Part shown: one piece after another, positions 1 through 64,000 of the stretch
Position numbering within the stretch: the first letter of the stretch is position 1
Layout of the letters: every line of letters starts with the position of its first letter
Assembly: GCA_050249955.1 (NCBI GenBank)
Contig: JBFWPN010000009.1
Span: 126,529-190,528 of the forward strand
Direction of reading: 5' to 3'
DNA from: Vicinamibacterales bacterium
GTDB taxonomy: Bacteria > Acidobacteriota > Vicinamibacteria > Vicinamibacterales > CAVVIG01
Length of the DNA: 64,000 bases
Translations under genes and position numbers: made by a program
Notes under the pieces: model-generated
The model's input: the letters and a program-made list of their open reading frames with translations, nothing else
Told to the model about the DNA's origin: nothing
Database searches by the model: none

Positions 1-2
1 TT

Positions 3-278
3 CCCTGGAAGAAGAAGGCCTCTTCGACCGCGACAACCGATGTCCCGCCCCCGTCCTGGTGGAAGGAGACCATCTCCTTCCGATACAGCACCCTGATGTT
101 TCCGACCGGCTTTGAACCTGGCCGCTTCCGGCGGTGGACAGACCTTGACTCGAAAGTGGTCGCGCCATCCCCCAGGTTCCCGGCTGAGCTCATTCACTCG
201 GTGGGTGTGCATGTCGACCTCGAACCGATCATGAAGCGGCTGATCAAGGCATCGAAGTCGCGCGCCGGGGACTCGTAG
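3..278 (+). CDS. 3' fragment of a hypothetical protein (open from the window edge)
   Basis: The frame of ORF 96..278 stays open back to position 3 (PWKKKASSTATTDVPPPSWWKETISFRYSTLMFPTGF...RAGDS*). No recognisable motif. Confidence 0.45.
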   Translation, partial: PWKKKASSTATTDVPPPSWWKETISFRYSTLMFPTGFEPGRFRRWTDLDSKVVAPSPRFPAELIHSVGVHVDLEPIMKRLIKASKSRAGDS

Positions 279-428
279 AACCGGTTTCGCACCTGTTCGG
301 CGGGTGGCGCCGGATGGGCCGCTGCAGCGCCGACCGCCCGTCCGATCAAGTGTTCGTGAGGCGGCAAGCGGAAGCGGCCCTCCGGTGCCAGGACCCGCGA
401 CGCAGTTGTGGGACGCAATTCTGAGGCG

Positions 429-453
429 GTAACACTTTCCCGGACCCGGCGTT
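429..453 (+). promoter_or_regulatory. Putative ECF-type promoter (GTAAC-N16-CGTT) upstream of the sigma factor gene
   Basis: GTAAC at 429-433, a 16-nt spacer, then CGTT at 450-453. Matches the generic ECF AAC/CGT architecture. Confidence 0.35.
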
Positions 454-479
454 CCCTCCCAATCAAGGAGGGAACACCG
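447..479 (+). promoter_or_regulatory. Stem-loop covering the Shine-Dalgarno of the sigma factor gene
   Basis: GTTCCCTCC (451-459) is the exact reverse complement of GGAGGGAAC (467-475), extended by CGG/CCG after one mismatch. SD AAGGAGG at 465-471; GTG start at 481. Confidence 0.5.
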
Positions 480-480
480 C

Positions 481-1260
481 GTGCCAGGTCCACACTCAGT
501 CTCACCGTCCGACTTCTCGATCCTCTGCGACGTCATCGCCGTCGTCGCCCGCACCGCCGGGCTGCCGAAGGAAGACGCCGATGACTTCACGCAGCACGTC
601 CACCTGCGCCTGCTGGAGAAGAACTACGCCCCGCTGGCCATGTTCGCCGGCCAGAGTTCGCTCCGGACCTACCTCACGGTGGTGGTCCGTCGCCTGCTGC
701 TCGACTGGCGCAACGCCCGCTTCGGGAAGTGGCGCCCCTCGTCGGTCGCGAAGCGACTCGGGACGGCCGCGGTCGACCTCGATCGCCTGATCTGGCGCGA
801 TGGACACCCGGTGTCCGAAGCGGTCGCCATGCTCGAGGGGCGGCCGGGTGTGCCCGACGGGGGCACGCTGCGCGCCATCGCCGCCCAACTTCCGCCGCGC
901 CGCAAAGTGCGCGTGGTCGCTGCCGACGACCTGGAGCCGCTCGCAGCCGTGGGCTTCGACGACCCGGTGGCCCGCGACGAGTCGGCCGCCGCCAGCCGCG
1001 ACCTGCTGCGCGCCTTGCGCCGGGCCTGCCGCGCCCTGCCACAGGCTGACCGGCGCCTGCTGCACCTCCGCTATGCCCGCCGCCTGGCGGTCAGCGAGAT
1101 CGCGGTCATCCTCGACCAGCCGGCCAAGCCGCTCTACCGTCAGCTCGAGCGCATCGTCGCCACGCTCCGCCGGGTGCTGGCCGCCGAGGGCGTCCTGAAG
1201 ACCGCCGCACGCACGCAGGCCGGACAGGTGCGCGGTCCGCAGACCACCGCCGTGCATTGA
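481..1260 (+). CDS. Sigma-70 family (ECF-like) RNA polymerase sigma factor
   Basis: Region-2-like DADDFTQHVHLRLL...SSLRTYLTVVVRRLLLDWR; region-4-like LPQADRRLLHLRY...AVSEIAVIL...LYRQLERI; strong SD. Confidence 0.85.
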   Translation: MPGPHSVSPSDFSILCDVIAVVARTAGLPKEDADDFTQHVHLRLLEKNYAPLAMFAGQSSLRTYLTVVVRRLLLDWRNARFGKWRPSSVAKRLGTAAVDLDRLIWRDGHPVSEAVAMLEGRPGVPDGGTLRAIAAQLPPRRKVRVVAADDLEPLAAVGFDDPVARDESAAASRDLLRALRRACRALPQADRRLLHLRYARRLAVSEIAVILDQPAKPLYRQLERIVATLRRVLAAEGVLKTAARTQAGQVRGPQTTAVH

Positions 1261-1343
1261 CGCGGGACGTCGGTTGCGGGGTTCGCCCCGCGGTGTCGCG
1301 TATGAGGGCAGCGGCCACTCACGGCCGCAGGAGGAGATGACCG

Positions 1344-1529
1344 ATGCAGGACAACCGCTGCCCCAACTGCGAGAACGACATCACGACCACGGTCAACACC
1401 GCCGTGGCGGCCATGGTCCAGGCCGGCGACACCCAGCCGCGCGCCGTCGAGTGCCCGCACTGCAGCGAGCCCCTGGTCCTGTCGGCGCGGGTGACGACGA
1501 CGCTGCAGCGTGAGGTGGTGGTGGCCTGA
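1344..1529 (+). CDS. Small zinc-ribbon protein (CPNC...CPHC), 61 aa
   Basis: Two CxxC motifs; AGGAGGAG SD upstream of the ATG. Confidence 0.7.
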   Translation: MQDNRCPNCENDITTTVNTAVAAMVQAGDTQPRAVECPHCSEPLVLSARVTTTLQREVVVA

Positions 1530-1531
1530 CC

Positions 1532-2698
1532 TCAGGCGTCCAGCGCGTCCAGCGCCAGGCGCATCAGCTCATCGGGCAGTACGGCCTCGCCGTGCGCCCC
1601 CGCGACCCGCGCGGCGGTCGACACGGCCGCCCGCGCCGCATCGCCGAATGCCCCGTGGTAGTAGATCACCGGCTGGGTGTGGCCGCCGTCGCGCATGGCC
1701 TTCAGCAGCCTGAGGCCGGCGAGCGGCCCCTCGTCGTAACGCTGCCAGTCCGAGATCACCAGGTCGAACGCCTCGTCTGCCGTCGCCTCGGCCAGGCGTG
1801 CGAGGGCGTCGACCGTGGAGGTGACGGTCACCACCTCGATCTGGAGACGGGACAGCGCGACAATCTCGGCGCGGTTGCCCTCCGGGTGGTCATCCACCCA
1901 GAGCACCCGTTTCCACTCGGGCATGTCGATCGCGCGCAGCGCCTGATCCCGCAGGCTCTGTGGGTCCGGTGCCGGCCCGCCCTTCGCGACGGCCGCCTCG
2001 GTGATCTGCCGGGTGAACTGGCCGACCACCGCCTCCATGGGGGCATCGCTGGCTGCCGGCCCGACCGGCGTCAGCACCTCATCGAGGTGCAGCGTGTGTG
2101 CCGCCACGCCGCCCGCACCCACGGCAGGCGCCTTCGCCCCTGGAGTGGCTGTCGGCGCGCCGGAGGGCGCGAGGCCGTGCGCGGACGGCTTGGCCTGACG
2201 CCTCGCGTGCAGGTCGTCGACAACCCTGCGGATGCCAATTCCCACGTTCCGCCAGGCGCTGTCGCGGTCGGGCCATTCGGTGACCGGCTTCAGGTCCTTC
2301 GGCAGCCCCTGCAGCTTGAGGAAGGGGAACGTGTCGGCGTCGCCGGGTTCGAGCGGAGTCGGCCGCAGCATGATGGGCACCACGACCGACGTGCCTCGCT
2401 CGTGCGCCTCCATCGCCACCTGCAGCTCGTGCTCGAAGATGTACTGGCTCGCGATGAAGTCGTTGCTCACCAGCAGCAGGATCACGTCCGACGTGCGGAG
2501 ATGCTCCAGGATGGACGGATCCCACGGCTCACCCGGGCGAATGGCGCGGTCGGTCCACGACCTGATGACCTTCTTGTGTTCCAGGAACATCAGGCAGGTC
2601 TGCAGCTCCTCGCGCAGCGCCTCGTCCTTGTGCGAGTAGCTGTAGAAGAGGAGGAGCGGCACGCGGGGTGCGACGGCGGAGGGCTGGGCCGTGGGCAT
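1532..2698 (-). CDS. TIR (TIR_2-like) domain fused to a C-terminal response-regulator receiver domain
   Basis: N-terminal FYSYSHKD...WTDRAIRPG..W...LLLVSNDFIASQYIFEHEL...VVPIMLRP (TIR); C-terminal VLWVDDHPEGN...FDLVISDWQR (REC). Confidence 0.85.
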   Translation of the reverse strand: MPTAQPSAVAPRVPLLLFYSYSHKDEALREELQTCLMFLEHKKVIRSWTDRAIRPGEPWDPSILEHLRTSDVILLLVSNDFIASQYIFEHELQVAMEAHERGTSVVVPIMLRPTPLEPGDADTFPFLKLQGLPKDLKPVTEWPDRDSAWRNVGIGIRRVVDDLHARRQAKPSAHGLAPSGAPTATPGAKAPAVGAGGVAAHTLHLDEVLTPVGPAASDAPMEAVVGQFTRQITEAAVAKGGPAPDPQSLRDQALRAIDMPEWKRVLWVDDHPEGNRAEIVALSRLQIEVVTVTSTVDALARLAEATADEAFDLVISDWQRYDEGPLAGLRLLKAMRDGGHTQPVIYYHGAFGDAARAAVSTAARVAGAHGEAVLPDELMRLALDALDA

Positions 2699-2780
2699 CA
2701 GACGGCCATGTTACGGAGCGTCAGCCGGCGGATCAAGCAACACCACCGGTCCTGTCATCGTCTAACCGGGTGGAGCACAT

Positions 2781-3182
2781 ATGGCCGACGTCCCTGTCCC
2801 GAACGTATACGACCCCCAGTTGCGCTGGACCCAGATCATCTACGCGCTGCACGCCTTCAGCCTGCTCACCGGGATCCTCGGGGCTGCCACCGTCATCGGG
2901 GCGTTCCTCTTCGGCTGGCCGTCGATCATCGCGGTGATCCTCAACTATGTGAAGCGTGGCGACGTCAGGGGCACCTGGCTCGAGTCACACTTCCGCTGGC
3001 AGATTCGTACCTTCTGGTTCGGCCTGCTGTGGGTGGTGCTCTGTGGCGGCTTCGTCCTGATCACCCTCGGCATCGGGATCATCGTGGCGTGGGTGCCGCT
3101 GGTGGCGGTCACGGTCTGGTTCATCTACCGCATCGCACGCGGCTGGATTCGCTTGAACGATCGGCTGCCGATGTACCAGTGA
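2781..3182 (+). CDS. DUF4870-like inner-membrane protein
   Basis: Hydrophobic helices with the family motifs IIAVILNYVKR...SHFRWQIRTFW...WFIYRIARGW. Confidence 0.8.
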   Translation: MADVPVPNVYDPQLRWTQIIYALHAFSLLTGILGAATVIGAFLFGWPSIIAVILNYVKRGDVRGTWLESHFRWQIRTFWFGLLWVVLCGGFVLITLGIGIIVAWVPLVAVTVWFIYRIARGWIRLNDRLPMYQ

Positions 3183-3373
3183 CCTGCCGATCGGCGCGCA
3201 CGCATCTGTGACAAAACCGTGGCACGCGCGGTGCGAGGCCGCGCGTCCACGTACGGTCACGCTGTCCTTCCGGGCGAGCAGCGCCGTTGCCGCGGGGTGA
3301 CACCGAGCGGGCGCGACAGCCAGCGACGTGCGATCGTCACCCGGCATTCCGGCGTCCTCGCCAGGCTCTGCCG

Positions 3374-3389
3374 TGGCACTTCGGTTGCT
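3374..3389 (+). promoter_or_regulatory. Sigma-54 (-24/-12) promoter
   Basis: TGGCAC-TTCGG-TTGCT is a perfect TGGCAC-N5-TTGCW match, about 40 nt upstream of GTG 3429 (SD AGGAG at 3414-3418). Confidence 0.65.
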
Positions 3390-3428
3390 CCTGTCTCCTG
3401 TGTCCACCCAACCAGGAGCTGGAAAACT

Positions 3429-4304
3429 GTGACACGAATTTCACACACACTTCGGATCGGCGTGGCCACCGCAATGGCGGCGGGCGCGCTTCTCATGGCA
3501 TCGAGTGACGCAGCCGCGCAGGGGCGCGGAGGTCCGCGCGGAGGCGGGCCCCGCGGAGGAGGCGGCCCCGTCGTCGGGCCGCGCGGCGGCGCAGTCGTCG
3601 CGGCACCGATCTACTACTACGGCTACGGTCCCTTCGATCCCTTCTGGGGCACGATGTGGTCGCCCTACTGGGGCTGGTACGGTCCGTACGGCTTCGGCCC
3701 GTGGGATCGCGGCGTCGGCTACGGGTACGACCCCAACGCCAGTTCCGCGCGGATCCAGGTGAAGCCGAAGAACGCCGAGGTCTACGTCGACGGTTACCTG
3801 GCCGGTACCGTGGACGACTTCGACGGCGCGCTGCAGCGGTTGAACATTCCCGCCGGTGAACACGCGATCACGCTCTACCTCGAGGGCTACCGCACGATCA
3901 CGCAGAACGTGCTGTTCCGTCCGCGCGCGACCGTGAACATCAAGTACGACATGGAGAAGTTGTCCTCCGGCGAGTCGTCTGGTGCCAGGCCGGAGCCCGG
4001 CGCGGAACCGCCGAACCCCATGCAGCGGCCGGGCATGCCCGACCGCACGAGCGGCACATCCGGGCGGCAGGCAGGCGCGCGCGGCGAGTTCGGCACGCTG
4101 CTCGTCCGCGTGCAGCCCCAGGATGCGGTCGTGTACGTCGATGGCCAGGAGTGGCAGACCGGCGGGTCGGGTCCGCTCTCCCTCGAGCTTCCGGCCGGCA
4201 TGCACGATGTCGAAGTGCGGCAGGACGGATTCGAGCCGTTCCGTCGGGTCGTCAGCGTGCGGCCGGGCAACACGACCACCCTCAACGTGAGTCTCTCGCG
4301 ATGA
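3429..4304 (+). CDS. Secreted protein with two PEGA domains and a Gly/Tyr/Pro/Trp-rich N-terminal region
   Basis: Signal peptide (..SSDAAAQ), GGPR repeats, two PEGA-like units (VKPKNAEVYVDG..G.H.ITL; VQPQDAVVYVDG..AGMHDVEVR). Start reassigned to GTG 3429 using the SD. Confidence 0.8.
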   Translation: MTRISHTLRIGVATAMAAGALLMASSDAAAQGRGGPRGGGPRGGGGPVVGPRGGAVVAAPIYYYGYGPFDPFWGTMWSPYWGWYGPYGFGPWDRGVGYGYDPNASSARIQVKPKNAEVYVDGYLAGTVDDFDGALQRLNIPAGEHAITLYLEGYRTITQNVLFRPRATVNIKYDMEKLSSGESSGARPEPGAEPPNPMQRPGMPDRTSGTSGRQAGARGEFGTLLVRVQPQDAVVYVDGQEWQTGGSGPLSLELPAGMHDVEVRQDGFEPFRRVVSVRPGNTTTLNVSLSR

Positions 4305-4966
4305 CACCCCGTCTCTTCGTCACGCTCGCGCTCACGGCCGTCGTCGTGCTGGCGGCCGCGCCGGCGCGCGCCCAGCAGTCGGGCGCCTCGGGCGGTCTCC
4401 ATGTGACACCGCTCGAGAGCGGCTTCGTCATCGCGCCGGACATCCGGCTCACCACCATCAACGATCGATCGGCGACGCTCGCCGGCGCCTATGGCGGCTA
4501 CGAGGTCGATCGCACCTTCTTCGTTGGCGCCGCGGCCTACTGGCTCGCCAATCGCGACGACGACTTCAAGACGCAGTACGCCGGCGGCCTGGTCCGCTGG
4601 ACGGTCGGCGGTCATCGCGCGGTCGGCGTCAGCACCGGGGCGTTCGTCGGCCTCGGCAGCGCCACGCTGTCACGCACCTACGCCGACCTGTTCGGCGAGC
4701 CGGTCGTGGCTGCCGCGAACACCCGTCCCGGCCAGGCCGGCCGCGGCACCATTGGCGTGCCGTCGCGCATCAACGGCGCCTCGCTCCTCCGCATCAAGGA
4801 CGATTTCGTGGTCGCGGAACCCCAGGTGAACCTGCTGCTTCGGCTCGCCCCCTGGATGCGGCTCGATGTGGGCGCCGGTTACCGGTTCGTGGGTGCCTCG
4901 AACCTGCTCGAACGCCAGCTGCGCGGCGCCAGCGGCAGCATCGCGCTCCGTTTCGGCGGCAACTAG
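4301..4966 (+). CDS. Putative outer-membrane beta-barrel protein
   Basis: ATGA overlap with the PEGA gene; signal peptide ..PARAQ; alternating beta-strands (RLDVGAGYRF, GSIALRFG). Confidence 0.65.
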   Translation: MTPRLFVTLALTAVVVLAAAPARAQQSGASGGLHVTPLESGFVIAPDIRLTTINDRSATLAGAYGGYEVDRTFFVGAAAYWLANRDDDFKTQYAGGLVRWTVGGHRAVGVSTGAFVGLGSATLSRTYADLFGEPVVAAANTRPGQAGRGTIGVPSRINGASLLRIKDDFVVAEPQVNLLLRLAPWMRLDVGAGYRFVGASNLLERQLRGASGSIALRFGGN

Positions 4967-5049
4967 CGGCCGACACGTCGGATGTGCGCCGGGCGGACCA
5001 TGCCCCGTCCGGCGCACACCGACGTGCGTCATGGCGTGCGGCCCGAGGG

Positions 5050-5793
5050 TCAGTCGACGTCGAACGGGTCGACGCCCCACGACCGGAGGATGGCGTCCTG
5101 TTCCGTGGCGCTCGTGGCCTTCTTGAAGCGCGCACCGGAACGACCCTTCACGCGCGCCTCGCATTCGGCCCACGTCGCATGACGCATGGGCTGTCCATCG
5201 ACCACACTCAGGTACGAGAAGGCCGGCGCCTTCGTCCGGGCCTGGCCCGAACTGCCGTTACGCGCCGGCACGCTCGTGTCTTCCGGCAGGCGCGTGATGT
5301 CCGCGACCGGGTAGTCGTGAATCGGCCCGTCGTACAACGACATGGGTTGCCCGGTGGCGAAGGCATCGGCGATCCGGTCCACGCGCTCGTTGCCCGGCGT
5401 GCCCACGTGACCGCGCACGTAATGCCAGGAGATGTTCCGCGGCCCCCTCGCCGCGGTCAGTTCCGAGAGCGCCTCCCAGAGATCCCGGTTGAGCACGTCT
5501 GCTCCCGTGGCGGTCTTCCAGCCCCGCCTGCGCCAGCCATGGATCCACTCCCTGATGCCCTGGATCACGTACGTGGAGTCGGTATAGACATCCAGCGGAC
5601 CCTGCACCCGCTGCAGATGCCCCAGTGCCTGGATGGCACCGGTCAGCTCCATCTTGTTGTTCGTCGTGACGGGGGCGCCACCACCCAGCTCGGTGACGTG
5701 CCCGTTGGGCTCGATGATGACGACGCCCCATCCGCCGGGGCCGGGATTCCCCTTGGAGGAGCCATCGGTGAAGACGACTGTTCGGTGATTCAT
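5050..5793 (-). CDS. rnhA: Ribonuclease HI with a C-terminal hybrid-binding (Cauli_VI/viroplasmin-like) domain
   Basis: FTDGSSKGNPGPGG, TTNNKMEL, YTDSTYV, NRDLW, VRGHVG..GNERVD; C-terminal TWAECEARVKG..GARFKK. Confidence 0.92.
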   Translation of the reverse strand: MNHRTVVFTDGSSKGNPGPGGWGVVIIEPNGHVTELGGGAPVTTNNKMELTGAIQALGHLQRVQGPLDVYTDSTYVIQGIREWIHGWRRRGWKTATGADVLNRDLWEALSELTAARGPRNISWHYVRGHVGTPGNERVDRIADAFATGQPMSLYDGPIHDYPVADITRLPEDTSVPARNGSSGQARTKAPAFSYLSVVDGQPMRHATWAECEARVKGRSGARFKKATSATEQDAILRSWGVDPFDVD

Positions 5794-5982
5794 GGATGCT
5801 CGCGCTGGCCGGTGCCTGCGCGTCCTAGTGTGCCCGCTTTCCGGTGGCGATGCCATCGCCGCACCCGCCTTGTGCCGCGTCGGAACCGGCGGCTGTCACC
5901 CGCGGCGTCGTTTTCGCATCTGTCGGGTCGGGACGCTCCGGTCCGCCAGGGGCCGGTCCGCCCGACAATCTGGAGGAGTGTC

Positions 5983-6135
5983 ATGTGTCAGCGCGTCCAG
6001 TGTGAGAAGTGCGGGAAGGCCTCGTGGGTCGGTTGCGGGCAGCACGTGGAGGAGGTCCTGAAGGGCGTCCCGCAGTCGCAGCGCTGCCAGTGCGAACGGC
6101 CGAAGTCGTTCCTGGACCGCCTGTTCGGGCGTTGA
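5983..6135 (+). CDS. Small Cys-rich protein (50 aa), probable metal-binding
   Basis: MCQRVQCEKCGKASWVGCGQHVEEVLKGVPQSQRCQC...; GGAGGAG SD upstream of ATG 5983. Confidence 0.75.
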   Translation: MCQRVQCEKCGKASWVGCGQHVEEVLKGVPQSQRCQCERPKSFLDRLFGR

Positions 6136-6234
6136 GCCCGGTTCTCCCAGGGCCGGGGTGAATCCCCCGGCGGCCCTCCACACGTCAATCAGCGGGTGAT
6201 ACTCCACGCCCCTGCCGGGGTACGCTGGGCTCGC

Positions 6235-6816
6235 ATGCCCAAAGCCGCCATCACTCGCCTGTTCCTCGAAGGTCGCACCCATCACCACTGGCTCGAGCGC
6301 CCGGTGGAGGACGAGGTGCTCCGGCAGCTCTATGAGCTTGCCCGCATGCCTCCGACCGCGGCCAACACGCAGCCGCTGCGCCTCGTGTTCGTGAAGTCCG
6401 CCGCGAGCAAGGAGCAGCTCAGGCCGGCCATCTGGCCGAACAACGTCGACAAGGTGATGCAGGCGCCGGTCACCGCCATCGCCGCCTACGACCTCGAGTT
6501 CTACGAGCAGATGCCGAAGCTGATGCCCGGTGTCGACGCCCGGGGGCGCATGCTCGAACGCCCCGCGGCGGCCCGCGAGATCATCGCGCGGCAGAATGGC
6601 ACGCTGCAGGGCGGCTACCTGATTCTCGCGGCGAGGGCGCTGGGCCTGGACTGCGGACCCATCGGCGGCTTCGACCAGGCACTGGTCGACGAGACCTTCC
6701 TCGCGGGCACCGCGTGGAAGTCGAACTTCCTCCTGAACCTCGGATACGCCGACCACGAGAAGCTGCCGCCGCGGCGTCCACGACTCGACTTCGACGACGC
6801 CTGCCGGGTGGTCTGA
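6235..6816 (+). CDS. Nitroreductase family, malonic semialdehyde reductase (RutE-like)
   Basis: LFLEGRTH..W, PPTAANTQP, NGTLQGGYLILAARALGLDCGPIGGFD, NFLLNLGY, PRRPRLDFD. Confidence 0.85.
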   Translation: MPKAAITRLFLEGRTHHHWLERPVEDEVLRQLYELARMPPTAANTQPLRLVFVKSAASKEQLRPAIWPNNVDKVMQAPVTAIAAYDLEFYEQMPKLMPGVDARGRMLERPAAAREIIARQNGTLQGGYLILAARALGLDCGPIGGFDQALVDETFLAGTAWKSNFLLNLGYADHEKLPPRRPRLDFDDACRVV

Positions 6817-7055
6817 CCTCGCCCGTCGGGCAGCCGGCTGGCTGCCGCAGTGCAGCGACCAGCCTGCACTCCCGGCGCCGCCGTGCCGACTCGAACTGGT
6901 GGGGGCAGGCGTGGCAAGGGGACGGGCCTGGGTCACGCTCGACCTCGCCGCGCGGACCTTCGCTGTCGTGAGACGCTACACACCACCGTGTAAGTCGATT
7001 TGACGAGTTGTTGACCTCGCACTGACATCCCCCGGGGCGCCATCACCGATTCTGT

Positions 7056-7081
7056 CCCTGCCCGAATCGGACCGGGCAGGG
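7056..7081 (+). promoter_or_regulatory. Leader hairpin abutting the SD of the glycosyltransferase operon
   Basis: CCCTGCCCG (7056-7064) pairs with CGGGCAGGG (7073-7081); GGAGGG follows, then GTG 7093. Confidence 0.35.
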
Positions 7082-7092
7082 GAGGGTGAACG

Positions 7093-8406
7093 GTGCTCCA
7101 GCAGGACGGGTCAATTCGCGCGCGACGGCACCAGCCGATGGTTGCGCAGCGCGCGCTCGCCATCGCTCGGCTGGCCGACACGGCCAGGCGACGGCGAACG
7201 CCGGCCGACGAGCCCCGCGTCCTCTTCTATTCCCACGATTCATTCGGGCTGGGCCACATTCGCCGCACCCTCTCCCTCTGCGAGGCGGTCCGCCAGCGCT
7301 ATCCGCGGGCGTCGCTCCTGGTGCTGACCGGCAGCTCCGCCGTCTCCAACCTCCCGATGCCCGAGGGGGTCGACTGGGTGAAGCTCCCCTGCGTCACCAA
7401 GGTCGACGATGGGGAGTACCGGTCGCGCCACCTGCCACTCGGGTTCGACGCCGTCCGCGCCGTCCGCCGCGACATCATCCACTCCACCGCACTCGCCTAT
7501 CGGCCCACGCTCGTCTTCGTGGACAACGTGCCGCTCGGGCTGAAGGGCGAACTGCGGCGCACGCTCGAATCGCTCAGGACCGCCAGCCCCGGCGTCCGCA
7601 TCGTCCTCACGCTGCGCGACATCATCGACGACCCGGAGCGCACGATCGAGCGCTGGCGGCGCGAGCGCACCTGCGAAACGATCGATCGCCTCTATGACGA
7701 CGTGGTCGTGTACGGCGCACGCGAGGTGTTCGACATCGTGCGCGAGTACCGGCTCCCGTCGTCGCTCGCGGCCAAGACCCACTACGCCGGCTACATCAGG
7801 CGTGAACCGTCGGGGTCGGTGACGGGCCTGCGCGCCAGGCTGGCACGAGGAGCCGACCGCCTGGTGCTCGTCACCGTGGGCGGCGGGGGCGACGGCCGAC
7901 ACCTGGTGGAGAGCTACCTCGAGGGGCTTGCCAGGCGCGGACCGGAGGGTCTCGGCGATCGGGTGCACTCGCTCGTCGTCTGCGGACCCGAGATGGATGC
8001 CGACGTGCGCCAGCGCGTCCGCCTGCGTCATGGGCACCGGCGCGACGTCAGCATCATCGATTTCACGCCGGACCTCGTCACCACCATGGCGGCATCGGAC
8101 GTGGTGGTGGGCATGGGCGGGTACAACACCGTCTGCGAGGTGCTGTCGCTCGCCAAGCCGGCCGTGATCATGCCGCGGCGTGCACCGCGCCTCGAGCAGT
8201 GGATCCGGTGCACGCGACTCGCCGACCTCGGGCTGGTGCGCGTCGTCCACCCCGAGCACGACCCTGCCGGTGCACTCATGCGCGAGGTTGGGGCCGCCCT
8301 GGTGGCGCCTCCGCCGCCCGCCACCTCCCTCAACCTTGCCGGGCTGTCCACGCTGGACCAGCTGCTGCCCGGCTTCATCGGCGCCACGGGCGCCGGAGAC
8401 CGATGA
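7093..8406 (+). CDS. Predicted glycosyltransferase (GT-B, COG4671-like)
   Basis: FYSHDSFGLGHIRR, VTVGGGGDG, SDVVVGMGGYNTVCE, PR...EQWIR. Confidence 0.85.
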   Translation: MLQQDGSIRARRHQPMVAQRALAIARLADTARRRRTPADEPRVLFYSHDSFGLGHIRRTLSLCEAVRQRYPRASLLVLTGSSAVSNLPMPEGVDWVKLPCVTKVDDGEYRSRHLPLGFDAVRAVRRDIIHSTALAYRPTLVFVDNVPLGLKGELRRTLESLRTASPGVRIVLTLRDIIDDPERTIERWRRERTCETIDRLYDDVVVYGAREVFDIVREYRLPSSLAAKTHYAGYIRREPSGSVTGLRARLARGADRLVLVTVGGGGDGRHLVESYLEGLARRGPEGLGDRVHSLVVCGPEMDADVRQRVRLRHGHRRDVSIIDFTPDLVTTMAASDVVVGMGGYNTVCEVLSLAKPAVIMPRRAPRLEQWIRCTRLADLGLVRVVHPEHDPAGALMREVGAALVAPPPPATSLNLAGLSTLDQLLPGFIGATGAGDR

Positions 8407-9614
8407 TGACCACGCCACGGGTGGCCTACGTCGTGAAGCGTTTCCCGCGCCTGTCGGAGACCTTCATTTTGCGCGAACTGCTCGAACTGGAACGTCTCGG
8501 GCTCGACGTCGTGGTCTGCGCCCTGGGGCACTCGGGCGAAGCCACGGTGCACGGCGACTACGCCCGCCTGCGGGCGACCGTGCTCTATGCCGACGACCTG
8601 CCCGACCCGCCCGCCGAGGCGGGACGTCGGGAGGAGCGAGGCCGGCACACCCTGTCGAAGGAGGCACGCATGGCGCGCCGCTTCGTGCCGGCGCTGCGAG
8701 GCAACGGCGTGTCCCACCTGCACGCGCACTTTGCCACCTCCGCCGCCGAAGTCGCGCGCCACGCGGCCGCGGCGCTCGCACGCCCCTTCAGCGTCACGGC
8801 GCATGCGAAGGACATCTTCCACGAGAGTGTGTCGGCCTCCGCGTTGAACAGCCTGGTGCAGGATGCCGCGTTCATCGTGACCGTGAGCGACTACAACGTC
8901 GGTCACCTCCGCTCGGTGTGCCGGGCATCGCGCGTCACGCCGATCCACCGCATCTACAACGGCATCGACAGCACGACGCTGGCCCCGCATGGGACGAGCC
9001 GGTTGCCCGCGAGCATCCTCGGCGTGGGGCGCTTCGTCGAGAAGAAGGGGTTCGACGTGTTCGTCGACGCCGTCGCCGCCCTGCGCGGGGTCCGCCCGGA
9101 CGTGACCGCCACGCTCATCGGCACGGGGCGTTGTGAAGCCGACCTGCGGGCGCGCATCGAACGCCTGGGGCTCGCGGGGGTGGTGACGATGGCGGGCGCC
9201 CTGCCGCAGCACGAGGTGCTCGCCGCCATGCGACAGCACACCGTCCTGGCCGTTCCCTGCGTCGTCGGCCCGGACGGCGACCGCGACGGGCTCCCCACGG
9301 TGATCATCGAGGCGATGGCCCTCGGCCTGCCGGTGGTGTCCACTCCGGTCACCGGCATCCCCGAGATCGTCCGGCACGGCGAGACCGGGCTCATGGTGCC
9401 GGAGCGGAACCCGTTTGCGCTGGCCGAGGCGCTGCACGGCCTCATCGCCCATCCGCCGCTGCGTCAGCGCCTGGCGCGCCAGGCGCGGCTGCTGGTGGAA
9501 CGGGAGTTCGACGCCCGTCGCAGCGCCGTGACGTTGCGCGACCTGTTCCTGGGCGCGGTCCCCGAGTCCGTGGACGACGCCCGGCTGCCCCTGACCGCGG
9601 AGGCCCGCCTGTGA
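8403..9614 (+). CDS. Glycosyltransferase family 4
   Basis: KRFPRLSETFI, HLHAHF, TAHAKD, GRFVEKKG, DRDGLPTVIIEAMA; ATGA overlap with the upstream gene. Confidence 0.88.
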   Translation: MMTTPRVAYVVKRFPRLSETFILRELLELERLGLDVVVCALGHSGEATVHGDYARLRATVLYADDLPDPPAEAGRREERGRHTLSKEARMARRFVPALRGNGVSHLHAHFATSAAEVARHAAAALARPFSVTAHAKDIFHESVSASALNSLVQDAAFIVTVSDYNVGHLRSVCRASRVTPIHRIYNGIDSTTLAPHGTSRLPASILGVGRFVEKKGFDVFVDAVAALRGVRPDVTATLIGTGRCEADLRARIERLGLAGVVTMAGALPQHEVLAAMRQHTVLAVPCVVGPDGDRDGLPTVIIEAMALGLPVVSTPVTGIPEIVRHGETGLMVPERNPFALAEALHGLIAHPPLRQRLARQARLLVEREFDARRSAVTLRDLFLGAVPESVDDARLPLTAEARL

Positions 9615-10768
9615 GGATCGCCTACATCAACGCCGACTCCGGCATCGCCCTGTTCGGCACCAAGGGCGCTGCGGTGCACGTGCGCGACGTGTCGCAGGCC
9701 CTCACGGCCCTTGGCCACACGGTCCGCGTCTTCACCGCGCGCACCGGCCAGGCCCCAGCCTCCTGGCAGGTGCCGTTCGAGGCCCTGCCCGGCACGCACG
9801 AACCCGTCCTCTCGCCGGAGGTCCGTGCGCTGCTGGTGAACCGCGGCACATTCGCGGCATTGGTGCGTGCGCACCGTGAGTCGGCGTGGGACCTCGTCTA
9901 CGAGCGGTACTCGCTCTGGAGCCACGCGGCCCTGCGCTTCGCGCGGCGGTACGACCTGCCATTCGTGCTCGAGGTGAATAGTCCACTCGTCGTGGAGCAG
10001 ACGCGCTATCGCACACTCGAGCGCACGGCCACCGCCCGCCGGATCGAGCGCTACCTCTTCTCCGGCGCCACCCGCATTGTCGTCGTGTCGCAGGAGGTTG
10101 GCGACTACGTCTGCGCCCAGGGGGGCGACCCGTCGCGAGTGGTCGTGGCCAGCAACGGGGTCGACCTCACGCTCTACGAAGGCCAGCGGCCCGCCGGTGT
10201 GGCCAGCCCCGAACGGTTCACCATCGGGTTCCTGGGCAGCCTGAAGCCGTGGCACGGCGTGGACGTGCTGGTGGACGCACTGGAGGCGCTCGTGGCGAGG
10301 GACACGCGCTACCACCTGCGCGTGGTGGGCGATGGTCCCGAGCGGGCGGCGCTCGAGGCGTCGCTGCGTGCCCGCCGCCTCGAGTCGCATGCGACCATCG
10401 TCGGTCAGGTGCCGCGCGAGGAGGTGCCCCGCGAACTGGCCGCGGTTGACTGCGCGGTCGCGCCCTACCCGCGGCTGGACGACTTCTACTTCTCTCCGCT
10501 CAAGGTGTTCGAGTACATGGCGGCCGGCCGGCCGATCGTGGCGAGCCGGATCGGCCAGATCGAGGCGGTGCTCGAGGACAGCGCCACCGCGCTGCTCGTC
10601 GAACCTGGCAACCCGCGCGCACTCGCGGATGCCATCCAGGCGCTGTGTCATCAGCCGGTGCTCGCGGGCCGGCTCGGCACCGCCGCGCGGCAGCGCGCCT
10701 TCGATCGACACGGATGGACACACACGGTCACGGCGTCGCTCGCGGGGCTGCAGGAGGCGCGGTCGTGA
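9611..10768 (+). CDS. Glycosyltransferase family 4
   Basis: GTKGAAVHVR, YERYSLW, LEVNSP, GSLKPWHG, FYFSPLKVFEYMAAG; GTGA overlap. Confidence 0.88.
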   Translation: MRIAYINADSGIALFGTKGAAVHVRDVSQALTALGHTVRVFTARTGQAPASWQVPFEALPGTHEPVLSPEVRALLVNRGTFAALVRAHRESAWDLVYERYSLWSHAALRFARRYDLPFVLEVNSPLVVEQTRYRTLERTATARRIERYLFSGATRIVVVSQEVGDYVCAQGGDPSRVVVASNGVDLTLYEGQRPAGVASPERFTIGFLGSLKPWHGVDVLVDALEALVARDTRYHLRVVGDGPERAALEASLRARRLESHATIVGQVPREEVPRELAAVDCAVAPYPRLDDFYFSPLKVFEYMAAGRPIVASRIGQIEAVLEDSATALLVEPGNPRALADAIQALCHQPVLAGRLGTAARQRAFDRHGWTHTVTASLAGLQEARS

Positions 10769-12546
10769 GCACGCGCGGCAGGGTCTGGGGCGAGATGATG
10801 GGCTACGCCCATCCCTTCCGGCGGCACCTGGTGTCCGCGTTCGTGCTCCTCCTCTTCAGCGCAGCGATGGAACTGCTGAAGCCGTGGCCGCTGAAGTTCA
10901 TCATCGACACCGTCCTCGGAGCCGAACGCGTGACGCTGCCGTGGACCCCTTCGCCGCTCGGTCCGCTCGCCGGCCTGGCGATCGCCAGCGCGTCGGTCGT
11001 CCTCATCGCCATCGTGGGCGGCCTCGCCGAGTACCACGCCCAGGTGACGGTCGCCAAGGTCGGGCACACGGTCTCCTCGACGGTGCGCGGTGACGTCTTC
11101 CGCCACCTGCAGCAACTGTCGGTCACGTTCCACCGCGATGCCGGGTCGGGCGAGATGCTCACCCGGCTGATGAAGGATGTCCACGAGATCAAGGCGGTGC
11201 TCGGCGACGTGGCCCTCGAGACGGTCACCCAGACGGTGCTGCTGGCCGGGATGGCGCTCGTCCTGATCGGGATGGACCCGCGCCTCGGCGTGGTGAGCCT
11301 GCTCGTCTTCGGGCCGATCGCGCTGCTCGTGCGTTACTACTCGGTCCACATCCGCGAGGTGGTGCGGCGCCAGCGAAAGAAGGACAGCCGGGCCGCCTCG
11401 ATCATGGCCGAGGCCATCGCCATGCTGCCCGCCGTACAGCTCTTCGGGCAGGGCCAGCACGCCGGTCGGCAGTTCGGACGCGCCGCGGCCAGCAGCCTGG
11501 AGGCCGAGGTGGCGGCTGCCCGCATGAAGGGGCGCCTCGAACGCTGGGTCGAGGTCATCGTGGCCGCCGGCACCGCCGCCGTCCTCTGGTTCGGCGCCAC
11601 CGCGGTGATGACCGGCACCCTGACCGCAGGCGACCTCGTCGTGTTCGCCGCCTATCTCCGCTCCATGTACCGGCCCACGCGCCGCATCGCCACCAACTGG
11701 CTGCAGATGTCACGCGCCACGGTGTCTGCCGAGCGCATCGTCGACCTGCTGCGCACCGAGCCGGCCGTCAGGGAGGCGCCCGACGCCAGGCCTGCGCCGC
11801 CATTCGTCGGCATGGTGGAGTTCGACCACGTGGGCTTCGGCTACCACGCCGCCACGCCGACCCTGCACGACGTCTCGGTGCGCATCCTCCCAGGCTGGCT
11901 CGTGGCCGTCGTCGGTCGCAGCGGGGCGGGCAAGTCGACGCTCGTCAGCCTGTTGCCCAGGATGGCCGACCCATCGTCGGGTGCCGTGCGCATCGACGGC
12001 ACCGACATCCGGGACTTCACGCTCGCCTCGCTCCGCGACCAGATCGGCATCGTCACCCAGGAGGCGATGCTCTTCGGGCTGTCGGTCCGCGAGAACGTCG
12101 CCTACGGCGACCCCGCGCCGGACGATGCACGGGTGGTGGCGGCGCTGGAGGCGGCGCACGCGTGGCACATCGTGGAGCGGCTGCCAGGGCAGCTCGATGC
12201 GAAGCTGGGCGAACGCGGGGCCACGCTGTCGGGTGGCGAGCGCCAGCGGCTCGCGATTGCCCGCGCCTTCTACCGGAACGCGCGCATCCTGATTCTCGAC
12301 GAGCCGACGACCGGCCTCGATGGCCTGGCCGAGGCGCACGTCATGGAGTCGCTGGGTGCGCTCGTCCGCGGCCGGACCACGTTCGTCATCACGCATCGGC
12401 TGGCCACCATCGCCCACGCCGACCTCGTGGTCGTCATGGACCAGGGCCGCGTGGTCGAGGCCGGACCGCCCGATCGGCTGCGGACCACGGGCGGCGGCTT
12501 CGAACAACTGCTGGCGGTCCAGTCCGTCAGCCTGCGAGCCCACTGA
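10765..12546 (+). CDS. ABC exporter, fused permease/ATP-binding (MsbA-like)
   Basis: Transmembrane domain followed by Walker A GRSGAGKS, signature LSGGERQR, ILILDEPT and ITHR. Confidence 0.92.
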   Translation: MSTRGRVWGEMMGYAHPFRRHLVSAFVLLLFSAAMELLKPWPLKFIIDTVLGAERVTLPWTPSPLGPLAGLAIASASVVLIAIVGGLAEYHAQVTVAKVGHTVSSTVRGDVFRHLQQLSVTFHRDAGSGEMLTRLMKDVHEIKAVLGDVALETVTQTVLLAGMALVLIGMDPRLGVVSLLVFGPIALLVRYYSVHIREVVRRQRKKDSRAASIMAEAIAMLPAVQLFGQGQHAGRQFGRAAASSLEAEVAAARMKGRLERWVEVIVAAGTAAVLWFGATAVMTGTLTAGDLVVFAAYLRSMYRPTRRIATNWLQMSRATVSAERIVDLLRTEPAVREAPDARPAPPFVGMVEFDHVGFGYHAATPTLHDVSVRILPGWLVAVVGRSGAGKSTLVSLLPRMADPSSGAVRIDGTDIRDFTLASLRDQIGIVTQEAMLFGLSVRENVAYGDPAPDDARVVAALEAAHAWHIVERLPGQLDAKLGERGATLSGGERQRLAIARAFYRNARILILDEPTTGLDGLAEAHVMESLGALVRGRTTFVITHRLATIAHADLVVVMDQGRVVEAGPPDRLRTTGGGFEQLLAVQSVSLRAH

Positions 12547-13892
12547 TGGCGTCCGCGCTGTTTCCGTCGGACGAGTCACTGGCGGCAATGCTCACGGCGA
12601 GCCTTCCTGCGTGCCGGGACGCACGTGCCCGCGTGCACCGGTGCCATGTGCGAGAGGTGATCACCGGCCGTCGCGGCAAGGTCTTCGCACTCGCGGAGGC
12701 CGAGGTGGTCCATCTGGATGGGGCCGCGGGGGCGACCACCCGCGGCGTGATCCTGCAGCGGTATCCCGAAGGCGTGGATGCCGTCGAAGAGGGCCGCAAG
12801 GTCTACCGGCGGCTTCGGCGGTTCGCGCGTGAGCGCGGCGTGCGGAAGTCGCTCTCGCCCTGGGCCGGGTTCATCCGCGAGGAGCGGTTGCTGGTCCTGC
12901 CGTTCCCCTTCGATTACCGGCTGCCCGCACTGGTCGACGCCTGCGACACGGCGGTGGTCGCGGCGCGCTTCCGTGCTGCCGGACTGGCGCGGACGGTGCG
13001 GGCGATCGTCCCGGTGCGCTACGTGCCCGAGAAGCGCTGCCAGATCCGGTACGAGATCGAGGATGCCGCGGGCGCGCCAGGTGCGCTGTTCGGCAAGGTC
13101 GTGGCCGACGAGAGCGGTGCGCGCGCGGTGGTGTCCATGAGGACGCTCCACGCCGCCCTGCGCGACAGCCCGGTGGCCGGCACGCCCGAACCCGTGGCGT
13201 ACCTGCCAGAGTGGCGCATGGTGGTACAGCGCGCCGTGCCCGGACGGACCCTGTACGACCTGCAGCGCGAGGAAGCCGTCGATGGGGTGGTCTACCTCCG
13301 CGCCGGTGCGGCGCTGGCGCTCGTGCACCGCACGCCGGTGCCCGAACTGCCGGTCCACGACACGACGCACGAACTCGCGCTGCTGGCCACGGCAATCGGC
13401 AAGCATGCGCTCGCGCCGTCCGTCGAGGCCGAGGCAGGCCTCCTGCTGGCGCAGCTGCGAACAACCGCCACGCACCTGGGTACGCAGCCGCTCGTCACGT
13501 CGCACCGCGACTTCTATGACAAGCAGCTGCTCTGGGGCGACCGGGGCCTGTGGCTCATCGATCTCGATACCCTGGCCCGAGCGCCGCAGGCCCTCGACGC
13601 CGGCAACTTCCTCGCGCACCTGCGGCTGCGCCGTCGCCAGGGGTATCTCTCGCCAGAGCAGGCCACCCAGGCGTCGGGCGCGTTCCTCTACGGCTTTGCC
13701 AGCGGACACCGCGCCGATCGGGCGGGGCTGCACTGGTGGACGGCGGCGTCGCTGCTTCGCCTCGCCACGATCTACGCCGTGCGCCCGGGGTGGGAGCACC
13801 TGGGGGGGCAGCTCGTGGTCGATGCCGCCGAGTCGCTCTGGCGCTCGGGTCTCGCGGGGACGACGGCGACGGTCGGGAGGGCACTCGCATGA
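12546..13892 (+). CDS. Aminoglycoside-phosphotransferase-family kinase
   Basis: Catalytic-loop-like HRDFYDKQLL and LIDLD motifs, ALDAGNFLAHL; TGATG coupling to the ABC gene. Confidence 0.8.
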   Translation: MASALFPSDESLAAMLTASLPACRDARARVHRCHVREVITGRRGKVFALAEAEVVHLDGAAGATTRGVILQRYPEGVDAVEEGRKVYRRLRRFARERGVRKSLSPWAGFIREERLLVLPFPFDYRLPALVDACDTAVVAARFRAAGLARTVRAIVPVRYVPEKRCQIRYEIEDAAGAPGALFGKVVADESGARAVVSMRTLHAALRDSPVAGTPEPVAYLPEWRMVVQRAVPGRTLYDLQREEAVDGVVYLRAGAALALVHRTPVPELPVHDTTHELALLATAIGKHALAPSVEAEAGLLLAQLRTTATHLGTQPLVTSHRDFYDKQLLWGDRGLWLIDLDTLARAPQALDAGNFLAHLRLRRRQGYLSPEQATQASGAFLYGFASGHRADRAGLHWWTAASLLRLATIYAVRPGWEHLGGQLVVDAAESLWRSGLAGTTATVGRALA

Positions 13893-15577
13893 CGGCGCGG
13901 CCTGCGCGTATCGGCGCTGCCTGGCTGGCGCTCGTGGGTTGCACGGCGCTGGTCCAGGCGCAGCCACGCACGCTCATGGGTGTCGGTCCCGGTACGCAGG
14001 TGAAGGTCGAGGGCAGGGCCGCGTCCGGCACCATGTCGGTCGAGCGGTTGCGGGCGCGTGACGGCGACGGCCAGGTTCGCATCGAGGGGCAGATCGAGGC
14101 GATCGAGGAGGGGGGCCATCGCCTGCGGCTCCTCGACTTCACCGTGGCGGTGCCCTCAGGCGTGCGGGTCCTCGACGGAGACCTGCCATTGCCGGGGCCC
14201 GAGGTACTCGCCGTCGGCGACCGTGTCGAGGTGCGAGGCCGGCCGGTCCCGGGTGGCATCGACGCGAACCGGATTCGTCGGTCCCCCCGCGTCGGCTCCC
14301 CCCGCGACGAAATCGAGGCACCGCTCGAGCGCATCCTCGACGCGCGCAGCTTCCAGGTGCTCGGTCGCCGCATGGAGCTGGCTCGTGGCGCGAAGTTCGC
14401 CGACGAGCGCGAGCGCACACGAGGTCAGACGGCGCTGCGGCGCGACGATGACGAGCAGCAGATCGAGGCGATCAGGCTCGGAGACTGGGGCATCGTCGGC
14501 GGTCGCGTCGACACGGCGTATGCCGAACGGAACAACCTGGATCTCGACTGGATACCGGAGCGGGCCTCGTCCGTGCAGTCCACGGTCCGCATGGACATCT
14601 CCGCGCGGCTTGGGCAGCGGGCACTGGCTTACGCCAAGGTGGATCGCACCATGCCCGGCGACGTGCAGGTGAAGGAAGCCAACCTGCTGGTCTCGATTGC
14701 CGGGCCGCTCACCATGCAGGTGGGTCGCGTACGGGTGAGGGATACCTTCGAGTGGTTCGCCGACGACTACGTCGATGCCGCGCGGCTCGGCTTCACCACC
14801 GAACGCACCAGGGCCGAGCTCGGCGTGTCGTTCGGCATCGGGACGCCGGCCACCGGCCGGTCGCGGTCGGACGAACGCCAGCTGTTCGCGTCGGCGACGC
14901 ACGAGTTCTCACGGGCGTTCACCCTGGCGGGGTACTTCCTCCGCCGCGACGATCGTACGAGGCGTGAGCAGCCCCGCTGGCTGATGACGCAGGCATACGG
15001 CCGGGCGGGCGCCTTCCGCTACTGGGGGAACGCCGCGGTGCGGCGTGGACGCTCGCAGACCGCCGCGTTCGCGGGCTGGGCGTACGACACCGGCGTCTCC
15101 ATCCGGCTTGGTGGCCCGATCGTCACACTCGGCTACGCGGGGGCCTCGGGCGACCGCGATCGCAGCGACAGCGTGGATCGCACGTTCCGGCAGACCGCCA
15201 TGGAAGACACCGAGACGAGGCTCGCCGGCTTCAAGCGGGTGCATACCTATGGCGCGCTGCTCGAACCGGAGCTGACAAACCTGCGCGTGACGACCGCCGG
15301 CATCGGCCGCCAGTGGCGGTCCCTGGCGCTCGATCTGGTGCATCACGCGTACTGGCAGGACGTGCCGCGCCGGACGCCCGCGTCGTCTGCACTCGGGCTG
15401 CAACCGACCGGCGATGCCGGGATGCTGGGGCAGGAGGCAGACCTGCTGCTGACGATCCGGCTCGGGAACGGCGTCGACCTGTCGCTGCTGGGCGGCGTGT
15501 ACGCGCCGGGCCGTACGCAGTCGGTGCCGTACCGCCCGGCGTTCTTCGTCCGTCCGCAGCTCCAGTGGTTCTTCTGA
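13889..15577 (+). CDS. Secreted protein: N-terminal DUF5666-like repeats plus a C-terminal alginate-export (AlgE-like) beta-barrel
   Basis: Signal peptide; repeated (V/I)EG..I...L.(L/V)LG/D and LAVGDRVEVRG units; barrel motifs LGYAGASGD, FRQT, LEPELTNL, LGQEADL; terminal LQWFF. Confidence 0.7.
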   Translation: MTARPARIGAAWLALVGCTALVQAQPRTLMGVGPGTQVKVEGRAASGTMSVERLRARDGDGQVRIEGQIEAIEEGGHRLRLLDFTVAVPSGVRVLDGDLPLPGPEVLAVGDRVEVRGRPVPGGIDANRIRRSPRVGSPRDEIEAPLERILDARSFQVLGRRMELARGAKFADERERTRGQTALRRDDDEQQIEAIRLGDWGIVGGRVDTAYAERNNLDLDWIPERASSVQSTVRMDISARLGQRALAYAKVDRTMPGDVQVKEANLLVSIAGPLTMQVGRVRVRDTFEWFADDYVDAARLGFTTERTRAELGVSFGIGTPATGRSRSDERQLFASATHEFSRAFTLAGYFLRRDDRTRREQPRWLMTQAYGRAGAFRYWGNAAVRRGRSQTAAFAGWAYDTGVSIRLGGPIVTLGYAGASGDRDRSDSVDRTFRQTAMEDTETRLAGFKRVHTYGALLEPELTNLRVTTAGIGRQWRSLALDLVHHAYWQDVPRRTPASSALGLQPTGDAGMLGQEADLLLTIRLGNGVDLSLLGGVYAPGRTQSVPYRPAFFVRPQLQWFF

Positions 15578-17527
15578 CTACCTGGGGCGTTCCTCGAGGT
15601 AGGTGTAGCCGTTGAGGCCGGCTTCGTAGAAGCGCAGGAGCCGCCCGCATTCCTCGTAGTCGAGCCGGCCCGCCCGGGCGGCGGCCTCGACGTCGGTGCG
15701 CAGCTTCGCGGCGAGCGAGTCGCCGTCGAACTCGACGTAGTCGAGCACCTCACGCACCGTGTCACCCTTGATCACCGCGTCGAGCACCACCGAGTCGTCC
15801 TCGCCGAGGCTGACGTGCACGGCGTGTGTGTCGCCGAGCAGGTTGTGGAGGTCGCCCAGGATCTCCTGGTAGGCACCCACGAGGAACACGCCGAGGTAGT
15901 ACGGCTGGCCGTTGAACTGGTGCAGCGGCAGCGTGCGCTTCACGTCGCGGCGGTCGATGAACTGATCCACCTTGCCGTCCGAGTCGCACGTGATGTCGCC
16001 CAGCACCGCGTGGTGCGTGGGACGCTCGTTCAGCCGGTGAATCGGCATGATGGGGAAGAGCTGCTTGATCGCCCAGCTGTCCGGGATGGACTGGAAGAGC
16101 GAGAAATTGCAGAAGTACGTGTCGGACAGTGACTCGTCCAGGTTCTGCAGGTCCTCGGGCACCTCGTCCATCGTCTTCACGAGCTTCTGCAGCTTGATGC
16201 AGATGGCCCAGTAGAGGTTCTCGGCGAGCGAGCGCTGCTCGAGCGGGAGGTAGCCGGCCGAGAACAGGTTCATCGCCGTGTCGAGCGCCTGCTGGGCGTC
16301 GTGGTAGGTCTCGGTGGCGTTCCTGACGGTGAGGCTGTTGTAGCTCTCCATCAGGTCGACGAGCGGCTGCTCCATCTCGGGCGTGGGTGCCTTGGGCAGG
16401 TCCTTGCCGTTGTCGCCGAACCCGGAGACACCGAGCACGTTGAACACGAGCAGGCTGTGGTGCGCCACCACCGCCCGTCCGCTCTCGGAGATGATCGTCG
16501 GGTGCGGCACGTTGGCCTCGTCGCACACCGTCTGCAGGTGGTACACGACGTCGCCGGCATATTCCTCGAGCGTGTAGTTCAGGCTCGACTCGAAGTTGGT
16601 CTGCGAACCGTCGTAGTCCACGCCGAGCCCGCCGCCGACGTCCATGTACTGCAGGCCCGCGCCGGCCTTGTGCAGCTCGACGTAGATGCGGGCGGCCTCG
16701 GTGAGCGCCCCCTTGATGATCCGGATGTTCGGGATCTGGCTCCCCAGGTGGAAGTGCAGGAGCTTGAAGCAGTCTTCCATGCCGCGGCGCTTCAGTTCCT
16801 CGAGCCCCTGCAGGATCTCGCCGACCGTGAGGCCGAACTTCGAGCGGTAGCCGCCCGACGACTGCCAGCGGCCGCCACCGCGCGCGGCCAGCTTCACGCG
16901 CATCCCGATCTGCGGCCGCACCCCCACCTTCTCGGCATAGTCCAGGATCAGGCCGAGCTCGGTGTACTTCTCGACCACCGGGATGATGTTGCGGCCGATC
17001 TTCTGGGCCAGCATCGCCATCTCGATGAACTCGGCGTCCTTGAAGCCGTTGCAGATGATCGGCGTGCGGTTGTCGGCCACCGAGACCACCGCCATCAGCT
17101 CCGGCTTCGAGCCCGCCTCGAGCCCGAAGTTGAACGGCCGGCCGAACTCGAACACTTCCTCGACGACATGCCGCTGCTGGTTCACCTTGATGGGGTAGAC
17201 GCAGCAGTAGTTGCCCTTGTATTCGTTCTGGGCGATGGCGGCCTGGAACGCGTCGTGGATGTCCTTCAGGCGGTGCTGGAGGATGTCGCTGAAGCGGATG
17301 AGCGCCGGCAGGTTGATGCCGCGACGCTGCAGGTCGTCCACCAGCTGCTTGAGGTCGATGGAACGCCGGGGATCCTTCGACGGGTGGACCCGCACCTGGC
17401 CGTTGTCGCCAATGGAGAAGTAGTCGCGGCCCCAGCGGGCGATCTCGTACAGCTCCGTGGCATCGGCCGTGGTCCAGGCCTCGCCGACATCATGCGCGGA
17501 GCGCGCCCGTCCCAGCGTGATTTCCAT
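15578..17527 (-). CDS. speA: Biosynthetic arginine decarboxylase
   Basis: YPIKVNQ (PLP lysine), GLEAGSKPEL, CNGFKD, LLHFHLGSQ, DVGGGLGVDYDGS, ESGRA, DITCDSDG, GAYQEILG. Confidence 0.96.
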   Translation of the reverse strand: MEITLGRARSAHDVGEAWTTADATELYEIARWGRDYFSIGDNGQVRVHPSKDPRRSIDLKQLVDDLQRRGINLPALIRFSDILQHRLKDIHDAFQAAIAQNEYKGNYCCVYPIKVNQQRHVVEEVFEFGRPFNFGLEAGSKPELMAVVSVADNRTPIICNGFKDAEFIEMAMLAQKIGRNIIPVVEKYTELGLILDYAEKVGVRPQIGMRVKLAARGGGRWQSSGGYRSKFGLTVGEILQGLEELKRRGMEDCFKLLHFHLGSQIPNIRIIKGALTEAARIYVELHKAGAGLQYMDVGGGLGVDYDGSQTNFESSLNYTLEEYAGDVVYHLQTVCDEANVPHPTIISESGRAVVAHHSLLVFNVLGVSGFGDNGKDLPKAPTPEMEQPLVDLMESYNSLTVRNATETYHDAQQALDTAMNLFSAGYLPLEQRSLAENLYWAICIKLQKLVKTMDEVPEDLQNLDESLSDTYFCNFSLFQSIPDSWAIKQLFPIMPIHRLNERPTHHAVLGDITCDSDGKVDQFIDRRDVKRTLPLHQFNGQPYYLGVFLVGAYQEILGDLHNLLGDTHAVHVSLGEDDSVVLDAVIKGDTVREVLDYVEFDGDSLAAKLRTDVEAAARAGRLDYEECGRLLRFYEAGLNGYTYLEERPR

Positions 17528-17596
17528 AGATCGCGATGATACCGAAGATGACGCCGCTGCGGAGGCGGATATTCGCGGCTCGCGCGCCGCCGCGGA

Positions 17597-18529
17597 TCAC
17601 TTTTTCACGATCGTTGCACCGGCGAGCGACGACAGCGCGCGCGCGTTCACCACGCCGATGCCGCCGACCACGAGCACGGTGCCCGCGAGCAGCCGCCAGT
17701 CGGTCCGCTCACCGAGCACGAGCGAGCCGAGCAGCAGGCCGACGACCGGCATGATGTAGGTGACGAGCGAGGTGCGCGTGGGCCCCCAGGCGTTCATCAG
17801 GGTGAACGACATCAGGTACGCGAGGCAAGAGCCGAGCAGGCCCAGCCACGCCACGGCCAGCCACGCCAGCGGCGACGCGGGCAGCCGCGGCGCCGGCTCG
17901 AACAGCGCGACGCCGGCCGCCAGGTAGAGCTGCGCGAACATCAGCGGCACGGTGGCCTGCACGAGCGGCGACATCCCGCGCAGCGTGCGCCTGGCGTAGG
18001 TCGATGCCCCGGCATAGGAGAGCGTGGCGCCAAGCACCGCGACCTGGCCCCACAGACTGCCGAGCCCATCGCCGAGCCCGCCGCTCATCAGCACCACGAC
18101 GCCCAGGAAGCCGGTGCCGAGGCCCGCCAGCTTCGCCCCGCTGAACGGCTCGTCCTCGAGCCAGACGTGGGCGATCACGGTGGTGAAGAGCGGCTGTGCG
18201 CCATTGAGGATCGACGCCATGCTGGAGGCGATGCGCGTCTCGCCCCACGAGATCAGCAGGAACGGGAGCGCCGTGTTGAAGAGCCCGATGAGGGCACACG
18301 CCACCAGCGTATGACGGTCGCGCGGGAGCGGCGTGCCGCGTACGGCGAGCAGCGCCAGCAGGCCCGCGACGCCGAACAGCACCCGGCACGTCACGAGGAG
18401 CAGCGGCGTGAATCCCTCGCCGCCGTCGCCGAGCGCCACCTTGATCCAGAGGAACGACGAGCCCCAGATGAGGCCGAGCAGGCCGAACATGACCCACTCG
18501 CGGGGCGTGGCCGGATGCGGGTCAGCCAT
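17597..18529 (-). CDS. EamA/DMT family transporter
   Basis: LGLIWGSSFLWIK; about 10 TM helices; LGLLGSCLAY; start reassigned to ATG 18529 (MADPHP). Confidence 0.88.
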   Translation of the reverse strand: MADPHPATPREWVMFGLLGLIWGSSFLWIKVALGDGGEGFTPLLLVTCRVLFGVAGLLALLAVRGTPLPRDRHTLVACALIGLFNTALPFLLISWGETRIASSMASILNGAQPLFTTVIAHVWLEDEPFSGAKLAGLGTGFLGVVVLMSGGLGDGLGSLWGQVAVLGATLSYAGASTYARRTLRGMSPLVQATVPLMFAQLYLAAGVALFEPAPRLPASPLAWLAVAWLGLLGSCLAYLMSFTLMNAWGPTRTSLVTYIMPVVGLLLGSLVLGERTDWRLLAGTVLVVGGIGVVNARALSSLAGATIVKK

Positions 18530-19892
18530 CCAGCCCGACCGCCAGGTCGCCCAGCATCTCGCCCGCAAGTGCCTCGCCCACGCCCGCAAGGTGTGCCTCA
18601 CGCCCCGCATCGCCGGAGCCCGGCCGCGCCGCCTCGGCGTTCCGTCGCTCGTCGACGCATGCGGCGCGCATGGTGGCGAGCAGCCGATCCTGCGCCGTGA
18701 ACCGTGGCTGGCGCGACGCCAGCACCGCCGCGGCACAGAGCACGCGGATCTCGGCGCTCGCGGCCTCGCCGCCCCCGACGAGATCCTGCGCGTCTGCGGC
18801 CGCTTCATCCTGCTGTGCGGCCGTGAATCCGAAGGCGCCCGCGAGGCGCGCGCCGCCCACGGTGATGCCCGGCTCGCCACCCGTGCCGACGAACGCCGCC
18901 CCGATGGCGCGCGCGGATTCCGCGTCCGCCGCCGCGGCACCTGGCGGAAACGCCTCCTCGCACGCCCGGACGAACTCCGCAGACTCAGCCGCGAACCCCA
19001 TGGCTTCGATGACCGCCGCGTTGAACGCCATTCGCGCCGCCAGCGGCGGGTAGCTCGGGTGCGCCGCCACCGCGCCCGTGGCGTCGGTCAGCAGGATGTT
19101 GGCGAGCGCCCAGGCGTAGGCCGGTCCCACCGAGAGGCAGCCGTGGAAGTCGGCGAACAGCTCAGACCCGCGCGCCACCCACGCCTCACGTGCCGCGGAA
19201 TCGGGCACCACGGTCGCAATCCGCCCGGCGATCTGGTCGGTCAGCCCGAAGTCGGCTTCCACCGAGTGCCCCACTTCGTGGCAGATGGAGACGGCATCGG
19301 GCAGGTAGGCGGTCTGGTACCACGGCACCGCAATGACCGGGAAGGGCAGGCGCGAGAGCGCCGACCGGAAGTCCGCATTCCTCAGGAAGGCCTGCGGCAC
19401 CGCGCTCACCTCGAACGCCCGATCGCGCGTCACGGTGAACGGGCTCCAGGTGCTGTTCAGGTACACCAGCGGCGGCGCCTTCGCCACCGGGTCGCTTCCC
19501 GGGTGCGCCAGGTTGCGCACGGGCCGATAGCACTGCCACGCGAGCTCGTCGCCGACGCGCAGGAACGTGCGCAGGCTCCCGTCGAGCCGCTGGGCCAGCT
19601 TGCCCCGGAAGAACTCCCACACCTCGCACCCGGCGAGGATGGCGGCCTCGAGCGTCGCGCCGCGCTGCGCCACGGCGCCCGCGTCGACCGTCCTCGCAAG
19701 GGCCTGGTCCACCAGCCGACGGATGCCGCCCATCAGGCGGTCCACGTCGCGCGTCTGCACGTAATGGATCTGGAACGCGGGGTCGCGGCGCGTGGTCACG
19801 TCCGCGGTCTGGTCGAGCCACGCCTCGAGCGAGGTGGCCAGCACGGCCCGCTTGCGGGTCAGCGCGCGCAGGCGTTCGTCGGTGAGCGCCAC
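18522..19892 (-). CDS. Hypothetical protein with an HExxH zincin-like metallopeptidase motif (gene C of the CHAT/STAND module)
   Basis: ICHEVGH followed by W...SELFADF and HPSYPP...R; no signal peptide; starts 1 nt after the gene B stop. Confidence 0.7.
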   Translation of the reverse strand: MALTDERLRALTRKRAVLATSLEAWLDQTADVTTRRDPAFQIHYVQTRDVDRLMGGIRRLVDQALARTVDAGAVAQRGATLEAAILAGCEVWEFFRGKLAQRLDGSLRTFLRVGDELAWQCYRPVRNLAHPGSDPVAKAPPLVYLNSTWSPFTVTRDRAFEVSAVPQAFLRNADFRSALSRLPFPVIAVPWYQTAYLPDAVSICHEVGHSVEADFGLTDQIAGRIATVVPDSAAREAWVARGSELFADFHGCLSVGPAYAWALANILLTDATGAVAAHPSYPPLAARMAFNAAVIEAMGFAAESAEFVRACEEAFPPGAAAADAESARAIGAAFVGTGGEPGITVGGARLAGAFGFTAAQQDEAAADAQDLVGGGEAASAEIRVLCAAAVLASRQPRFTAQDRLLATMRAACVDERRNAEAARPGSGDAGREAHLAGVGEALAGEMLGDLAVGLDG

Positions 19893-19893
19893 G

Positions 19894-22800
19894 TCACCAC
19901 ACCGGGATCGACGGATCGCTCGCGAAGAGCGCCGACGGTGCCTGCGCTGTCAGTGCCGCCACCGCCTGTGCGAGCGCGGCGGCGTCGTCACCGCCGGTCA
20001 CGCTCCGGATCAGTGCCTGCGCCACCGCGAGTGTGTGGCTGCCGGCCAGTCCGGTGGCCAGCACGCCACGCGTGCGCCCCAGCGCGAAGAGCTGGTGCGC
20101 GAACTGGTTGCGCATGTAGAGCAGCTTCAGGGTCTCGGCGCGCGAGCCGCTGTGCGGCACGTCCAGGATCACGAACGGCCGCTGCTCCGCGCCCAGGGCC
20201 GACTGCAGCATGCGGCTGAGCAGGCCGGGTGTGAGCGCCAGCGTCGTGGGGGTCCCCTGCCCCTCGCTCGGTCCCTCGGTCGCCAGCCGCAGGTCCGACC
20301 CGGTCTGTGCCACCGACAGCGTCAGGTGCACCACGTCCGGCTGGGCCGACGTCAGTCCAGCCGTCAGCGGCGAAGGATCGCCGGGTTCCACCCGCATGCA
20401 GCCCGAGGCCGAACCCTGCCACAGCTTCACCACGTCCACGCCGAACGCGCCATAGCCGGTCCGGTACGATCGCTCGACCTCGTAATTCCGCCCCACGATG
20501 GCGATGCCCCGCCGCGGCAGCATCGCCCGCATGCGCCGGATTGTCGCGGCCGTGACAGCGCCCTGCTCGAGTACCTGGTGCCGTGCGTCGAACTCCGTCA
20601 GCGCGCCGAATGTCTGCGGTCCGGCCACGCCGTCCACGACGACCGGCGTGCCCAGTGCCGTGAGCGCAGCCTGCACCCAGCGCACCGTGTCGGTGGCCGG
20701 CTCGCGGGTGGTGGTCCGCGCCACGAAGGCGAAGCCGCGACCCTCCGTCCCCCACTCCCACGGCAGGCCCGCCATCGCATCGTCGTCGAACCGAAGGAGC
20801 AGCCCCGCGGTGGAAGCGCCGGGCGGTGGTGGCACCACACCCCGGAGCAGCTCACTGGCACGCGCACGTTCGCCCAGCAGCACCTCGAGCGCCTCGGTGG
20901 AGCCCCGGCTGCCGAGCACCTCGATGAGCGCCTTGTGCGGCTTGATCGAGACCTGCCGCATCGTCTCGGGCTGTCCGAGTGGGGTGGTGGCGATGATGAG
21001 CTCGTGCTCGGCGGGATGCCTCACCTCCACGACGTGCGCGCGGAGGTGGAAGGGCGACGAGTACATCGGCTTGTCGTCGATGCGCACCTCGCGCAGGTTG
21101 ACGCGCCCGTCGGGCAGGCCGAGCCGCGTGGCCACACCGAGCGCCTGGCTGCCCCACAGGTTCGCCTGCATCGGGTCGTCCGAGAGGCGCGACTGCAGCG
21201 CCATGAAGCGGCAGGTGAACTGATCCGGTTCCCCGTCCGGCAGGGTCACCTCGGCGAGGGCGGCCGCTGCCGAGGCCGGGTCTGCCTTCTCGATCCACCA
21301 CTCGGCCTGCTCCACGTGCGTGGCGATCACCAGTCCCGGGTAGTCCGCGCATGTCGCGCGCACCGCGGCGAGGTACGCGTGGACCTGTGTGTTGTCCACC
21401 ACCACGTTCAGCAGGCGTGCGGCCACGAGCAGGCGTCGCGCCACGAGCGGCTGGTCGGGCAGGTGCAGCCGCTGCAGCGCTGCCGCCAGCAGCGCGCGCC
21501 CGTGGTCGGGTGCCCCGGCGTATTGCAGCGTGCGTGAGAGCGGGATCGCCCGCAGCACGAAGTCGGGGTCGTCGGCCGCAAGCTCCGGAATCGCGGCGAG
21601 CAGGGCCGGCTGCGGCGGGTTGGACGCACCCGGCGTGCCGGGTTCCCACCGTTCGAACGGGGTCAGCAGGGCGACGCGGGCATCGACCGGGGTGATGGCG
21701 GTGAGCAGGCGGGCGAAGTCGTCGCTCGCCGCCACCGGCTCGAGCCCCCCGGCGAGCGCCTGCGCGAAGGCGAGCGCCCGATCGAACACGCCGGCGTGGA
21801 CCGGCGACTCGGCCCAGACGCGCTTCCACTGCTGGATGGCGCGCTCGCGCGCCGGGTGCCGCGTCATCTCGATGATCGCCATCTGGCCGCGCAGCCAGTT
21901 CGGCCCGCTCGGATCCAGCTTCGAACCCAGCGTCCGCGCCTCGTTGAAGTTCCCGATGATGCGGACGATGAAGTCGAGCCGCTCGATCTCGCAGGCCTGC
22001 GCCGCCACCGTGTTCTGCGCCCGCTCGAAGAGCCGCGTGGCGAGCTGGAAGGCGTCGATGGTGCCCGGGTGGTGCAACAGCGCCAGCCTGGACGCGCGCC
22101 ACAGGGCGTGCTGCGGATCCTCGGACGTGGCGATGGGCGGCGTCATCCGCATCTGGTCCAGGTCGAGGCGGCAGCGCTGGTCCGACGTGAACCGGTGAGC
22201 CACCGCGGGGTCTGGCGCGTGCGACGTGACGTAGCCGAGCCACGCGGGAATGACCGACCAGCGGTGCGTCTGTGCCAGGACGTCGACGAGGCGGCCGGCA
22301 CGCCGGACCATGTCGGTGGCCGATCCGCCGCCGGCGACGGTGGACACCAGCGAGTCCTCGAAGTGACGGAGCGCGCCATCGAGGGCGCCGCGGTCGCGCT
22401 CGATGAGCCCCTGCATGGTGCGGATCATGGCGCGCGTCTGGCCCGTGTCGTGGAGTGCCGACGCGGCGAGCGCGATCGCCTGCTCGTAGGCCGCGTGGGC
22501 CTCCGCAGCCGACCGCCGGGCCACCAGGTTCGCCTTCATGATCAGCAGGCGGACCGCGGACTGGGGCGAGGCGGTGGCGAGGGAGGTGGCGATCAGCGCG
22601 AGCGCCTGCTCGTCGTGCCCCAGGTGGGAGAGCACCTGCGCCTCCACCTCGATGCGTTCGGGCCCGATGGCCGGCCGCCCGAGCCGCGCCTCGATCGTGC
22701 GGATGGCGTCGAGGTGCCCCTCGATCCGGTTCATCAGCGCCTCGCGCCAGTGTGGCGCGTCGGCGTGCTGCCCGCGGTGGATCAGTTCGCCCGACAGGGT

Positions 22801-25011
22801 CTTCGCAAGCTCGAAGTGCGCCTCGGCGACGGTCTCCGGCTCGATGATGTGGGCCGTCAACTGGTGACGCCGCGGCTGCCCGTCGTCGTCCAGGAAGTCG
22901 CTGCCGAGCAGCGACTCGGCCAGCGCCCCGCGTACGTCGGGGAACAGGCTGAAGGTGGACGCCATCATGCGGTGCCAGTGCGTCGTGGCCGCCGAGCCCT
23001 CGGCCTGGAAGTAGTGGAAGAGCGCCTGGATGGCGAGCTGTCCCGCGGCGGCGGCGCGCTCGCGCACGGAGCGGTCGAGGGCGGCCACGGCCTCGACCGT
23101 GCCGGCGTCGATGCGCTGCTGGACGTACAGCGCCGGGTCCATGAGGTCGGGGTCGATGCGCCGCTCGAACCAGGCCGCGGCCTCGCGGTGCACCTCGGCG
23201 TAGACCGGCTGGCTCTGGAGCAGGTAGCGCATCGGCACCACCAGTTCCGGCTGCAGGCGCGGCAGGTCTCCTTCGAGGCTGATCCAGCTCGAGGCGCTGG
23301 CGTACTTGCGCAGTTCGGTCCAGAGGCGATCGGGATCGAACGTGCCGGGGCAGGGCGTCCAGCTCCGGCTGCGCCGGACCAGCTCGGCCCCGGGCGGCAG
23401 GTTCTCGTGGGGCCGGTCGCGCTGCGGCGACGCGGCCTCGCGGCGGACGTGCGGCAGCAGCACGTCGTGCAGGAAGTCGCGCGTGAGCTGGTTGGGCACC
23501 ACCGCGTAGCGCAACACCCACTGCAGCTCGCAGTCGGGCAACCGCTCGATGATGCGCTCGATCAGGTACTGCACGTCGGCGTGGCCGAGCTCGGAAAGAT
23601 CCTGCAGCGTGAAGCGGCCACCGGCACCCACGCGATCCGCGAACAGCGTGAGCTTGAACGGGTTCCCGTGCGCCGGCCGTCCCGCGCGGCGCGCGCGGAA
23701 CGCCGGCTTCAGCCGGCGGATCCGGGTGAGGTACTCGATCGCCTCGGGTCCCGTGAGTTCGCCCACCGTGATGGTGGTCATGCCACGGCGCGTGCGCGGC
23801 ATCGACGTCCAGGGACGGAAGTCCTGGCGGGTCCGGATGTCGTGCCGGCCGGCCATGATCACCTTCAGCCCGGGACAGGCCTCGTGGACCCTCTCGAGCA
23901 GGCGCAGCGCCGAGAGCCACTCCTGCGGCTTGTGCAGGACCATCTCCTCGACCGTGTCCAGTACCAGCAGGGCCGGCATGCGCGCGAGCTGCCGGCAGAA
24001 CGCCTTCTCGATCTCCGCGGCCTCGTTCTCGCTCAGGCTCAGTGTCACCTGCGCGCTGGCCCGGACGGGCGAGGGTTCGAGGGCCGGCAGGTAGCGGCTG
24101 TGATCGAGCAGGAAGCTGCGGAACAGGCTCGCGCCCACCCCCTGTTCCACCTGCCGATCCAGCTGGTCGGCCGCGTGGACCAGCAGCAGGCTGGGGGCCT
24201 CGGCAATGGTGGCGCGGTTCACCCGGTCGAAGTCGATGCGGGCCACGGGCCAGCGCACACCGCGCCCGCGGCCGGCGACGAGCAGGCGACGCGAGATGTA
24301 CCAGCGCAGGAACGCCGTCTTGCCGAAGCCGCCCTTCGCGGCGATCTGCATGAGCCACCTGCTGCTCGCGAGGAAGGCGTCGGCCGACGCCGTCACCTTC
24401 CGGCGTTCGAGGTAGTGGCGCGACCGCGTCCAGTCGTCCACGAAGAGCACCCGGCTCCGGAGGTACTGTTCGCGGTCCTGGAGGAAGCGGAACAGCTCGG
24501 GCGCAAACTGCGAGAGCAGCTCCGAGCGGTTGCGCAGGATGCGGAGCAGGCCGTCGCAGGCCGAGAGGTCGCCGGCGCGGTCGGCCGCGTCGTAGAGCGC
24601 CTTCGCGAAGCCGAGTGCGTCGCGCGGGCTCGCGAAGAGCATCTGCGAGAGCTGGTCGAGCGGCGCCCCGTCCTCGTAGTAGACCCACATCCGCCGGCTG
24701 AAGTCGCGGAGTCCGTCCGGGTCCGACTCCCAGGCCGAGAGGAGGAGCGATCGCGACTCCCCGCGCACGTAGTAGGCCGTGCTGCTGCCGGGCACGGGCA
24801 CCATCTCGGGCAGTTCGGTCAGCGAGGTGAACGTGAAGCGGCGCCCCTCGGGTACGTCTTCGGCGAGCACGGTGGTGAACAGCGCCTCGTCCACCTCGCG
24901 CAGCAGGGCGCACTTGCGGAGGATCACCTCCTGCCAGGCCTGGCGCGTGACGGCACCCGTGCTGTTCAGCAGCTCGCGCAGCGAGCGCTTGGGCGTGCCT
25001 GGGGCGGTCAT
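19894..25011 (-). CDS. 1705-aa STAND-type NTPase with helical/TPR-like repeats and a C-terminal degenerate CHAT domain carrying a peptidoglycan-binding insertion (gene B)
   Basis: Walker A AKGGFGKT, Walker B LLVLDTVEE, IMAGR, GNPF (GxP), long helical repeats, LPWEW, VRWVQAAL...VDGVAGPQT. Start reassigned to ATG 25011 (ATGA overlap with gene A). Confidence 0.8.
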   Translation of the reverse strand: MTAPGTPKRSLRELLNSTGAVTRQAWQEVILRKCALLREVDEALFTTVLAEDVPEGRRFTFTSLTELPEMVPVPGSSTAYYVRGESRSLLLSAWESDPDGLRDFSRRMWVYYEDGAPLDQLSQMLFASPRDALGFAKALYDAADRAGDLSACDGLLRILRNRSELLSQFAPELFRFLQDREQYLRSRVLFVDDWTRSRHYLERRKVTASADAFLASSRWLMQIAAKGGFGKTAFLRWYISRRLLVAGRGRGVRWPVARIDFDRVNRATIAEAPSLLLVHAADQLDRQVEQGVGASLFRSFLLDHSRYLPALEPSPVRASAQVTLSLSENEAAEIEKAFCRQLARMPALLVLDTVEEMVLHKPQEWLSALRLLERVHEACPGLKVIMAGRHDIRTRQDFRPWTSMPRTRRGMTTITVGELTGPEAIEYLTRIRRLKPAFRARRAGRPAHGNPFKLTLFADRVGAGGRFTLQDLSELGHADVQYLIERIIERLPDCELQWVLRYAVVPNQLTRDFLHDVLLPHVRREAASPQRDRPHENLPPGAELVRRSRSWTPCPGTFDPDRLWTELRKYASASSWISLEGDLPRLQPELVVPMRYLLQSQPVYAEVHREAAAWFERRIDPDLMDPALYVQQRIDAGTVEAVAALDRSVRERAAAAGQLAIQALFHYFQAEGSAATTHWHRMMASTFSLFPDVRGALAESLLGSDFLDDDGQPRRHQLTAHIIEPETVAEAHFELAKTLSGELIHRGQHADAPHWREALMNRIEGHLDAIRTIEARLGRPAIGPERIEVEAQVLSHLGHDEQALALIATSLATASPQSAVRLLIMKANLVARRSAAEAHAAYEQAIALAASALHDTGQTRAMIRTMQGLIERDRGALDGALRHFEDSLVSTVAGGGSATDMVRRAGRLVDVLAQTHRWSVIPAWLGYVTSHAPDPAVAHRFTSDQRCRLDLDQMRMTPPIATSEDPQHALWRASRLALLHHPGTIDAFQLATRLFERAQNTVAAQACEIERLDFIVRIIGNFNEARTLGSKLDPSGPNWLRGQMAIIEMTRHPARERAIQQWKRVWAESPVHAGVFDRALAFAQALAGGLEPVAASDDFARLLTAITPVDARVALLTPFERWEPGTPGASNPPQPALLAAIPELAADDPDFVLRAIPLSRTLQYAGAPDHGRALLAAALQRLHLPDQPLVARRLLVAARLLNVVVDNTQVHAYLAAVRATCADYPGLVIATHVEQAEWWIEKADPASAAAALAEVTLPDGEPDQFTCRFMALQSRLSDDPMQANLWGSQALGVATRLGLPDGRVNLREVRIDDKPMYSSPFHLRAHVVEVRHPAEHELIIATTPLGQPETMRQVSIKPHKALIEVLGSRGSTEALEVLLGERARASELLRGVVPPPPGASTAGLLLRFDDDAMAGLPWEWGTEGRGFAFVARTTTREPATDTVRWVQAALTALGTPVVVDGVAGPQTFGALTEFDARHQVLEQGAVTAATIRRMRAMLPRRGIAIVGRNYEVERSYRTGYGAFGVDVVKLWQGSASGCMRVEPGDPSPLTAGLTSAQPDVVHLTLSVAQTGSDLRLATEGPSEGQGTPTTLALTPGLLSRMLQSALGAEQRPFVILDVPHSGSRAETLKLLYMRNQFAHQLFALGRTRGVLATGLAGSHTLAVAQALIRSVTGGDDAAALAQAVAALTAQAPSALFASDPSIPVW

Positions 25012-27116
25012 GGCCGCTTCGCCCTCACCTTGATCCAGCAATTGCGCCACAGGGCGTCGGTGTACTCCCGGAGTTCGGCGCCGGTCAGCGCCTCCTGGGC
25101 ATACTCGGCCAGCTCGCGCGTCATCTGCGCCAGCATCGCCTCGGCGTAGGGCTGCACCTTGTCGGCTTCCTTCTTCAGCCGGATGCGGAAGAGCTCCTCG
25201 AGCAGTTCCAGCGAGTCGGTCGCGGCGAAGTACTCCATCGGCACGTGCCCGTAGTCGACCGGGAGCGGGTCGAGGCCGTAGTCCCGTCGCCGATCCGAAC
25301 GGATGGCCAGCAGCAGCCGGACGCGGCCGTTGCCCCGCGCGATGAGCGGGTTGATCCAGTGCTCGCGCAGCAGGGCGAACTGATCGGCGCTGAGGCCGCG
25401 ATCGCCGGCCTCGAGCTGGTCGAACACCAGGACGAGCGGCTCGTTGCCGGGTGGCCGCAGCGCGTCGTGGAAGGCCTGGCACACGCGCCGCTCGAACTCC
25501 GGCGCGACCGCCGGGCTGTTCTTCAGCGCAGACAGCGGTCCGGCCGTGTCCGGTTCGTCGGCGGCCGCCTGGCCGGTCGGGTCGATGCGGCCCTTCGCCA
25601 GGTGCGAGAGGCGCCAGTTGAACGACGGATCCAGCAGCGATCCCAGCGGATCCTGCACGCCCTGCCGGCGTGCATTCCCGTCGCGCAGCGCCCGCAGCAC
25701 CTCGAGCCAGTCCGCACAGCCGCCAAGCTCCACGTACCGGACCGTGTGACGGCGGCGGTGGAACAGGTCCATGGTCCAGCAGAGCAGCGTACTCTTGCCG
25801 ATCTCCGCCGCCCCCTGTACCACGATGACGTTGTGCTGATCGTCCACGGCCCGCACGAGCCGGCGCCGCTCCTCGTACCGGTCCACGAAGGTCTCGAGCC
25901 GCTCGTGGACGAAGGGCGGTGCGTCGATGTCGAGCACCGCCTCGTGCCGCAGGATCTGGTCGGGCGGTGCCGCCAGCGAGAGCACCGGCAGGTACGGCTC
26001 CCGGCCGTCCTTGCCGCCTGCCACGTCGCGCGCGATCCTCGCCCGGCCCCGCGCGCAGGCCACGTCGATCGGCACCCCCTCGAGCAGCGCCCCATAGAAC
26101 TCACCGGCGCACAGCGCCGCTGCACTGCCGCGCACGTCGGCCTGCATGGCCACCACGCCGAGCACGCCGCGGCCGAACAGCGCATCGACGATCGTGCGCT
26201 GGCGCGAGATGTCGGCTGCCGACGCCTCCTCCCACGTCGCCACACCCTGGCTCCGGCAGGCATTCAGGTAGACGACGTCCGGGATCCAGCTCCGGGTGCC
26301 GAGGTCGAGCCTGATGTCGTCCGGCCCCCATGTCACGTTCGCCTTGCGCACCTCCGCGTCGTAGATTTGCAGGTCGGTGCCGGTGCCGTGCCCGATGAAG
26401 TGCAGGATGTGCGGCATGAACAGGCCGAGCCGCTCGACCAGCCGTTCACGGCTGGGATGCCGGAGCACGTCCACGTCGTAGACCCGATCCATCGGCCGGA
26501 GCGCCCGCTTGATCGCCCGTACTTCCTCGTCGGCACCGATGGCCTCCGGGTTGTCCGCCGCGACCACCACCAGCACGCGCACCTGCAGTTCGGGGTCGCT
26601 CACGCGACGCCGGGCCGGCACCACCACGAAGCGGGCCACCGGCGCATCGTCCTGAAGGAAGAGCGGGCCGCCGATACGGGCCACTTCCCACGGCACCGCG
26701 AGCAGGGCGGGGTCGTCGACCACCAGGAACAGCCGGTAGCCCGGTTGTGCCTGGATGGACGTCAGCTGGTCGGGCGTGGGGTTCGGGCTGCGGAGGATGC
26801 GCGCGCGCCGCCGCGCCCACTCGGCCTGGTCCTGCTGGGCCGCCGCCATCCGGTCGGTCCAGGTGGTCCCGATCGCACCGGGCATCAGGAGTGCCCCGAG
26901 CTGCGTGGCCAGACGATCCAGGTCGCGGATGCGGCCCGACTGTGTCAGCAGGAGCCGGCGCAGATCGTCGAGGAGGGCCTGCTGGTCCGGGCTGAAGGGC
27001 GGCTGCGCCACCGCGGCGAGCACGGCGCCGGGAGCGGCGGGATCGCCCTCCCGCAGCTCGTACAGCCAGCCTGGCTGGTCCGGTGCCGGCGTCAGGCGAA
27101 GCGTCAGGGCCTGCAT
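25008..27116 (-). CDS. CHAT (caspase-like) protease fused to a STAND-type NTPase (gene A, 702 aa)
   Basis: LLAVPWE, ILHFIGHG (catalytic His), VYLNACRS (catalytic Cys), VAMQ..V, FYGAL; FVDRYEE, Walker A GAAEIGKS, Walker B LVLVFDQLE. Confidence 0.88.
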   Translation of the reverse strand: MQALTLRLTPAPDQPGWLYELREGDPAAPGAVLAAVAQPPFSPDQQALLDDLRRLLLTQSGRIRDLDRLATQLGALLMPGAIGTTWTDRMAAAQQDQAEWARRRARILRSPNPTPDQLTSIQAQPGYRLFLVVDDPALLAVPWEVARIGGPLFLQDDAPVARFVVVPARRRVSDPELQVRVLVVVAADNPEAIGADEEVRAIKRALRPMDRVYDVDVLRHPSRERLVERLGLFMPHILHFIGHGTGTDLQIYDAEVRKANVTWGPDDIRLDLGTRSWIPDVVYLNACRSQGVATWEEASAADISRQRTIVDALFGRGVLGVVAMQADVRGSAAALCAGEFYGALLEGVPIDVACARGRARIARDVAGGKDGREPYLPVLSLAAPPDQILRHEAVLDIDAPPFVHERLETFVDRYEERRRLVRAVDDQHNVIVVQGAAEIGKSTLLCWTMDLFHRRRHTVRYVELGGCADWLEVLRALRDGNARRQGVQDPLGSLLDPSFNWRLSHLAKGRIDPTGQAAADEPDTAGPLSALKNSPAVAPEFERRVCQAFHDALRPPGNEPLVLVFDQLEAGDRGLSADQFALLREHWINPLIARGNGRVRLLLAIRSDRRRDYGLDPLPVDYGHVPMEYFAATDSLELLEELFRIRLKKEADKVQPYAEAMLAQMTRELAEYAQEALTGAELREYTDALWRNCWIKVRAKRP

Positions 27117-27375
27117 GGGCGTGGGTGCCGGCGATCGCCTGGGACGGGTGCGATTGATGGTGGTAGACAGGCCACGACAGTGAAGGGAAACGCTGGCACG
27201 GGCCGGAACCGACGCCGCGTGGCCTCCAGTCGGGACTGAAGCGTGCAGCAGTCCTGCATGTACCCGTGCTCCCGGACGCACCGCCCGCGGCAACGTGCGT
27301 CAGGGCTGAGATGATATATCGGAACCCATCCACGGGCATGGCATGGTGCGGCTCACCTCGGGTACAGTCGATCGG

Positions 27376-27825
27376 ATGACTCGCCAGATCCCATCCGTTT
27401 GCTGGCAGGCCGTGCGCCTCCTGCTGCTCGTGTCGCTGCCTGGCGTGGTGTCGTGCTCCACGCCTGCCTCCCCGACCTTCGGCACGGTGTCGGCCGCGAG
27501 CCTGGCAGGCATGTGGAAACTGGAGATCGTGCAGCGCACCGGCGGCCCCGCGCTGGCCACGCCGGCCGACGCCGCCTACACCCTCTCGTTCAGCGGTACC
27601 ACCGTCTCTGCCCGGGTCGACTGCAACACCTGCGTCGGGACGTTCAGCATCGTCGGCGACGCCATCACCATCTCGCCGGTCCTGGCCTGCACACGGGCAG
27701 CCTGCCCGACCAGTGCGTTCGGCGTGATTTACGAGGGGCTGCTGGCCGGCGAGAGCCGCGTCGGCGTGTCGGGGCAGACGATGGTGCTGAACTCGTCGCG
27801 CGGGCAGCTGCGGTTCACGCGCTAG
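27376..27825 (+). CDS. META/HslJ-domain lipoprotein
   Basis: Lipobox-like VVSC; LAGMWKL, YTLSF, DCNTC.G.F, ACTRAAC, LRFTR. Confidence 0.78.
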   Translation: MTRQIPSVCWQAVRLLLLVSLPGVVSCSTPASPTFGTVSAASLAGMWKLEIVQRTGGPALATPADAAYTLSFSGTTVSARVDCNTCVGTFSIVGDAITISPVLACTRAACPTSAFGVIYEGLLAGESRVGVSGQTMVLNSSRGQLRFTR

Positions 27826-29840
27826 GGAGCCGTTCGGGCCGGCGAGGCGACGGCCCGGAAACGGGCCGTGAACCAGAACTCCGCGCCCTCGCCTTCGCGG
27901 CTGTTGACGCCGATCTGCCCGTCCATCAGTCCCACCAGCTCCTTCGAGATCGCCAGCCCGAGACCCGTGCCGCCGTACTTGCGGGTGACCGACCCGGACA
28001 GCTGGCTGAACTTCGAGAAGAGCAGGCCGGTCTTGTCGGCCGGGATGCCGATGCCGGTGTCGGTGACCGAGAACCGGAGCGTGGCCCCGCCCACCCCGCT
28101 CGACGCCACGCCCACGCGCACGCGGACCGAACCCTGCGCGGTGAACTTGATGGCGTTGCCCACGAGGTTTGTCAGGACCTGGCGCAGCCGCTTCGGGTCG
28201 CCATTCAGGTGGCGCGGCACCGCGGGGTCGGCGGCCACGGTGAGCATCAGCCCCTTCTGGCTGGCGCTCGTCGAAAGCGCCTGCGCGAGATCGTCGAGCA
28301 CGCCGTCGAGTTCGAAGTCGATGGCCTCGAGCGAGACGCGTCCCGCCTCGATCTTCGAGATGTCGAGGATGTCGTCCAGCAGGTCGCGGAGCTGGCGTCC
28401 CGCAGTCTGCGACATCGTGACGAACTCACGCTGCTCGTCGTCCAGCGGCGTGTCGAGCAGCAGTTCGGTGAGCCCGAGCACGGCGTGCAGCGGTGTCCGG
28501 ATCTCGTGGCTCATGTTCGCCAGGAACTCGCTCTTGGCGCGGTTGGCGGCCTCCGCCTGCTCGGCGAGGCTCGCCAGTCTGGAGGCGGTCTCCTTCTCGG
28601 CCGTGATGTCCCAGTTCGTCCCGACGATGCGTACGGGTGAGCCGGCGCTGTCGCGTGCAATCAGCGCGTTGGCGCGCAGGTGACGGACGGTGCCGTCCGG
28701 CCGCACGATCCGGTAGTCGGACTCGTACTCGCTGGCGTGCGACAGTGCGTGGTGAATCCCCTCGACGGCCCGCTGCCGGTCGTCCGGGTGCACGCGTGAC
28801 GACCAGTCCTCCTCGAGGCCGTGGAAGTCTGCCGCGCTGATGCCGTAGAGCGCGAGCATCTGCTCGTCCCAGATCAACCGCGGACCATGCAGGTCCACTT
28901 CCCAGATCCCCACGTTGCCCGCCTTGATGGCGAGCGACAGGCGCTCGCTCACCAGCTCGAGGTCGTGCATGGCCTTGCGGCGCTCGGTGATGTCGCGGAT
29001 GAGGCTGTGCACCAGCGTCCTGCCCTCGATCACCACGCGACGCGCGCTCACCTCCACCGGGAAGTGCGAGCCGTCCTTCCGGTAGTGATCGGCCTGGAAC
29101 ACGATGGAGCCGTCGGTGCGCAGGTTCGAGATCTGCCCCGACACCTGCTCGGCGTCGGCCCGGCGCAGCACGCGGACGTCGAGGCCGACCAGTTCGTCGC
29201 GCGTGTAGCCGTAGGCTTCCACCGCACGGTCGTTGCATTGGAGGATGCGTCCGCTCGGGTCGAACACCAGCTCGATGTCGTTCAGGTCGAGGCGCAGGGC
29301 ACGCAGGAAGCGGACCTCATGGCGGAGGGTCTTGCCGTAGACCACCCATCCGACCAGGCCGTACACGATCGCGAACAGTCCGGCATTTGCCGCGCCTGCC
29401 GAGACGCCTGCCTGCAGGGTCACGACGGCGAAGCAGGCGGTGACGGCCGTCACAATGGCGGTGAGCACTGTCAGTTCGTTGAACAGGGCTGCCGACCAGG
29501 CGACGAACGCCCCGAACATCATCAGGAGCGCCACCGCGTCGGTCCCGGTCAGGGCCGCGCCGATCGCGCATGACAGCACCGGGGCAATACCCGCCGGAAA
29601 CACCCATGTCAGGCGTCCTGCGGTCCGTGTCAGAAAGACCTGCGTGACAGCGGCCAGGCAGAGGACCAGGATGCCGGCGAGCGCCTCGATCCTGCGACCG
29701 GGCGGCGCCGCCCAGGCGACGACCAGCAGGGCCGGCGGCGCCACCAGCGCGTACAGCACGAGCACGAGACGTCGACGGCTCTCGTGGTCGTCGTCGAGCG
29801 TGGCTGTGCCGAACAGGCTGTCCAGGGCGCCATCCGTCAT
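27822..29840 (-). CDS. Membrane-bound PAS-PAS sensor histidine kinase
   Basis: N-terminal TM helices, two PAS/PAC units, H-box FLANMSHEIRTPL, NLVGNAIKFT, DTGIGI, GGTGLGLAI. Confidence 0.9.
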   Translation of the reverse strand: MTDGALDSLFGTATLDDDHESRRRLVLVLYALVAPPALLVVAWAAPPGRRIEALAGILVLCLAAVTQVFLTRTAGRLTWVFPAGIAPVLSCAIGAALTGTDAVALLMMFGAFVAWSAALFNELTVLTAIVTAVTACFAVVTLQAGVSAGAANAGLFAIVYGLVGWVVYGKTLRHEVRFLRALRLDLNDIELVFDPSGRILQCNDRAVEAYGYTRDELVGLDVRVLRRADAEQVSGQISNLRTDGSIVFQADHYRKDGSHFPVEVSARRVVIEGRTLVHSLIRDITERRKAMHDLELVSERLSLAIKAGNVGIWEVDLHGPRLIWDEQMLALYGISAADFHGLEEDWSSRVHPDDRQRAVEGIHHALSHASEYESDYRIVRPDGTVRHLRANALIARDSAGSPVRIVGTNWDITAEKETASRLASLAEQAEAANRAKSEFLANMSHEIRTPLHAVLGLTELLLDTPLDDEQREFVTMSQTAGRQLRDLLDDILDISKIEAGRVSLEAIDFELDGVLDDLAQALSTSASQKGLMLTVAADPAVPRHLNGDPKRLRQVLTNLVGNAIKFTAQGSVRVRVGVASSGVGGATLRFSVTDTGIGIPADKTGLLFSKFSQLSGSVTRKYGGTGLGLAISKELVGLMDGQIGVNSREGEGAEFWFTARFRAVASPARTAP

Positions 29841-29848
29841 GGCGGACC

Positions 29849-30139
29849 TCAGGCGTCGGGGTCGATCGGGCGCGGCCGCCACAGCACGGCGATCTTCCCG
29901 ACGGTGGTCACCAGGGCCGCGTCGGTGCGCTCGCAGAGCCGCTCGATCAGCGCGGCACGTGCCTCGCGATCCTCGCCGCCCACCCGCACCTTCACGAGCT
30001 CATGCGCGGTGAGCGCACGGTCCGCCTCGAGAATCACGGCATCGGTCAGCCCCGCATGCCCCACGTGCACGATCGGTTCGAGTGCATGGGCGCGCCCCTT
30101 CAGGGACGAACGTTCACGAGGGGTGAGATGCACGGGCAT
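29849..30139 (-). CDS. yhbY: Ribosome-assembly RNA-binding protein YhbY (CRS1/YhbY)
   Basis: LKGRAHALEP..HVG..GLT...ALTAHELVKVR...VGKIAVLWR. Confidence 0.9.
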   Translation of the reverse strand: MPVHLTPRERSSLKGRAHALEPIVHVGHAGLTDAVILEADRALTAHELVKVRVGGEDREARAALIERLCERTDAALVTTVGKIAVLWRPRPIDPDA

Positions 30140-30198
30140 GTCCCGATTGTACGACGCACGCTCGGGCGGCGGGGCCCCCTGCACGGCCCTGCACCGGG

Positions 30199-31557
30199 TC
30201 AGCCTGCGGGTGGTGCGGGCGCCTGCGGCAGGCGCCCGTGCGCCGGCCTCCAGGTGCGTGTCATCGCCAGCAGGCCGATCGCCAGCCAGGCCCCGGCCAC
30301 GATCCTGGCGAGCGGTGCGGCCTCGACGATGACCCAGATGGTGGTGAGGGCACCACCCAGGGGCATCAGCGAGTCGAGCCCCGTTGACCGGCCGCGGCGG
30401 CGGACGACGAAGTAGCCGACGACCGACGCATGCAGCAGCGTGAACGCGGCCAGTGCGCCGAGGTCCACGATCGAGACCAGCACGTCCAGGCCATCGTCTC
30501 GACGTGCGGCCCAGACCGAGACGGCCAGTGTCAGCAGCGCCGCGGTGTCGAGCGCCGTGCCCGGCACGCCGTGCCGGGCGTCCACGCGGGCGAGCACCGC
30601 CGGCAGCCGTCCCTCGCGCGCCATGCCGAAGAGGAGGCGGGCCGCCGCGGCCTGCGCCGTCATCGCCGCGAAGGCGGGGCCCACCGCCTTCGTGACGGCG
30701 AGCACCGTGGCCATCCACGGCCCGATGGCCAGACGCGCCAGGTCGTAGAAGGCGCCGCCCTGGCGGGCCGGTGCCGCGGCCAGTTCGCCGGGCGAAACCG
30801 GGCTGACGAGTGCGCCGAGCCAGGTCTGTGCCACGAAGAGGCATCCGGCCAGGCCGAGGCACGTGGCGATCGCGCGGCCGATGTGCCGGGGTTCGCCGGC
30901 GTTCTCCTCGGCGAACGAGGCGATGGCGTCGAACCCGAGGAACGAGAGCACCGCCACCGACACGGCACCGATCACCGGTGCGGGGGTGAACGGCCCCAGG
31001 CCTGTCAGCGGTGAGAGCCACGGCCGCGCGGCACCGTGCCGCAGCAGGACGGACGCGGCGGCGGCGACGAAGACGATGAGCACGACGATCTCGGCGACGA
31101 CGACCGCCGTGCCCACCCGTGCGGCCACCGCCACCCCCGCGCGGTTGAGCGTCGTCGTCACCGCGAAGGCGACGAGCGTGAACACCCAGGCCGGCACCGA
31201 CGGCGCGAGCGCGTGAAGGGCGATCCCGGAGAACAGGTAGGCCACGGACGGAATGAGCAGGTAGTCGAGCATCGCCAGCCAGCCGGCCAGGAAGCCGGCG
31301 TGGGGACCGATCCCCTCCGACGCATAGGCGAACACCGACCCGGCGCGCGGTACGGCCGCGGACATGCGCGCGTAGGACCACGCGGTGAAGCCCATGGCCA
31401 CGGTGGCGAGCAGGTAGACGAGGGCGACGGCGCCGTTGGTGCGCGCGTCGAGGACACCGAAGACGCCGACCGGTGCGAGCGGCCCGATGAAGAGCAGCCC
31501 GTAGACGACGAGGTCGCGCAGCGAGAGGTGACGGCGCAGGGCGTGGGCGGCGGACAC
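30199..31557 (-). CDS. APC-family amino acid/polyamine permease (PuuP/PlaP-like)
   Basis: About 12 TM helices; AGSVFAYA, GWLAMLDY, LSFLGFDAI...AEE, ARLLFGMAREG. Confidence 0.87.
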   Translation of the reverse strand: MSAAHALRRHLSLRDLVVYGLLFIGPLAPVGVFGVLDARTNGAVALVYLLATVAMGFTAWSYARMSAAVPRAGSVFAYASEGIGPHAGFLAGWLAMLDYLLIPSVAYLFSGIALHALAPSVPAWVFTLVAFAVTTTLNRAGVAVAARVGTAVVVAEIVVLIVFVAAAASVLLRHGAARPWLSPLTGLGPFTPAPVIGAVSVAVLSFLGFDAIASFAEENAGEPRHIGRAIATCLGLAGCLFVAQTWLGALVSPVSPGELAAAPARQGGAFYDLARLAIGPWMATVLAVTKAVGPAFAAMTAQAAAARLLFGMAREGRLPAVLARVDARHGVPGTALDTAALLTLAVSVWAARRDDGLDVLVSIVDLGALAAFTLLHASVVGYFVVRRRGRSTGLDSLMPLGGALTTIWVIVEAAPLARIVAGAWLAIGLLAMTRTWRPAHGRLPQAPAPPAG

Positions 31558-31786
31558 GGGGCTCGATCATAGGCCGGGAAGGGCGGAAGGGGCCGCGCGG
31601 CATCGGCCGGCCGGACGCACGAGGCCTCGCCGGACGATCCGCACAGTCTACGCGCCTGTCCGTCCACCGTTGTGTCCCCAGATCTGGTTCCCTGAGTTTC
31701 GGCGTGGCGTCGCCGTCCCGCCTGCCCGGATACTGCCCGCCTCGCTCTGACCGGTTCGGCCACGACATCGATTTGGAGGTAGGTCC

Positions 31787-34633
31787 ATGACGATCGTTCG
31801 CTCCGCCTGCAGGTGCCTGCTGCAGGCCGTCCTCGCGCTGCTCCTCTTCGCGCCCGTGGCATCCGCCCAGAGCGTGATCTCCGGCCTCGTGCGCGACACC
31901 AGCGGTGCCGTGCTGCCCGGTGTGTCGGTCGAGGCCAGCAGCCCCGTGCTCATCGAGAAGGTGCGCAGCGTGGTCACCGACGAGCAGGGGCGCTACACCA
32001 TCGTCGACCTCCGGCCCGGCATCTACAAGGTGCTCTTCTCGCTGTCGGGCTTCGCCTCGCTGGAGCGCGAGGGGCTCGACCTGCCGGCGAACTTCACCGC
32101 CACGGTGAACGCCGAGCTGAAGGTCGGCGCCCTCGAAGAGACCGTCACGGTGTCGGGCAGCTCGCCGATCGTCGACGTCCAGAGCTCGCAGACGACGATC
32201 AACCTGAAGCGCGACGTGCTCGACGCCCTGCCAACCGCCCGGACCTACGCGGCAGAAGGCTCGCTCGCCATCGGCGTGAAGGTGAACTCGCAGAACGTCG
32301 GCGGCGCGCGCATCGCCGCGCAGCAGCGCCTGCTCGTGCACGGCGCCAACGCGGCCGACAACACCATTTCGGTCGACGGCATGCCGATGATGTCGTTCTA
32401 CTCGAACGGAGAGACGCAGCCGAACCACAACGACTCGATGACGCAGGAAGTGACCGTGCAGACCGTCGCGCCCGGCGCCGAGGTCTCGGGCGGCGGCGTG
32501 TTCATCAACCTGGTGCCCAAGGAAGGCGGCAACACGATCAGCGGGTCGAACTTCTTCGGCTACACGGGCAGCGGCTTCCAGAGCACCAACCTGGACGACG
32601 ATCTCCGTGCGCGGGGGCTGCGGATTGGCGACGGCGTCGATCTGATCTACGACTTCAACGCGTCGCTCGGCGGGCCGATCAAGCGCGACCGCCTCTGGTT
32701 CTTCGGGTCCTATCGCAACATCGGCAACGCCAACATCGTCGCCAACAGCTTCTACCCGGATGGTCGCCCGGGCCTGTACGACCAGGACGCGCAGAACTAC
32801 ACCGTGCGCCTCACCTGGCAGGCGGCCCGCAACCAGAAGATCACCGCCTACATCGACCGCGTGTTCAAGATGGTGAACCACGCGTTCACCTCGGGTGAGG
32901 AGATCACGCAGGCCTCGAAGGTGTGGCCCTCGCCGCTCTACTACACCGGTGCGGTGAAGTGGTCGTCGCCGGTGAGCAGCAAGCTGCTGCTGGAGGCTGG
33001 CTTCGGCGCTAGCGTGAACGGCATCTCGATGATCTACCAGCCCGGCGTCGCCAAGGAGCGAGGCACGGCGGAGTGGTATGCGAGTGCGTCGCGGCAGGAC
33101 ATCGCGCTGGGCACCCGCACCGTGGCCGGTACCCCCGAGAACTGGGCCTATCCGCCGGTCTACATTGCGACCGCGTCCGCCTCGTACGTCACGGGCTCGA
33201 ACACGCTGAAGGTGGGCGTCGTCAACCGGCAGGGGCCGTACCGGATCAACGCCAACGCCAACGCCGACCTCATTCAGCGCTACCGGAACGGCGTGCCCGA
33301 CTCGGTGATCGTCTACAACACGCCGGTCCGCACGAAGCAGGAGATCAACTGGGATCTCGGCATGTACGTCCAGGACTCGTGGACCTACAAGCGGCTCACC
33401 CTGAACCCCGGCGTCCGCTTCGAGTACTTCAATGCCAGCATCAACGCCATGGAGGTCGAGGCCGGGCGGTTCGTGCCGTTCCGTTCCTTCCCCGAGCAGA
33501 AGGATCTGCCGAAGTGGTTCGATGTCGCGCCCCGCTTCGGCGTGGTGTACGACCTCACCGGCGACGCGAAGACCGCCCTCCGGTTCGGGCTGAACCGCTA
33601 CAACGTCACCTACTCGAACAACGCCACTGCGCGGTACGACCCGCTCGTGATCCAGAGCGACACGCGCAACTGGGCCGACTGCGACTACCTGCCCGGCACC
33701 TCCACCTGCTCGGGGCGAGTCCTGGCCACCAACCGTGACGGCATCGCGCAGGACAACGAGATCGGCCCGGTCGTGACCCCCTTCGGCCTCAACCGCTTCG
33801 CCGACCCGAACCGGCAGCGCGACTACAACATCCAGTACAACTTCGGCGTCGACCGGCAGCTGTTCGATGGCGTGTCGCTCACCTTCGCCACCTTCCGGCG
33901 CACCTGGTACGACATGCCGATTACGCAGAACCAGCTGGTCGATCCGGACACCGACTACACCCCCTTCCAGACCACGAACCCGCTCACCGGCCAGCCGATG
34001 ACCCTCTACAACCTGAATCCGGCCAAGGCGGGCCAGGCGCGCCTCTGGGACACCACGAGTCAGGACCGCGGCAAGACGAGCAAGAGCTACGTCGGCTACG
34101 AGCTCACGTTCAACGCGCGGCTGCCGCGCGGCGCGTCGCTGATGGCCGGCTGGCTGGGCGACCGCACGGTCACCAACTCCTGCGAGCAGATGGATCCGAA
34201 CCTGCGCTACAACTGCGACCAGACGCAGTTCGACATCCCGCTGCGGCACGACTTCAAGCTGGTGGGCACCTACCCGATTCCGCTCGGCATCCAGCTCGGG
34301 GCGGTCTACCAGAGCTACGCCGGTGTCGCGGCGCCGGTGACCTGGGCCGTGCCGGCCTCGGTCTTCCCGAACGGTCGCCGCACGCAGGCCGTTACGGTTA
34401 CCATCAGCGACCCCGGTGCGGTGTACCTCGACCGCTGGAACCAGCTCGACCTGAGCGTCCGGCGTGCCTTCCGCATCGGCAAGGTGAGCATCGATGGCAG
34501 CCTCGACATGTTCAATGCCCTGAACGGCAACGTGGTGCTCACCCGGAACAACCAGTTCGGCACGGCGCTCAACACGCCGCAGAGCATCCTCCAGCCCAGG
34601 CTGTTCCGCATCTCGAGCACGATGAAGTTCTGA
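31787..34633 (+). CDS. TonB-dependent receptor with an N-terminal carboxypeptidase-regulatory-like domain
   Basis: ISGLVRDTSGAVLPGVSVEASSP, ETVTVSG, SLGGPIKRDRLWFF, YVQDSW, APRFG; C-terminal PRLFRISSTMKF. Confidence 0.9.
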   Translation: MTIVRSACRCLLQAVLALLLFAPVASAQSVISGLVRDTSGAVLPGVSVEASSPVLIEKVRSVVTDEQGRYTIVDLRPGIYKVLFSLSGFASLEREGLDLPANFTATVNAELKVGALEETVTVSGSSPIVDVQSSQTTINLKRDVLDALPTARTYAAEGSLAIGVKVNSQNVGGARIAAQQRLLVHGANAADNTISVDGMPMMSFYSNGETQPNHNDSMTQEVTVQTVAPGAEVSGGGVFINLVPKEGGNTISGSNFFGYTGSGFQSTNLDDDLRARGLRIGDGVDLIYDFNASLGGPIKRDRLWFFGSYRNIGNANIVANSFYPDGRPGLYDQDAQNYTVRLTWQAARNQKITAYIDRVFKMVNHAFTSGEEITQASKVWPSPLYYTGAVKWSSPVSSKLLLEAGFGASVNGISMIYQPGVAKERGTAEWYASASRQDIALGTRTVAGTPENWAYPPVYIATASASYVTGSNTLKVGVVNRQGPYRINANANADLIQRYRNGVPDSVIVYNTPVRTKQEINWDLGMYVQDSWTYKRLTLNPGVRFEYFNASINAMEVEAGRFVPFRSFPEQKDLPKWFDVAPRFGVVYDLTGDAKTALRFGLNRYNVTYSNNATARYDPLVIQSDTRNWADCDYLPGTSTCSGRVLATNRDGIAQDNEIGPVVTPFGLNRFADPNRQRDYNIQYNFGVDRQLFDGVSLTFATFRRTWYDMPITQNQLVDPDTDYTPFQTTNPLTGQPMTLYNLNPAKAGQARLWDTTSQDRGKTSKSYVGYELTFNARLPRGASLMAGWLGDRTVTNSCEQMDPNLRYNCDQTQFDIPLRHDFKLVGTYPIPLGIQLGAVYQSYAGVAAPVTWAVPASVFPNGRRTQAVTVTISDPGAVYLDRWNQLDLSVRRAFRIGKVSIDGSLDMFNALNGNVVLTRNNQFGTALNTPQSILQPRLFRISSTMKF

Positions 34634-34641
34634 CGGAGACG

Positions 34642-36747
34642 ATGATGAAACGTTACTTCGCGTGGGGAGCGGCCTGCGCCGCAGCGCTACTCGGTCTTGC
34701 CGAGATCCGCCTGCCGGCCCAGGGTGCCCGGCCGACGATGACGGGGAATGCGAACGGGGAGTGGCCCTCGTACGGGGCCGACCTCGCGAGCACGCACTAC
34801 TCACCGCTCGACCAGGTCTCCGCCAGCAACTTCAACTCGCTGGAGGTGGCCTGGCGGTTCAAGACCGACAGCCTCGGTCCGCGGCCCGAGTACAAGCTCG
34901 AGGGGACGCCGCTCATGGTGAACGGCGTGCTCTACACCACCGGCGGCACACGGCGCACGGCCATCGCGCTCGACCCACGGACCGGTGAGCTGATGTGGGC
35001 CCACAGCCTGCGCGAGGGGGCGAGGGCGGCAGCCTCGCCGCGGCAGCTCTCGGGGCGTGGCGTCGCCTACTGGACCGACGGTCGTGACGAACGGATCCTC
35101 TACATCACCATCGGCTACCAGCTCGTGGAGCTGGATGCCAGGACCGGCGGCCCCGTGCTCTCCTTCGGGACCAACGGCGTGGTCGACCTGAAGGACGTGG
35201 CCGTCTTCGGCAACCGCCAGCCGATCGACAAGGTGAACGGCGAGATCGGGGTGCACCAGACGCCGACGGTCACCCGGAGCGGCGTCGTGCTGATCGGCTC
35301 GTCGTTCCGTGAGGGCGGCACGCCGAAGACGCACAACAACACGAAGGGGATGGTGCAGGCCTTCGACGTGAAGACCGGCAAGCGGCTCTGGGTCTTCAAC
35401 ACCATCCCGCGGCCCGGTGAGTTCGGCAACGACACCTGGCTGAACGACTCCTGGGCGGTGAACGGCAACGTCGGGGTGTGGAACCAGATCAGTGTCGACG
35501 AGGATCTCGGCCTTGCCTACCTGCCGGTCGAGACCCCGTCGTCCGACTTCTACGGCGGGCATCGTCCCGGCAACAACCTCTTCGCCGACTCGCTCGTCGC
35601 CGTGGACATCCGGACCGGGCAGCGCAAGTGGCACTACCAGCTGGTGCACCACTCGCTCTGGAACTTCGACGTCTCGACCGCGCCCATCCTCGCGGACATC
35701 GTCGTCAACGGCAAGCCGATCAAGGCGGTGTTCGTGATGACGAAGGCCGCGATGATGTACGTCTTCGACCGGGTCACCGGCCAACCGGTCTGGCCGATCA
35801 ACGAGATCCCGGTGCCCAGGGGGCACGTCCCCGGTGAGTGGTACTCGCCGACGCAGCCGTATCCCACGAAGCCGAAGGCGTACGACCTGCAGGGAGTGGA
35901 AGAACACGCGCTCATCGACTTCACCCCGGAACTCCGCGCCGAGGCGGTGAAGATGATGGCCAGGTACCAGATGGGACCGATCTTCACGCCGCCGCCACTG
36001 AGCAAGGTGGAGGGACCGATTGCGGGCTTCCGTTCATCGGGTGGCACCAACTGGCCGGGTGGCTCGTACGACCCGGAGACCCACATGGCGTACGTCCCCT
36101 CGTACAAGTCGTTCCCGGTCGTGGCGCTCATGAAGCCGCCGAGCCGGGAGTTCAGCGACATCGACTACGTGTCGGGTCTGGCCGATCGCGGGGTGCGCTA
36201 CATCTCGGGACCTGGCGAGGACGCCGGCGCCGATGCGCTCCTCGCGCGTGCTGCACGTCCGGCCGGGACCACGCCGCCCGCGGCCTCGGAAGGGGGCGGA
36301 GGAGGTCTCAACCCCTCAGGCCTGCCGCTCCTGAAGCCGCCCTACGGGCAGCTCAATGCCATCAACATGGACACCGGCGACATCGTCTGGCAGACGCCGC
36401 ACGGCGAGACGCCGGACGCCGTGCGCAACAGCCCCGTGTTGCGCGGCCTGAACATCCCGCGTACGGGCCAGGCCGTGGCCGTCGGCGCGCTCGTGACCAG
36501 GACGCTCGTCATCATGGGCGAGGGGCAGGCGACGACGCCCCAGGGACGCGCGCGGGGTGCGATGCTGCGCGCCTACGACAAGGCCACCGGCAAGGAGGTT
36601 GGTGCCGTGCTGATGTCTGCCCCGCAGAGCGGCACGCCGATGACCTACCGGTTCGAGGGGCGGCAGTACATCATCGTGCCGATCAGCGGCGGCAGCGCCT
36701 CGGGTGAGTACGTCGCCTACGCGCTGCCACAGGCGGCCGGACGCTAG
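34642..36747 (+). CDS. PQQ-dependent dehydrogenase (quinoprotein glucose dehydrogenase-like), secreted
   Basis: WPSYGAD...HYSPLDQ, TPLMVNG, LSGRGVAYW, GNNLFADSLVAVD, WHYQLVHH..WNFD, PMTY...GRQYI. Confidence 0.88.
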   Translation: MMKRYFAWGAACAAALLGLAEIRLPAQGARPTMTGNANGEWPSYGADLASTHYSPLDQVSASNFNSLEVAWRFKTDSLGPRPEYKLEGTPLMVNGVLYTTGGTRRTAIALDPRTGELMWAHSLREGARAAASPRQLSGRGVAYWTDGRDERILYITIGYQLVELDARTGGPVLSFGTNGVVDLKDVAVFGNRQPIDKVNGEIGVHQTPTVTRSGVVLIGSSFREGGTPKTHNNTKGMVQAFDVKTGKRLWVFNTIPRPGEFGNDTWLNDSWAVNGNVGVWNQISVDEDLGLAYLPVETPSSDFYGGHRPGNNLFADSLVAVDIRTGQRKWHYQLVHHSLWNFDVSTAPILADIVVNGKPIKAVFVMTKAAMMYVFDRVTGQPVWPINEIPVPRGHVPGEWYSPTQPYPTKPKAYDLQGVEEHALIDFTPELRAEAVKMMARYQMGPIFTPPPLSKVEGPIAGFRSSGGTNWPGGSYDPETHMAYVPSYKSFPVVALMKPPSREFSDIDYVSGLADRGVRYISGPGEDAGADALLARAARPAGTTPPAASEGGGGGLNPSGLPLLKPPYGQLNAINMDTGDIVWQTPHGETPDAVRNSPVLRGLNIPRTGQAVAVGALVTRTLVIMGEGQATTPQGRARGAMLRAYDKATGKEVGAVLMSAPQSGTPMTYRFEGRQYIIVPISGGSASGEYVAYALPQAAGR

Positions 36748-36805
36748 CATCCACGCGCTCGCGTCCGAGGGACGCGGGCGCCGACGAGGTCGAAAGGTGG
36801 CGGAC

Positions 36806-37900
36806 ATGCGCAGGCAGATGCGGACGGCGGGGGCGGCACTGGGCGCGATCGTGGCGCTGGTCATGGCCTCGGAGGCGTGGCTGGTCGCGCAGATCGCGAA
36901 CAACCCCTACAAGGTGAACTACAACTGGGACAAGCTCGAGGGGCGGAAGATCGGGGTCGCCAGCGGCATCCGCCCCGATCCCGACGGGAAGCACCTGTGG
37001 ATCCTGGACCGCTGCGGGTCGAATGGCTGCGCCGAGTCGAACCTGGATCCCATCATCCAGGTGGACATGGACGGCCGGTTCGTGAAGAGCTTCGGCAAGG
37101 GGATCATGAACTTCCCCCATGGCTTCTTCATCGACCGCGAGGGGTTCATCTGGGTGACCGACGGGGCGGCGAACGGTGACGCGCGCGGCACCGCCGGCTT
37201 CAAACAGGGAAAGGGGCACCAGGTCTACAAGTTCAGTCCCGATGGACAGGTGGTGATGCGGCTCGGCGTCGCCGGACAGCCCGGCGCGGACGAGACCCAC
37301 TTCAACGGACCCACCGGCGTGGTGGTGGCCGCCAACGGCGACATCTGGGTGACTGACGGTCACGGTGGCAACGGCGTCGGCCCGAACAAGGACAACATGT
37401 ACCGCTCGCGCGGCGGGAACAACCGCCTCGTGCGCTTCAACAAGGACGGCAGGTTCCTCAAGCAGTTCGGTGGCGGCGTCGGCTCGGAAGGCTTCCTGCC
37501 GCTCCAGTTCAACGACCCGCACGACCTGGCGATTGACGCCGACGGCCGGCTCTACGTCGCCGACCGTGGCAACCAGCGGATCCAGGTGCTCGACTCCGAA
37601 GGGCGGTTCATCACGCGCTGGACGCAGTTCGGGAAGCCGAGCGCCATTGCCATCGACACCAAGGGGAACATCTACGTGGCCGACGGCATGTCCGACGAGA
37701 GCTGGAACCCCGGCTGGGAGCGCGGCATCCGCATCGGCGACCTGAAGACCGGCTGGCTGAAGGCGTTCATTCCCGACGAGGAGTTCACGCGCGGTGCCGG
37801 CACCGAGTTCGTCGGTGTCGATGCACGCGGGCGGATCTTCTCGGGTGCGAGTGGCCGTCCCGGACTCGTGGTCCACGAACTCGCCCGTCCGCTGTTCTAG
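36806..37900 (+). CDS. NHL-repeat protein (peptidyl-alpha-hydroxyglycine lyase-like)
   Basis: FPHG.FID..G.IWVTD, GHQVYKF, FNGPT, FNDPHDLA, YVADRGNQRIQV. Confidence 0.82.
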   Translation: MRRQMRTAGAALGAIVALVMASEAWLVAQIANNPYKVNYNWDKLEGRKIGVASGIRPDPDGKHLWILDRCGSNGCAESNLDPIIQVDMDGRFVKSFGKGIMNFPHGFFIDREGFIWVTDGAANGDARGTAGFKQGKGHQVYKFSPDGQVVMRLGVAGQPGADETHFNGPTGVVVAANGDIWVTDGHGGNGVGPNKDNMYRSRGGNNRLVRFNKDGRFLKQFGGGVGSEGFLPLQFNDPHDLAIDADGRLYVADRGNQRIQVLDSEGRFITRWTQFGKPSAIAIDTKGNIYVADGMSDESWNPGWERGIRIGDLKTGWLKAFIPDEEFTRGAGTEFVGVDARGRIFSGASGRPGLVVHELARPLF

Positions 37901-37908
37901 CCACGACG

Positions 37909-39429
37909 ATGGATACCGCCATGACTCTCGCCAGGTTCACAGGTCCGGCCGCTGCCCTTGCGCTGCTCGCGGGTCTCTCTGCCGCCTGCTCGGGTGGGGC
38001 GGCCACCACCGCCACCTCCACGTCGGATGCACGCGGTCCGGCTGTCGAGGCGCTCGAGAAGGCCAGGGTGCTCGACCGCCTGGCGCAGGCCATCCCGGCG
38101 TCGAACGGCCAGGCACCCAGCTTCGTCGTCGACCCGGCCTGGCCGAAGCCGCTGCCGCACAACTGGATCATCGGGGACGTCGGCGGCCTCTTCGTCGATC
38201 ACAAGGACCACATCTGGGTGTACCACCGGCCGCGTTCGCTCAGTTCCACCGACAGTGGCGCGCAGGGCGTTGCCGGCAAGGACGCGAAGGGCAACCCGAT
38301 CAGCGCCCTCGGCTTCCGTCGTCCGTACGGTCCGCTGTCAGGCTGCTGCGTCCCGGCGCCGTCGGTCCTCGAGTTCGACAAGGAGGGGAACCTGATTCAG
38401 GCGTGGGGCGGCCCCGCGGACGCTGGCTACCTCGACTCGAAGTGCCGCGTGCAGGACGGCTGCACCTGGCCGGCACGCGAGCATGGCATCTTCGTCGACC
38501 ACAACGACTTCGTCTACGTCTCGGGCAACGGCCAGGCGGTCAACTTCCACGGGCAGTTCCCCTGGGCGCCGAACTTCGGGAACGACTCGCACGTGCTGAA
38601 GTTCAAGCGCGACGGCACGTTCGTCTACCAGATCGGCACGCCGGGCGCGAAGGGCCCGAACAGCAACGACACCAGCGGCGGCATCAACGGCACGCCGCAG
38701 CCCTACCTCGTGGCCGACATGAACGTCGACCCGAAGACGAACCTGCTCTACATCGCCGACGGGTACGGCAACCGCCGCGTGCTGATCGTGGACGCCGCCA
38801 CCGGCAAGTACGTCGGTCACTTCGGCGCCTACGGCGCCAATCCGGTGGTGGACGATCCCGGCGCCTCGGTCGAAGGGGAAGGGGTCGGTAACTGGGCCGC
38901 CGACTACGCGAGCGGAAAGACGCAGCCGATCAACTTCCGCAGCCCGCTGCACTGCGCGAAACTCGCCAGCGACGGCCTCCTGTATGTCTGTGATCGCGGC
39001 AACAACCGGGTCCAGATCTTCAAGGCGGCCGATGCCGGGAAGCCCTGCGCGAACCCGAACAAGGAAGCGGGCACGTGCGGCTACGTCGGCGAAATCCTCG
39101 TGGCGCCACAGACCTCCGCCGGCACCTCGGGGCAGGTGAACTTCTCCACTGATCCGCAACAGAGCTGCCTGTTCGTGGCGGACCTGACGAATGACGTGAT
39201 CTACGCCATCAACCGGGCCAACAACCACGAAGTGGCCAGGTTCGGGACCGGCGGTCGCCAGGCCGGCCAGTTCCACTGGCCGCACGTCGTGGGCACCGAC
39301 TCGGAAGGGAATCTCTACACCGGCGAGGTGGACGGCGCCGCACGGGTCCAGAAGTTCCTGCGCTACGGCCCCGCCGGCTGCACCGGAACGGGCAGCGCCG
39401 AGGTGGGCAAGTACCTCCCCACGAACTGA
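37909..39429 (+). CDS. NHL-repeat lipoprotein (lyase-like beta-propeller)
   Basis: Lipobox LSAAC; FVVDPAWPKPLP, ADGYGNRRV, YVCDRGNNRVQ, GQFHWPH, DSEGNLYTGEV. Confidence 0.8.
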   Translation: MDTAMTLARFTGPAAALALLAGLSAACSGGAATTATSTSDARGPAVEALEKARVLDRLAQAIPASNGQAPSFVVDPAWPKPLPHNWIIGDVGGLFVDHKDHIWVYHRPRSLSSTDSGAQGVAGKDAKGNPISALGFRRPYGPLSGCCVPAPSVLEFDKEGNLIQAWGGPADAGYLDSKCRVQDGCTWPAREHGIFVDHNDFVYVSGNGQAVNFHGQFPWAPNFGNDSHVLKFKRDGTFVYQIGTPGAKGPNSNDTSGGINGTPQPYLVADMNVDPKTNLLYIADGYGNRRVLIVDAATGKYVGHFGAYGANPVVDDPGASVEGEGVGNWAADYASGKTQPINFRSPLHCAKLASDGLLYVCDRGNNRVQIFKAADAGKPCANPNKEAGTCGYVGEILVAPQTSAGTSGQVNFSTDPQQSCLFVADLTNDVIYAINRANNHEVARFGTGGRQAGQFHWPHVVGTDSEGNLYTGEVDGAARVQKFLRYGPAGCTGTGSAEVGKYLPTN

Positions 39430-39443
39430 ATCGGCCGGTACGA

Positions 39444-39484
39444 CCGGGCGGCTGCGGCCGCCCGGCATCCCCGCAGTCGGGGAT
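39444..39484 (+). terminator. Two tandem GC-rich hairpins after the TonB/PQQ/NHL operon
   Basis: CCGGGCGGC-tgcg-GCCGCCCGG (39444-39465) and ATCCCCG-cagt-CGGGGAT (39467-39484); no clear U-tract. Confidence 0.4.
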
Positions 39485-39567
39485 TGACCTTCGGCATTCC
39501 CCTCGCCACACTGCGCACGTCCCTGGCCCGGCAGCCCGGGCCTGTGTCAGTACGAGGGGGTCCGAAC

Positions 39568-40248
39568 ATGCGCAAGGCGACAGTGGTGGCACGGCCGGAC
39601 GATCCGGTCGTGGCGAGGTCCCAGCGTGCGATGATTCGCGTCCTGTGTGTCGACGACCACCCGCTCGTGCTCGAGGGTGTCGCGCGCAAGATCGGCCGGC
39701 AGCCCGACATGCGCGTCATCGGCACGACCGCCCGCGGCGAGGATGCGGTCCGCCTGTACGAGCACCACCGACCGGACGTGGTGCTCATGGACCTCCAGCT
39801 CCAGGGGATGAGCGGGCTGAAGGCCATCCAGGCGATCCGCCTCCACGACCCCGAGGCCCGCATCGTCGTCCTCACGATGTACAGCGGGGACGAAGACATC
39901 TACCGCGCCCTCCAGGCTGGGGCCGCCAGCTACGTTCTCAAGGAGTCGCTCACCAGCGACCTGGTGGCCATCGTCAGGCAGGTGCACGACGGCGCGCGCC
40001 CGATTCCGGCCTCCGTCGCTTCGCGGCTCGCGGCGCGCGAAGCGTCGGCCTCCCTCTCCAGCCGCGAGATCGAGGTGCTCGAGCTGGTGGCGAAGGGCAT
40101 GCGGAACAAGGAGATCGCCGCGGCGCTCGGCGTGTCGCAGGAGACCGTGCAGACGCACATGAAGCGGGTCTTCGTGAAGCTCGGGGTCAACGACCGCACC
40201 GCTGCCGTCACGGTGGCGCTCACGCGCGGCATCGTCCACCTGCACTGA
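39568..40248 (+). CDS. NarL/LuxR-family response regulator
   Basis: VDDHP, DVVLMDL, VLTM, YVLK; HTH LSSREIEVL...NKEIAAAL..S.ETVQTH. Alternative start at 39631. Confidence 0.92.
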   Translation: MRKATVVARPDDPVVARSQRAMIRVLCVDDHPLVLEGVARKIGRQPDMRVIGTTARGEDAVRLYEHHRPDVVLMDLQLQGMSGLKAIQAIRLHDPEARIVVLTMYSGDEDIYRALQAGAASYVLKESLTSDLVAIVRQVHDGARPIPASVASRLAAREASASLSSREIEVLELVAKGMRNKEIAAALGVSQETVQTHMKRVFVKLGVNDRTAAVTVALTRGIVHLH

Positions 40249-40249
40249 C

Positions 40250-43246
40250 ATGGCGAACCGGAGGAACGGCGTGCGCGCGATCGTGCTGGCGTGCGTGCTC
40301 GGGGCCGCCATCGACGCCGTACAGCCAGCCCGGGCCGGCGCGGCATCGTCGGTGAAGCGGCTCTCGGAATACTCCCTCACCAACTGGAACGAGGAGGACG
40401 GGCCGTTTCCCTTCGGTGTGCTCTGCATCGCCCAGGACCGCGACGGCTATCTCTGGCTGGGCGGCCGCACGGGGCTGATCCGCTTCGACGGCAGCACCTT
40501 CGAGGTATGGCACGGGTCGGCGCCGCTGCCCGCCGAACGGCTCTCGTCGCTGATCGCCACGCGTGACGGCGCCCTGTGGCTCGGGTTCGGGACCATGGGC
40601 GCCGTGACGCAGATCCGTGACGGCGCCGTCCGCACGTTCGGCGTGTCCGACGGTCTCGCCGGCGGACCGGTGAGCGTCGTCTACGAGGACCTCGACGGCA
40701 CCATCTGGGTTGGCAGTTACAACGGCCTCTCGCAGTACCGCGACGGCGCGTGGACCACGTTCGAGAAGGCCGGCGTGCCGGCCGAGCCGGTCTCGGCCAT
40801 CCTGCGCGACCGCCGTGGCGCCCTGTGGGTCGGCACGCCCGCAGGCCTCTACCGGCAGCCGGCGGCCGGCGCGCCCTTCGCGAGGATCGACCACGAACCG
40901 GTGGCGGCGCTTGCGCAGGACCAGGCCGGCGCGATCTGGGGCTCGGATCGCGCGGTCGGCTTCCGGTTGCTGGACGGCACTCCAGCCTTTCGCGACCCGC
41001 AGCCGCCCTCGACCCACGCGGGTGCCGGACGCGGGCTGCTGGTCGATCGTGCCGGTTCGCTGTGGGTCACGACCCGAGGTGCCGGGCTGATGCGCCTGGC
41101 CGACGGTCGCCTCGAGCGCCTCAGCCACGTCGACGGCCTCGGCAGCGACGACGTGCGCGATGTCTTCGAGGATCGCGACGGCATCATCTGGATTGCGACG
41201 CGGCGGGGCCTCAGCCGGCTCACCGAGCGCAGCATCCGATCGTTCACCATCGCGCCCGCGCGCGATGCGTTCGTTTACGCCGTCGCCAGCACGCGCGACG
41301 GCAGCGTGTGGACGGCCACCGCCGACGGGCTGGCGCGCACGCGCGACGGGCGCGACGAGCTGTTCGGCACCGGGCAGGGGCTGCCGGCCGGCATTGTCAC
41401 TGCGCTGCACGAGGATGCCGGCGGTGTGCTGTGGGTTGCCACCACGCGGGGCCTCGCCCGGTGGTCGGGCGCGCGGTTCGAGCCGCTGGCGACCGGCGCC
41501 GAGGAACTCCGGTCGGTCGGCTCCATGACGAGCGACCGCCGTGGGCGCATCTGGATCTGCGACCAGTCGAAAGGGCTGTTCATCTGGGACCACGGCATGC
41601 TGACCCGCCCCGCCTGGTCGCCGCGCGACCGCAAGGTGCCGTACTCGATCCATGCCGACTCCATCGATCGCGTGTGGGTCGGCTTCTGGGACACCGGCGT
41701 CGCGATGTTCGACCCGGACGGCCGCGTGACGCTGCACACGGTCGGCGACGGCGTGCCCGAAGGGGGCGTCGCGGTCATCCACGAAGACCGCGCCGGGCGC
41801 ATCTGGGTGGGCACCGAGCGCGGCGTGGCCGTATTCGAAGGGACGTCGTTCCAACCGCTGCCTGCCGGCGGCCTGCCCGAGTCGGCCTATGTCTCCGTGG
41901 TCGAGGACCGGCAGGGATTCATCTGGCTGGCGTCCGGGACCGGGCTCCTGCGGCTCAGCCCGCGCGAACTGGAGCGGGCATCCAGCAATCCCGGATACCG
42001 GCTGCAGTACACGCTCTACGGAGCCGACGACGGGTTGAACGGGCGGGCGAGCCGGCCGGGGATGCCGAGCGCGGCGGTGCGGGCGGACGGAAGCCTGCTC
42101 TTCGTCACGTCGGCAGGGGTCGCGCTCGTCGACCCCGAGCACCTGCGCGAGCGCCCCTCGGCCGGTCGCGTGCGGATCGAGCGGATCGTCGCCGATGGCC
42201 AGGTGATGGATGCCTCCGCGCCAATCACCCTGCCGCCGCGAACCTCGCGCCTGCAGGTCGACTACTCGACCCTCAGCCTGGCCGGGGTGTCGAAGGCGCG
42301 GTTCCGTTACCGGCTCGACGGATTCGACAGCGACTGGAACGAGGTGGGCGACCGGCGCCAGGCGCTCTACACGAACCTGCCGCCCGGCAACTTCACGTTC
42401 CGCGTCGTCACCGCCGACGACGTCGGATGGAACGCGTCGGGGGCCATGGTCGGCGTGGCGGTGAGGCCGGCCTTCTACCAGCGTCCGGCGTTCTATGCGG
42501 GTGCCGTGCTGCTCGTGGGCGCCGGCATCTGGGCGGCATGGATCCTCCGGCTGCGGCACGTCCGCCGGCAGTACAGCCTGATCCTGGCCGAGCGGGCCCG
42601 GATGGGGCGCGAACTGCACGACACGCTGCTCCAGAGCCTCGTCGGCGTGGCGCTCGAGTTCGACGACATTGCCGAGCAGCTCGATCCCGAGGCCTCGCCG
42701 CTGCGGCGCCAGGTGGCGCAGGTGCGCCAGCGGGTGGAGCACTACATCCGCGAGGCGCGACATTCGATCTGGAACCTGCGGTCGCCCACACTCGAGACCA
42801 AGGACCTGGCATCGGCCCTCCGGGAAGCCGGCGAACTGTGCGCCACCCACCAGGGCATCGACTTCCGCTTCACCGTCACGGGCCGTCCGGTGCGGATGGA
42901 CGCCACCCTGGAGGAGCAGTTCCTGCGCATCGGGCAGGAGGCGGTGAACAACGCCGTCCGCCACGCGCAGCCCGACACGGTCCGCATGGCCCTCCACTAC
43001 GGTGCCGACGCCACGTCGCTGACCATCGAAGACGACGGGTGCGGGTTCGATGTGGGTGGTGCCTCGCATGCGACCGACCACTGGGGGCTGACGACGATGC
43101 GCGAACGGGCCCGGCAGGTGCAGGCCCGCTTCACGCTCTTCAGCGAGGTGGGCGTGGGGACGACCGTGACCGTGATTGTGCCGCGCCCCGAGCGGCGGGC
43201 GCAGTGGCTGCGCGCCAGCATCGGGCGGGCCGAGCCGCAGGCATAG
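40250..43246 (+). CDS. Beta-propeller (Reg_prop/Y_Y_Y) sensor histidine kinase, HisKA_3 type
   Basis: Repeated D.DG.LW.GT..GL units, FRYRLDG.D..W, YTNLPPG, ERARMGRELHDTL, EAVNNAVRHA, DDGCGF. Confidence 0.92.
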   Translation: MANRRNGVRAIVLACVLGAAIDAVQPARAGAASSVKRLSEYSLTNWNEEDGPFPFGVLCIAQDRDGYLWLGGRTGLIRFDGSTFEVWHGSAPLPAERLSSLIATRDGALWLGFGTMGAVTQIRDGAVRTFGVSDGLAGGPVSVVYEDLDGTIWVGSYNGLSQYRDGAWTTFEKAGVPAEPVSAILRDRRGALWVGTPAGLYRQPAAGAPFARIDHEPVAALAQDQAGAIWGSDRAVGFRLLDGTPAFRDPQPPSTHAGAGRGLLVDRAGSLWVTTRGAGLMRLADGRLERLSHVDGLGSDDVRDVFEDRDGIIWIATRRGLSRLTERSIRSFTIAPARDAFVYAVASTRDGSVWTATADGLARTRDGRDELFGTGQGLPAGIVTALHEDAGGVLWVATTRGLARWSGARFEPLATGAEELRSVGSMTSDRRGRIWICDQSKGLFIWDHGMLTRPAWSPRDRKVPYSIHADSIDRVWVGFWDTGVAMFDPDGRVTLHTVGDGVPEGGVAVIHEDRAGRIWVGTERGVAVFEGTSFQPLPAGGLPESAYVSVVEDRQGFIWLASGTGLLRLSPRELERASSNPGYRLQYTLYGADDGLNGRASRPGMPSAAVRADGSLLFVTSAGVALVDPEHLRERPSAGRVRIERIVADGQVMDASAPITLPPRTSRLQVDYSTLSLAGVSKARFRYRLDGFDSDWNEVGDRRQALYTNLPPGNFTFRVVTADDVGWNASGAMVGVAVRPAFYQRPAFYAGAVLLVGAGIWAAWILRLRHVRRQYSLILAERARMGRELHDTLLQSLVGVALEFDDIAEQLDPEASPLRRQVAQVRQRVEHYIREARHSIWNLRSPTLETKDLASALREAGELCATHQGIDFRFTVTGRPVRMDATLEEQFLRIGQEAVNNAVRHAQPDTVRMALHYGADATSLTIEDDGCGFDVGGASHATDHWGLTTMRERARQVQARFTLFSEVGVGTTVTVIVPRPERRAQWLRASIGRAEPQA

Positions 43247-43349
43247 GCACCCCGGCGTATCACCCGAGTTGGGGAGCACGACGACCTGCGGCGGCGATGT
43301 ATGCTCACCCGCCATGCCCGCGCGGCATGGCGTGTTCGAGGAGGATGAG

Positions 43350-45500
43350 ATGTTCCGACCGAAGAGGGCCTGGACGGCTGCCATCCTGGCCGGGCTGCTG
43401 GCGACGGCCGTGTCGATTGCGGCGCAGAACGGTGCGGGCCAGGTGACCACGACCGATGGCGGGCAATGGCCGTACCTCGGCGGGAGTGCCAGCCACACCC
43501 GGTTCTCCCCGCTGAACCAGATCAACGCGTCCAACTTCGACAGGCTGAAGGTGGCCTGGGTCTTCCGCGGCGACAACTTCGGCCCCGGGCTCGAGTTCAC
43601 GGCGCGTGCCACGCCGGTCTTCGTCGACGGCACCCTGTATACCGTGATGGGACAGCGCCGGCAGGTCGTGGCCATCGACGCGTCGAGCGGCGAGACCAGG
43701 TGGACGTTCCGCGAGCCGGAGACGAGCCGCTACTACCGCTCGCCCCGCACCGACTTCGGCAAGGGCGTGGCGTACGCAAAGGTGGACGGTCGCGGCGTGA
43801 TCTTCATCTCCACGCCGGCGTTCTTCCTCTGGGCGCTCGATGCCGAGACCGGGCGCCCGCTCGAGAACTGGGGCAACCGGCCGGTGCCGCTGAAGGGCTT
43901 CCCGAAGAGCGGTGCCATCGACATGATCCCCGACCTGGTGGCCGACTGGGAGCCGTGGAAGACCTGGAAGGGGGAGCCCTACGATCCCGATTACGGCCTG
44001 CCGCGCAAGCTCGGCGAGATCACCAGCTCGTCGCCGCCCATCGTGGTCAACGGTGTCGTCGTGGTGCTGTCGGGGCATGAGCCGAGCTACGACCAGACGC
44101 GCATCGAGAACGTGCCGGCCGACATCCAGGGCTACGACGCGAAGACCGGCAAGCACCTGTGGAAGTTCCACGTGATCCCGCGCGCGGGCGAGTTCGGCAA
44201 CGACACGTGGGAGAAGGACTCGTGGAAGTGGTCGGGCAACATCGCCAACTGGGCGCCTGCCGCGGCCGACCCCGAGCGCGGGCTCGTCTACATCGTGACC
44301 AACGCGTCGACCTACCAGTTCTACACGGGGCACCGCCCCGGGTACAACCTGTTCGGCGGCAGCATCCTCGCGCTCGACGTGAAGACCGGCAGGCGCAAGT
44401 GGCACTTCCAGGTGCACCACAGCGAGCAGTGGAACTACGACATCCCGACCGCGCCGATGCTGATGGACCTGACGGTGAACGGGAAGAAGATCCCGGCGCT
44501 CGTGCAGAACACCAAGCAGGGGCTCATCTTCGCGCTGAACCGCGAGACCGGTGAGCCGATCTGGCCGATCGAGGAACGCCCGGTCATGCAGACCGAGGTG
44601 CCCGGGAACTACACGGCTCCGACCCAGCCCTACCCGACACGGCCCGAGCCGGCGGACAAGATCGTCCTCACCGGCATCACGGACGAGTACGTGCTCGACT
44701 ACACGCCCGAGCTGAAGCAGAACGCGAAGGAGGCGCTGTCGCGCTTCCGCATCGGCGGCCTCTACGTGCCGCCGTTGCCGTACCCGCACACGAACACGTT
44801 CGTGAACAACGTGGGCTGCGTGGGCGGCCTGAACATCTACCATCCGCCGACGGCCGATCCGACGACCAACATCATGTACGTCCCGCATGCGCGGAGCTGC
44901 AGCGCACCGACCTACCTCGTGCCCACCAACGGCAAGGACGAGGAGCGCACCGAGTTCGCGGGCAAGAGCGAGGAGGCCTGGCGCGGCCGCGACCGCGTGA
45001 CGCCCACCACCGGCACCACCGTGGCCGCCTACAAGCAGGGGGGGCCACGCACCGGCACCCTGCCGCTCATCGACGGCCTGCCGGTCTACAAGCCGCTCTT
45101 CCAGGGGCTTGCCGCCTACGACATGAACACGGGTGAGAAGCTCTGGGACATCCCGGTGGGCAAGACGCCCGCGCGCATCCGCAACAACCCGGCGCTGAAG
45201 GGGGTCGACCTCTCGGCGACCGGTGGTACCGGCAACTCCATCCAGATGGTGATGGGCGACCTGCTGGTGCAGACCTCTGAAGATCTGCGGGGCGAGGCCG
45301 AGTCCGACGAGAAGGGCAATGCGCTGCTGCACGCCCGCGACAAGCGGACCGGGCAGATCCTCAAGAGCGTGCCGCTGCCCGTACCTGGGCAGTACGGCAT
45401 GATGACCTTCATGCACGCCGGCAAGCAGTACATTGTCGTGCAGGCGGGCAGTGCGCGTCGCAACCAGCCCGGTGCGCTGATTGCCCTGACGCTGCAATAG
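43350..45500 (+). CDS. PQQ-dependent dehydrogenase (second paralogue), secreted
   Basis: WPYLGG...RFSPLNQI, ATPV, SSPP, GYNLFGGSILALD, WHFQVHH..WNYD, MTF...GKQYI. Confidence 0.87.
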   Translation: MFRPKRAWTAAILAGLLATAVSIAAQNGAGQVTTTDGGQWPYLGGSASHTRFSPLNQINASNFDRLKVAWVFRGDNFGPGLEFTARATPVFVDGTLYTVMGQRRQVVAIDASSGETRWTFREPETSRYYRSPRTDFGKGVAYAKVDGRGVIFISTPAFFLWALDAETGRPLENWGNRPVPLKGFPKSGAIDMIPDLVADWEPWKTWKGEPYDPDYGLPRKLGEITSSSPPIVVNGVVVVLSGHEPSYDQTRIENVPADIQGYDAKTGKHLWKFHVIPRAGEFGNDTWEKDSWKWSGNIANWAPAAADPERGLVYIVTNASTYQFYTGHRPGYNLFGGSILALDVKTGRRKWHFQVHHSEQWNYDIPTAPMLMDLTVNGKKIPALVQNTKQGLIFALNRETGEPIWPIEERPVMQTEVPGNYTAPTQPYPTRPEPADKIVLTGITDEYVLDYTPELKQNAKEALSRFRIGGLYVPPLPYPHTNTFVNNVGCVGGLNIYHPPTADPTTNIMYVPHARSCSAPTYLVPTNGKDEERTEFAGKSEEAWRGRDRVTPTTGTTVAAYKQGGPRTGTLPLIDGLPVYKPLFQGLAAYDMNTGEKLWDIPVGKTPARIRNNPALKGVDLSATGGTGNSIQMVMGDLLVQTSEDLRGEAESDEKGNALLHARDKRTGQILKSVPLPVPGQYGMMTFMHAGKQYIVVQAGSARRNQPGALIALTLQ

Positions 45501-45514
45501 GCACTTCGATGTAA

Positions 45515-45555
45515 GGCAGGAAGGCCCGTATGCCGCGGTGTGCGGCCTTCCTGTC
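45515..45555 (+). terminator. Long hairpin downstream of the PQQ dehydrogenase gene
   Basis: CAGGAAGGCC (45517-45526) pairs with GGCCTTCCTG (45544-45553), with further G-U pairing inside. Confidence 0.45.
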
Positions 45556-45652
45556 CCGCCTTCGTCCGTCCTCTCCCATCCCCGCAGTCCTCACGCATTT
45601 TCTGTGCAACGGCCCGACACTGGCCGCTGGGTGGCGCGCTAGAGTTGAAGGC

Positions 45653-47683
45653 ATGTCGAACGTGCTCATGACCGAGTGGACGGGCCCCTATGGCGGCGTG
45701 CCGCCGTGGGACCGGGTGAAAGCGGAAGACTTTCCCGAGGCCATCGCCGCGGCGGTTGACGATGAGCGGCAGGCGGTGGCGCGGATCGCGGCGAACCCCG
45801 AGCCGCCCACCTTCGAGAACACGCTGGTGGCACTCGAGCGCTGCGGGCGCATGAAGGACCGCGTGCTGCGCCTCTTCGCCGTGATGCGGCAGAACATGAG
45901 CACGCCCGCCTATCGAGCGCTCGAGCGCGAGTGGCAGCCGCGGCTGGCCGCCGCGTCGCACGCGATCCTGTTCATGCCGGGGCTGTTCGAACGGATCGAC
46001 GCGGTGCATGCCTCACAGGGGGCGGCGCGGCTGAAGCCGGAGCAGGCGCGGCTCGTGTCGCGTGTGCACGACCATTTCGTGCGGTCGGGTGCGCGGCTGC
46101 AGGGGCCCGACCGCGATCGCCTCTCGGCCGTGAAGCAGGAACTGGCGGCCCTGTACGCGGACTTCCGCGGCCGCGTGATGGCCGACGAGAACACGTGGAC
46201 GCTGCTCACCTCGCCGCAGGACCTGGAAGGGCTGCCCGCGGCACTGGTGGCTGCGGCCGCCCAGGCGGCGCGCGAACGGGGGCTCGAGGGCTGGGCCATC
46301 CTGAACACCCGGTCGAGCGTCGATCCCTTCCTCACGTTCTCGTCCAGGCGCGACCTTCGCAGGGCGGTCTGGACCCGCTTCAAGTCGCGCGGCGACAACG
46401 GCGACGCGCACGACACCAACGCCATCATCACGGCCATCGTCCGCCTGCGTGCCGAGCGGGTGCGGCTGCTGGGCTATCGGTCGCACGCCCACTGGCAGAT
46501 GGCCGACTCGATGGCAGGCGACCCGGACAATGCCAGGGCACTGCTCATGAAGGTGTGGCCCGCGGCCGTGGCGCGCGTGCGGCATGAAGTCGAGCAGATG
46601 CAGGTGCAGGCCACGAAGGACGACCCGGCCCTGCGCATCGAGCCGTGGGACTACCTGTATTACGCCGAGCGTGTCCGCAGGCACGAGTACGCGATCGACG
46701 TCGCCGAGCTCAGCCCCTACTTCGAACTGGGGCGCATGCTCGACGCCGCGATGTGGTCGGCTGAGCAGCGCTACGGCGTTGCCTTCCGCGAGATCAGCGG
46801 CACCGTGCCGGTGTTCCACCCCGACGTGCGGGTGTGGGAGGTGATCGACGTGCCTTCGGGCGGGCATCGCGGCCTCTTCTACTTCGACACCTTCGCGCGC
46901 AGCGGCAAGCGCTCAGGGGCGTGGGCCTCGAGCTATCGCGAGCAGCAGCGGCTCGACGGCCCCGTCACGCCCATTGCCTCGAACAACAACAACTTCCTGA
47001 AGGCGGCACCCGGCGAACCGGTCCTGGTGTCGCTGGACGACGTGCGGACCCTGTTTCACGAGTTCGGTCATTCGCTGCACGCACTCCTGCAGGACGTGAC
47101 CTACCCGTCACTGGCCGGCACGCCGCGCGATTTCGTGGAACTGCCGTCACAGATCAACGAGCAGTGGGTGTTCACCCGCGAACTCCTCGATCGCTTCGCC
47201 CGCCACTACCGCACTGGTGAGCCGCTGCCGCGGCACCTCATCGAGAAGGTGAAGGCGTCGGAAACCCTGGGGCAGGGCTACAAGACGGTGGAGGCGGTGT
47301 CAGCGGCGATTCTCGACGTCGAGCTGCACACCCGGGTCGATGGTGCCTTCGAGCCACAGGCGTTCGAGCGCGAGATGCTCGCGCAGATCGGGATGCCGCC
47401 CGAGATCGCCCTGCGGCACCGGTTGCCGCATTTCGACCACCTGTTCGGGAGCGATGGCTACTCGGGCCTGTATTACAGCTACCTGTGGGCGGACGTCATG
47501 GCGGCCGACGGCTGGCAGGCGTTCCTCGAAGGGGGCGGACCCTGGAGCCAGGAAGTGGCCAGCCGCTTCCGGCGCCACATCCTGTCCGACGGCAACAGCA
47601 TCGACCGGGCGGAGGCCTATCGCCGGTTCCGCGGGCGCGACCCCGAGGTGGACGCGCTCCTCAAGGAGCGCGGGTTGGTCTAG
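45653..47683 (+). CDS. M3-family metallopeptidase (peptidyl-dipeptidase Dcp-like)
   Basis: PTFENT, KRSGAW, TLFHEFGHSLH, RDFVELPSQ..E, YYSYLWA, YRRFRGRDP. Confidence 0.92.
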   Translation: MSNVLMTEWTGPYGGVPPWDRVKAEDFPEAIAAAVDDERQAVARIAANPEPPTFENTLVALERCGRMKDRVLRLFAVMRQNMSTPAYRALEREWQPRLAAASHAILFMPGLFERIDAVHASQGAARLKPEQARLVSRVHDHFVRSGARLQGPDRDRLSAVKQELAALYADFRGRVMADENTWTLLTSPQDLEGLPAALVAAAAQAARERGLEGWAILNTRSSVDPFLTFSSRRDLRRAVWTRFKSRGDNGDAHDTNAIITAIVRLRAERVRLLGYRSHAHWQMADSMAGDPDNARALLMKVWPAAVARVRHEVEQMQVQATKDDPALRIEPWDYLYYAERVRRHEYAIDVAELSPYFELGRMLDAAMWSAEQRYGVAFREISGTVPVFHPDVRVWEVIDVPSGGHRGLFYFDTFARSGKRSGAWASSYREQQRLDGPVTPIASNNNNFLKAAPGEPVLVSLDDVRTLFHEFGHSLHALLQDVTYPSLAGTPRDFVELPSQINEQWVFTRELLDRFARHYRTGEPLPRHLIEKVKASETLGQGYKTVEAVSAAILDVELHTRVDGAFEPQAFEREMLAQIGMPPEIALRHRLPHFDHLFGSDGYSGLYYSYLWADVMAADGWQAFLEGGGPWSQEVASRFRRHILSDGNSIDRAEAYRRFRGRDPEVDALLKERGLV

Positions 47684-47689
47684 AGCCGC

Positions 47690-47713
47690 GCCGGGAGGCT
47701 CCGGTCTCCCGGC
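47690..47713. terminator. Hairpin between the convergent M3 peptidase and MFS genes
   Basis: GCCGGGAG (47690-47697) pairs with CTCCCGGC (47706-47713). Confidence 0.45.
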
Positions 47714-47714
47714 C

Positions 47715-49004
47715 TCAGCGGGTGAGCACGTTGCCGCCGAGCCGTTTCACGGCGAGGCTGCCGGCCAGGGCCACGAGCGCGCTGCCCACCATCAGCCACG
47801 CGGGCGAGGCCGGGTCGCCCGTGCTCCTGATGAGGGTGGTGGCGAGGAGCGGGCTCAGGCCGCTGAACAGCGTGAACGCCACGTTGAAGACCAGCGCCAC
47901 GCCCGTGAAGCGGATGCGGGTGGGGAAGAGATCGGTCAGCAGCACGGCAAACGATCCGTTGGTGAGCCCCGAGCAGACACCGGCCAGGACCAGGGCCTGC
48001 GTCAGTCCCATGCCGCGCGACTCGAGCGCCCGGTAGAAGGGGAATGCCCCGGCCAGCAGCAGCAGCACACCCGCGCGCAGCAGGTATCGCGGCGGCACCC
48101 GTGCGGCCAGCCAGCCGACCGCGAGAATCGTGGCGGCAGCCGCCATCACGCCGGTGGTCTGCGACAGCACGGCCTGCCGGGCGTCGTACCCGAGCACGGC
48201 CGACAGGTACGCCGGCAGGTGCGAGAAGAACAGCCCGTTGAAGCAGGCGGTGCCCGCGAGCGTGGCAATGCCGGCCGCCACGTGGGCTGGACGGCTCGTC
48301 AGCACCTCGGCGAACGGTCGTCGCACGGCCAGCGCCTTCATCCGCGCGAACTCCGGCGACTCCTCGAGCGAACGGCGCAGCACGAAGCTGAGCACGCCGC
48401 CGAGTCCGCCGATGACGAACGCCACGCGCCAGCCGTAGGTCGGCACGAGCGCCGGGTTCATCAGCGAGCGGACCGCCACACTGACACCGGTGGCCACCGC
48501 CACGCCCATGGTCACGCACGCGAACACCAGCCCGCAGACGAACGGGGCGGCTCCCCTGGCGGTCTCCACCACGTAGGTCAGGGCTCCGGGCAGTTCCCCG
48601 CCCAGGCAGAGCCCCTGCACCACGCGGAGCACCACCATGAGCAGGCTCGCGGTGAGGCCGATGGACGCGAACGATGGAACCAGCCCCATGCCAAGCGTGG
48701 CGCCGGACATGATGAACACCGACCACAGGAACACCGCCCGTCGGCCGTACCGGTCGCCGAAGTGGCTGAGCACGATGCCGCCAACCGGTCGCGCGAGGTA
48801 TCCGGCGGCAAACGCTGCGAACGAGGCCATCAGCGACGCGAGCGGCGACACCGATGGGAACACCGCGTCGGCAATGTCCCTGGCGAAGATCCCGAACACG
48901 ACGAAGTCGTAGAACTCGAGGGTGCCGCCCAGGCTCGCCAGCAGGACGATGCGCCAGCCTGCGCGGTCGATGGTGGTGGGCGGTGCGGCCGTCGCGAGCG
49001 GCAT
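47715..49004 (-). CDS. MFS transporter (MHS/ProP-like)
   Basis: LEFYDF, ARPVGG...GDRYGRR, QGLCLGGE, GWRVAF, ESPEF, FPTRIRFTG. Confidence 0.9.
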   Translation of the reverse strand: MPLATAAPPTTIDRAGWRIVLLASLGGTLEFYDFVVFGIFARDIADAVFPSVSPLASLMASFAAFAAGYLARPVGGIVLSHFGDRYGRRAVFLWSVFIMSGATLGMGLVPSFASIGLTASLLMVVLRVVQGLCLGGELPGALTYVVETARGAAPFVCGLVFACVTMGVAVATGVSVAVRSLMNPALVPTYGWRVAFVIGGLGGVLSFVLRRSLEESPEFARMKALAVRRPFAEVLTSRPAHVAAGIATLAGTACFNGLFFSHLPAYLSAVLGYDARQAVLSQTTGVMAAAATILAVGWLAARVPPRYLLRAGVLLLLAGAFPFYRALESRGMGLTQALVLAGVCSGLTNGSFAVLLTDLFPTRIRFTGVALVFNVAFTLFSGLSPLLATTLIRSTGDPASPAWLMVGSALVALAGSLAVKRLGGNVLTR

Positions 49005-49912
49005 CAGAGTACGCCGGCCTGCGTCATCACCGCCTCGGCCCTGGTGCGGATCTCAGTGGCCACCGCGGCGGGATCGCCCGCCGAGAAGCGGGGGAGGAAC
49101 AGTTCCACCGAGAGCGGACCCGAGTAGTCGACGGCGGCCAGCTTGCGGAGGATGGCCACGACCGGCGCCACGCCGTCGCCCGGGATGGCCCGCGTTGTCG
49201 AGTCGAGCAGCTCGCGCGGCATGTCGGGCACGTCCTGGAAGTGGACGTGCCTGATCTCGCCCGGCTTCACCGCGTCGAGGTCCTCGAGTTTCCCGAGGCC
49301 GGACCAGAAGTGATAGAAGTCGAACAGGAGGCCGGCATTCGGCTGCGCCGCCTCGCGCGTGATCGCCAGCATCGTGGTGATGGTCGAGATGAAGGTGGAG
49401 TTGCGCACCGCCTCGAACATCAGCGTGAGCCGGTGTTGCCCGGCGATGGTGGCCAGTTCGCGGACGTAACCCGGTGCGGCCTTGTAGTCGTCTGGTGTGG
49501 GGGGCCGTGTGGACTGCGTCGTCGTGTAGATCTTCGGGATGCCGAGTTCCGCCCACTGTTCGCAGCGCTTCCGGAACGTGTCCACTGCCGCGGGCCGCCC
49601 GGTGCCCGACTCGAGCAGGCCGATCACGCCGCAGGCACCCGAGACCGGCGTGAGGTTCAGGTCGGCCAGCAGACGCTTCGCGGTCGCCAGCGTCTCGGTG
49701 GCGAGGAACGGCTCGAGCAGCGACTGGGTGATCTCCACCTCGCGGATGCCCGCCTTCGCCCACCCCTCGAGTGACGCACGGAATCCCGCGCGTGACGAGG
49801 TGTTCTGGTGCAGCGCGAGGGTCATGCGGCCCGCCGCGCCGGCCGTCGCCGGGCGGAGGGCGAGGAGCGCCGCCGCCGGAGGGGTGAGGAGCAGGTCTCG
49901 TCGGGACAGCAT
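49004..49912 (-). CDS. Sugar-phosphate isomerase/epimerase (TIM barrel) with a Tat-like signal
   Basis: MLSRRDLLL; LMFE, FDFYHF, HVHFQD, R.IPGDG, SVELF. Confidence 0.82.
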   Translation of the reverse strand: MLSRRDLLLTPPAAALLALRPATAGAAGRMTLALHQNTSSRAGFRASLEGWAKAGIREVEITQSLLEPFLATETLATAKRLLADLNLTPVSGACGVIGLLESGTGRPAAVDTFRKRCEQWAELGIPKIYTTTQSTRPPTPDDYKAAPGYVRELATIAGQHRLTLMFEAVRNSTFISTITTMLAITREAAQPNAGLLFDFYHFWSGLGKLEDLDAVKPGEIRHVHFQDVPDMPRELLDSTTRAIPGDGVAPVVAILRKLAAVDYSGPLSVELFLPRFSAGDPAAVATEIRTRAEAVMTQAGVL

Positions 49913-49990
49913 AGGGGGGCAATGGTAACCGAGGCGTTTCTCCCTTTGAACTTTTCAGGGGAGCCGGTATCGTGTCGTCCCGGAGGACCG

Positions 49991-50794
49991 ATGAAGAGAC
50001 TGTTCCTGAGCCTGGCCCTGCTGCTGACTGTCGCCGTCCCGGCCCGCGCGCAGCTGTCGCCGATGAACGCCGCCGGCATCACCTATGGTCACGTCCACCT
50101 GAACGTCGCCGACGTCGAGGTGCACAGGAAGCTCTGGGTCGAGATGTTCGGCGGGACCTACGTGCAGAAGGGCCCGCTGATGACGGTGAAGTTCCCGAAC
50201 ATGCTGGTGGCGCTGACGCAGCGCGCCCCGACCGGCCCCTCGCAGGGATCGGTGATGGACCACTTCGGGTTCAAGGTCCGCAGCATGCCGGAGATGCTCG
50301 CCGCGGTCCGCGCCGCCGGCTACACGGTGCAGCAGGAGTTCACCGGCGCCGAGGGGTTCCCGAACGCGTACTTCCTGGGGCCGGACGGCCTGCGCGTGGA
50401 GATGCAGGAGGACAAGACCCTCACGGCGAAGGCCATTCCGAACCACATCCACTTCTGGCACCAGGACTTCGAGAAGCTGCTCGACTGGTATGTCGATATC
50501 TTCTCGCTGACGAAGCGCAACCGCGGGTCGATCAAGAGCACGGCCGACGCGGGCACCGTGAACCTCTCGTTCCAGACCAGCCGTGAACCGGTGGCGGCGA
50601 CCAAGGGCCGCGTCATCGATCACATCGGCTTCGAGATCAAGGACCTGGCCGGGTTCGTCAAGCAGCTCGAAGGGAAGGGCATCAAGTTCGACGTGGCGTA
50701 CCGCGAAGTGCCGGCCATCGGGTTGAAGATCGCCTACATCACCGACCCGACCGGCGTGTACATCGAACTGACCGAAGGCTACGTCAACTACTGA
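49991..50794 (+). CDS. Secreted VOC/glyoxalase-family protein (two VOC domains)
   Basis: Signal peptide; GHVHL, DHFGF.V, GPDGLRVE; NHIH, DHIGFE, DPTGVYIEL. Confidence 0.82.
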   Translation: MKRLFLSLALLLTVAVPARAQLSPMNAAGITYGHVHLNVADVEVHRKLWVEMFGGTYVQKGPLMTVKFPNMLVALTQRAPTGPSQGSVMDHFGFKVRSMPEMLAAVRAAGYTVQQEFTGAEGFPNAYFLGPDGLRVEMQEDKTLTAKAIPNHIHFWHQDFEKLLDWYVDIFSLTKRNRGSIKSTADAGTVNLSFQTSREPVAATKGRVIDHIGFEIKDLAGFVKQLEGKGIKFDVAYREVPAIGLKIAYITDPTGVYIELTEGYVNY

Positions 50795-50800
50795 CCGCAC

Positions 50801-51622
50801 TCAGGGAGCCGTCAGGCAGCGCTCGTAGGGCGTGCCCTGCAGCGCTGCCGCGAGCTCGTCCAGGTTCTCCACCATGTCGGAGAGCTGGTCCGACGACAGC
50901 CGCACGTAATGCGTGCGTACCGGGGCAGGTGGCAGCCCGAGGTAGCCGAACACGCGCGCCATCGCCCCGTCCCGCACGTCCCCGCCGGGCAGCAGGTCCT
51001 CCTCGTAGCGCAGGTGCAGGTGCGGGATGCCGGCGAGCGCCTGACGCTCGATGGCGGTCTCCTCCTCCGCGCCTTCGAGCCTGCGCCGCAACTGCGGGAT
51101 GTCCACCAGCAGGCGCCGGCGGGCCTCCTGCCGATCCTGAACCGTCCGGTGCACCACGCCGGTCTCCCGCAATCGCAGCGACGAGAGCGCCAGCCGCAGC
51201 AGGTTGAGGCGCTCGAGGTGCACCACCCGCCAGCCGTCGTCCACCAGTCGGGCGAGGAGGGCATGCGGGTCGCGCACGCCCTGCGTCTCATAGTGCCGGG
51301 GCCGCACCTTGAAGCCGTACGCGACGCCGGCGTAGAGGCGCGCCCGGGTCCGGATCAGGCGCTCCGCCGTGGTCACGTAGAGCGTGTGCGAGAGCAGCTC
51401 TCCGTCGCAGTGCACCGCCGGGTGTCCCCGCATCAGGTCGACGAGCATCGTGCTGCCCGAGCGTCCGAGCGAGTGGACGATGAAGCGCGACTGCGATGCG
51501 TCCCCGGGCTGCGCCCACAGCCCCTTGGCCAGCGTCGTGGCGGCGAGCGCCTGCTGCCGGAGCACGAGCGTCCAGTGGGGTTTGCGCCGCACCACACGGC
51601 GGTTCCAGACCATTTCCCTCAT
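50801..51622 (-). CDS. Sulfotransferase (Stf0-like)
   Basis: PAPS-binding GRSGST, GFK, HLER.N.L...LS, LRYEED, VFGYLG. Confidence 0.78.
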   Translation of the reverse strand: MREMVWNRRVVRRKPHWTLVLRQQALAATTLAKGLWAQPGDASQSRFIVHSLGRSGSTMLVDLMRGHPAVHCDGELLSHTLYVTTAERLIRTRARLYAGVAYGFKVRPRHYETQGVRDPHALLARLVDDGWRVVHLERLNLLRLALSSLRLRETGVVHRTVQDRQEARRRLLVDIPQLRRRLEGAEEETAIERQALAGIPHLHLRYEEDLLPGGDVRDGAMARVFGYLGLPPAPVRTHYVRLSSDQLSDMVENLDELAAALQGTPYERCLTAP

Positions 51623-52698
51623 CCCGCCTCCGCGGCGTCGTCGTCGATGTCGTGTGCCTGCACCGCCTCCGGCGCCTCGCGCGGGTCGATGGCGTCCCCC
51701 GTCAGCAGGCGATCTGCCAGGAACGCGTGCGCCGCCGCATCGGCCCGGGCCAGCAGCGCCTCGAGCGGGGAGCGAGGCGTCCAGGTTTCGCGGTGCTGCA
51801 TGGTCGGGAACGAGCCGTCGGCCCGCGGCGGTGCGTAGCGGCACCAGAAGCCGAGGTGCCAGACCAGGAACTCGCGAATCCGTGAGCGACCGTGGTCGTC
51901 GTCGCCCCAGTGCTCACGGGCGAGGTCGACGTAGCGGCGATAGACGCGCAGGCGCGCGTCGGCATCCAGGTCGAGGTTGCCGTCGGTGACTTCGCGGAAC
52001 AGCCACGGCTTGATCAGCGTGCCCCGCGCGGCCATCAGGGCCGTGCAGCCCGACTGCGCGAAGCGGGCCGCCACCTCGTGCCCGAAGAGGATGTCACCAT
52101 TGCCGATGACCGGCACCGGCATGGCTGCGGCCACCTCGGCGATCGCGTCCCAGTTCGCCGACGTCTTGTAGCGGGCTGCGCGCGTGCGTCCGTGCACTGT
52201 GATGGCATCGGCGCCCGCCTCCACCGCGGCGCGCGCCACCTCCAGGTAGTTGCGGTGATCGTCGTTCCACCCGAGGCGGATCTTCACCGTGACCGGGACC
52301 GATACGGCCTTCTTCATTGCCTCCACGATCCGCCGCACGCGCCGCGGTTCCCGGGCCAGCGCGGCACCGAGCCCCTTGCTCGTGAAGTAGTCGATGGGGC
52401 AGCCCAGGTTCACGTCGACCAGGTCTGCTCCACGGGAGGCGGCGAGTTCCGCCGCCCAGGCCATCTCGTCCGGGTTGTTGCCCGCGAGCTGGACCCCGAA
52501 GAACCGCTCGTCCGGCGCACGGCGCATCAGCGCGAACTCGCTGCGGCGCTTCTGCCGGAGGCGTCGGGCCACCGTCATCTCGCTCATCGTCACCCGCGCG
52601 CCGAACTCCTGGCAGAGCCGGCGGTACGGCAGGTTCGAGCCCTTGGTCATCGGCGCCAGCACGAGGGCGCCCTGTAATGTGTCACGGAGTGCAGTCAT
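51619..52698 (-). CDS. tRNA-dihydrouridine synthase family protein
   Basis: LAPM, VQLAG, DVNLGCP, VKIRLG, TVHGRT, IGNGDI. Confidence 0.9.
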   Translation of the reverse strand: MTALRDTLQGALVLAPMTKGSNLPYRRLCQEFGARVTMSEMTVARRLRQKRRSEFALMRRAPDERFFGVQLAGNNPDEMAWAAELAASRGADLVDVNLGCPIDYFTSKGLGAALAREPRRVRRIVEAMKKAVSVPVTVKIRLGWNDDHRNYLEVARAAVEAGADAITVHGRTRAARYKTSANWDAIAEVAAAMPVPVIGNGDILFGHEVAARFAQSGCTALMAARGTLIKPWLFREVTDGNLDLDADARLRVYRRYVDLAREHWGDDDHGRSRIREFLVWHLGFWCRYAPPRADGSFPTMQHRETWTPRSPLEALLARADAAAHAFLADRLLTGDAIDPREAPEAVQAHDIDDDAAEAG

Positions 52699-52737
52699 GG
52701 TTGGGGGCTGCGTTGCGGCGGGCCCGTCGAGGATTGT

Positions 52738-53673
52738 ATGCTGGCGCCTCACACCTCTGCTGTCATGCCGATGCTGACCGGGCGCACTGCGCCCTCCTCC
52801 GGGGAGTCGTCCCTCGACGCACGCCTGTGCGGCGACCTCGGCGCGGAGCTCGCGCGCGTGCGCGAGTCGCGCGGGTTGAGCGTGGCGATGGTCGGGCAGG
52901 AACTGCTGCTGTCCACGCGCCAGGTGAAGGCGCTCGAGAGCGTCGACTTCGGCGCGTTCCACAACGCGACGTTCTACCTCGGTGCCCTGCGGAAGTACGC
53001 CGCCTTTGCCGGGGTCGATCCCGCGCGGGTCTCGGCCATTGCCGCCGGCCTGGTCAAGCCGGACCTGCAGGCGATCATGCTCGTCCCGTCCGAGTCGAGT
53101 GACGAGGCGAACGAACCGTCCTCGAGCCAGGTGCTCTCGATCGTCGGCACGCTGCTGGCGGTGGCCGTGCTCGCCGGTGGCGCATTCTACCTGGCCAGTG
53201 CGCGCCAGACCGGTACCGCCGCGTCGGTGCCCGCGGCCAGCCAGCCCGTTCCCGCAGCGGCCCCGACGCCCGCCGCGCTACCCGCTCCAGCCCCGGCCGT
53301 GGTGAGTGAACCCACGGTCGTGCCGGCCGTCGAGACCCCGGCCGCGGCACTGCCTGCGGCAACGTCGACCGTGCCGCCGGACACCGGCTCGTTCGGCAGC
53401 CTGCGCGTCCTCCACCCGACCTGGATCTTCGTCAGGGATGCGGAGAACGCCGTGACCGAACGGTCCCTGGCCGTCGGTGACACCTTCACGTTCGACAGCC
53501 AGCCGACCTACCTCGCGGTGGGCACGGCCGATGCCGAGCTGACGATCGGCACCCGCAAGGTGGACATCACGAAGTTCGTCGCCAATGGCCAGGTGCGCAT
53601 CAGGGCCGGCGACTTCGACGCCCTCGTCCACGACCTGACCCCCATCCAGGCGCCCACGCCGGCCCGGCCATAA
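52738..53673 (+). CDS. RodZ-like protein (HTH, TM helix, Pro/Ala linker, DUF4115-like domain)
   Basis: LARVRESRGLS...LLS..QVKALE...FYLGALRKYA..GVD; single TM helix. Confidence 0.75.
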   Translation: MLAPHTSAVMPMLTGRTAPSSGESSLDARLCGDLGAELARVRESRGLSVAMVGQELLLSTRQVKALESVDFGAFHNATFYLGALRKYAAFAGVDPARVSAIAAGLVKPDLQAIMLVPSESSDEANEPSSSQVLSIVGTLLAVAVLAGGAFYLASARQTGTAASVPAASQPVPAAAPTPAALPAPAPAVVSEPTVVPAVETPAAALPAATSTVPPDTGSFGSLRVLHPTWIFVRDAENAVTERSLAVGDTFTFDSQPTYLAVGTADAELTIGTRKVDITKFVANGQVRIRAGDFDALVHDLTPIQAPTPARP

Positions 53674-53744
53674 CCACTCCCCGCCACGCGGTTCGCACGT
53701 GTGCCGGTAGAATGGTGCGCAGTTCATAACAGGAGAGCCTTCCG

Positions 53745-54191
53745 GTGACATCTGAACAGCGTCGTCGTACCGTCCGACTGGTTCCGACCCTCGTGCTCGT
53801 GGCGCTCGGCGTGGCCTGTGCGCACGGAGCGTCGAACCGGGTCGACCCTTCGCTCCGTGGGGCCGGCGCCATCGACCGCCAGATTCAGGGCTCGGGTGCG
53901 GCCGCGCCACGCCTGGACCACCTCATTCCGGCCCGCGACTCGCAGGGCAGCCATCCCACCCGCTTTGAGTGGACGTCGGTGCCGGGCGCGGACAGCTACA
54001 GCATCGGCATCTTCAACGAAGTGGACATGCTCGTGTGGCGTCACGACCAGATCCAGGCGACCTCGTTCTCACCCACTGACCTGAAGCTGGAGCCGGGCAC
54101 CTACTTCTGGACGATCTCCGCGCTCAGGGAGGGCGACGAGATTGCCGCCTCCGGGCTGTCGGCGTTCGTCATCCGTCCGCCCAACCCCTGA
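53745..54191 (+). CDS. Hypothetical lipoprotein with an Fn3-like beta-sandwich
   Basis: Lipobox GVAC; FEWTSVPGADSY...LEPGTYFWTISA; AGGAG SD. Confidence 0.6.
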   Translation: MTSEQRRRTVRLVPTLVLVALGVACAHGASNRVDPSLRGAGAIDRQIQGSGAAAPRLDHLIPARDSQGSHPTRFEWTSVPGADSYSIGIFNEVDMLVWRHDQIQATSFSPTDLKLEPGTYFWTISALREGDEIAASGLSAFVIRPPNP

Positions 54192-54280
54192 TCGGGCACG
54201 AGGACGCGACGCTGGACGCTCAGCCGAGCCAGGCAGCAGGAGTGCGATGCCCGAGCGAGTGACGGTCGCGTGGAGACGAC

Positions 54281-55378
54281 GTGCCTGACGCCCTCCGCTC
54301 GGCAGTGCTCGACATCGCCGCCGACTGGCGCGGGTTCGACCCGTCCAGCCTGCAGTTCTGGCACGCCGACGATACGCGCCTGCTGGTGATGGCGCTGGCC
54401 GTCGGCTCAGGCCTGCTGCTGGCGGCGAGGCTTGCGACCGGACGGCCCGGTCGGGGCCTGGCGGTGCCGGCGGTGCTCCGCTCAACCCCTCGCGTCGCGC
54501 TGGCCAACCTGACCCGCCTGCCGCTCCTGCTCGCGCTGGCGGGCCTGCCCTTCCTCGCGCTCGCCCTGGCCGACCCCTATACCTCGCTCGTACGCCGCGA
54601 GGCCACCTATCCCGGTCGTCGCATCTGCCTGATGATCGATGCGTCGAACAGCATGAGCAGCCCGTTCAAGACCGAGCAGCTGCCCGCGCGCGACGGAGTC
54701 CAGCCGAATGCGTTCGTCACCACGGTGGCGGCCGCCGAACGCTTCGTCCACATGCGGATGAGCGGGCCGTATCGGGACCTCCTGGCGCTGGTCGAGTTCG
54801 GTGCCGATGCCTACGTGGTCACGCCCTTCACGAACGACTACGACAACCTGCTCGTGAGCCTCTCGCTCATCGGCGAACCGCACGAGTTCGCGACCTTTCC
54901 CGACCAGCGGACGCTGATTGCCAAGGGCATCGACGAGGCGGTGGCGCTCTTCAAGGCCTTCAAGTTCCTCGACGCGTCGGGCAACCTGCTGCTGATCTTC
55001 TCCGACGGCGAGGATACCAACGCGACGATCGATGGCCGATCGCTCGACGACATCATCCGGGGTGCGGTCGATGCGGGCGTGCCGGTTTACTTCATCCGGA
55101 CGAACTACAACAAGGCCGAGGGCGATCCGGCCGTTCCCGACAAGCTCTGGAGCGAGGCGGTGCGCAGGACCGGCGGGCAGTTCTTCGCGGCCAGCGACGA
55201 GCGCTCGCTGCTGGCCGCGATCAACGAGATCGACCAGGTGGCGGCCGGCTCCATCCAGCTGACCGAATACGGCACGCAGCGGCCCCGGTTCCCGATGTTT
55301 GCCGGGGTGGCGCTGCTCTGCTTCACGGGCGCGGCACTCGGCAAGCTGACGGTTCCCTACTTTCAGCGCTTCCCGTAG
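54281..55378 (+). CDS. Membrane-anchored vWA-domain protein (BatA/MxaC-like)
   Basis: N-terminal TM helices, LALADP, MIDAS motif IDASNSMS, FSDGED, C-terminal TM helix. Confidence 0.8.
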   Translation: MPDALRSAVLDIAADWRGFDPSSLQFWHADDTRLLVMALAVGSGLLLAARLATGRPGRGLAVPAVLRSTPRVALANLTRLPLLLALAGLPFLALALADPYTSLVRREATYPGRRICLMIDASNSMSSPFKTEQLPARDGVQPNAFVTTVAAAERFVHMRMSGPYRDLLALVEFGADAYVVTPFTNDYDNLLVSLSLIGEPHEFATFPDQRTLIAKGIDEAVALFKAFKFLDASGNLLLIFSDGEDTNATIDGRSLDDIIRGAVDAGVPVYFIRTNYNKAEGDPAVPDKLWSEAVRRTGGQFFAASDERSLLAAINEIDQVAAGSIQLTEYGTQRPRFPMFAGVALLCFTGAALGKLTVPYFQRFP

Positions 55379-55428
55379 CCGCGCGGCGACCGCAGGCTGG
55401 GACGGGCAGAATTCGACGAGGAGCGTGC

Positions 55429-56400
55429 ATGACTCGACGACGACTGTGCCTGTGTCTCGGCTTCTGGCTCGGTGCCGGCGTGATCATGCGCATGCCGACG
55501 GCGCAGGAGCGATCGGTCGGGGCGCGACCGGATTTCGAGGGCGTGTGGAACTCGGCCACCGCCACACCGCTCGAACGGCCGGCCTCGCTGCGGGACAGGC
55601 CGTTCTTCACGCGAGCGGAGGCCGACGCCTGGGAGCGCCGGGTTGCGGACGCCAACGCCGAGCCTGAGCCCGAGTCACCGGCGGCCCGCCGCGGCACCGG
55701 CACCTACAACACCTTCTTCCGCGAGTTCGGGTCGAGCGTTGTCCGGACGCTCCGCACGTCCATCGTCGTCGACCCGCCCGACGGACGGATCCCGCCGCTG
55801 ACGCCGCAGGCGGCCGAGGTGAAGCGACGACGGGTGGAGGCGATGCGGCTCGTGGCGGATCCGGAGGGGACCGGGCTGCAGGATCGCTGCCTCGCCTTCG
55901 CAACCGCCGGGCCGCCGCTGCTGCCGTACTCCTACAACAGCAACTACCAGATCGTGCAGACGGCGGAGGCGATCGTCGTGCACGCGGAGATGATCCACGA
56001 CGCGCGCGTGGTTCACATGGATGGCCGGCCGCACGCACCCGCCGCGATGCGGCGGTGGCTGGGCGACTCGATCGGCAGGTGGGAGGGACAGACGCTCGTG
56101 GTCGACACCACGAACTTCAACGATGCCGGCGGGTTCTACGGCGAGGCCGGCGGCAACTTCGGCTGGGACCGCAACCTGCACATGATCGAGCGCTTCCGGC
56201 TGTTGGACGCCGATACGCTGCTCTACCAGTTCGAGATCGACAATCCCACCGCCTTCACGCGGCGCTGGGCGGGAGAGCTGACCATGAGCCGCTCGTCCGG
56301 CCCGATCTTCGAGTATGCGTGCCACGAGGGGAACTACGCGCTGGCCAACATGCTGCGCGGCTACCGGGCAGACGAACGGCGGGGGACCGGCGTCCGCTGA
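55429..56400 (+). CDS. Conserved hypothetical secreted protein
   Basis: PDFEGVW, DPPDGRIPPLT, WLGDSIGRWEG.TLVVDTTNF, ERF, FEYACHEGN. Confidence 0.7.
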   Translation: MTRRRLCLCLGFWLGAGVIMRMPTAQERSVGARPDFEGVWNSATATPLERPASLRDRPFFTRAEADAWERRVADANAEPEPESPAARRGTGTYNTFFREFGSSVVRTLRTSIVVDPPDGRIPPLTPQAAEVKRRRVEAMRLVADPEGTGLQDRCLAFATAGPPLLPYSYNSNYQIVQTAEAIVVHAEMIHDARVVHMDGRPHAPAAMRRWLGDSIGRWEGQTLVVDTTNFNDAGGFYGEAGGNFGWDRNLHMIERFRLLDADTLLYQFEIDNPTAFTRRWAGELTMSRSSGPIFEYACHEGNYALANMLRGYRADERRGTGVR

Positions 56401-56418
56401 TGTGCGCCACAATAGGGC

Positions 56419-57063
56419 ATGACCGAGTGGCTGGCCGGGCTCCGGCGCGAGCATACGACGGGCGTGCTGTCCGACGAGGACGCGCATCCCGATCCCTTCG
56501 AACAGTTCCGGATGTGGCTGGGTGAGGCCCACGCCGCAGGCATCATGCAGCCCAACGCGATGACGCTGAGCACCGTGGACGAGCACGGCCGTCCCGACGC
56601 GCGTGTCGTGCTGCTGAAGGGGCTCGACGACCGGGGACTCGTGTTCTACACGCACCGCACCAGCCGCAAGGGGCGGCAGTTGCACGCGAACCCCCATGCT
56701 GCGCTCACCTTCTTCTGGGACGTGCTCGAGCGGCAGATCCGGGTGCAGGGAAGCGTCGAATGGACGACCGACGCCGAGTCGGACGAGTACTTCCAGAGCC
56801 GGCCGCGCGGCAGCCAGCTCGGCGCCCTGGTGTCGAACCAGAGCGCTGTCATCCCTGACCGCACGCTGCTCGAAACCGCGCTGGCCGAACTCTCCGCGCA
56901 ATCGGGCGACGGCCCCCTGGAACGCCCGCGCACCTGGGGCGGCTACCGCGTCATTCCAGCCGAGTTCGAATTCTGGCAGGGGCGGCCGAGCCGGTTGCAC
57001 GACCGTATCCGCTACCGCCAGGACGCGCACGGCGCCTGGTGCCGTGAGCGGCTCGCACCCTAG
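56419..57063 (+). CDS. pdxH: Pyridoxamine 5'-phosphate oxidase
   Basis: PNAMTLST, RVVLLK, FYT...SRKG, RQIRVQG, YFQSRPR.SQ.GA, EFWQGR..RLHDR, RLAP. Confidence 0.95.
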   Translation: MTEWLAGLRREHTTGVLSDEDAHPDPFEQFRMWLGEAHAAGIMQPNAMTLSTVDEHGRPDARVVLLKGLDDRGLVFYTHRTSRKGRQLHANPHAALTFFWDVLERQIRVQGSVEWTTDAESDEYFQSRPRGSQLGALVSNQSAVIPDRTLLETALAELSAQSGDGPLERPRTWGGYRVIPAEFEFWQGRPSRLHDRIRYRQDAHGAWCRERLAP

Positions 57064-57095
57064 GCGAACACGCTTATAATCCGCCCCACCTCGAG

Positions 57096-58886
57096 ATGAC
57101 GGTGAGCGGGCGGAAACGGACGCAGCAGGGACAGCATGGAGCCGGCACGCGCATGGCCATCGCCTGGCTGGCGCTTGCCGTGGTCGCCCTCCTGCGCGCA
57201 CCTGCCATGCCGCGGGTGCTCGCGGCCCGCGCCTCGACCGCCACCATCTCCATCGTTGGCACCAGCGACCTGCACGGCTACTTCATGCCGCGCAACGGAC
57301 GCGGTGGCATCGGCGTGTTCGCCGGGTACGTCAACAACCTGCGGGCTGCGCGCGCGGCCGACGGCGGCGCCGTGCTGCTGCTGGATGCGGGCGACACCTT
57401 CCAGGGCGGCATCGAGTCCGACCTGAGTGAAGGCGCAGTGGTGGTGGCCGCCTACAACGCACTTGGGTACACGGCGCTCGCGATCGGCAACCACGAGTTC
57501 GACTTCGGCTCGGTCGATCGTCCCGGCGCCCGGCAGGACGCGCAGGCCGATCCCCGCGGGGCGCTGAAGGCCCGCGCCGCACAGGCGCGGTTCCCGTTCC
57601 TGGCTGCCAATCTCCTCGACCAGCACACCGGCCGGCGGGTCGACTGGCCGAATGTCCACGCGTCGACCCTGGTGGAGGCCGCCGGGTTGAAGGTGGGCCT
57701 GGTCGGCGTCATGACCTACGGCGCGCTGCGGGCCACGCTGCCGCTGAACGTGCGCGGGCTGCAGATGGCCCCGCTCGCTGCCTCGGTGGCGGCCGAAGCG
57801 GCGGCGCTGCGCGCAGGAGGCGCCGACCTCGTGATCGTGAGCGCCCACGCAGGCGGCGGCTGCGACCGGTTCGACGATCCGCGCAATCTCGACTCCTGCG
57901 ATCCGAACGCCGAGATCTTCGACCTGGCCCGCGCCCTGCCGGCCGGTGCGGTGGATGCGATCGTGGCCGGGCACACGCATGCAGGGCTCGCGCACGAGGT
58001 GGCCGGCATCCCGATCGTGCAGTCGTACTGGGGAGGACGCGCCTTCGGCCGGATCGACCTGACCGTGGACCGGTCCACGCGCCGTGTCACGGCAGCACGG
58101 CCGTTCGCCCCGCGCGAGATCTGCGTCACGCAGGATCCGATGACGCTGGCGTGCGGCACGCCCGGGTCGACCCCGCCGCTGCCGACCGCTGAATACGAGG
58201 GTCGCCCGGTGGTGGAGGACCTGCGCGTGCTCCAGGCCATGGAGCCGGTGCTGGCACGTGTGCGGCAGATGCAGGCCCGTCCGCTCGGCGTCGTGCTCGA
58301 CGCGGCACTGGCTCGCGTGGGCGACGCCGAGTCGCCACTGGGGAACATGTTCGCCGACGCCCTGCGCGAGCGCCTGGCCGCCGACATCGCCCTGAACAAC
58401 AACAGCCTCGGCGGGCTGCGCGCCGACCTGCCGCGCGGGGCGCTCACCTTCGGCCACCTCTACGACACCTTTCCGTTCGACAACCGGCTGGCGCGCGTAC
58501 AGGTAACGGCCGGGGTGCTCGAGCGGGGCATCGCGAACGCCCTGCGCCGTGGCCGCCGCGGGTCGTTCGGCATTTCCGGCGCGCGCGTGCGGGTGAGCTG
58601 CGCGGACGATCGGCTGCAGGTGGTCCTGCTCAGGCGCGACGGACAACGCATCGGGGATACCGAGCCGCTGACGGTCGTGGGGATGGACTCCCTGCTCGGG
58701 GGGCAGGTGTTCGCACCCGTGCTCGCGCCAGGCCTCGTCCAGGTGGCGACCGACGCGCCCGTGGTGCGCGAGGTGGTGGAGGATTGGCTCCGCGACCGGG
58801 GCACGTTGCGCACCGAGCACTACCTGTCCGCCGATGCGAGGCGCCTGGAATTCGACGGCCGCGCCACCCCCTGCCTGACGCAGTAA
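57096..58886 (+). CDS. Bifunctional metallophosphatase / 5'-nucleotidase
   Basis: TSDLHG, LDAGD, GNHEFD, AGHTH, ESPLGN, N..GGLRADL, FPFDN. Alternative start at 57153. Confidence 0.9.
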   Translation: MTVSGRKRTQQGQHGAGTRMAIAWLALAVVALLRAPAMPRVLAARASTATISIVGTSDLHGYFMPRNGRGGIGVFAGYVNNLRAARAADGGAVLLLDAGDTFQGGIESDLSEGAVVVAAYNALGYTALAIGNHEFDFGSVDRPGARQDAQADPRGALKARAAQARFPFLAANLLDQHTGRRVDWPNVHASTLVEAAGLKVGLVGVMTYGALRATLPLNVRGLQMAPLAASVAAEAAALRAGGADLVIVSAHAGGGCDRFDDPRNLDSCDPNAEIFDLARALPAGAVDAIVAGHTHAGLAHEVAGIPIVQSYWGGRAFGRIDLTVDRSTRRVTAARPFAPREICVTQDPMTLACGTPGSTPPLPTAEYEGRPVVEDLRVLQAMEPVLARVRQMQARPLGVVLDAALARVGDAESPLGNMFADALRERLAADIALNNNSLGGLRADLPRGALTFGHLYDTFPFDNRLARVQVTAGVLERGIANALRRGRRGSFGISGARVRVSCADDRLQVVLLRRDGQRIGDTEPLTVVGMDSLLGGQVFAPVLAPGLVQVATDAPVVREVVEDWLRDRGTLRTEHYLSADARRLEFDGRATPCLTQ

Positions 58887-58945
58887 GCCATCTTCCGTCT
58901 GGGCCGCGGCGTCCAAAGGGCGTAGAGTGGAACTCCCTGGAGGGA

Positions 58946-59770
58946 ATGTCGATGGGATCCCTGCGGAACTGGCGCGCCACGCTCGCACCAATCGTCGTGG
59001 GCCTCGTGCTCGTGGCGGCAGGCGCCAGGCCGGCCATGGCCGATGACGACGCCGACAGCGTGCAGGAACCTCCGCCGGTGCGGCCTGCGGCGCAGCCGCT
59101 GCGGACGCCGGACTTCCTCCTCGGGGCGCCGCGTGCGTGGATCAGCCTGCGCGGTTCGCTCCTCTTCCCCAGGGCTGGGGGCGATCTCTTCGCATTCGTC
59201 ACCGACCAGCTCACGCTCGACCGCGCGGACCTGCGTGCGGCCGGCTTCGCCGCCGATCTCGGTATCGTGCTCGGCCCTTCGTTCGACCTGGTGGCCGGGA
59301 TAGACCTGACGCGGCGTGAGGCGGGGTCCGAGTACCGCCGGCTCGTGGCCTCGAATCGCCAGCCGATCGAGCAGTTCACCCGGCTGAACCAGTCGGCAGT
59401 GTCTGCCGGCGTACGGTTCTCTCCCCTTGGCCGTGGGCGGCGCATCAGCCAGTACGCGTTCATCCCGCGGCGGCTCACGCCGCATGCCGGCGCGGGTCTC
59501 ACGCTGACCTTCGCCAGGTTCGCGCAGCGGGGACAGTTCGTCGACTTCGCCGACAACGCCATTTTCACCGACCAGTTCACCTCATCGGGGTGGACGGCCG
59601 GGCCCTACGTCAACGGCGGCGTCGACCTGCAGGTGTGGAAGCGGCTCTACGTGAGCGTCGAAGGGCGCTACAGCCGGCTGCACGCCGACCTGAGCGACGA
59701 CTTCCGGGGATTCGATGGACTCGACCTGACCGGCTTCCGGGCCGGCACGGGCATCAGCGTGGTGTTCTAG
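58946..59770 (+). CDS. Outer-membrane beta-barrel protein
   Basis: Signal peptide; alternating strands; C-terminal AGTGISVVF. Confidence 0.68.
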   Translation: MSMGSLRNWRATLAPIVVGLVLVAAGARPAMADDDADSVQEPPPVRPAAQPLRTPDFLLGAPRAWISLRGSLLFPRAGGDLFAFVTDQLTLDRADLRAAGFAADLGIVLGPSFDLVAGIDLTRREAGSEYRRLVASNRQPIEQFTRLNQSAVSAGVRFSPLGRGRRISQYAFIPRRLTPHAGAGLTLTFARFAQRGQFVDFADNAIFTDQFTSSGWTAGPYVNGGVDLQVWKRLYVSVEGRYSRLHADLSDDFRGFDGLDLTGFRAGTGISVVF

Positions 59771-59780
59771 GAGCACGCCC

Positions 59781-60977
59781 ATGTCACTGCGACAGCTCGC
59801 GGTTCTTCTGGCTTCCCTTGCCGTCCTTCACGCGGTGCCCGCATGGGCACAGCAGGCTGGCCCCGCCGATGCGCGGTGGACCGCGTGGCTCGGCTGCTGG
59901 GTTCCGGCGGCGCGCGCCCCGGAGGATGCGCCGACCCTGTGCGTGCTTCCGGCAGACGACGGCGCCGGTGTCCGCATGCGCTCGTTCGTGGGCGACCGGG
60001 AGATTCTGTCGGAAACGATCGTGCCGGACGGCTCGCGCCAGGCGCTGAGCGACAAGGGATGTCGAGGCGACCGTGTCAGTCGCTGGGACCGGACCGGCAC
60101 CCGCGTGTTCTCCAACGCCACCCTCACGTGCGACGGGCAGCCCACGGTCACGACATCGGCCATTTCGTCGCTGGTGCGGACCGACGTCATGCTCGATGTG
60201 CAGGTATCCACCAGGGACGGCAGGGAGGCGGTGCGGGCGCGGCGCCTCATGCGGTCGGTGGCTGCGCCAGCGCCCGTGGCCGAGGCGATGCGGGCGATTC
60301 GGCCCGTGCGCGTCACCCCGGCAATCATCACCGCCGCCGACGTGGTGGATGCGAGCGCCGCGGTGACCCCGACGACGGTCGAGGCCTGGCTGGCGGAGAG
60401 CGGCGCGCGCGCCAGCGTCGATCGGCGCGGGCTGGTGCTACTGGCCGACGCGCGCGTCGAGGAGCGGGTGATCGACCTCCTCGTGGCCATGGCCTACCCC
60501 CAGAAGTTCGACGTTCGTCGAACGAGCAGCAGCGGCGGCGGCGGACTGTTCGGTGGCGGCGTCATGGACGCAGGCTTCTACCCGGGCGTGTGGAGCTCGT
60601 TTGCCGACCTCTACCCGTATGGCGCGTTCGGGTATGGCTTCGGTGCGTTCGGCTTCCCCTACTTCCTTGGCGGGTCGTACTACCAGCCCGGGTCCCTGTA
60701 TTACGTTCCCGGCGGGGGCGGTGGCGCGCCGGTGCCCGGAGCGGCCGACACACACGGTCAGGTGATCAACGGTCAGGGGTACACACGCATCCAGCCGCGC
60801 GAGCCCTATCGCGGGACCGCCACCGCGTCCGAGGGCGGTACGCGCAGTTCCTCAGGTGGCAGCTATGAAGGCTCCGCCGGATCGGGTGGTTCGAGTTCAG
60901 GTGGCGTCTCGCCCGGCGGTTACTCGGGCGGTGGCGGAGGTGGCGGAGGCACGGGGCTGACCGCGGTGCCACGCTGA
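59781..60977 (+). CDS. Hypothetical secreted protein with a Gly/Tyr/Ser-rich C-terminus
   Basis: Signal peptide ..AWAQ; W..WLGCW; four Cys; low-complexity GY/GS tail. Confidence 0.65.
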   Translation: MSLRQLAVLLASLAVLHAVPAWAQQAGPADARWTAWLGCWVPAARAPEDAPTLCVLPADDGAGVRMRSFVGDREILSETIVPDGSRQALSDKGCRGDRVSRWDRTGTRVFSNATLTCDGQPTVTTSAISSLVRTDVMLDVQVSTRDGREAVRARRLMRSVAAPAPVAEAMRAIRPVRVTPAIITAADVVDASAAVTPTTVEAWLAESGARASVDRRGLVLLADARVEERVIDLLVAMAYPQKFDVRRTSSSGGGGLFGGGVMDAGFYPGVWSSFADLYPYGAFGYGFGAFGFPYFLGGSYYQPGSLYYVPGGGGGAPVPGAADTHGQVINGQGYTRIQPREPYRGTATASEGGTRSSSGGSYEGSAGSGGSSSGGVSPGGYSGGGGGGGGTGLTAVPR

Positions 60978-61029
60978 GGCCCGGTCCCCCCTTCTCCTGC
61001 GCCAAGGTCCCCGTGTAGGCTGTCGGGGC

Positions 61030-62247
61030 ATGGCCGACCGACTGCACGCCGCTGACGTCGTCAACATCAGCGATCTGCGCAGGCTCGCCCGGAAGCGGCT
61101 GCCGCGCGTGGTGTTCGACTACATCGACGGCGGCGCCGATGCCGAGCAGACCCTTCGCGAGAACTGTCGCGTCTTCGACGACGTGACGTTCCGTCCGAAG
61201 GGGGCAGTGGCACCCACGAACCTGGATCTTCGTGTCACCGTGCTCGGCCAGACCCTGGCGCTGCCGTTCCTGCTTGCCCCCATTGGCAGCAGCCGCATGT
61301 TCTTTCCGCACGCCGAGGTGCACGCGGCCCGTGCCGCCGGCGAAGCCGGCACCGGCTACATCCTGTCGACCCTCTCAGGCTGCCGGCTCGAGGACGTGAA
61401 GGCGGCAACCCCCGGACCAGTCTGGTACCAGGTCTACCTGGTGGGTGGACGCGACGTGGCCGAGGGGGCGATTGCCCGTGCGAAGGCCGCAGGCTACACG
61501 GCCCTTGTGGTGACGGTGGACACTCCCGTGGCGGGGAACCGCGAGCGGGACGTGCGAAACGGAACCTCCGCGCTGCTGAGTGGGAATCCGGTGGCGATGG
61601 CCCCGCATGTCTGGCAGGTGCTCTCGCGTCCACGCTGGCTTGCGGGCTTCCTCCGAGACGGCGGCCTCATGCAGTTTCCCAACGTGGTGCTGCCTGGGAC
61701 CGGACCGATGAAATACGAAAGCGTGGGGCCTGCATTGGCGCGATCGGTGGTGACCTGGGCCGACCTCGCCTGGATCCGGAACGCCTGGGGTGGACCCATC
61801 GTCGTGAAGGGCATCCTGACCGGCGATGACGCACGGCGCGCGGCGGACGAAGGGGCCGCTGCCGTGATCGTGTCGAACCATGGCGGACGCCAGCTCGATG
61901 GCGTGGCGTCCGGGCTGCGCGCCCTGCCCGAGGTGGTGGCGGCGGCGGGCGACCGTGTCGAGGTGCTCATGGACGGCGGCATCAGGCGTGGCAGCGACAT
62001 CGCCAAGGCGCTGTGCCTGGGGGCCCGTGCCGTGCTGGTCGGCCGGGCGTACGCGTATGGCCTGGCGGCCGCCGGAGGGCCGGGCGCGGCGCGCGCCGTC
62101 GAGATCCTGCGCGCAGATCTGCTGCGCACGCTGGCCCTGCTCGGGGTGCCCGGCGTGCGCGCGCTGGATCGGTCGCTCGTGGAGGCGCCCGACACGTGGT
62201 TCGCAGGCGCGTCCGCCACTCCCGCCCCGTATCAATCCATCCGATAA
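61030..62247 (+). CDS. FMN-dependent alpha-hydroxy-acid oxidase/dehydrogenase (LldD-like)
   Basis: FDYIDGGA..E.T, WYQVY, TVD, VKGI, SNHGGRQLD, DGGIRRGSD, GRAY. Confidence 0.92.
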   Translation: MADRLHAADVVNISDLRRLARKRLPRVVFDYIDGGADAEQTLRENCRVFDDVTFRPKGAVAPTNLDLRVTVLGQTLALPFLLAPIGSSRMFFPHAEVHAARAAGEAGTGYILSTLSGCRLEDVKAATPGPVWYQVYLVGGRDVAEGAIARAKAAGYTALVVTVDTPVAGNRERDVRNGTSALLSGNPVAMAPHVWQVLSRPRWLAGFLRDGGLMQFPNVVLPGTGPMKYESVGPALARSVVTWADLAWIRNAWGGPIVVKGILTGDDARRAADEGAAAVIVSNHGGRQLDGVASGLRALPEVVAAAGDRVEVLMDGGIRRGSDIAKALCLGARAVLVGRAYAYGLAAAGGPGAARAVEILRADLLRTLALLGVPGVRALDRSLVEAPDTWFAGASATPAPYQSIR

Positions 62248-62255
62248 TCCTCGGG

Positions 62256-63704
62256 ATGCGCCTGCTGCTCGTGCTCACCACAGCCCTGCTGGCCGTGGCC
62301 TGCCAGCAGGGGGCACCCGGCGCACTGGATCGCCTGCATCCGTGCGCCATCGCCGAGGGACCACCGGACGCCTACTGCGGGACCTACCGTGTGTTCGAGA
62401 ATCGCGAGACCCAGGCTGGCCGGACGATCGACCTCAAGATCGTCGTGGCGCCTGCGCTGAAGCGCGATCCCAGGCCTGACCCGCTGTTCGTCTTCGAGGG
62501 TGGTCCCGGAGGTGGAGCCGCCACGCTGGCCAGCCAGCGCATTCCCATGTTCCGGCGCTACCAGGTGGACCGTGACGTGGTGCTCGTGGACCAGCGGGGC
62601 ACAGGCGGGTCGAATCCGCTCGACTGCGCCGCGGATGACGAGGACGAGAACCTCGACGACATCGACCGCTATCCGGTCGAGCGCTTCCGCGCCTGCCTCG
62701 ACGCACTCCAGGCCGACGCGGCCCTCTACACCACCGCGATCGCGATGGACGACATCGACGAGGTGCGTCGGTACCTGGGGTACGGGCAGGTCAACCTGTG
62801 GGGCGGTTCGTACGGGACGCGCGCGGCGCTGGTCTACCTGAAGCGCCATGAGGCGGCGGTCCGCTCGGTGGTGCTGGACGGCGTGGCGCCGCCCGACATG
62901 CGGATTCCGCTCTACATGGCTCGCGACGGCCAGCGTGCCCTGGACCGGCTGATCGAGGACTGCGCCAAGGACAAGGGCGGTTGCGCAGATGCGTATCCCA
63001 ACCTGGGTGCCACCGTCGACACGCTGTGGACGGCGCTCGGGGCCAGGCCGCGCGTCACCCTGCCGCACCCGCGCACGGCGAAGCCGATCACCCTGACGAT
63101 CTCGCAGCGGATGATCGCATCGGTGGTCTTCCAGGCCCTCTACTCTCCGGAGATCACGGCACTGCTGCCGCAGCTCCTGACCGACGCGTCCACCGGAGAC
63201 TTCCGAGGTCTGCTCGCGCTGGCCTTCTCCACCGATCTCCCGAAGGGGGCCATGAGTCAGGGGCTGTTCCTGTCCGTCGTGTGCGCGGAAGACCTGCCGC
63301 GCATCAGCCCCGAGGACATCGCGCGTGAGACCGCGGGCCGCTTCATCGGCAGCGCGATGTTCGAGACGCAGGTGAAGCCGTGCGAGTTCTGGCCGAAGGG
63401 GCTCGTCTCGTCCGACTTCTACGAGCCGGTGCAGTCGACGGTGCCGGTGCTGCTCTTCTCGGGCGAGAACGATCCGGTCACACCCCCGAGCTGGGGCGAG
63501 CACGTGCGGGCCTCCCTCCCCAACAGCCGCCACATCGTGGTGCCTGGCGCGGGGCACATCACGCTGACGCGCGGCTGCGTGGCCACGCTGGTCGGGGCGT
63601 TCCTGGACGCACCCGATCCGGCCGCCGTCGAGCCGTCGTGCGTGAGCACGCTGTCGCGCCCGCCGTTCTTCACGAGCCACACCGGCACGGAGACCCGCCG
63701 ATGA
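62256..63704 (+). CDS. Alpha/beta hydrolase lipoprotein (TAP/S33 peptidase-like)
   Basis: Lipobox AVAC; GGPGG, DQRGTG.S, GGSYGT (nucleophile Ser), LDG, DPVTP, GAGH. Confidence 0.85.
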   Translation: MRLLLVLTTALLAVACQQGAPGALDRLHPCAIAEGPPDAYCGTYRVFENRETQAGRTIDLKIVVAPALKRDPRPDPLFVFEGGPGGGAATLASQRIPMFRRYQVDRDVVLVDQRGTGGSNPLDCAADDEDENLDDIDRYPVERFRACLDALQADAALYTTAIAMDDIDEVRRYLGYGQVNLWGGSYGTRAALVYLKRHEAAVRSVVLDGVAPPDMRIPLYMARDGQRALDRLIEDCAKDKGGCADAYPNLGATVDTLWTALGARPRVTLPHPRTAKPITLTISQRMIASVVFQALYSPEITALLPQLLTDASTGDFRGLLALAFSTDLPKGAMSQGLFLSVVCAEDLPRISPEDIARETAGRFIGSAMFETQVKPCEFWPKGLVSSDFYEPVQSTVPVLLFSGENDPVTPPSWGEHVRASLPNSRHIVVPGAGHITLTRGCVATLVGAFLDAPDPAAVEPSCVSTLSRPPFFTSHTGTETRR

Positions 63705-64000
63705 TTGCCATCGAGGGACTTCGCAAGTCGTTCGGGCACGTCGAGGCCGTGCGCGATGTCACCTTCGGCGCCACCGACGGCACCGTGGTCGGGCTGCTGG
63801 GCCACAACGGCGCGGGGAAGACGACCACGCTGCGGATGTTGTCGGGGCTGATGGCACCGGACGCCGGTCGCATTCGCGTCGACGGCGCCGACGTGGTGGC
63901 CGATCCGATCGGGGCGCAGCGTGCGATGGGCCTGCTGCCCGACTCGCGCGGGCTCTACCCGAGGCTCACGCCGAGGGAGCACATCCGCTACTTCGGCGAG
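63701..64000 (+). CDS. ABC transporter ATP-binding protein (NatA-like), truncated by the window end
   Basis: MIAIEGLRKSFG...GLLGHNGAGKTTTLRML...GLYPRLTPREHIRYFG; ATGA overlap with the hydrolase. Confidence 0.85.
   Translation, partial: MIAIEGLRKSFGHVEAVRDVTFGATDGTVVGLLGHNGAGKTTTLRMLSGLMAPDAGRIRVDGADVVADPIGAQRAMGLLPDSRGLYPRLTPREHIRYFGE

Follow-up and report, generated by a model that had tools for sequence, protein, structure and literature searches.

A CHAT protease operon carrying a putative STAND docking module split between two adjacent genes

The analysis of a 64,000-nucleotide stretch of DNA from a Vicinamibacterales bacterium (contig JBFWPN010000009.1; hereafter, the window) disclosed a three-gene cluster in which the parts of a single STAND module appear to be shared out between two neighbouring genes. 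All the features described below lie on the minus strand. Gene A (27116..25008; 702 aa) encodes a CHAT caspase-like protease joined to a degenerate STAND NBD and a helical domain (HD), without a winged helix or a sensor, and is followed by gene B (25011..19894; 1705 aa), in which an extra winged helix and arm precede an intact STAND, a further winged helix and arm, a helical repeat region, and a protease-dead CHAT. The third gene, C (18522..19892; 456 aa), encodes a zinc-peptidase-type protein (HExxH...E) in which Arg417, some 30 aa from the end, is conserved; the protein is a candidate zymogen. The reading that we favour, at slightly better than even chances, is that A and B form a split docking module; B would sense a trigger and cluster the A protease through this module, and A would cut latent effectors.

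The CHAT domain of A (aa 121–364; 26025..26756) matches PF12770 (E 1.3e-13), as do all the A members (49/49), and carries His243 and Cys287, kept in 48/48 other A sequences; judging from the alignment, the His/Cys dyad is intact. The STAND NBD that follows (aa 410 to about 625; 25242..25889) is matched by AAA_16 at E 4.2e-7, under the curated cut-off, and the same family was found in 35/49 A members at E ≤ 0.01; hhalign pairs the A and B NBDs with a probability of 95.8%. Walker A (G435–S442) is kept, and after D566 of Walker B the T-x-E found in B is missing. Counted by columns, the Walker A Gly occurs in 70/70 homologues, the Lys in 65, and the Walker B Asp in 66, with no conserved residue at the columns of the second Walker B acid and of the sensor-I Arg in these 70 homologues. 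In contrast, the NBD and HD of B (aa 198–474; 23590..24420) have G228, G230, K231, D352, T353, E355, R389, and P451 invariant in 71/71 homologues, i.e., Walker B D-T-x-E, the sensor-I Arg, and the GxP Pro are all kept. On this comparison the ATPase motifs are eroded in A and intact in B and, since its switch is degenerate, A is more probably an adaptor than another functional ATPase.

The helical domain of A (aa 630–702; 25011..25229) runs to the end of the protein, which lies a median of 123 aa (111–139) past Walker B in 71 sequences; the WHD of B begins 127–163 aa past B's own Walker B. No match was obtained between an A profile and a WHD profile (0.9%), and the N-terminal module of B was absent from 28/28 longer A-like proteins. 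Aligned in this way, the STAND module of A terminates at the boundary between helical domain and winged helix, in agreement with the first-pass annotation, according to which A stops about 100 aa past its LLLAIR strand: 96 residues remain after LLLAIR (601–606), without winged helix or sensor.

The part that A is without is found at the beginning of B, where profile and fold matches delimit a winged-helix domain (aa 8–96; 24724..24990) and, in the predicted model and its fold match, arm helices (aa 98–197; 24421..24720), with one long helix leading into B's own NBD. This module is N-terminal in 150/150 of the profile matches listed. Folded alone, B1-200 reaches a pLDDT of 91.7 and resembles the post-ATPase part of STANDs. 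Its best structural match among 48,161 chains is MalT (8bob 240–417; rmsd 6.2, 162 aligned), with a Z of 11.7 that is moderate for a helical protein and spans 162 residues including the hairpin; PH0952 ranks third (6mfv 281–519; Z 8.8, rmsd 8.8), and likeness extends to CED-4 384–543 (Z 7.3, rmsd 4.0) and Apaf-1 346–555 (Z 6.8). The structure comparison with STAND wHTH domains that had been proposed as a check did not, in other words, return an unrelated domain. The ten top Foldseek matches of B1-200 include Avs3, MalT, PH0952, NAIP5, and Apaf-1, all with E ≥ 0.05, and a PDB sequence search with the N-terminal profile gave nothing meaningful. In the wing (columns 81–86), His is not among the five commonest residues, i.e., the ADP-contacting wing-end His is not conserved.

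The same annotation had noticed by eye that roughly the first 190 residues of B resemble the inner winged-helix segment, quoting peptides that are all present in B (residues 29–113 and 499–616). Comparing B1-190 with B470-700, the likeness is not significant between single sequences (86/500 shuffles score equally high) nor between 15-sequence profiles (probability 4.6%); it does emerge with deeper profiles (80 + 77 rows; probability 53%, E 1.3e-4, 129 columns), four control pairs giving 0.5–0.9%, and AlphaFold assigns both segments the same order, helix-helix-helix-hairpin-helix. The N-terminus of B is, on these grounds, a STAND winged-helix and arm module. As for the idea that B supplies the wHTH/helical domain missing from A, it holds for the winged helix, together with the arm, and not for the helical domain, which A retains.

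Further along B lies an intact STAND: a single chain holds the NBD, the HD with GxP, then WHD and arm, as expected of a STAND NTPase, and its STAND model matches the folds of CED-4, MalT, Apaf-1, and Cdc6/ORC. In B's own winged helix and arm (aa 478–700; 22912..23580), the wing-end His is present in 60/71 homologues and replaced by Gln587 in the window copy. The following variable helical region (aa ~700–1330; 21022..22911) is poorly conserved and is likely a TPR-like sensor, TPR being named in the sources for 3/15 matches. The C-terminal domain (19897..20874) aligns with the A CHAT (hhalign probability 87%, E 3.8e-6), and VVHLTLSV and VILDVP stand opposite ILHFIGHG and VYLNAC; the catalytic His/Cys dyad is missing, and at the level of sequence this CHAT is protease-dead. 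It harbours an insert of peptidoglycan-binding type (aa 1441–1494; 20530–20691; PF09374/PF01471 just under the cut-off).

The complex prediction of the A NTPase with the B N-terminus, also suggested by the first-pass annotation, docks the two parts: A395-702 and B1-200 score 0.67, passing the tool's mark (reached by 116/157 solved pairs and 2/215 mismatched pairs), vs 0.43 for the best of three controls, and the runs share at least 57% of contacts, with a partner pLDDT of at least 81. In the model, A668-692 of the helical domain rests on the first WHD helix (B6-17); B68-87 (the wing and the next helix) faces A437-438, 463-469, and 567-579, i.e., the P-loop and the ends of strands 2 and 3; and the arm (B146-161) is near the insertion helix A481-483. 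These predicted contacts parallel those of resting PH0952 (PMC6468293), the domain mapping having been made in this analysis. The pass may stem from the resemblance to solved NOD modules, because two parts of one divided fold are apt to do so; nevertheless, we consider it quite probable that the two parts assemble with resting-STAND contacts and that the interaction is real. The model supports the earlier reading of an A-B heteromer in which B supplies A's missing module; that A is thereby forced into the heteromer is a prediction.

In the mechanism that we propose, B would dock A through its N-terminal winged helix and arm. Since this module occupies the STAND effector position, the reassembled A/B unit would do the tethering otherwise done by a CARD-CARD link. 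The repeat region of B would bind the trigger (an invader), and B would oligomerise; the clustered CHAT domains of A would become active, possibly pairing with the dead CHAT of B, and A would cut after Arg, freeing C of a C-terminal tail of 25–45 residues and likewise trimming gasdermin-like or two-helix membrane proteins where present. The cell would then die or arrest. A different use of the same contacts, in which the N-terminal winged helix and arm of B keep A shut until the switching of B frees the A NBDs to self-assemble and activate the protease, appears unlikely. The predicted A/B geometry is the autoinhibited one, A retains a nucleotide-binding P-loop, and with no covalent A-B link opening would plausibly release A; however, structure predictors lean to closed forms, the extra module sits at B's N-terminal effector position, and regulated exchange looks eroded, A being without the sensor-I Arg and the second Walker B acid and the extra wing of B without the ADP-clamping His.

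As to what A might cut, gene C is the sole candidate effector in the window. H205, E206, H209, and E244 (HExxH plus a downstream Glu ligand) are present in 72/72 C sequences, and Arg417 in 65/68. No Pfam family better than E 0.001 was found for C and no Pfam peptidase in 69 C members, nor did a PDB sequence search with its profile give anything meaningful; M48/M56 are weak leads (Atlas TM 0.28–0.36, under the bar; feature score 0.77), and a search for Lit/U49 was uninformative, PF10463 occurring in 0/61 genomes and also in 0/14 controls. Some loci (L043, L055, L086, L107, and L123) lack gene C even though much sequence is available downstream. Relatives have further genes: a gasdermin-like gene lies directly upstream of A in 27/128 loci, the same effector slot holds a two-helix membrane protein in 10/128 and a metallophosphoesterase in 11/128, and a trypsin gene is directly downstream of C in 9/128. 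Both bGSDM and MPE are among the protease-associated effector domains reported in PMC12642450. An Arg motif occurs 26–58 aa from the end in 24/27 gasdermin-like proteins and 24–42 aa from the end in 8/10 two-helix membrane proteins, against a background of 16% for RG within the last 60 aa, and the counts, taken from related sequences, are not independent; by eye, Arg precedes IVGG in 7/9 of the C-adjacent trypsins, three of which are identical at that site.

The gasdermin identity of the upstream gene is only a lead. Its product shows the size (about 270 aa), the protease adjacency, and the short C-terminal tail after X-Gly, and its Atlas features (0.97; 215/256 shared) point to a cluster that is 12% PF26164 Bact_GSDM, with a recognition value (1936) below the bar of 2300. 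Its profile found no match in the PDB sequence search, and no link to a solved gasdermin came out of the homologue counts (0/1 in its own genome, 1/5, 0/251, and 4/401).

The heteromer might also be real and serve a developmental or envelope-stress signalling protease, rather than an immune one, C being a peptidase that is regulated and directed at a host target. This reading would account for the peptidoglycan-binding-type insert in B, for the only NCBIfam match of A, which is weak (E 1e-4, well short of the cut-off) and points to HetF, a CHAT of cell division, and for the absence of a defence-island signal: in a PADLOC scan without a control set, 8/104 neighbour ORFs, taken from 20 of the 26 loci selected, matched, mostly through generic domains, and B1-700 had no PADLOC match in 72 sequences. 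The genes next to the operon in the window encode an EamA transporter and a protein with a META domain. It is nonetheless improbable, as gasdermin-like, membrane, and phosphoesterase genes interchange in one slot, and the distribution of the operon is patchy, extending over at least eight phyla and absent from 40 relatives, none of which has a full-length A.

No description of the A/B/C operon was found in the literature; as for PMC13581612, seven of its supplements contain neither the word "CHAT" nor five accessions that belong to four B homologues, and three further, large supplements may list A or B among its 589 clades. A near parallel is the Lysobacter gasdermin system (Wein et al., PMC10312443), where a CARD-protease and an NLR-like STAND accompany a gasdermin or other effectors. 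STAND sensor and protease are on separate genes in both, with exchangeable effectors and an inflammasome logic, whereas the Lysobacter proteases bear CARD-like domains and A/B would employ a CHAT cysteine protease attached, as predicted, via a split NBD-HD/WHD-arm. The dead CHAT and the HExxH protein are extras of the A/B/C operon. The proteases of the Lysobacter system are, presumably, trypsin-like. Trypsin fusions are named in operons related to it (PMC10312443). In bacterial gasdermin-CHAT operons (Johnson et al., 10.1101/2021.06.07.447441), a CHAT protease likewise adjoins a protein of about 270 aa whose C-terminal tail, past an X-Gly site, is short; however, the sensor/NACHT is there fused to the protease, and here the two are split. 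Arg is a candidate specificity for A; the Runella CHAT cleaves after Leu, at a mapped Leu-Gly, vs the candidate Arg-Gly here (10.1101/2021.06.07.447441).

EACC1-KrAvs12 and Pepco-SsAvs4 exemplify the protease-Avs/effector modules (Evans et al., PMC12642450; Lee et al., PMC13581612), which would share with the operon a protease at the STAND N-terminal effector position and a latent, cleavage-activated effector directly upstream. They are, unlike A and B, one polypeptide with one whole NOD, instead of two NODs of which one is split across genes; no Avs profile of PADLOC 2023 matches (newer Avs families are outside it), and the effector is here on another gene. The nSTAND2 two-gene operon (Kaur et al. 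2021, PMC8195603) also pairs two STAND genes, the eroded one fused to an effector, with a proposed heteromer. Its NTPase family is another one, close to CR-ATPase/DAP3, its effectors are GT4 or HEPN in the place of CHAT, and the part of that paper describing it makes no mention of a relocated winged helix, of CHAT, or of a third gene; none of the 49 A or 72 B members has a Pfam family of nSTAND2, GT4, or HEPN. Finally, the A/B model reproduces the NBD-HD-WHD-arm order and resting contacts of MalT, PH0952, and Apaf-1 (Lisa et al., PMC6468293), in which all parts belong to one chain, whereas the HD and WHD of the operon are encoded by separate genes.

In the literature, the NBD-HD-WHD module figures as the one-chain hallmark of STAND/NLR proteins (PMC6468293). 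If the reading is true, this natural split at the HD/WHD hinge, unfused in all loci examined (eight phyla), would imply that the module can act as an interchain docking device, and the closed-to-open step would be measurable as a plain binding equilibrium. The sensor-protease-effector pathway could be tested in Streptomyces, myxobacteria, and Acidobacteriota, with the candidate cleavage sites supplied here, and there may be a new gasdermin clade. More tentatively, and at somewhat less than even chances, the operon might be a bacterial inflammasome, whose NOD switch, split across genes, replaces death-domain links as the sensor-to-caspase adaptor. The effectors driven by this inflammasome would be interchangeable and cut at Arg, and would include a zinc-peptidase zymogen and a Streptomyces clade of gasdermins not described before.

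The extra module might instead serve B itself, by contacting its own or a neighbouring B NBD, with A recruited otherwise, e.g., via the dead CHAT, which could bind A, and with the short NBD of A needing no winged helix. Covariation between A and B1-200 shows no enrichment for the contacts of the complex model (none of the 30 strongest pairs falls on the predicted interface, and 15 of the strongest 500 do, vs 11.5 expected; Neff 63); it gives the docking no support and speaks for this possibility, as does the compact B1-700 model (pTM 0.84). The interface columns of A are less conserved than its other columns (0.33 vs 0.46), and the A identity matrix correlates with B1-200 (0.51) no better than with the inner winged helix of B (0.54). 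Still, we regard it as rather improbable: B already owns a winged helix and arm, each of the 71 aligned A copies stops where the helical domain ends, the complex prediction beats its controls and, in the loci examined, wherever the module is present A is always found upstream, where the contig permits.

The split point is a four-nucleotide ATGA overlap (25008..25011) between the A stop and the B start, which makes the translational coupling of the two genes likely. Among 117 loci (77 genome and 40 metagenome loci, recruited via a motif inside B), the overlap is -4 in 71 and -1 in 16. The two genes are separate in 117/117 loci, from at least eight phyla, and an A-B fusion was found in 0/77 genome and 0/40 metagenome loci holding both; such a fusion could have surfaced, since recruitment relied on a motif inside B. 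Concerning the frameshift error that the first-pass annotation had wished to check, one contig bridges the junction in each of 4/4 DNA runs (four studies), with 0–2 substitutions and no indel, the X3 contig being identical and perhaps from close to the source of this DNA; A and B are not a single ORF, and an assembly error at the junction is refuted. From RNA runs, the contigs on A and B were all short and did not reach across the junction, and no sigma-70 promoter match was found upstream of A. That a single long gene was frameshifted into A and B, which adjoin in different frames, is extremely improbable given these indel-free contigs, the identical break in every locus (87 with a -4 or -1 overlap), and the separate, roughly mirrored clades that A and B NBDs form in a quick tree. 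Fission of a double STAND, earlier offered as an alternative to the heteromer, is a scenario of origin and not a rival to it, and no fused form was found. The quick tree neither supports nor excludes a sisterhood of A and B NBDs; among its non-A matches, in a searched set rich in B, the A profile favours the B NBDs.

Gene A (27116..25008, minus strand, 702 aa), which encodes a CHAT protease followed by a STAND nucleotide-binding domain (NBD) and a helical domain (HD), precedes in the window gene B (25011..19894, minus strand, 1705 aa), a STAND gene with an additional N-terminal module (a winged helix plus arm, approximately residues 1-200), and gene C (19892..18522, minus strand, 456 aa), coding for an HExxH peptidase-type protein. 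The stop of A and the start of B overlap in the sequence ATGA. In A, the CHAT protease (PF12770, aa 121-364, E 1.3e-13) is followed by an AAA_16-like NTPase match (E 4.2e-7, under the cut-off) and, as stated in the first-pass annotation, the protein ends about 100 aa past its LLLAIR strand, 96 residues lying between this strand and the end. GC content varies little over this stretch of genes (0.70-0.73) and a tblastn search of the genome found no paralogue. The downstream neighbour is an EamA transporter, a META-domain gene diverges, and a fourth operon gene is absent in this window.

The split between A and B is a trait of the family. Seven A homologues (647-713 aa) share the same end point, an eighth (503 aa) stopping earlier, and the N-terminal module is present in 14/14 B homologues. 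In the best 80 of 91 genomic segments that carry a relative of B, A lies upstream of B in 77 (the remaining three contigs start inside B), the module is present in 79 and C is located downstream in 72, with two B-C fusions and no A-B fusion. In the metagenome, 40 of 48 loci harbor both A and the module without any fusion, so that the fused A-B homologues whose search had been proposed were found in neither set. At 117 junctions, the nearest start overlaps the A stop by 4 nt (71) or 1 nt (16), lies at most 30 nt apart (29) or further (one case). A profile of B1-200 retrieved 1207 proteins at E<=0.001, and the match begins within the first 66 residues in all the 150 listed; the module was found in none of 28 longer A-like proteins, which is weak evidence by the tool's own warning. 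A quick tree of 22 A/B pairs and 12 other STANDs, spanning eight phyla, recovered A and B as one clade each (98 and 99), their subgroups corresponding roughly; it neither supports nor rules out that the two are sisters. Among 40 relatives of the source genome, none yielded a full-length A, and one has a CHAT-only match. A-B-C is a real, widespread system.

The likeness between the B N-terminus and the winged helix of B itself, first noticed by eye, did not emerge from single sequences or from 15 sequences, but deep profiles brought it out (probability 53%, E 1.3e-4; control pairs under 1%). In the predicted B1-700 model (pLDDT 88.9, pTM 0.84), the helices 8-19, 25-35, 42-52 and 61-65, the hairpin 70-82 and the helix 84-96 form a pattern recurring at 478-599. 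The structural comparison suggested in the annotation upheld the assignment: B1-200 folded alone matched MalT 240-417 first of 48,161 (Z 11.7, rmsd 6.2, 162 residues) and PH0952 281-519 third (Z 8.8, rmsd 8.8), values that are moderate for a helical protein. The accessible part of PMC6468293 places the PH0952 winged-helix domain (WHD) at 317-393 and its arm at 394-496. The post-NBD segments of CED-4 and Apaf-1 also align, and the main matches spanning winged helix and arm are STANDs. Since 111-139 residues follow Walker B in A, and B's own, inner WHD helix starts 127-163 residues past the Walker B of B, the cut, judging from spacing, is the HD/WHD boundary.

Walker A and B, sensor-I and GxP are established STAND motifs. 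In 71/71 B homologues GxGK, D-T-x-E, the sensor-I Arg and the GxP Pro are all present. A retains Walker A and the Asp of Walker B, the second acid and the sensor-I Arg not being conserved; it is probable that A can bind nucleotide but lacks a regulated cycle of hydrolysis. The wing His, whose role is taken from the available text of PMC6468293, occurs in B's own wing in 60/71 homologues (Gln in the window copy), and column counts revealed no conserved His in the extra wing. His243 and Cys287 of the A CHAT are invariant (48/48); the B C-terminus is a CHAT homologue (probability 87%) devoid of both catalytic residues. This dead CHAT holds an inserted peptidoglycan-binding-type domain (20530-20691, minus strand), missing from some homologues; despite this insert, no membrane helix is predicted for B. 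Arg-Gly/Ser is common in its loop at aa 1513-1520 (Arg in 43/71 at one column), a possible cut site for A.

The predicted complex of A395-702 with B1-200, also proposed in the annotation, scored 0.62, 0.77 and 0.67 (median 0.67; controls 0.43, 0 and 0), with at least 57% of contacts shared between runs and partner pLDDT of at least 81. It passes a mark reached by 116/157 solved and 2/215 mismatched pairs, which applies here roughly; however, since a predictor may pass two halves of a known fold because it has learned that fold, the model speaks for resemblance to a closed NOD and does not demonstrate binding. By our own mapping, the HD would rest on the first WHD helix, the wing would contact the P-loop and the ends of strands, and the arm would lie near the insertion helix, paralleling the contacts of resting PH0952 in the portion of PMC6468293 available.

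In C, HExxH...E is invariant (72/72), no Pfam peptidase match was found and the M48/M56/U49 leads are weak. Its Arg417, conserved in 65/68, mostly sits 23-47 residues from the end, and in 53 a Gly stands two positions ahead of it. The clustering of 2646 neighbouring ORFs from 128 loci yielded four partners that recur. In 27 loci, mostly Streptomyces (L065:6997-7827, plus strand, and 26 others; also L049 and L132), the gene directly upstream of A codes for a ~275 aa protein with a conserved PGRGA ~40 aa from the end. In 10 loci (L071:7470-7982 and nine others), a small membrane protein with two helices is encoded upstream of A; it has RGARP ~30 aa from the end and belongs to no family found. 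The other two are a metallophosphoesterase (11 loci) and a trypsin adjoining C (nine loci). The first is possibly a new gasdermin clade: it matched bacterial gasdermins by Atlas feature alone (0.97, recognition below the bar; PF26164 on 12% of the matched cluster), five other scans gave no match, and the source genome contains no gasdermin-like match. In the ~275 aa proteins an Arg-Gly motif is located 26-58 aa before the C-terminus in 24/27, and in the membrane proteins 24-42 aa before it in 8/10, the background being 16%; Arg precedes IVGG in 7/9 trypsins, and no common cut-site motif was found in the metallophosphoesterases. The convergence of three unrelated families, each made up of members that are kin rather than independent, suggests the terminal Arg site as a candidate substrate motif of A; cleavage after Leu by Runella CHAT, according to the part of 10.1101/2021.06.07.447441 available, counts against it.

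Among mechanisms, the one favoured, with modest confidence, is that the extra module of B, taking the N-terminal effector position, would bind the NBD-HD of A, that B oligomerisation would cluster the A proteases and that clustered A would strip the inhibitory tails. That the module instead holds A shut until A is released is unlikely. An immune role may be proposed from the effector slot, the patchy spread and analogy; it is not based on defence islands (PADLOC matches in 8/104 neighbours, mostly generic domains, and none to B1-700), and a non-immune role appears improbable. From the parts accessible, A-B-C likely functions in the manner of the NLR-protease-gasdermin system of Lysobacter (PMC10312443) and of protease-Avs effector modules (PMC12642450), belonging to neither by the tested features, and the nSTAND2 pair (PMC8195603) shares only the active-plus-eroded logic. 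Neither a NOD split between genes nor the A-B-C operon was found described in openly accessible literature, with large supplements partly covered; as far as searched, A-B-C is an undescribed variant of STAND-caspase conflict systems. The absence of covariation enrichment between A and B1-200 at the predicted interface (106 pairs, Neff 63) counts against docking, and it is quite doubtful that the module makes no contact with A at all. An artefact is scarcely conceivable: four DNA runs, from four studies, each supplied one contig that spans the A/B junction free of indels, and the suspected frameshift gave way to two separate genes.

Two Streptomyces carry B-C as a single reading frame (L039:9590-16009, L049:9656-16042), a fusion which suggests that C may act at the A/B complex. 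At L123:5544-14594, a locus without C, a Peptidase_C14 caspase domain and DUF7379 lengthen B to ~3000 codons, and in Archangium minus (L025:14995-16983) C carries a fused C-terminal GrpB domain. Three near-identical metagenome contigs (L096, L100, L101; about L096:7810) share a B frameshift just past Walker A, be it a broken gene or a shared error; such a break would give rise to a winged helix-arm protein on its own. C is missing from some loci (the L086 group, L093), and extra CHAT genes with Clp_N, alpha/beta-hydrolase or response-regulator domains lie nearby in several; the loci showing either or both features are L086, L088, L090, L092, L094, L095, L093, L074, L056 and L025.
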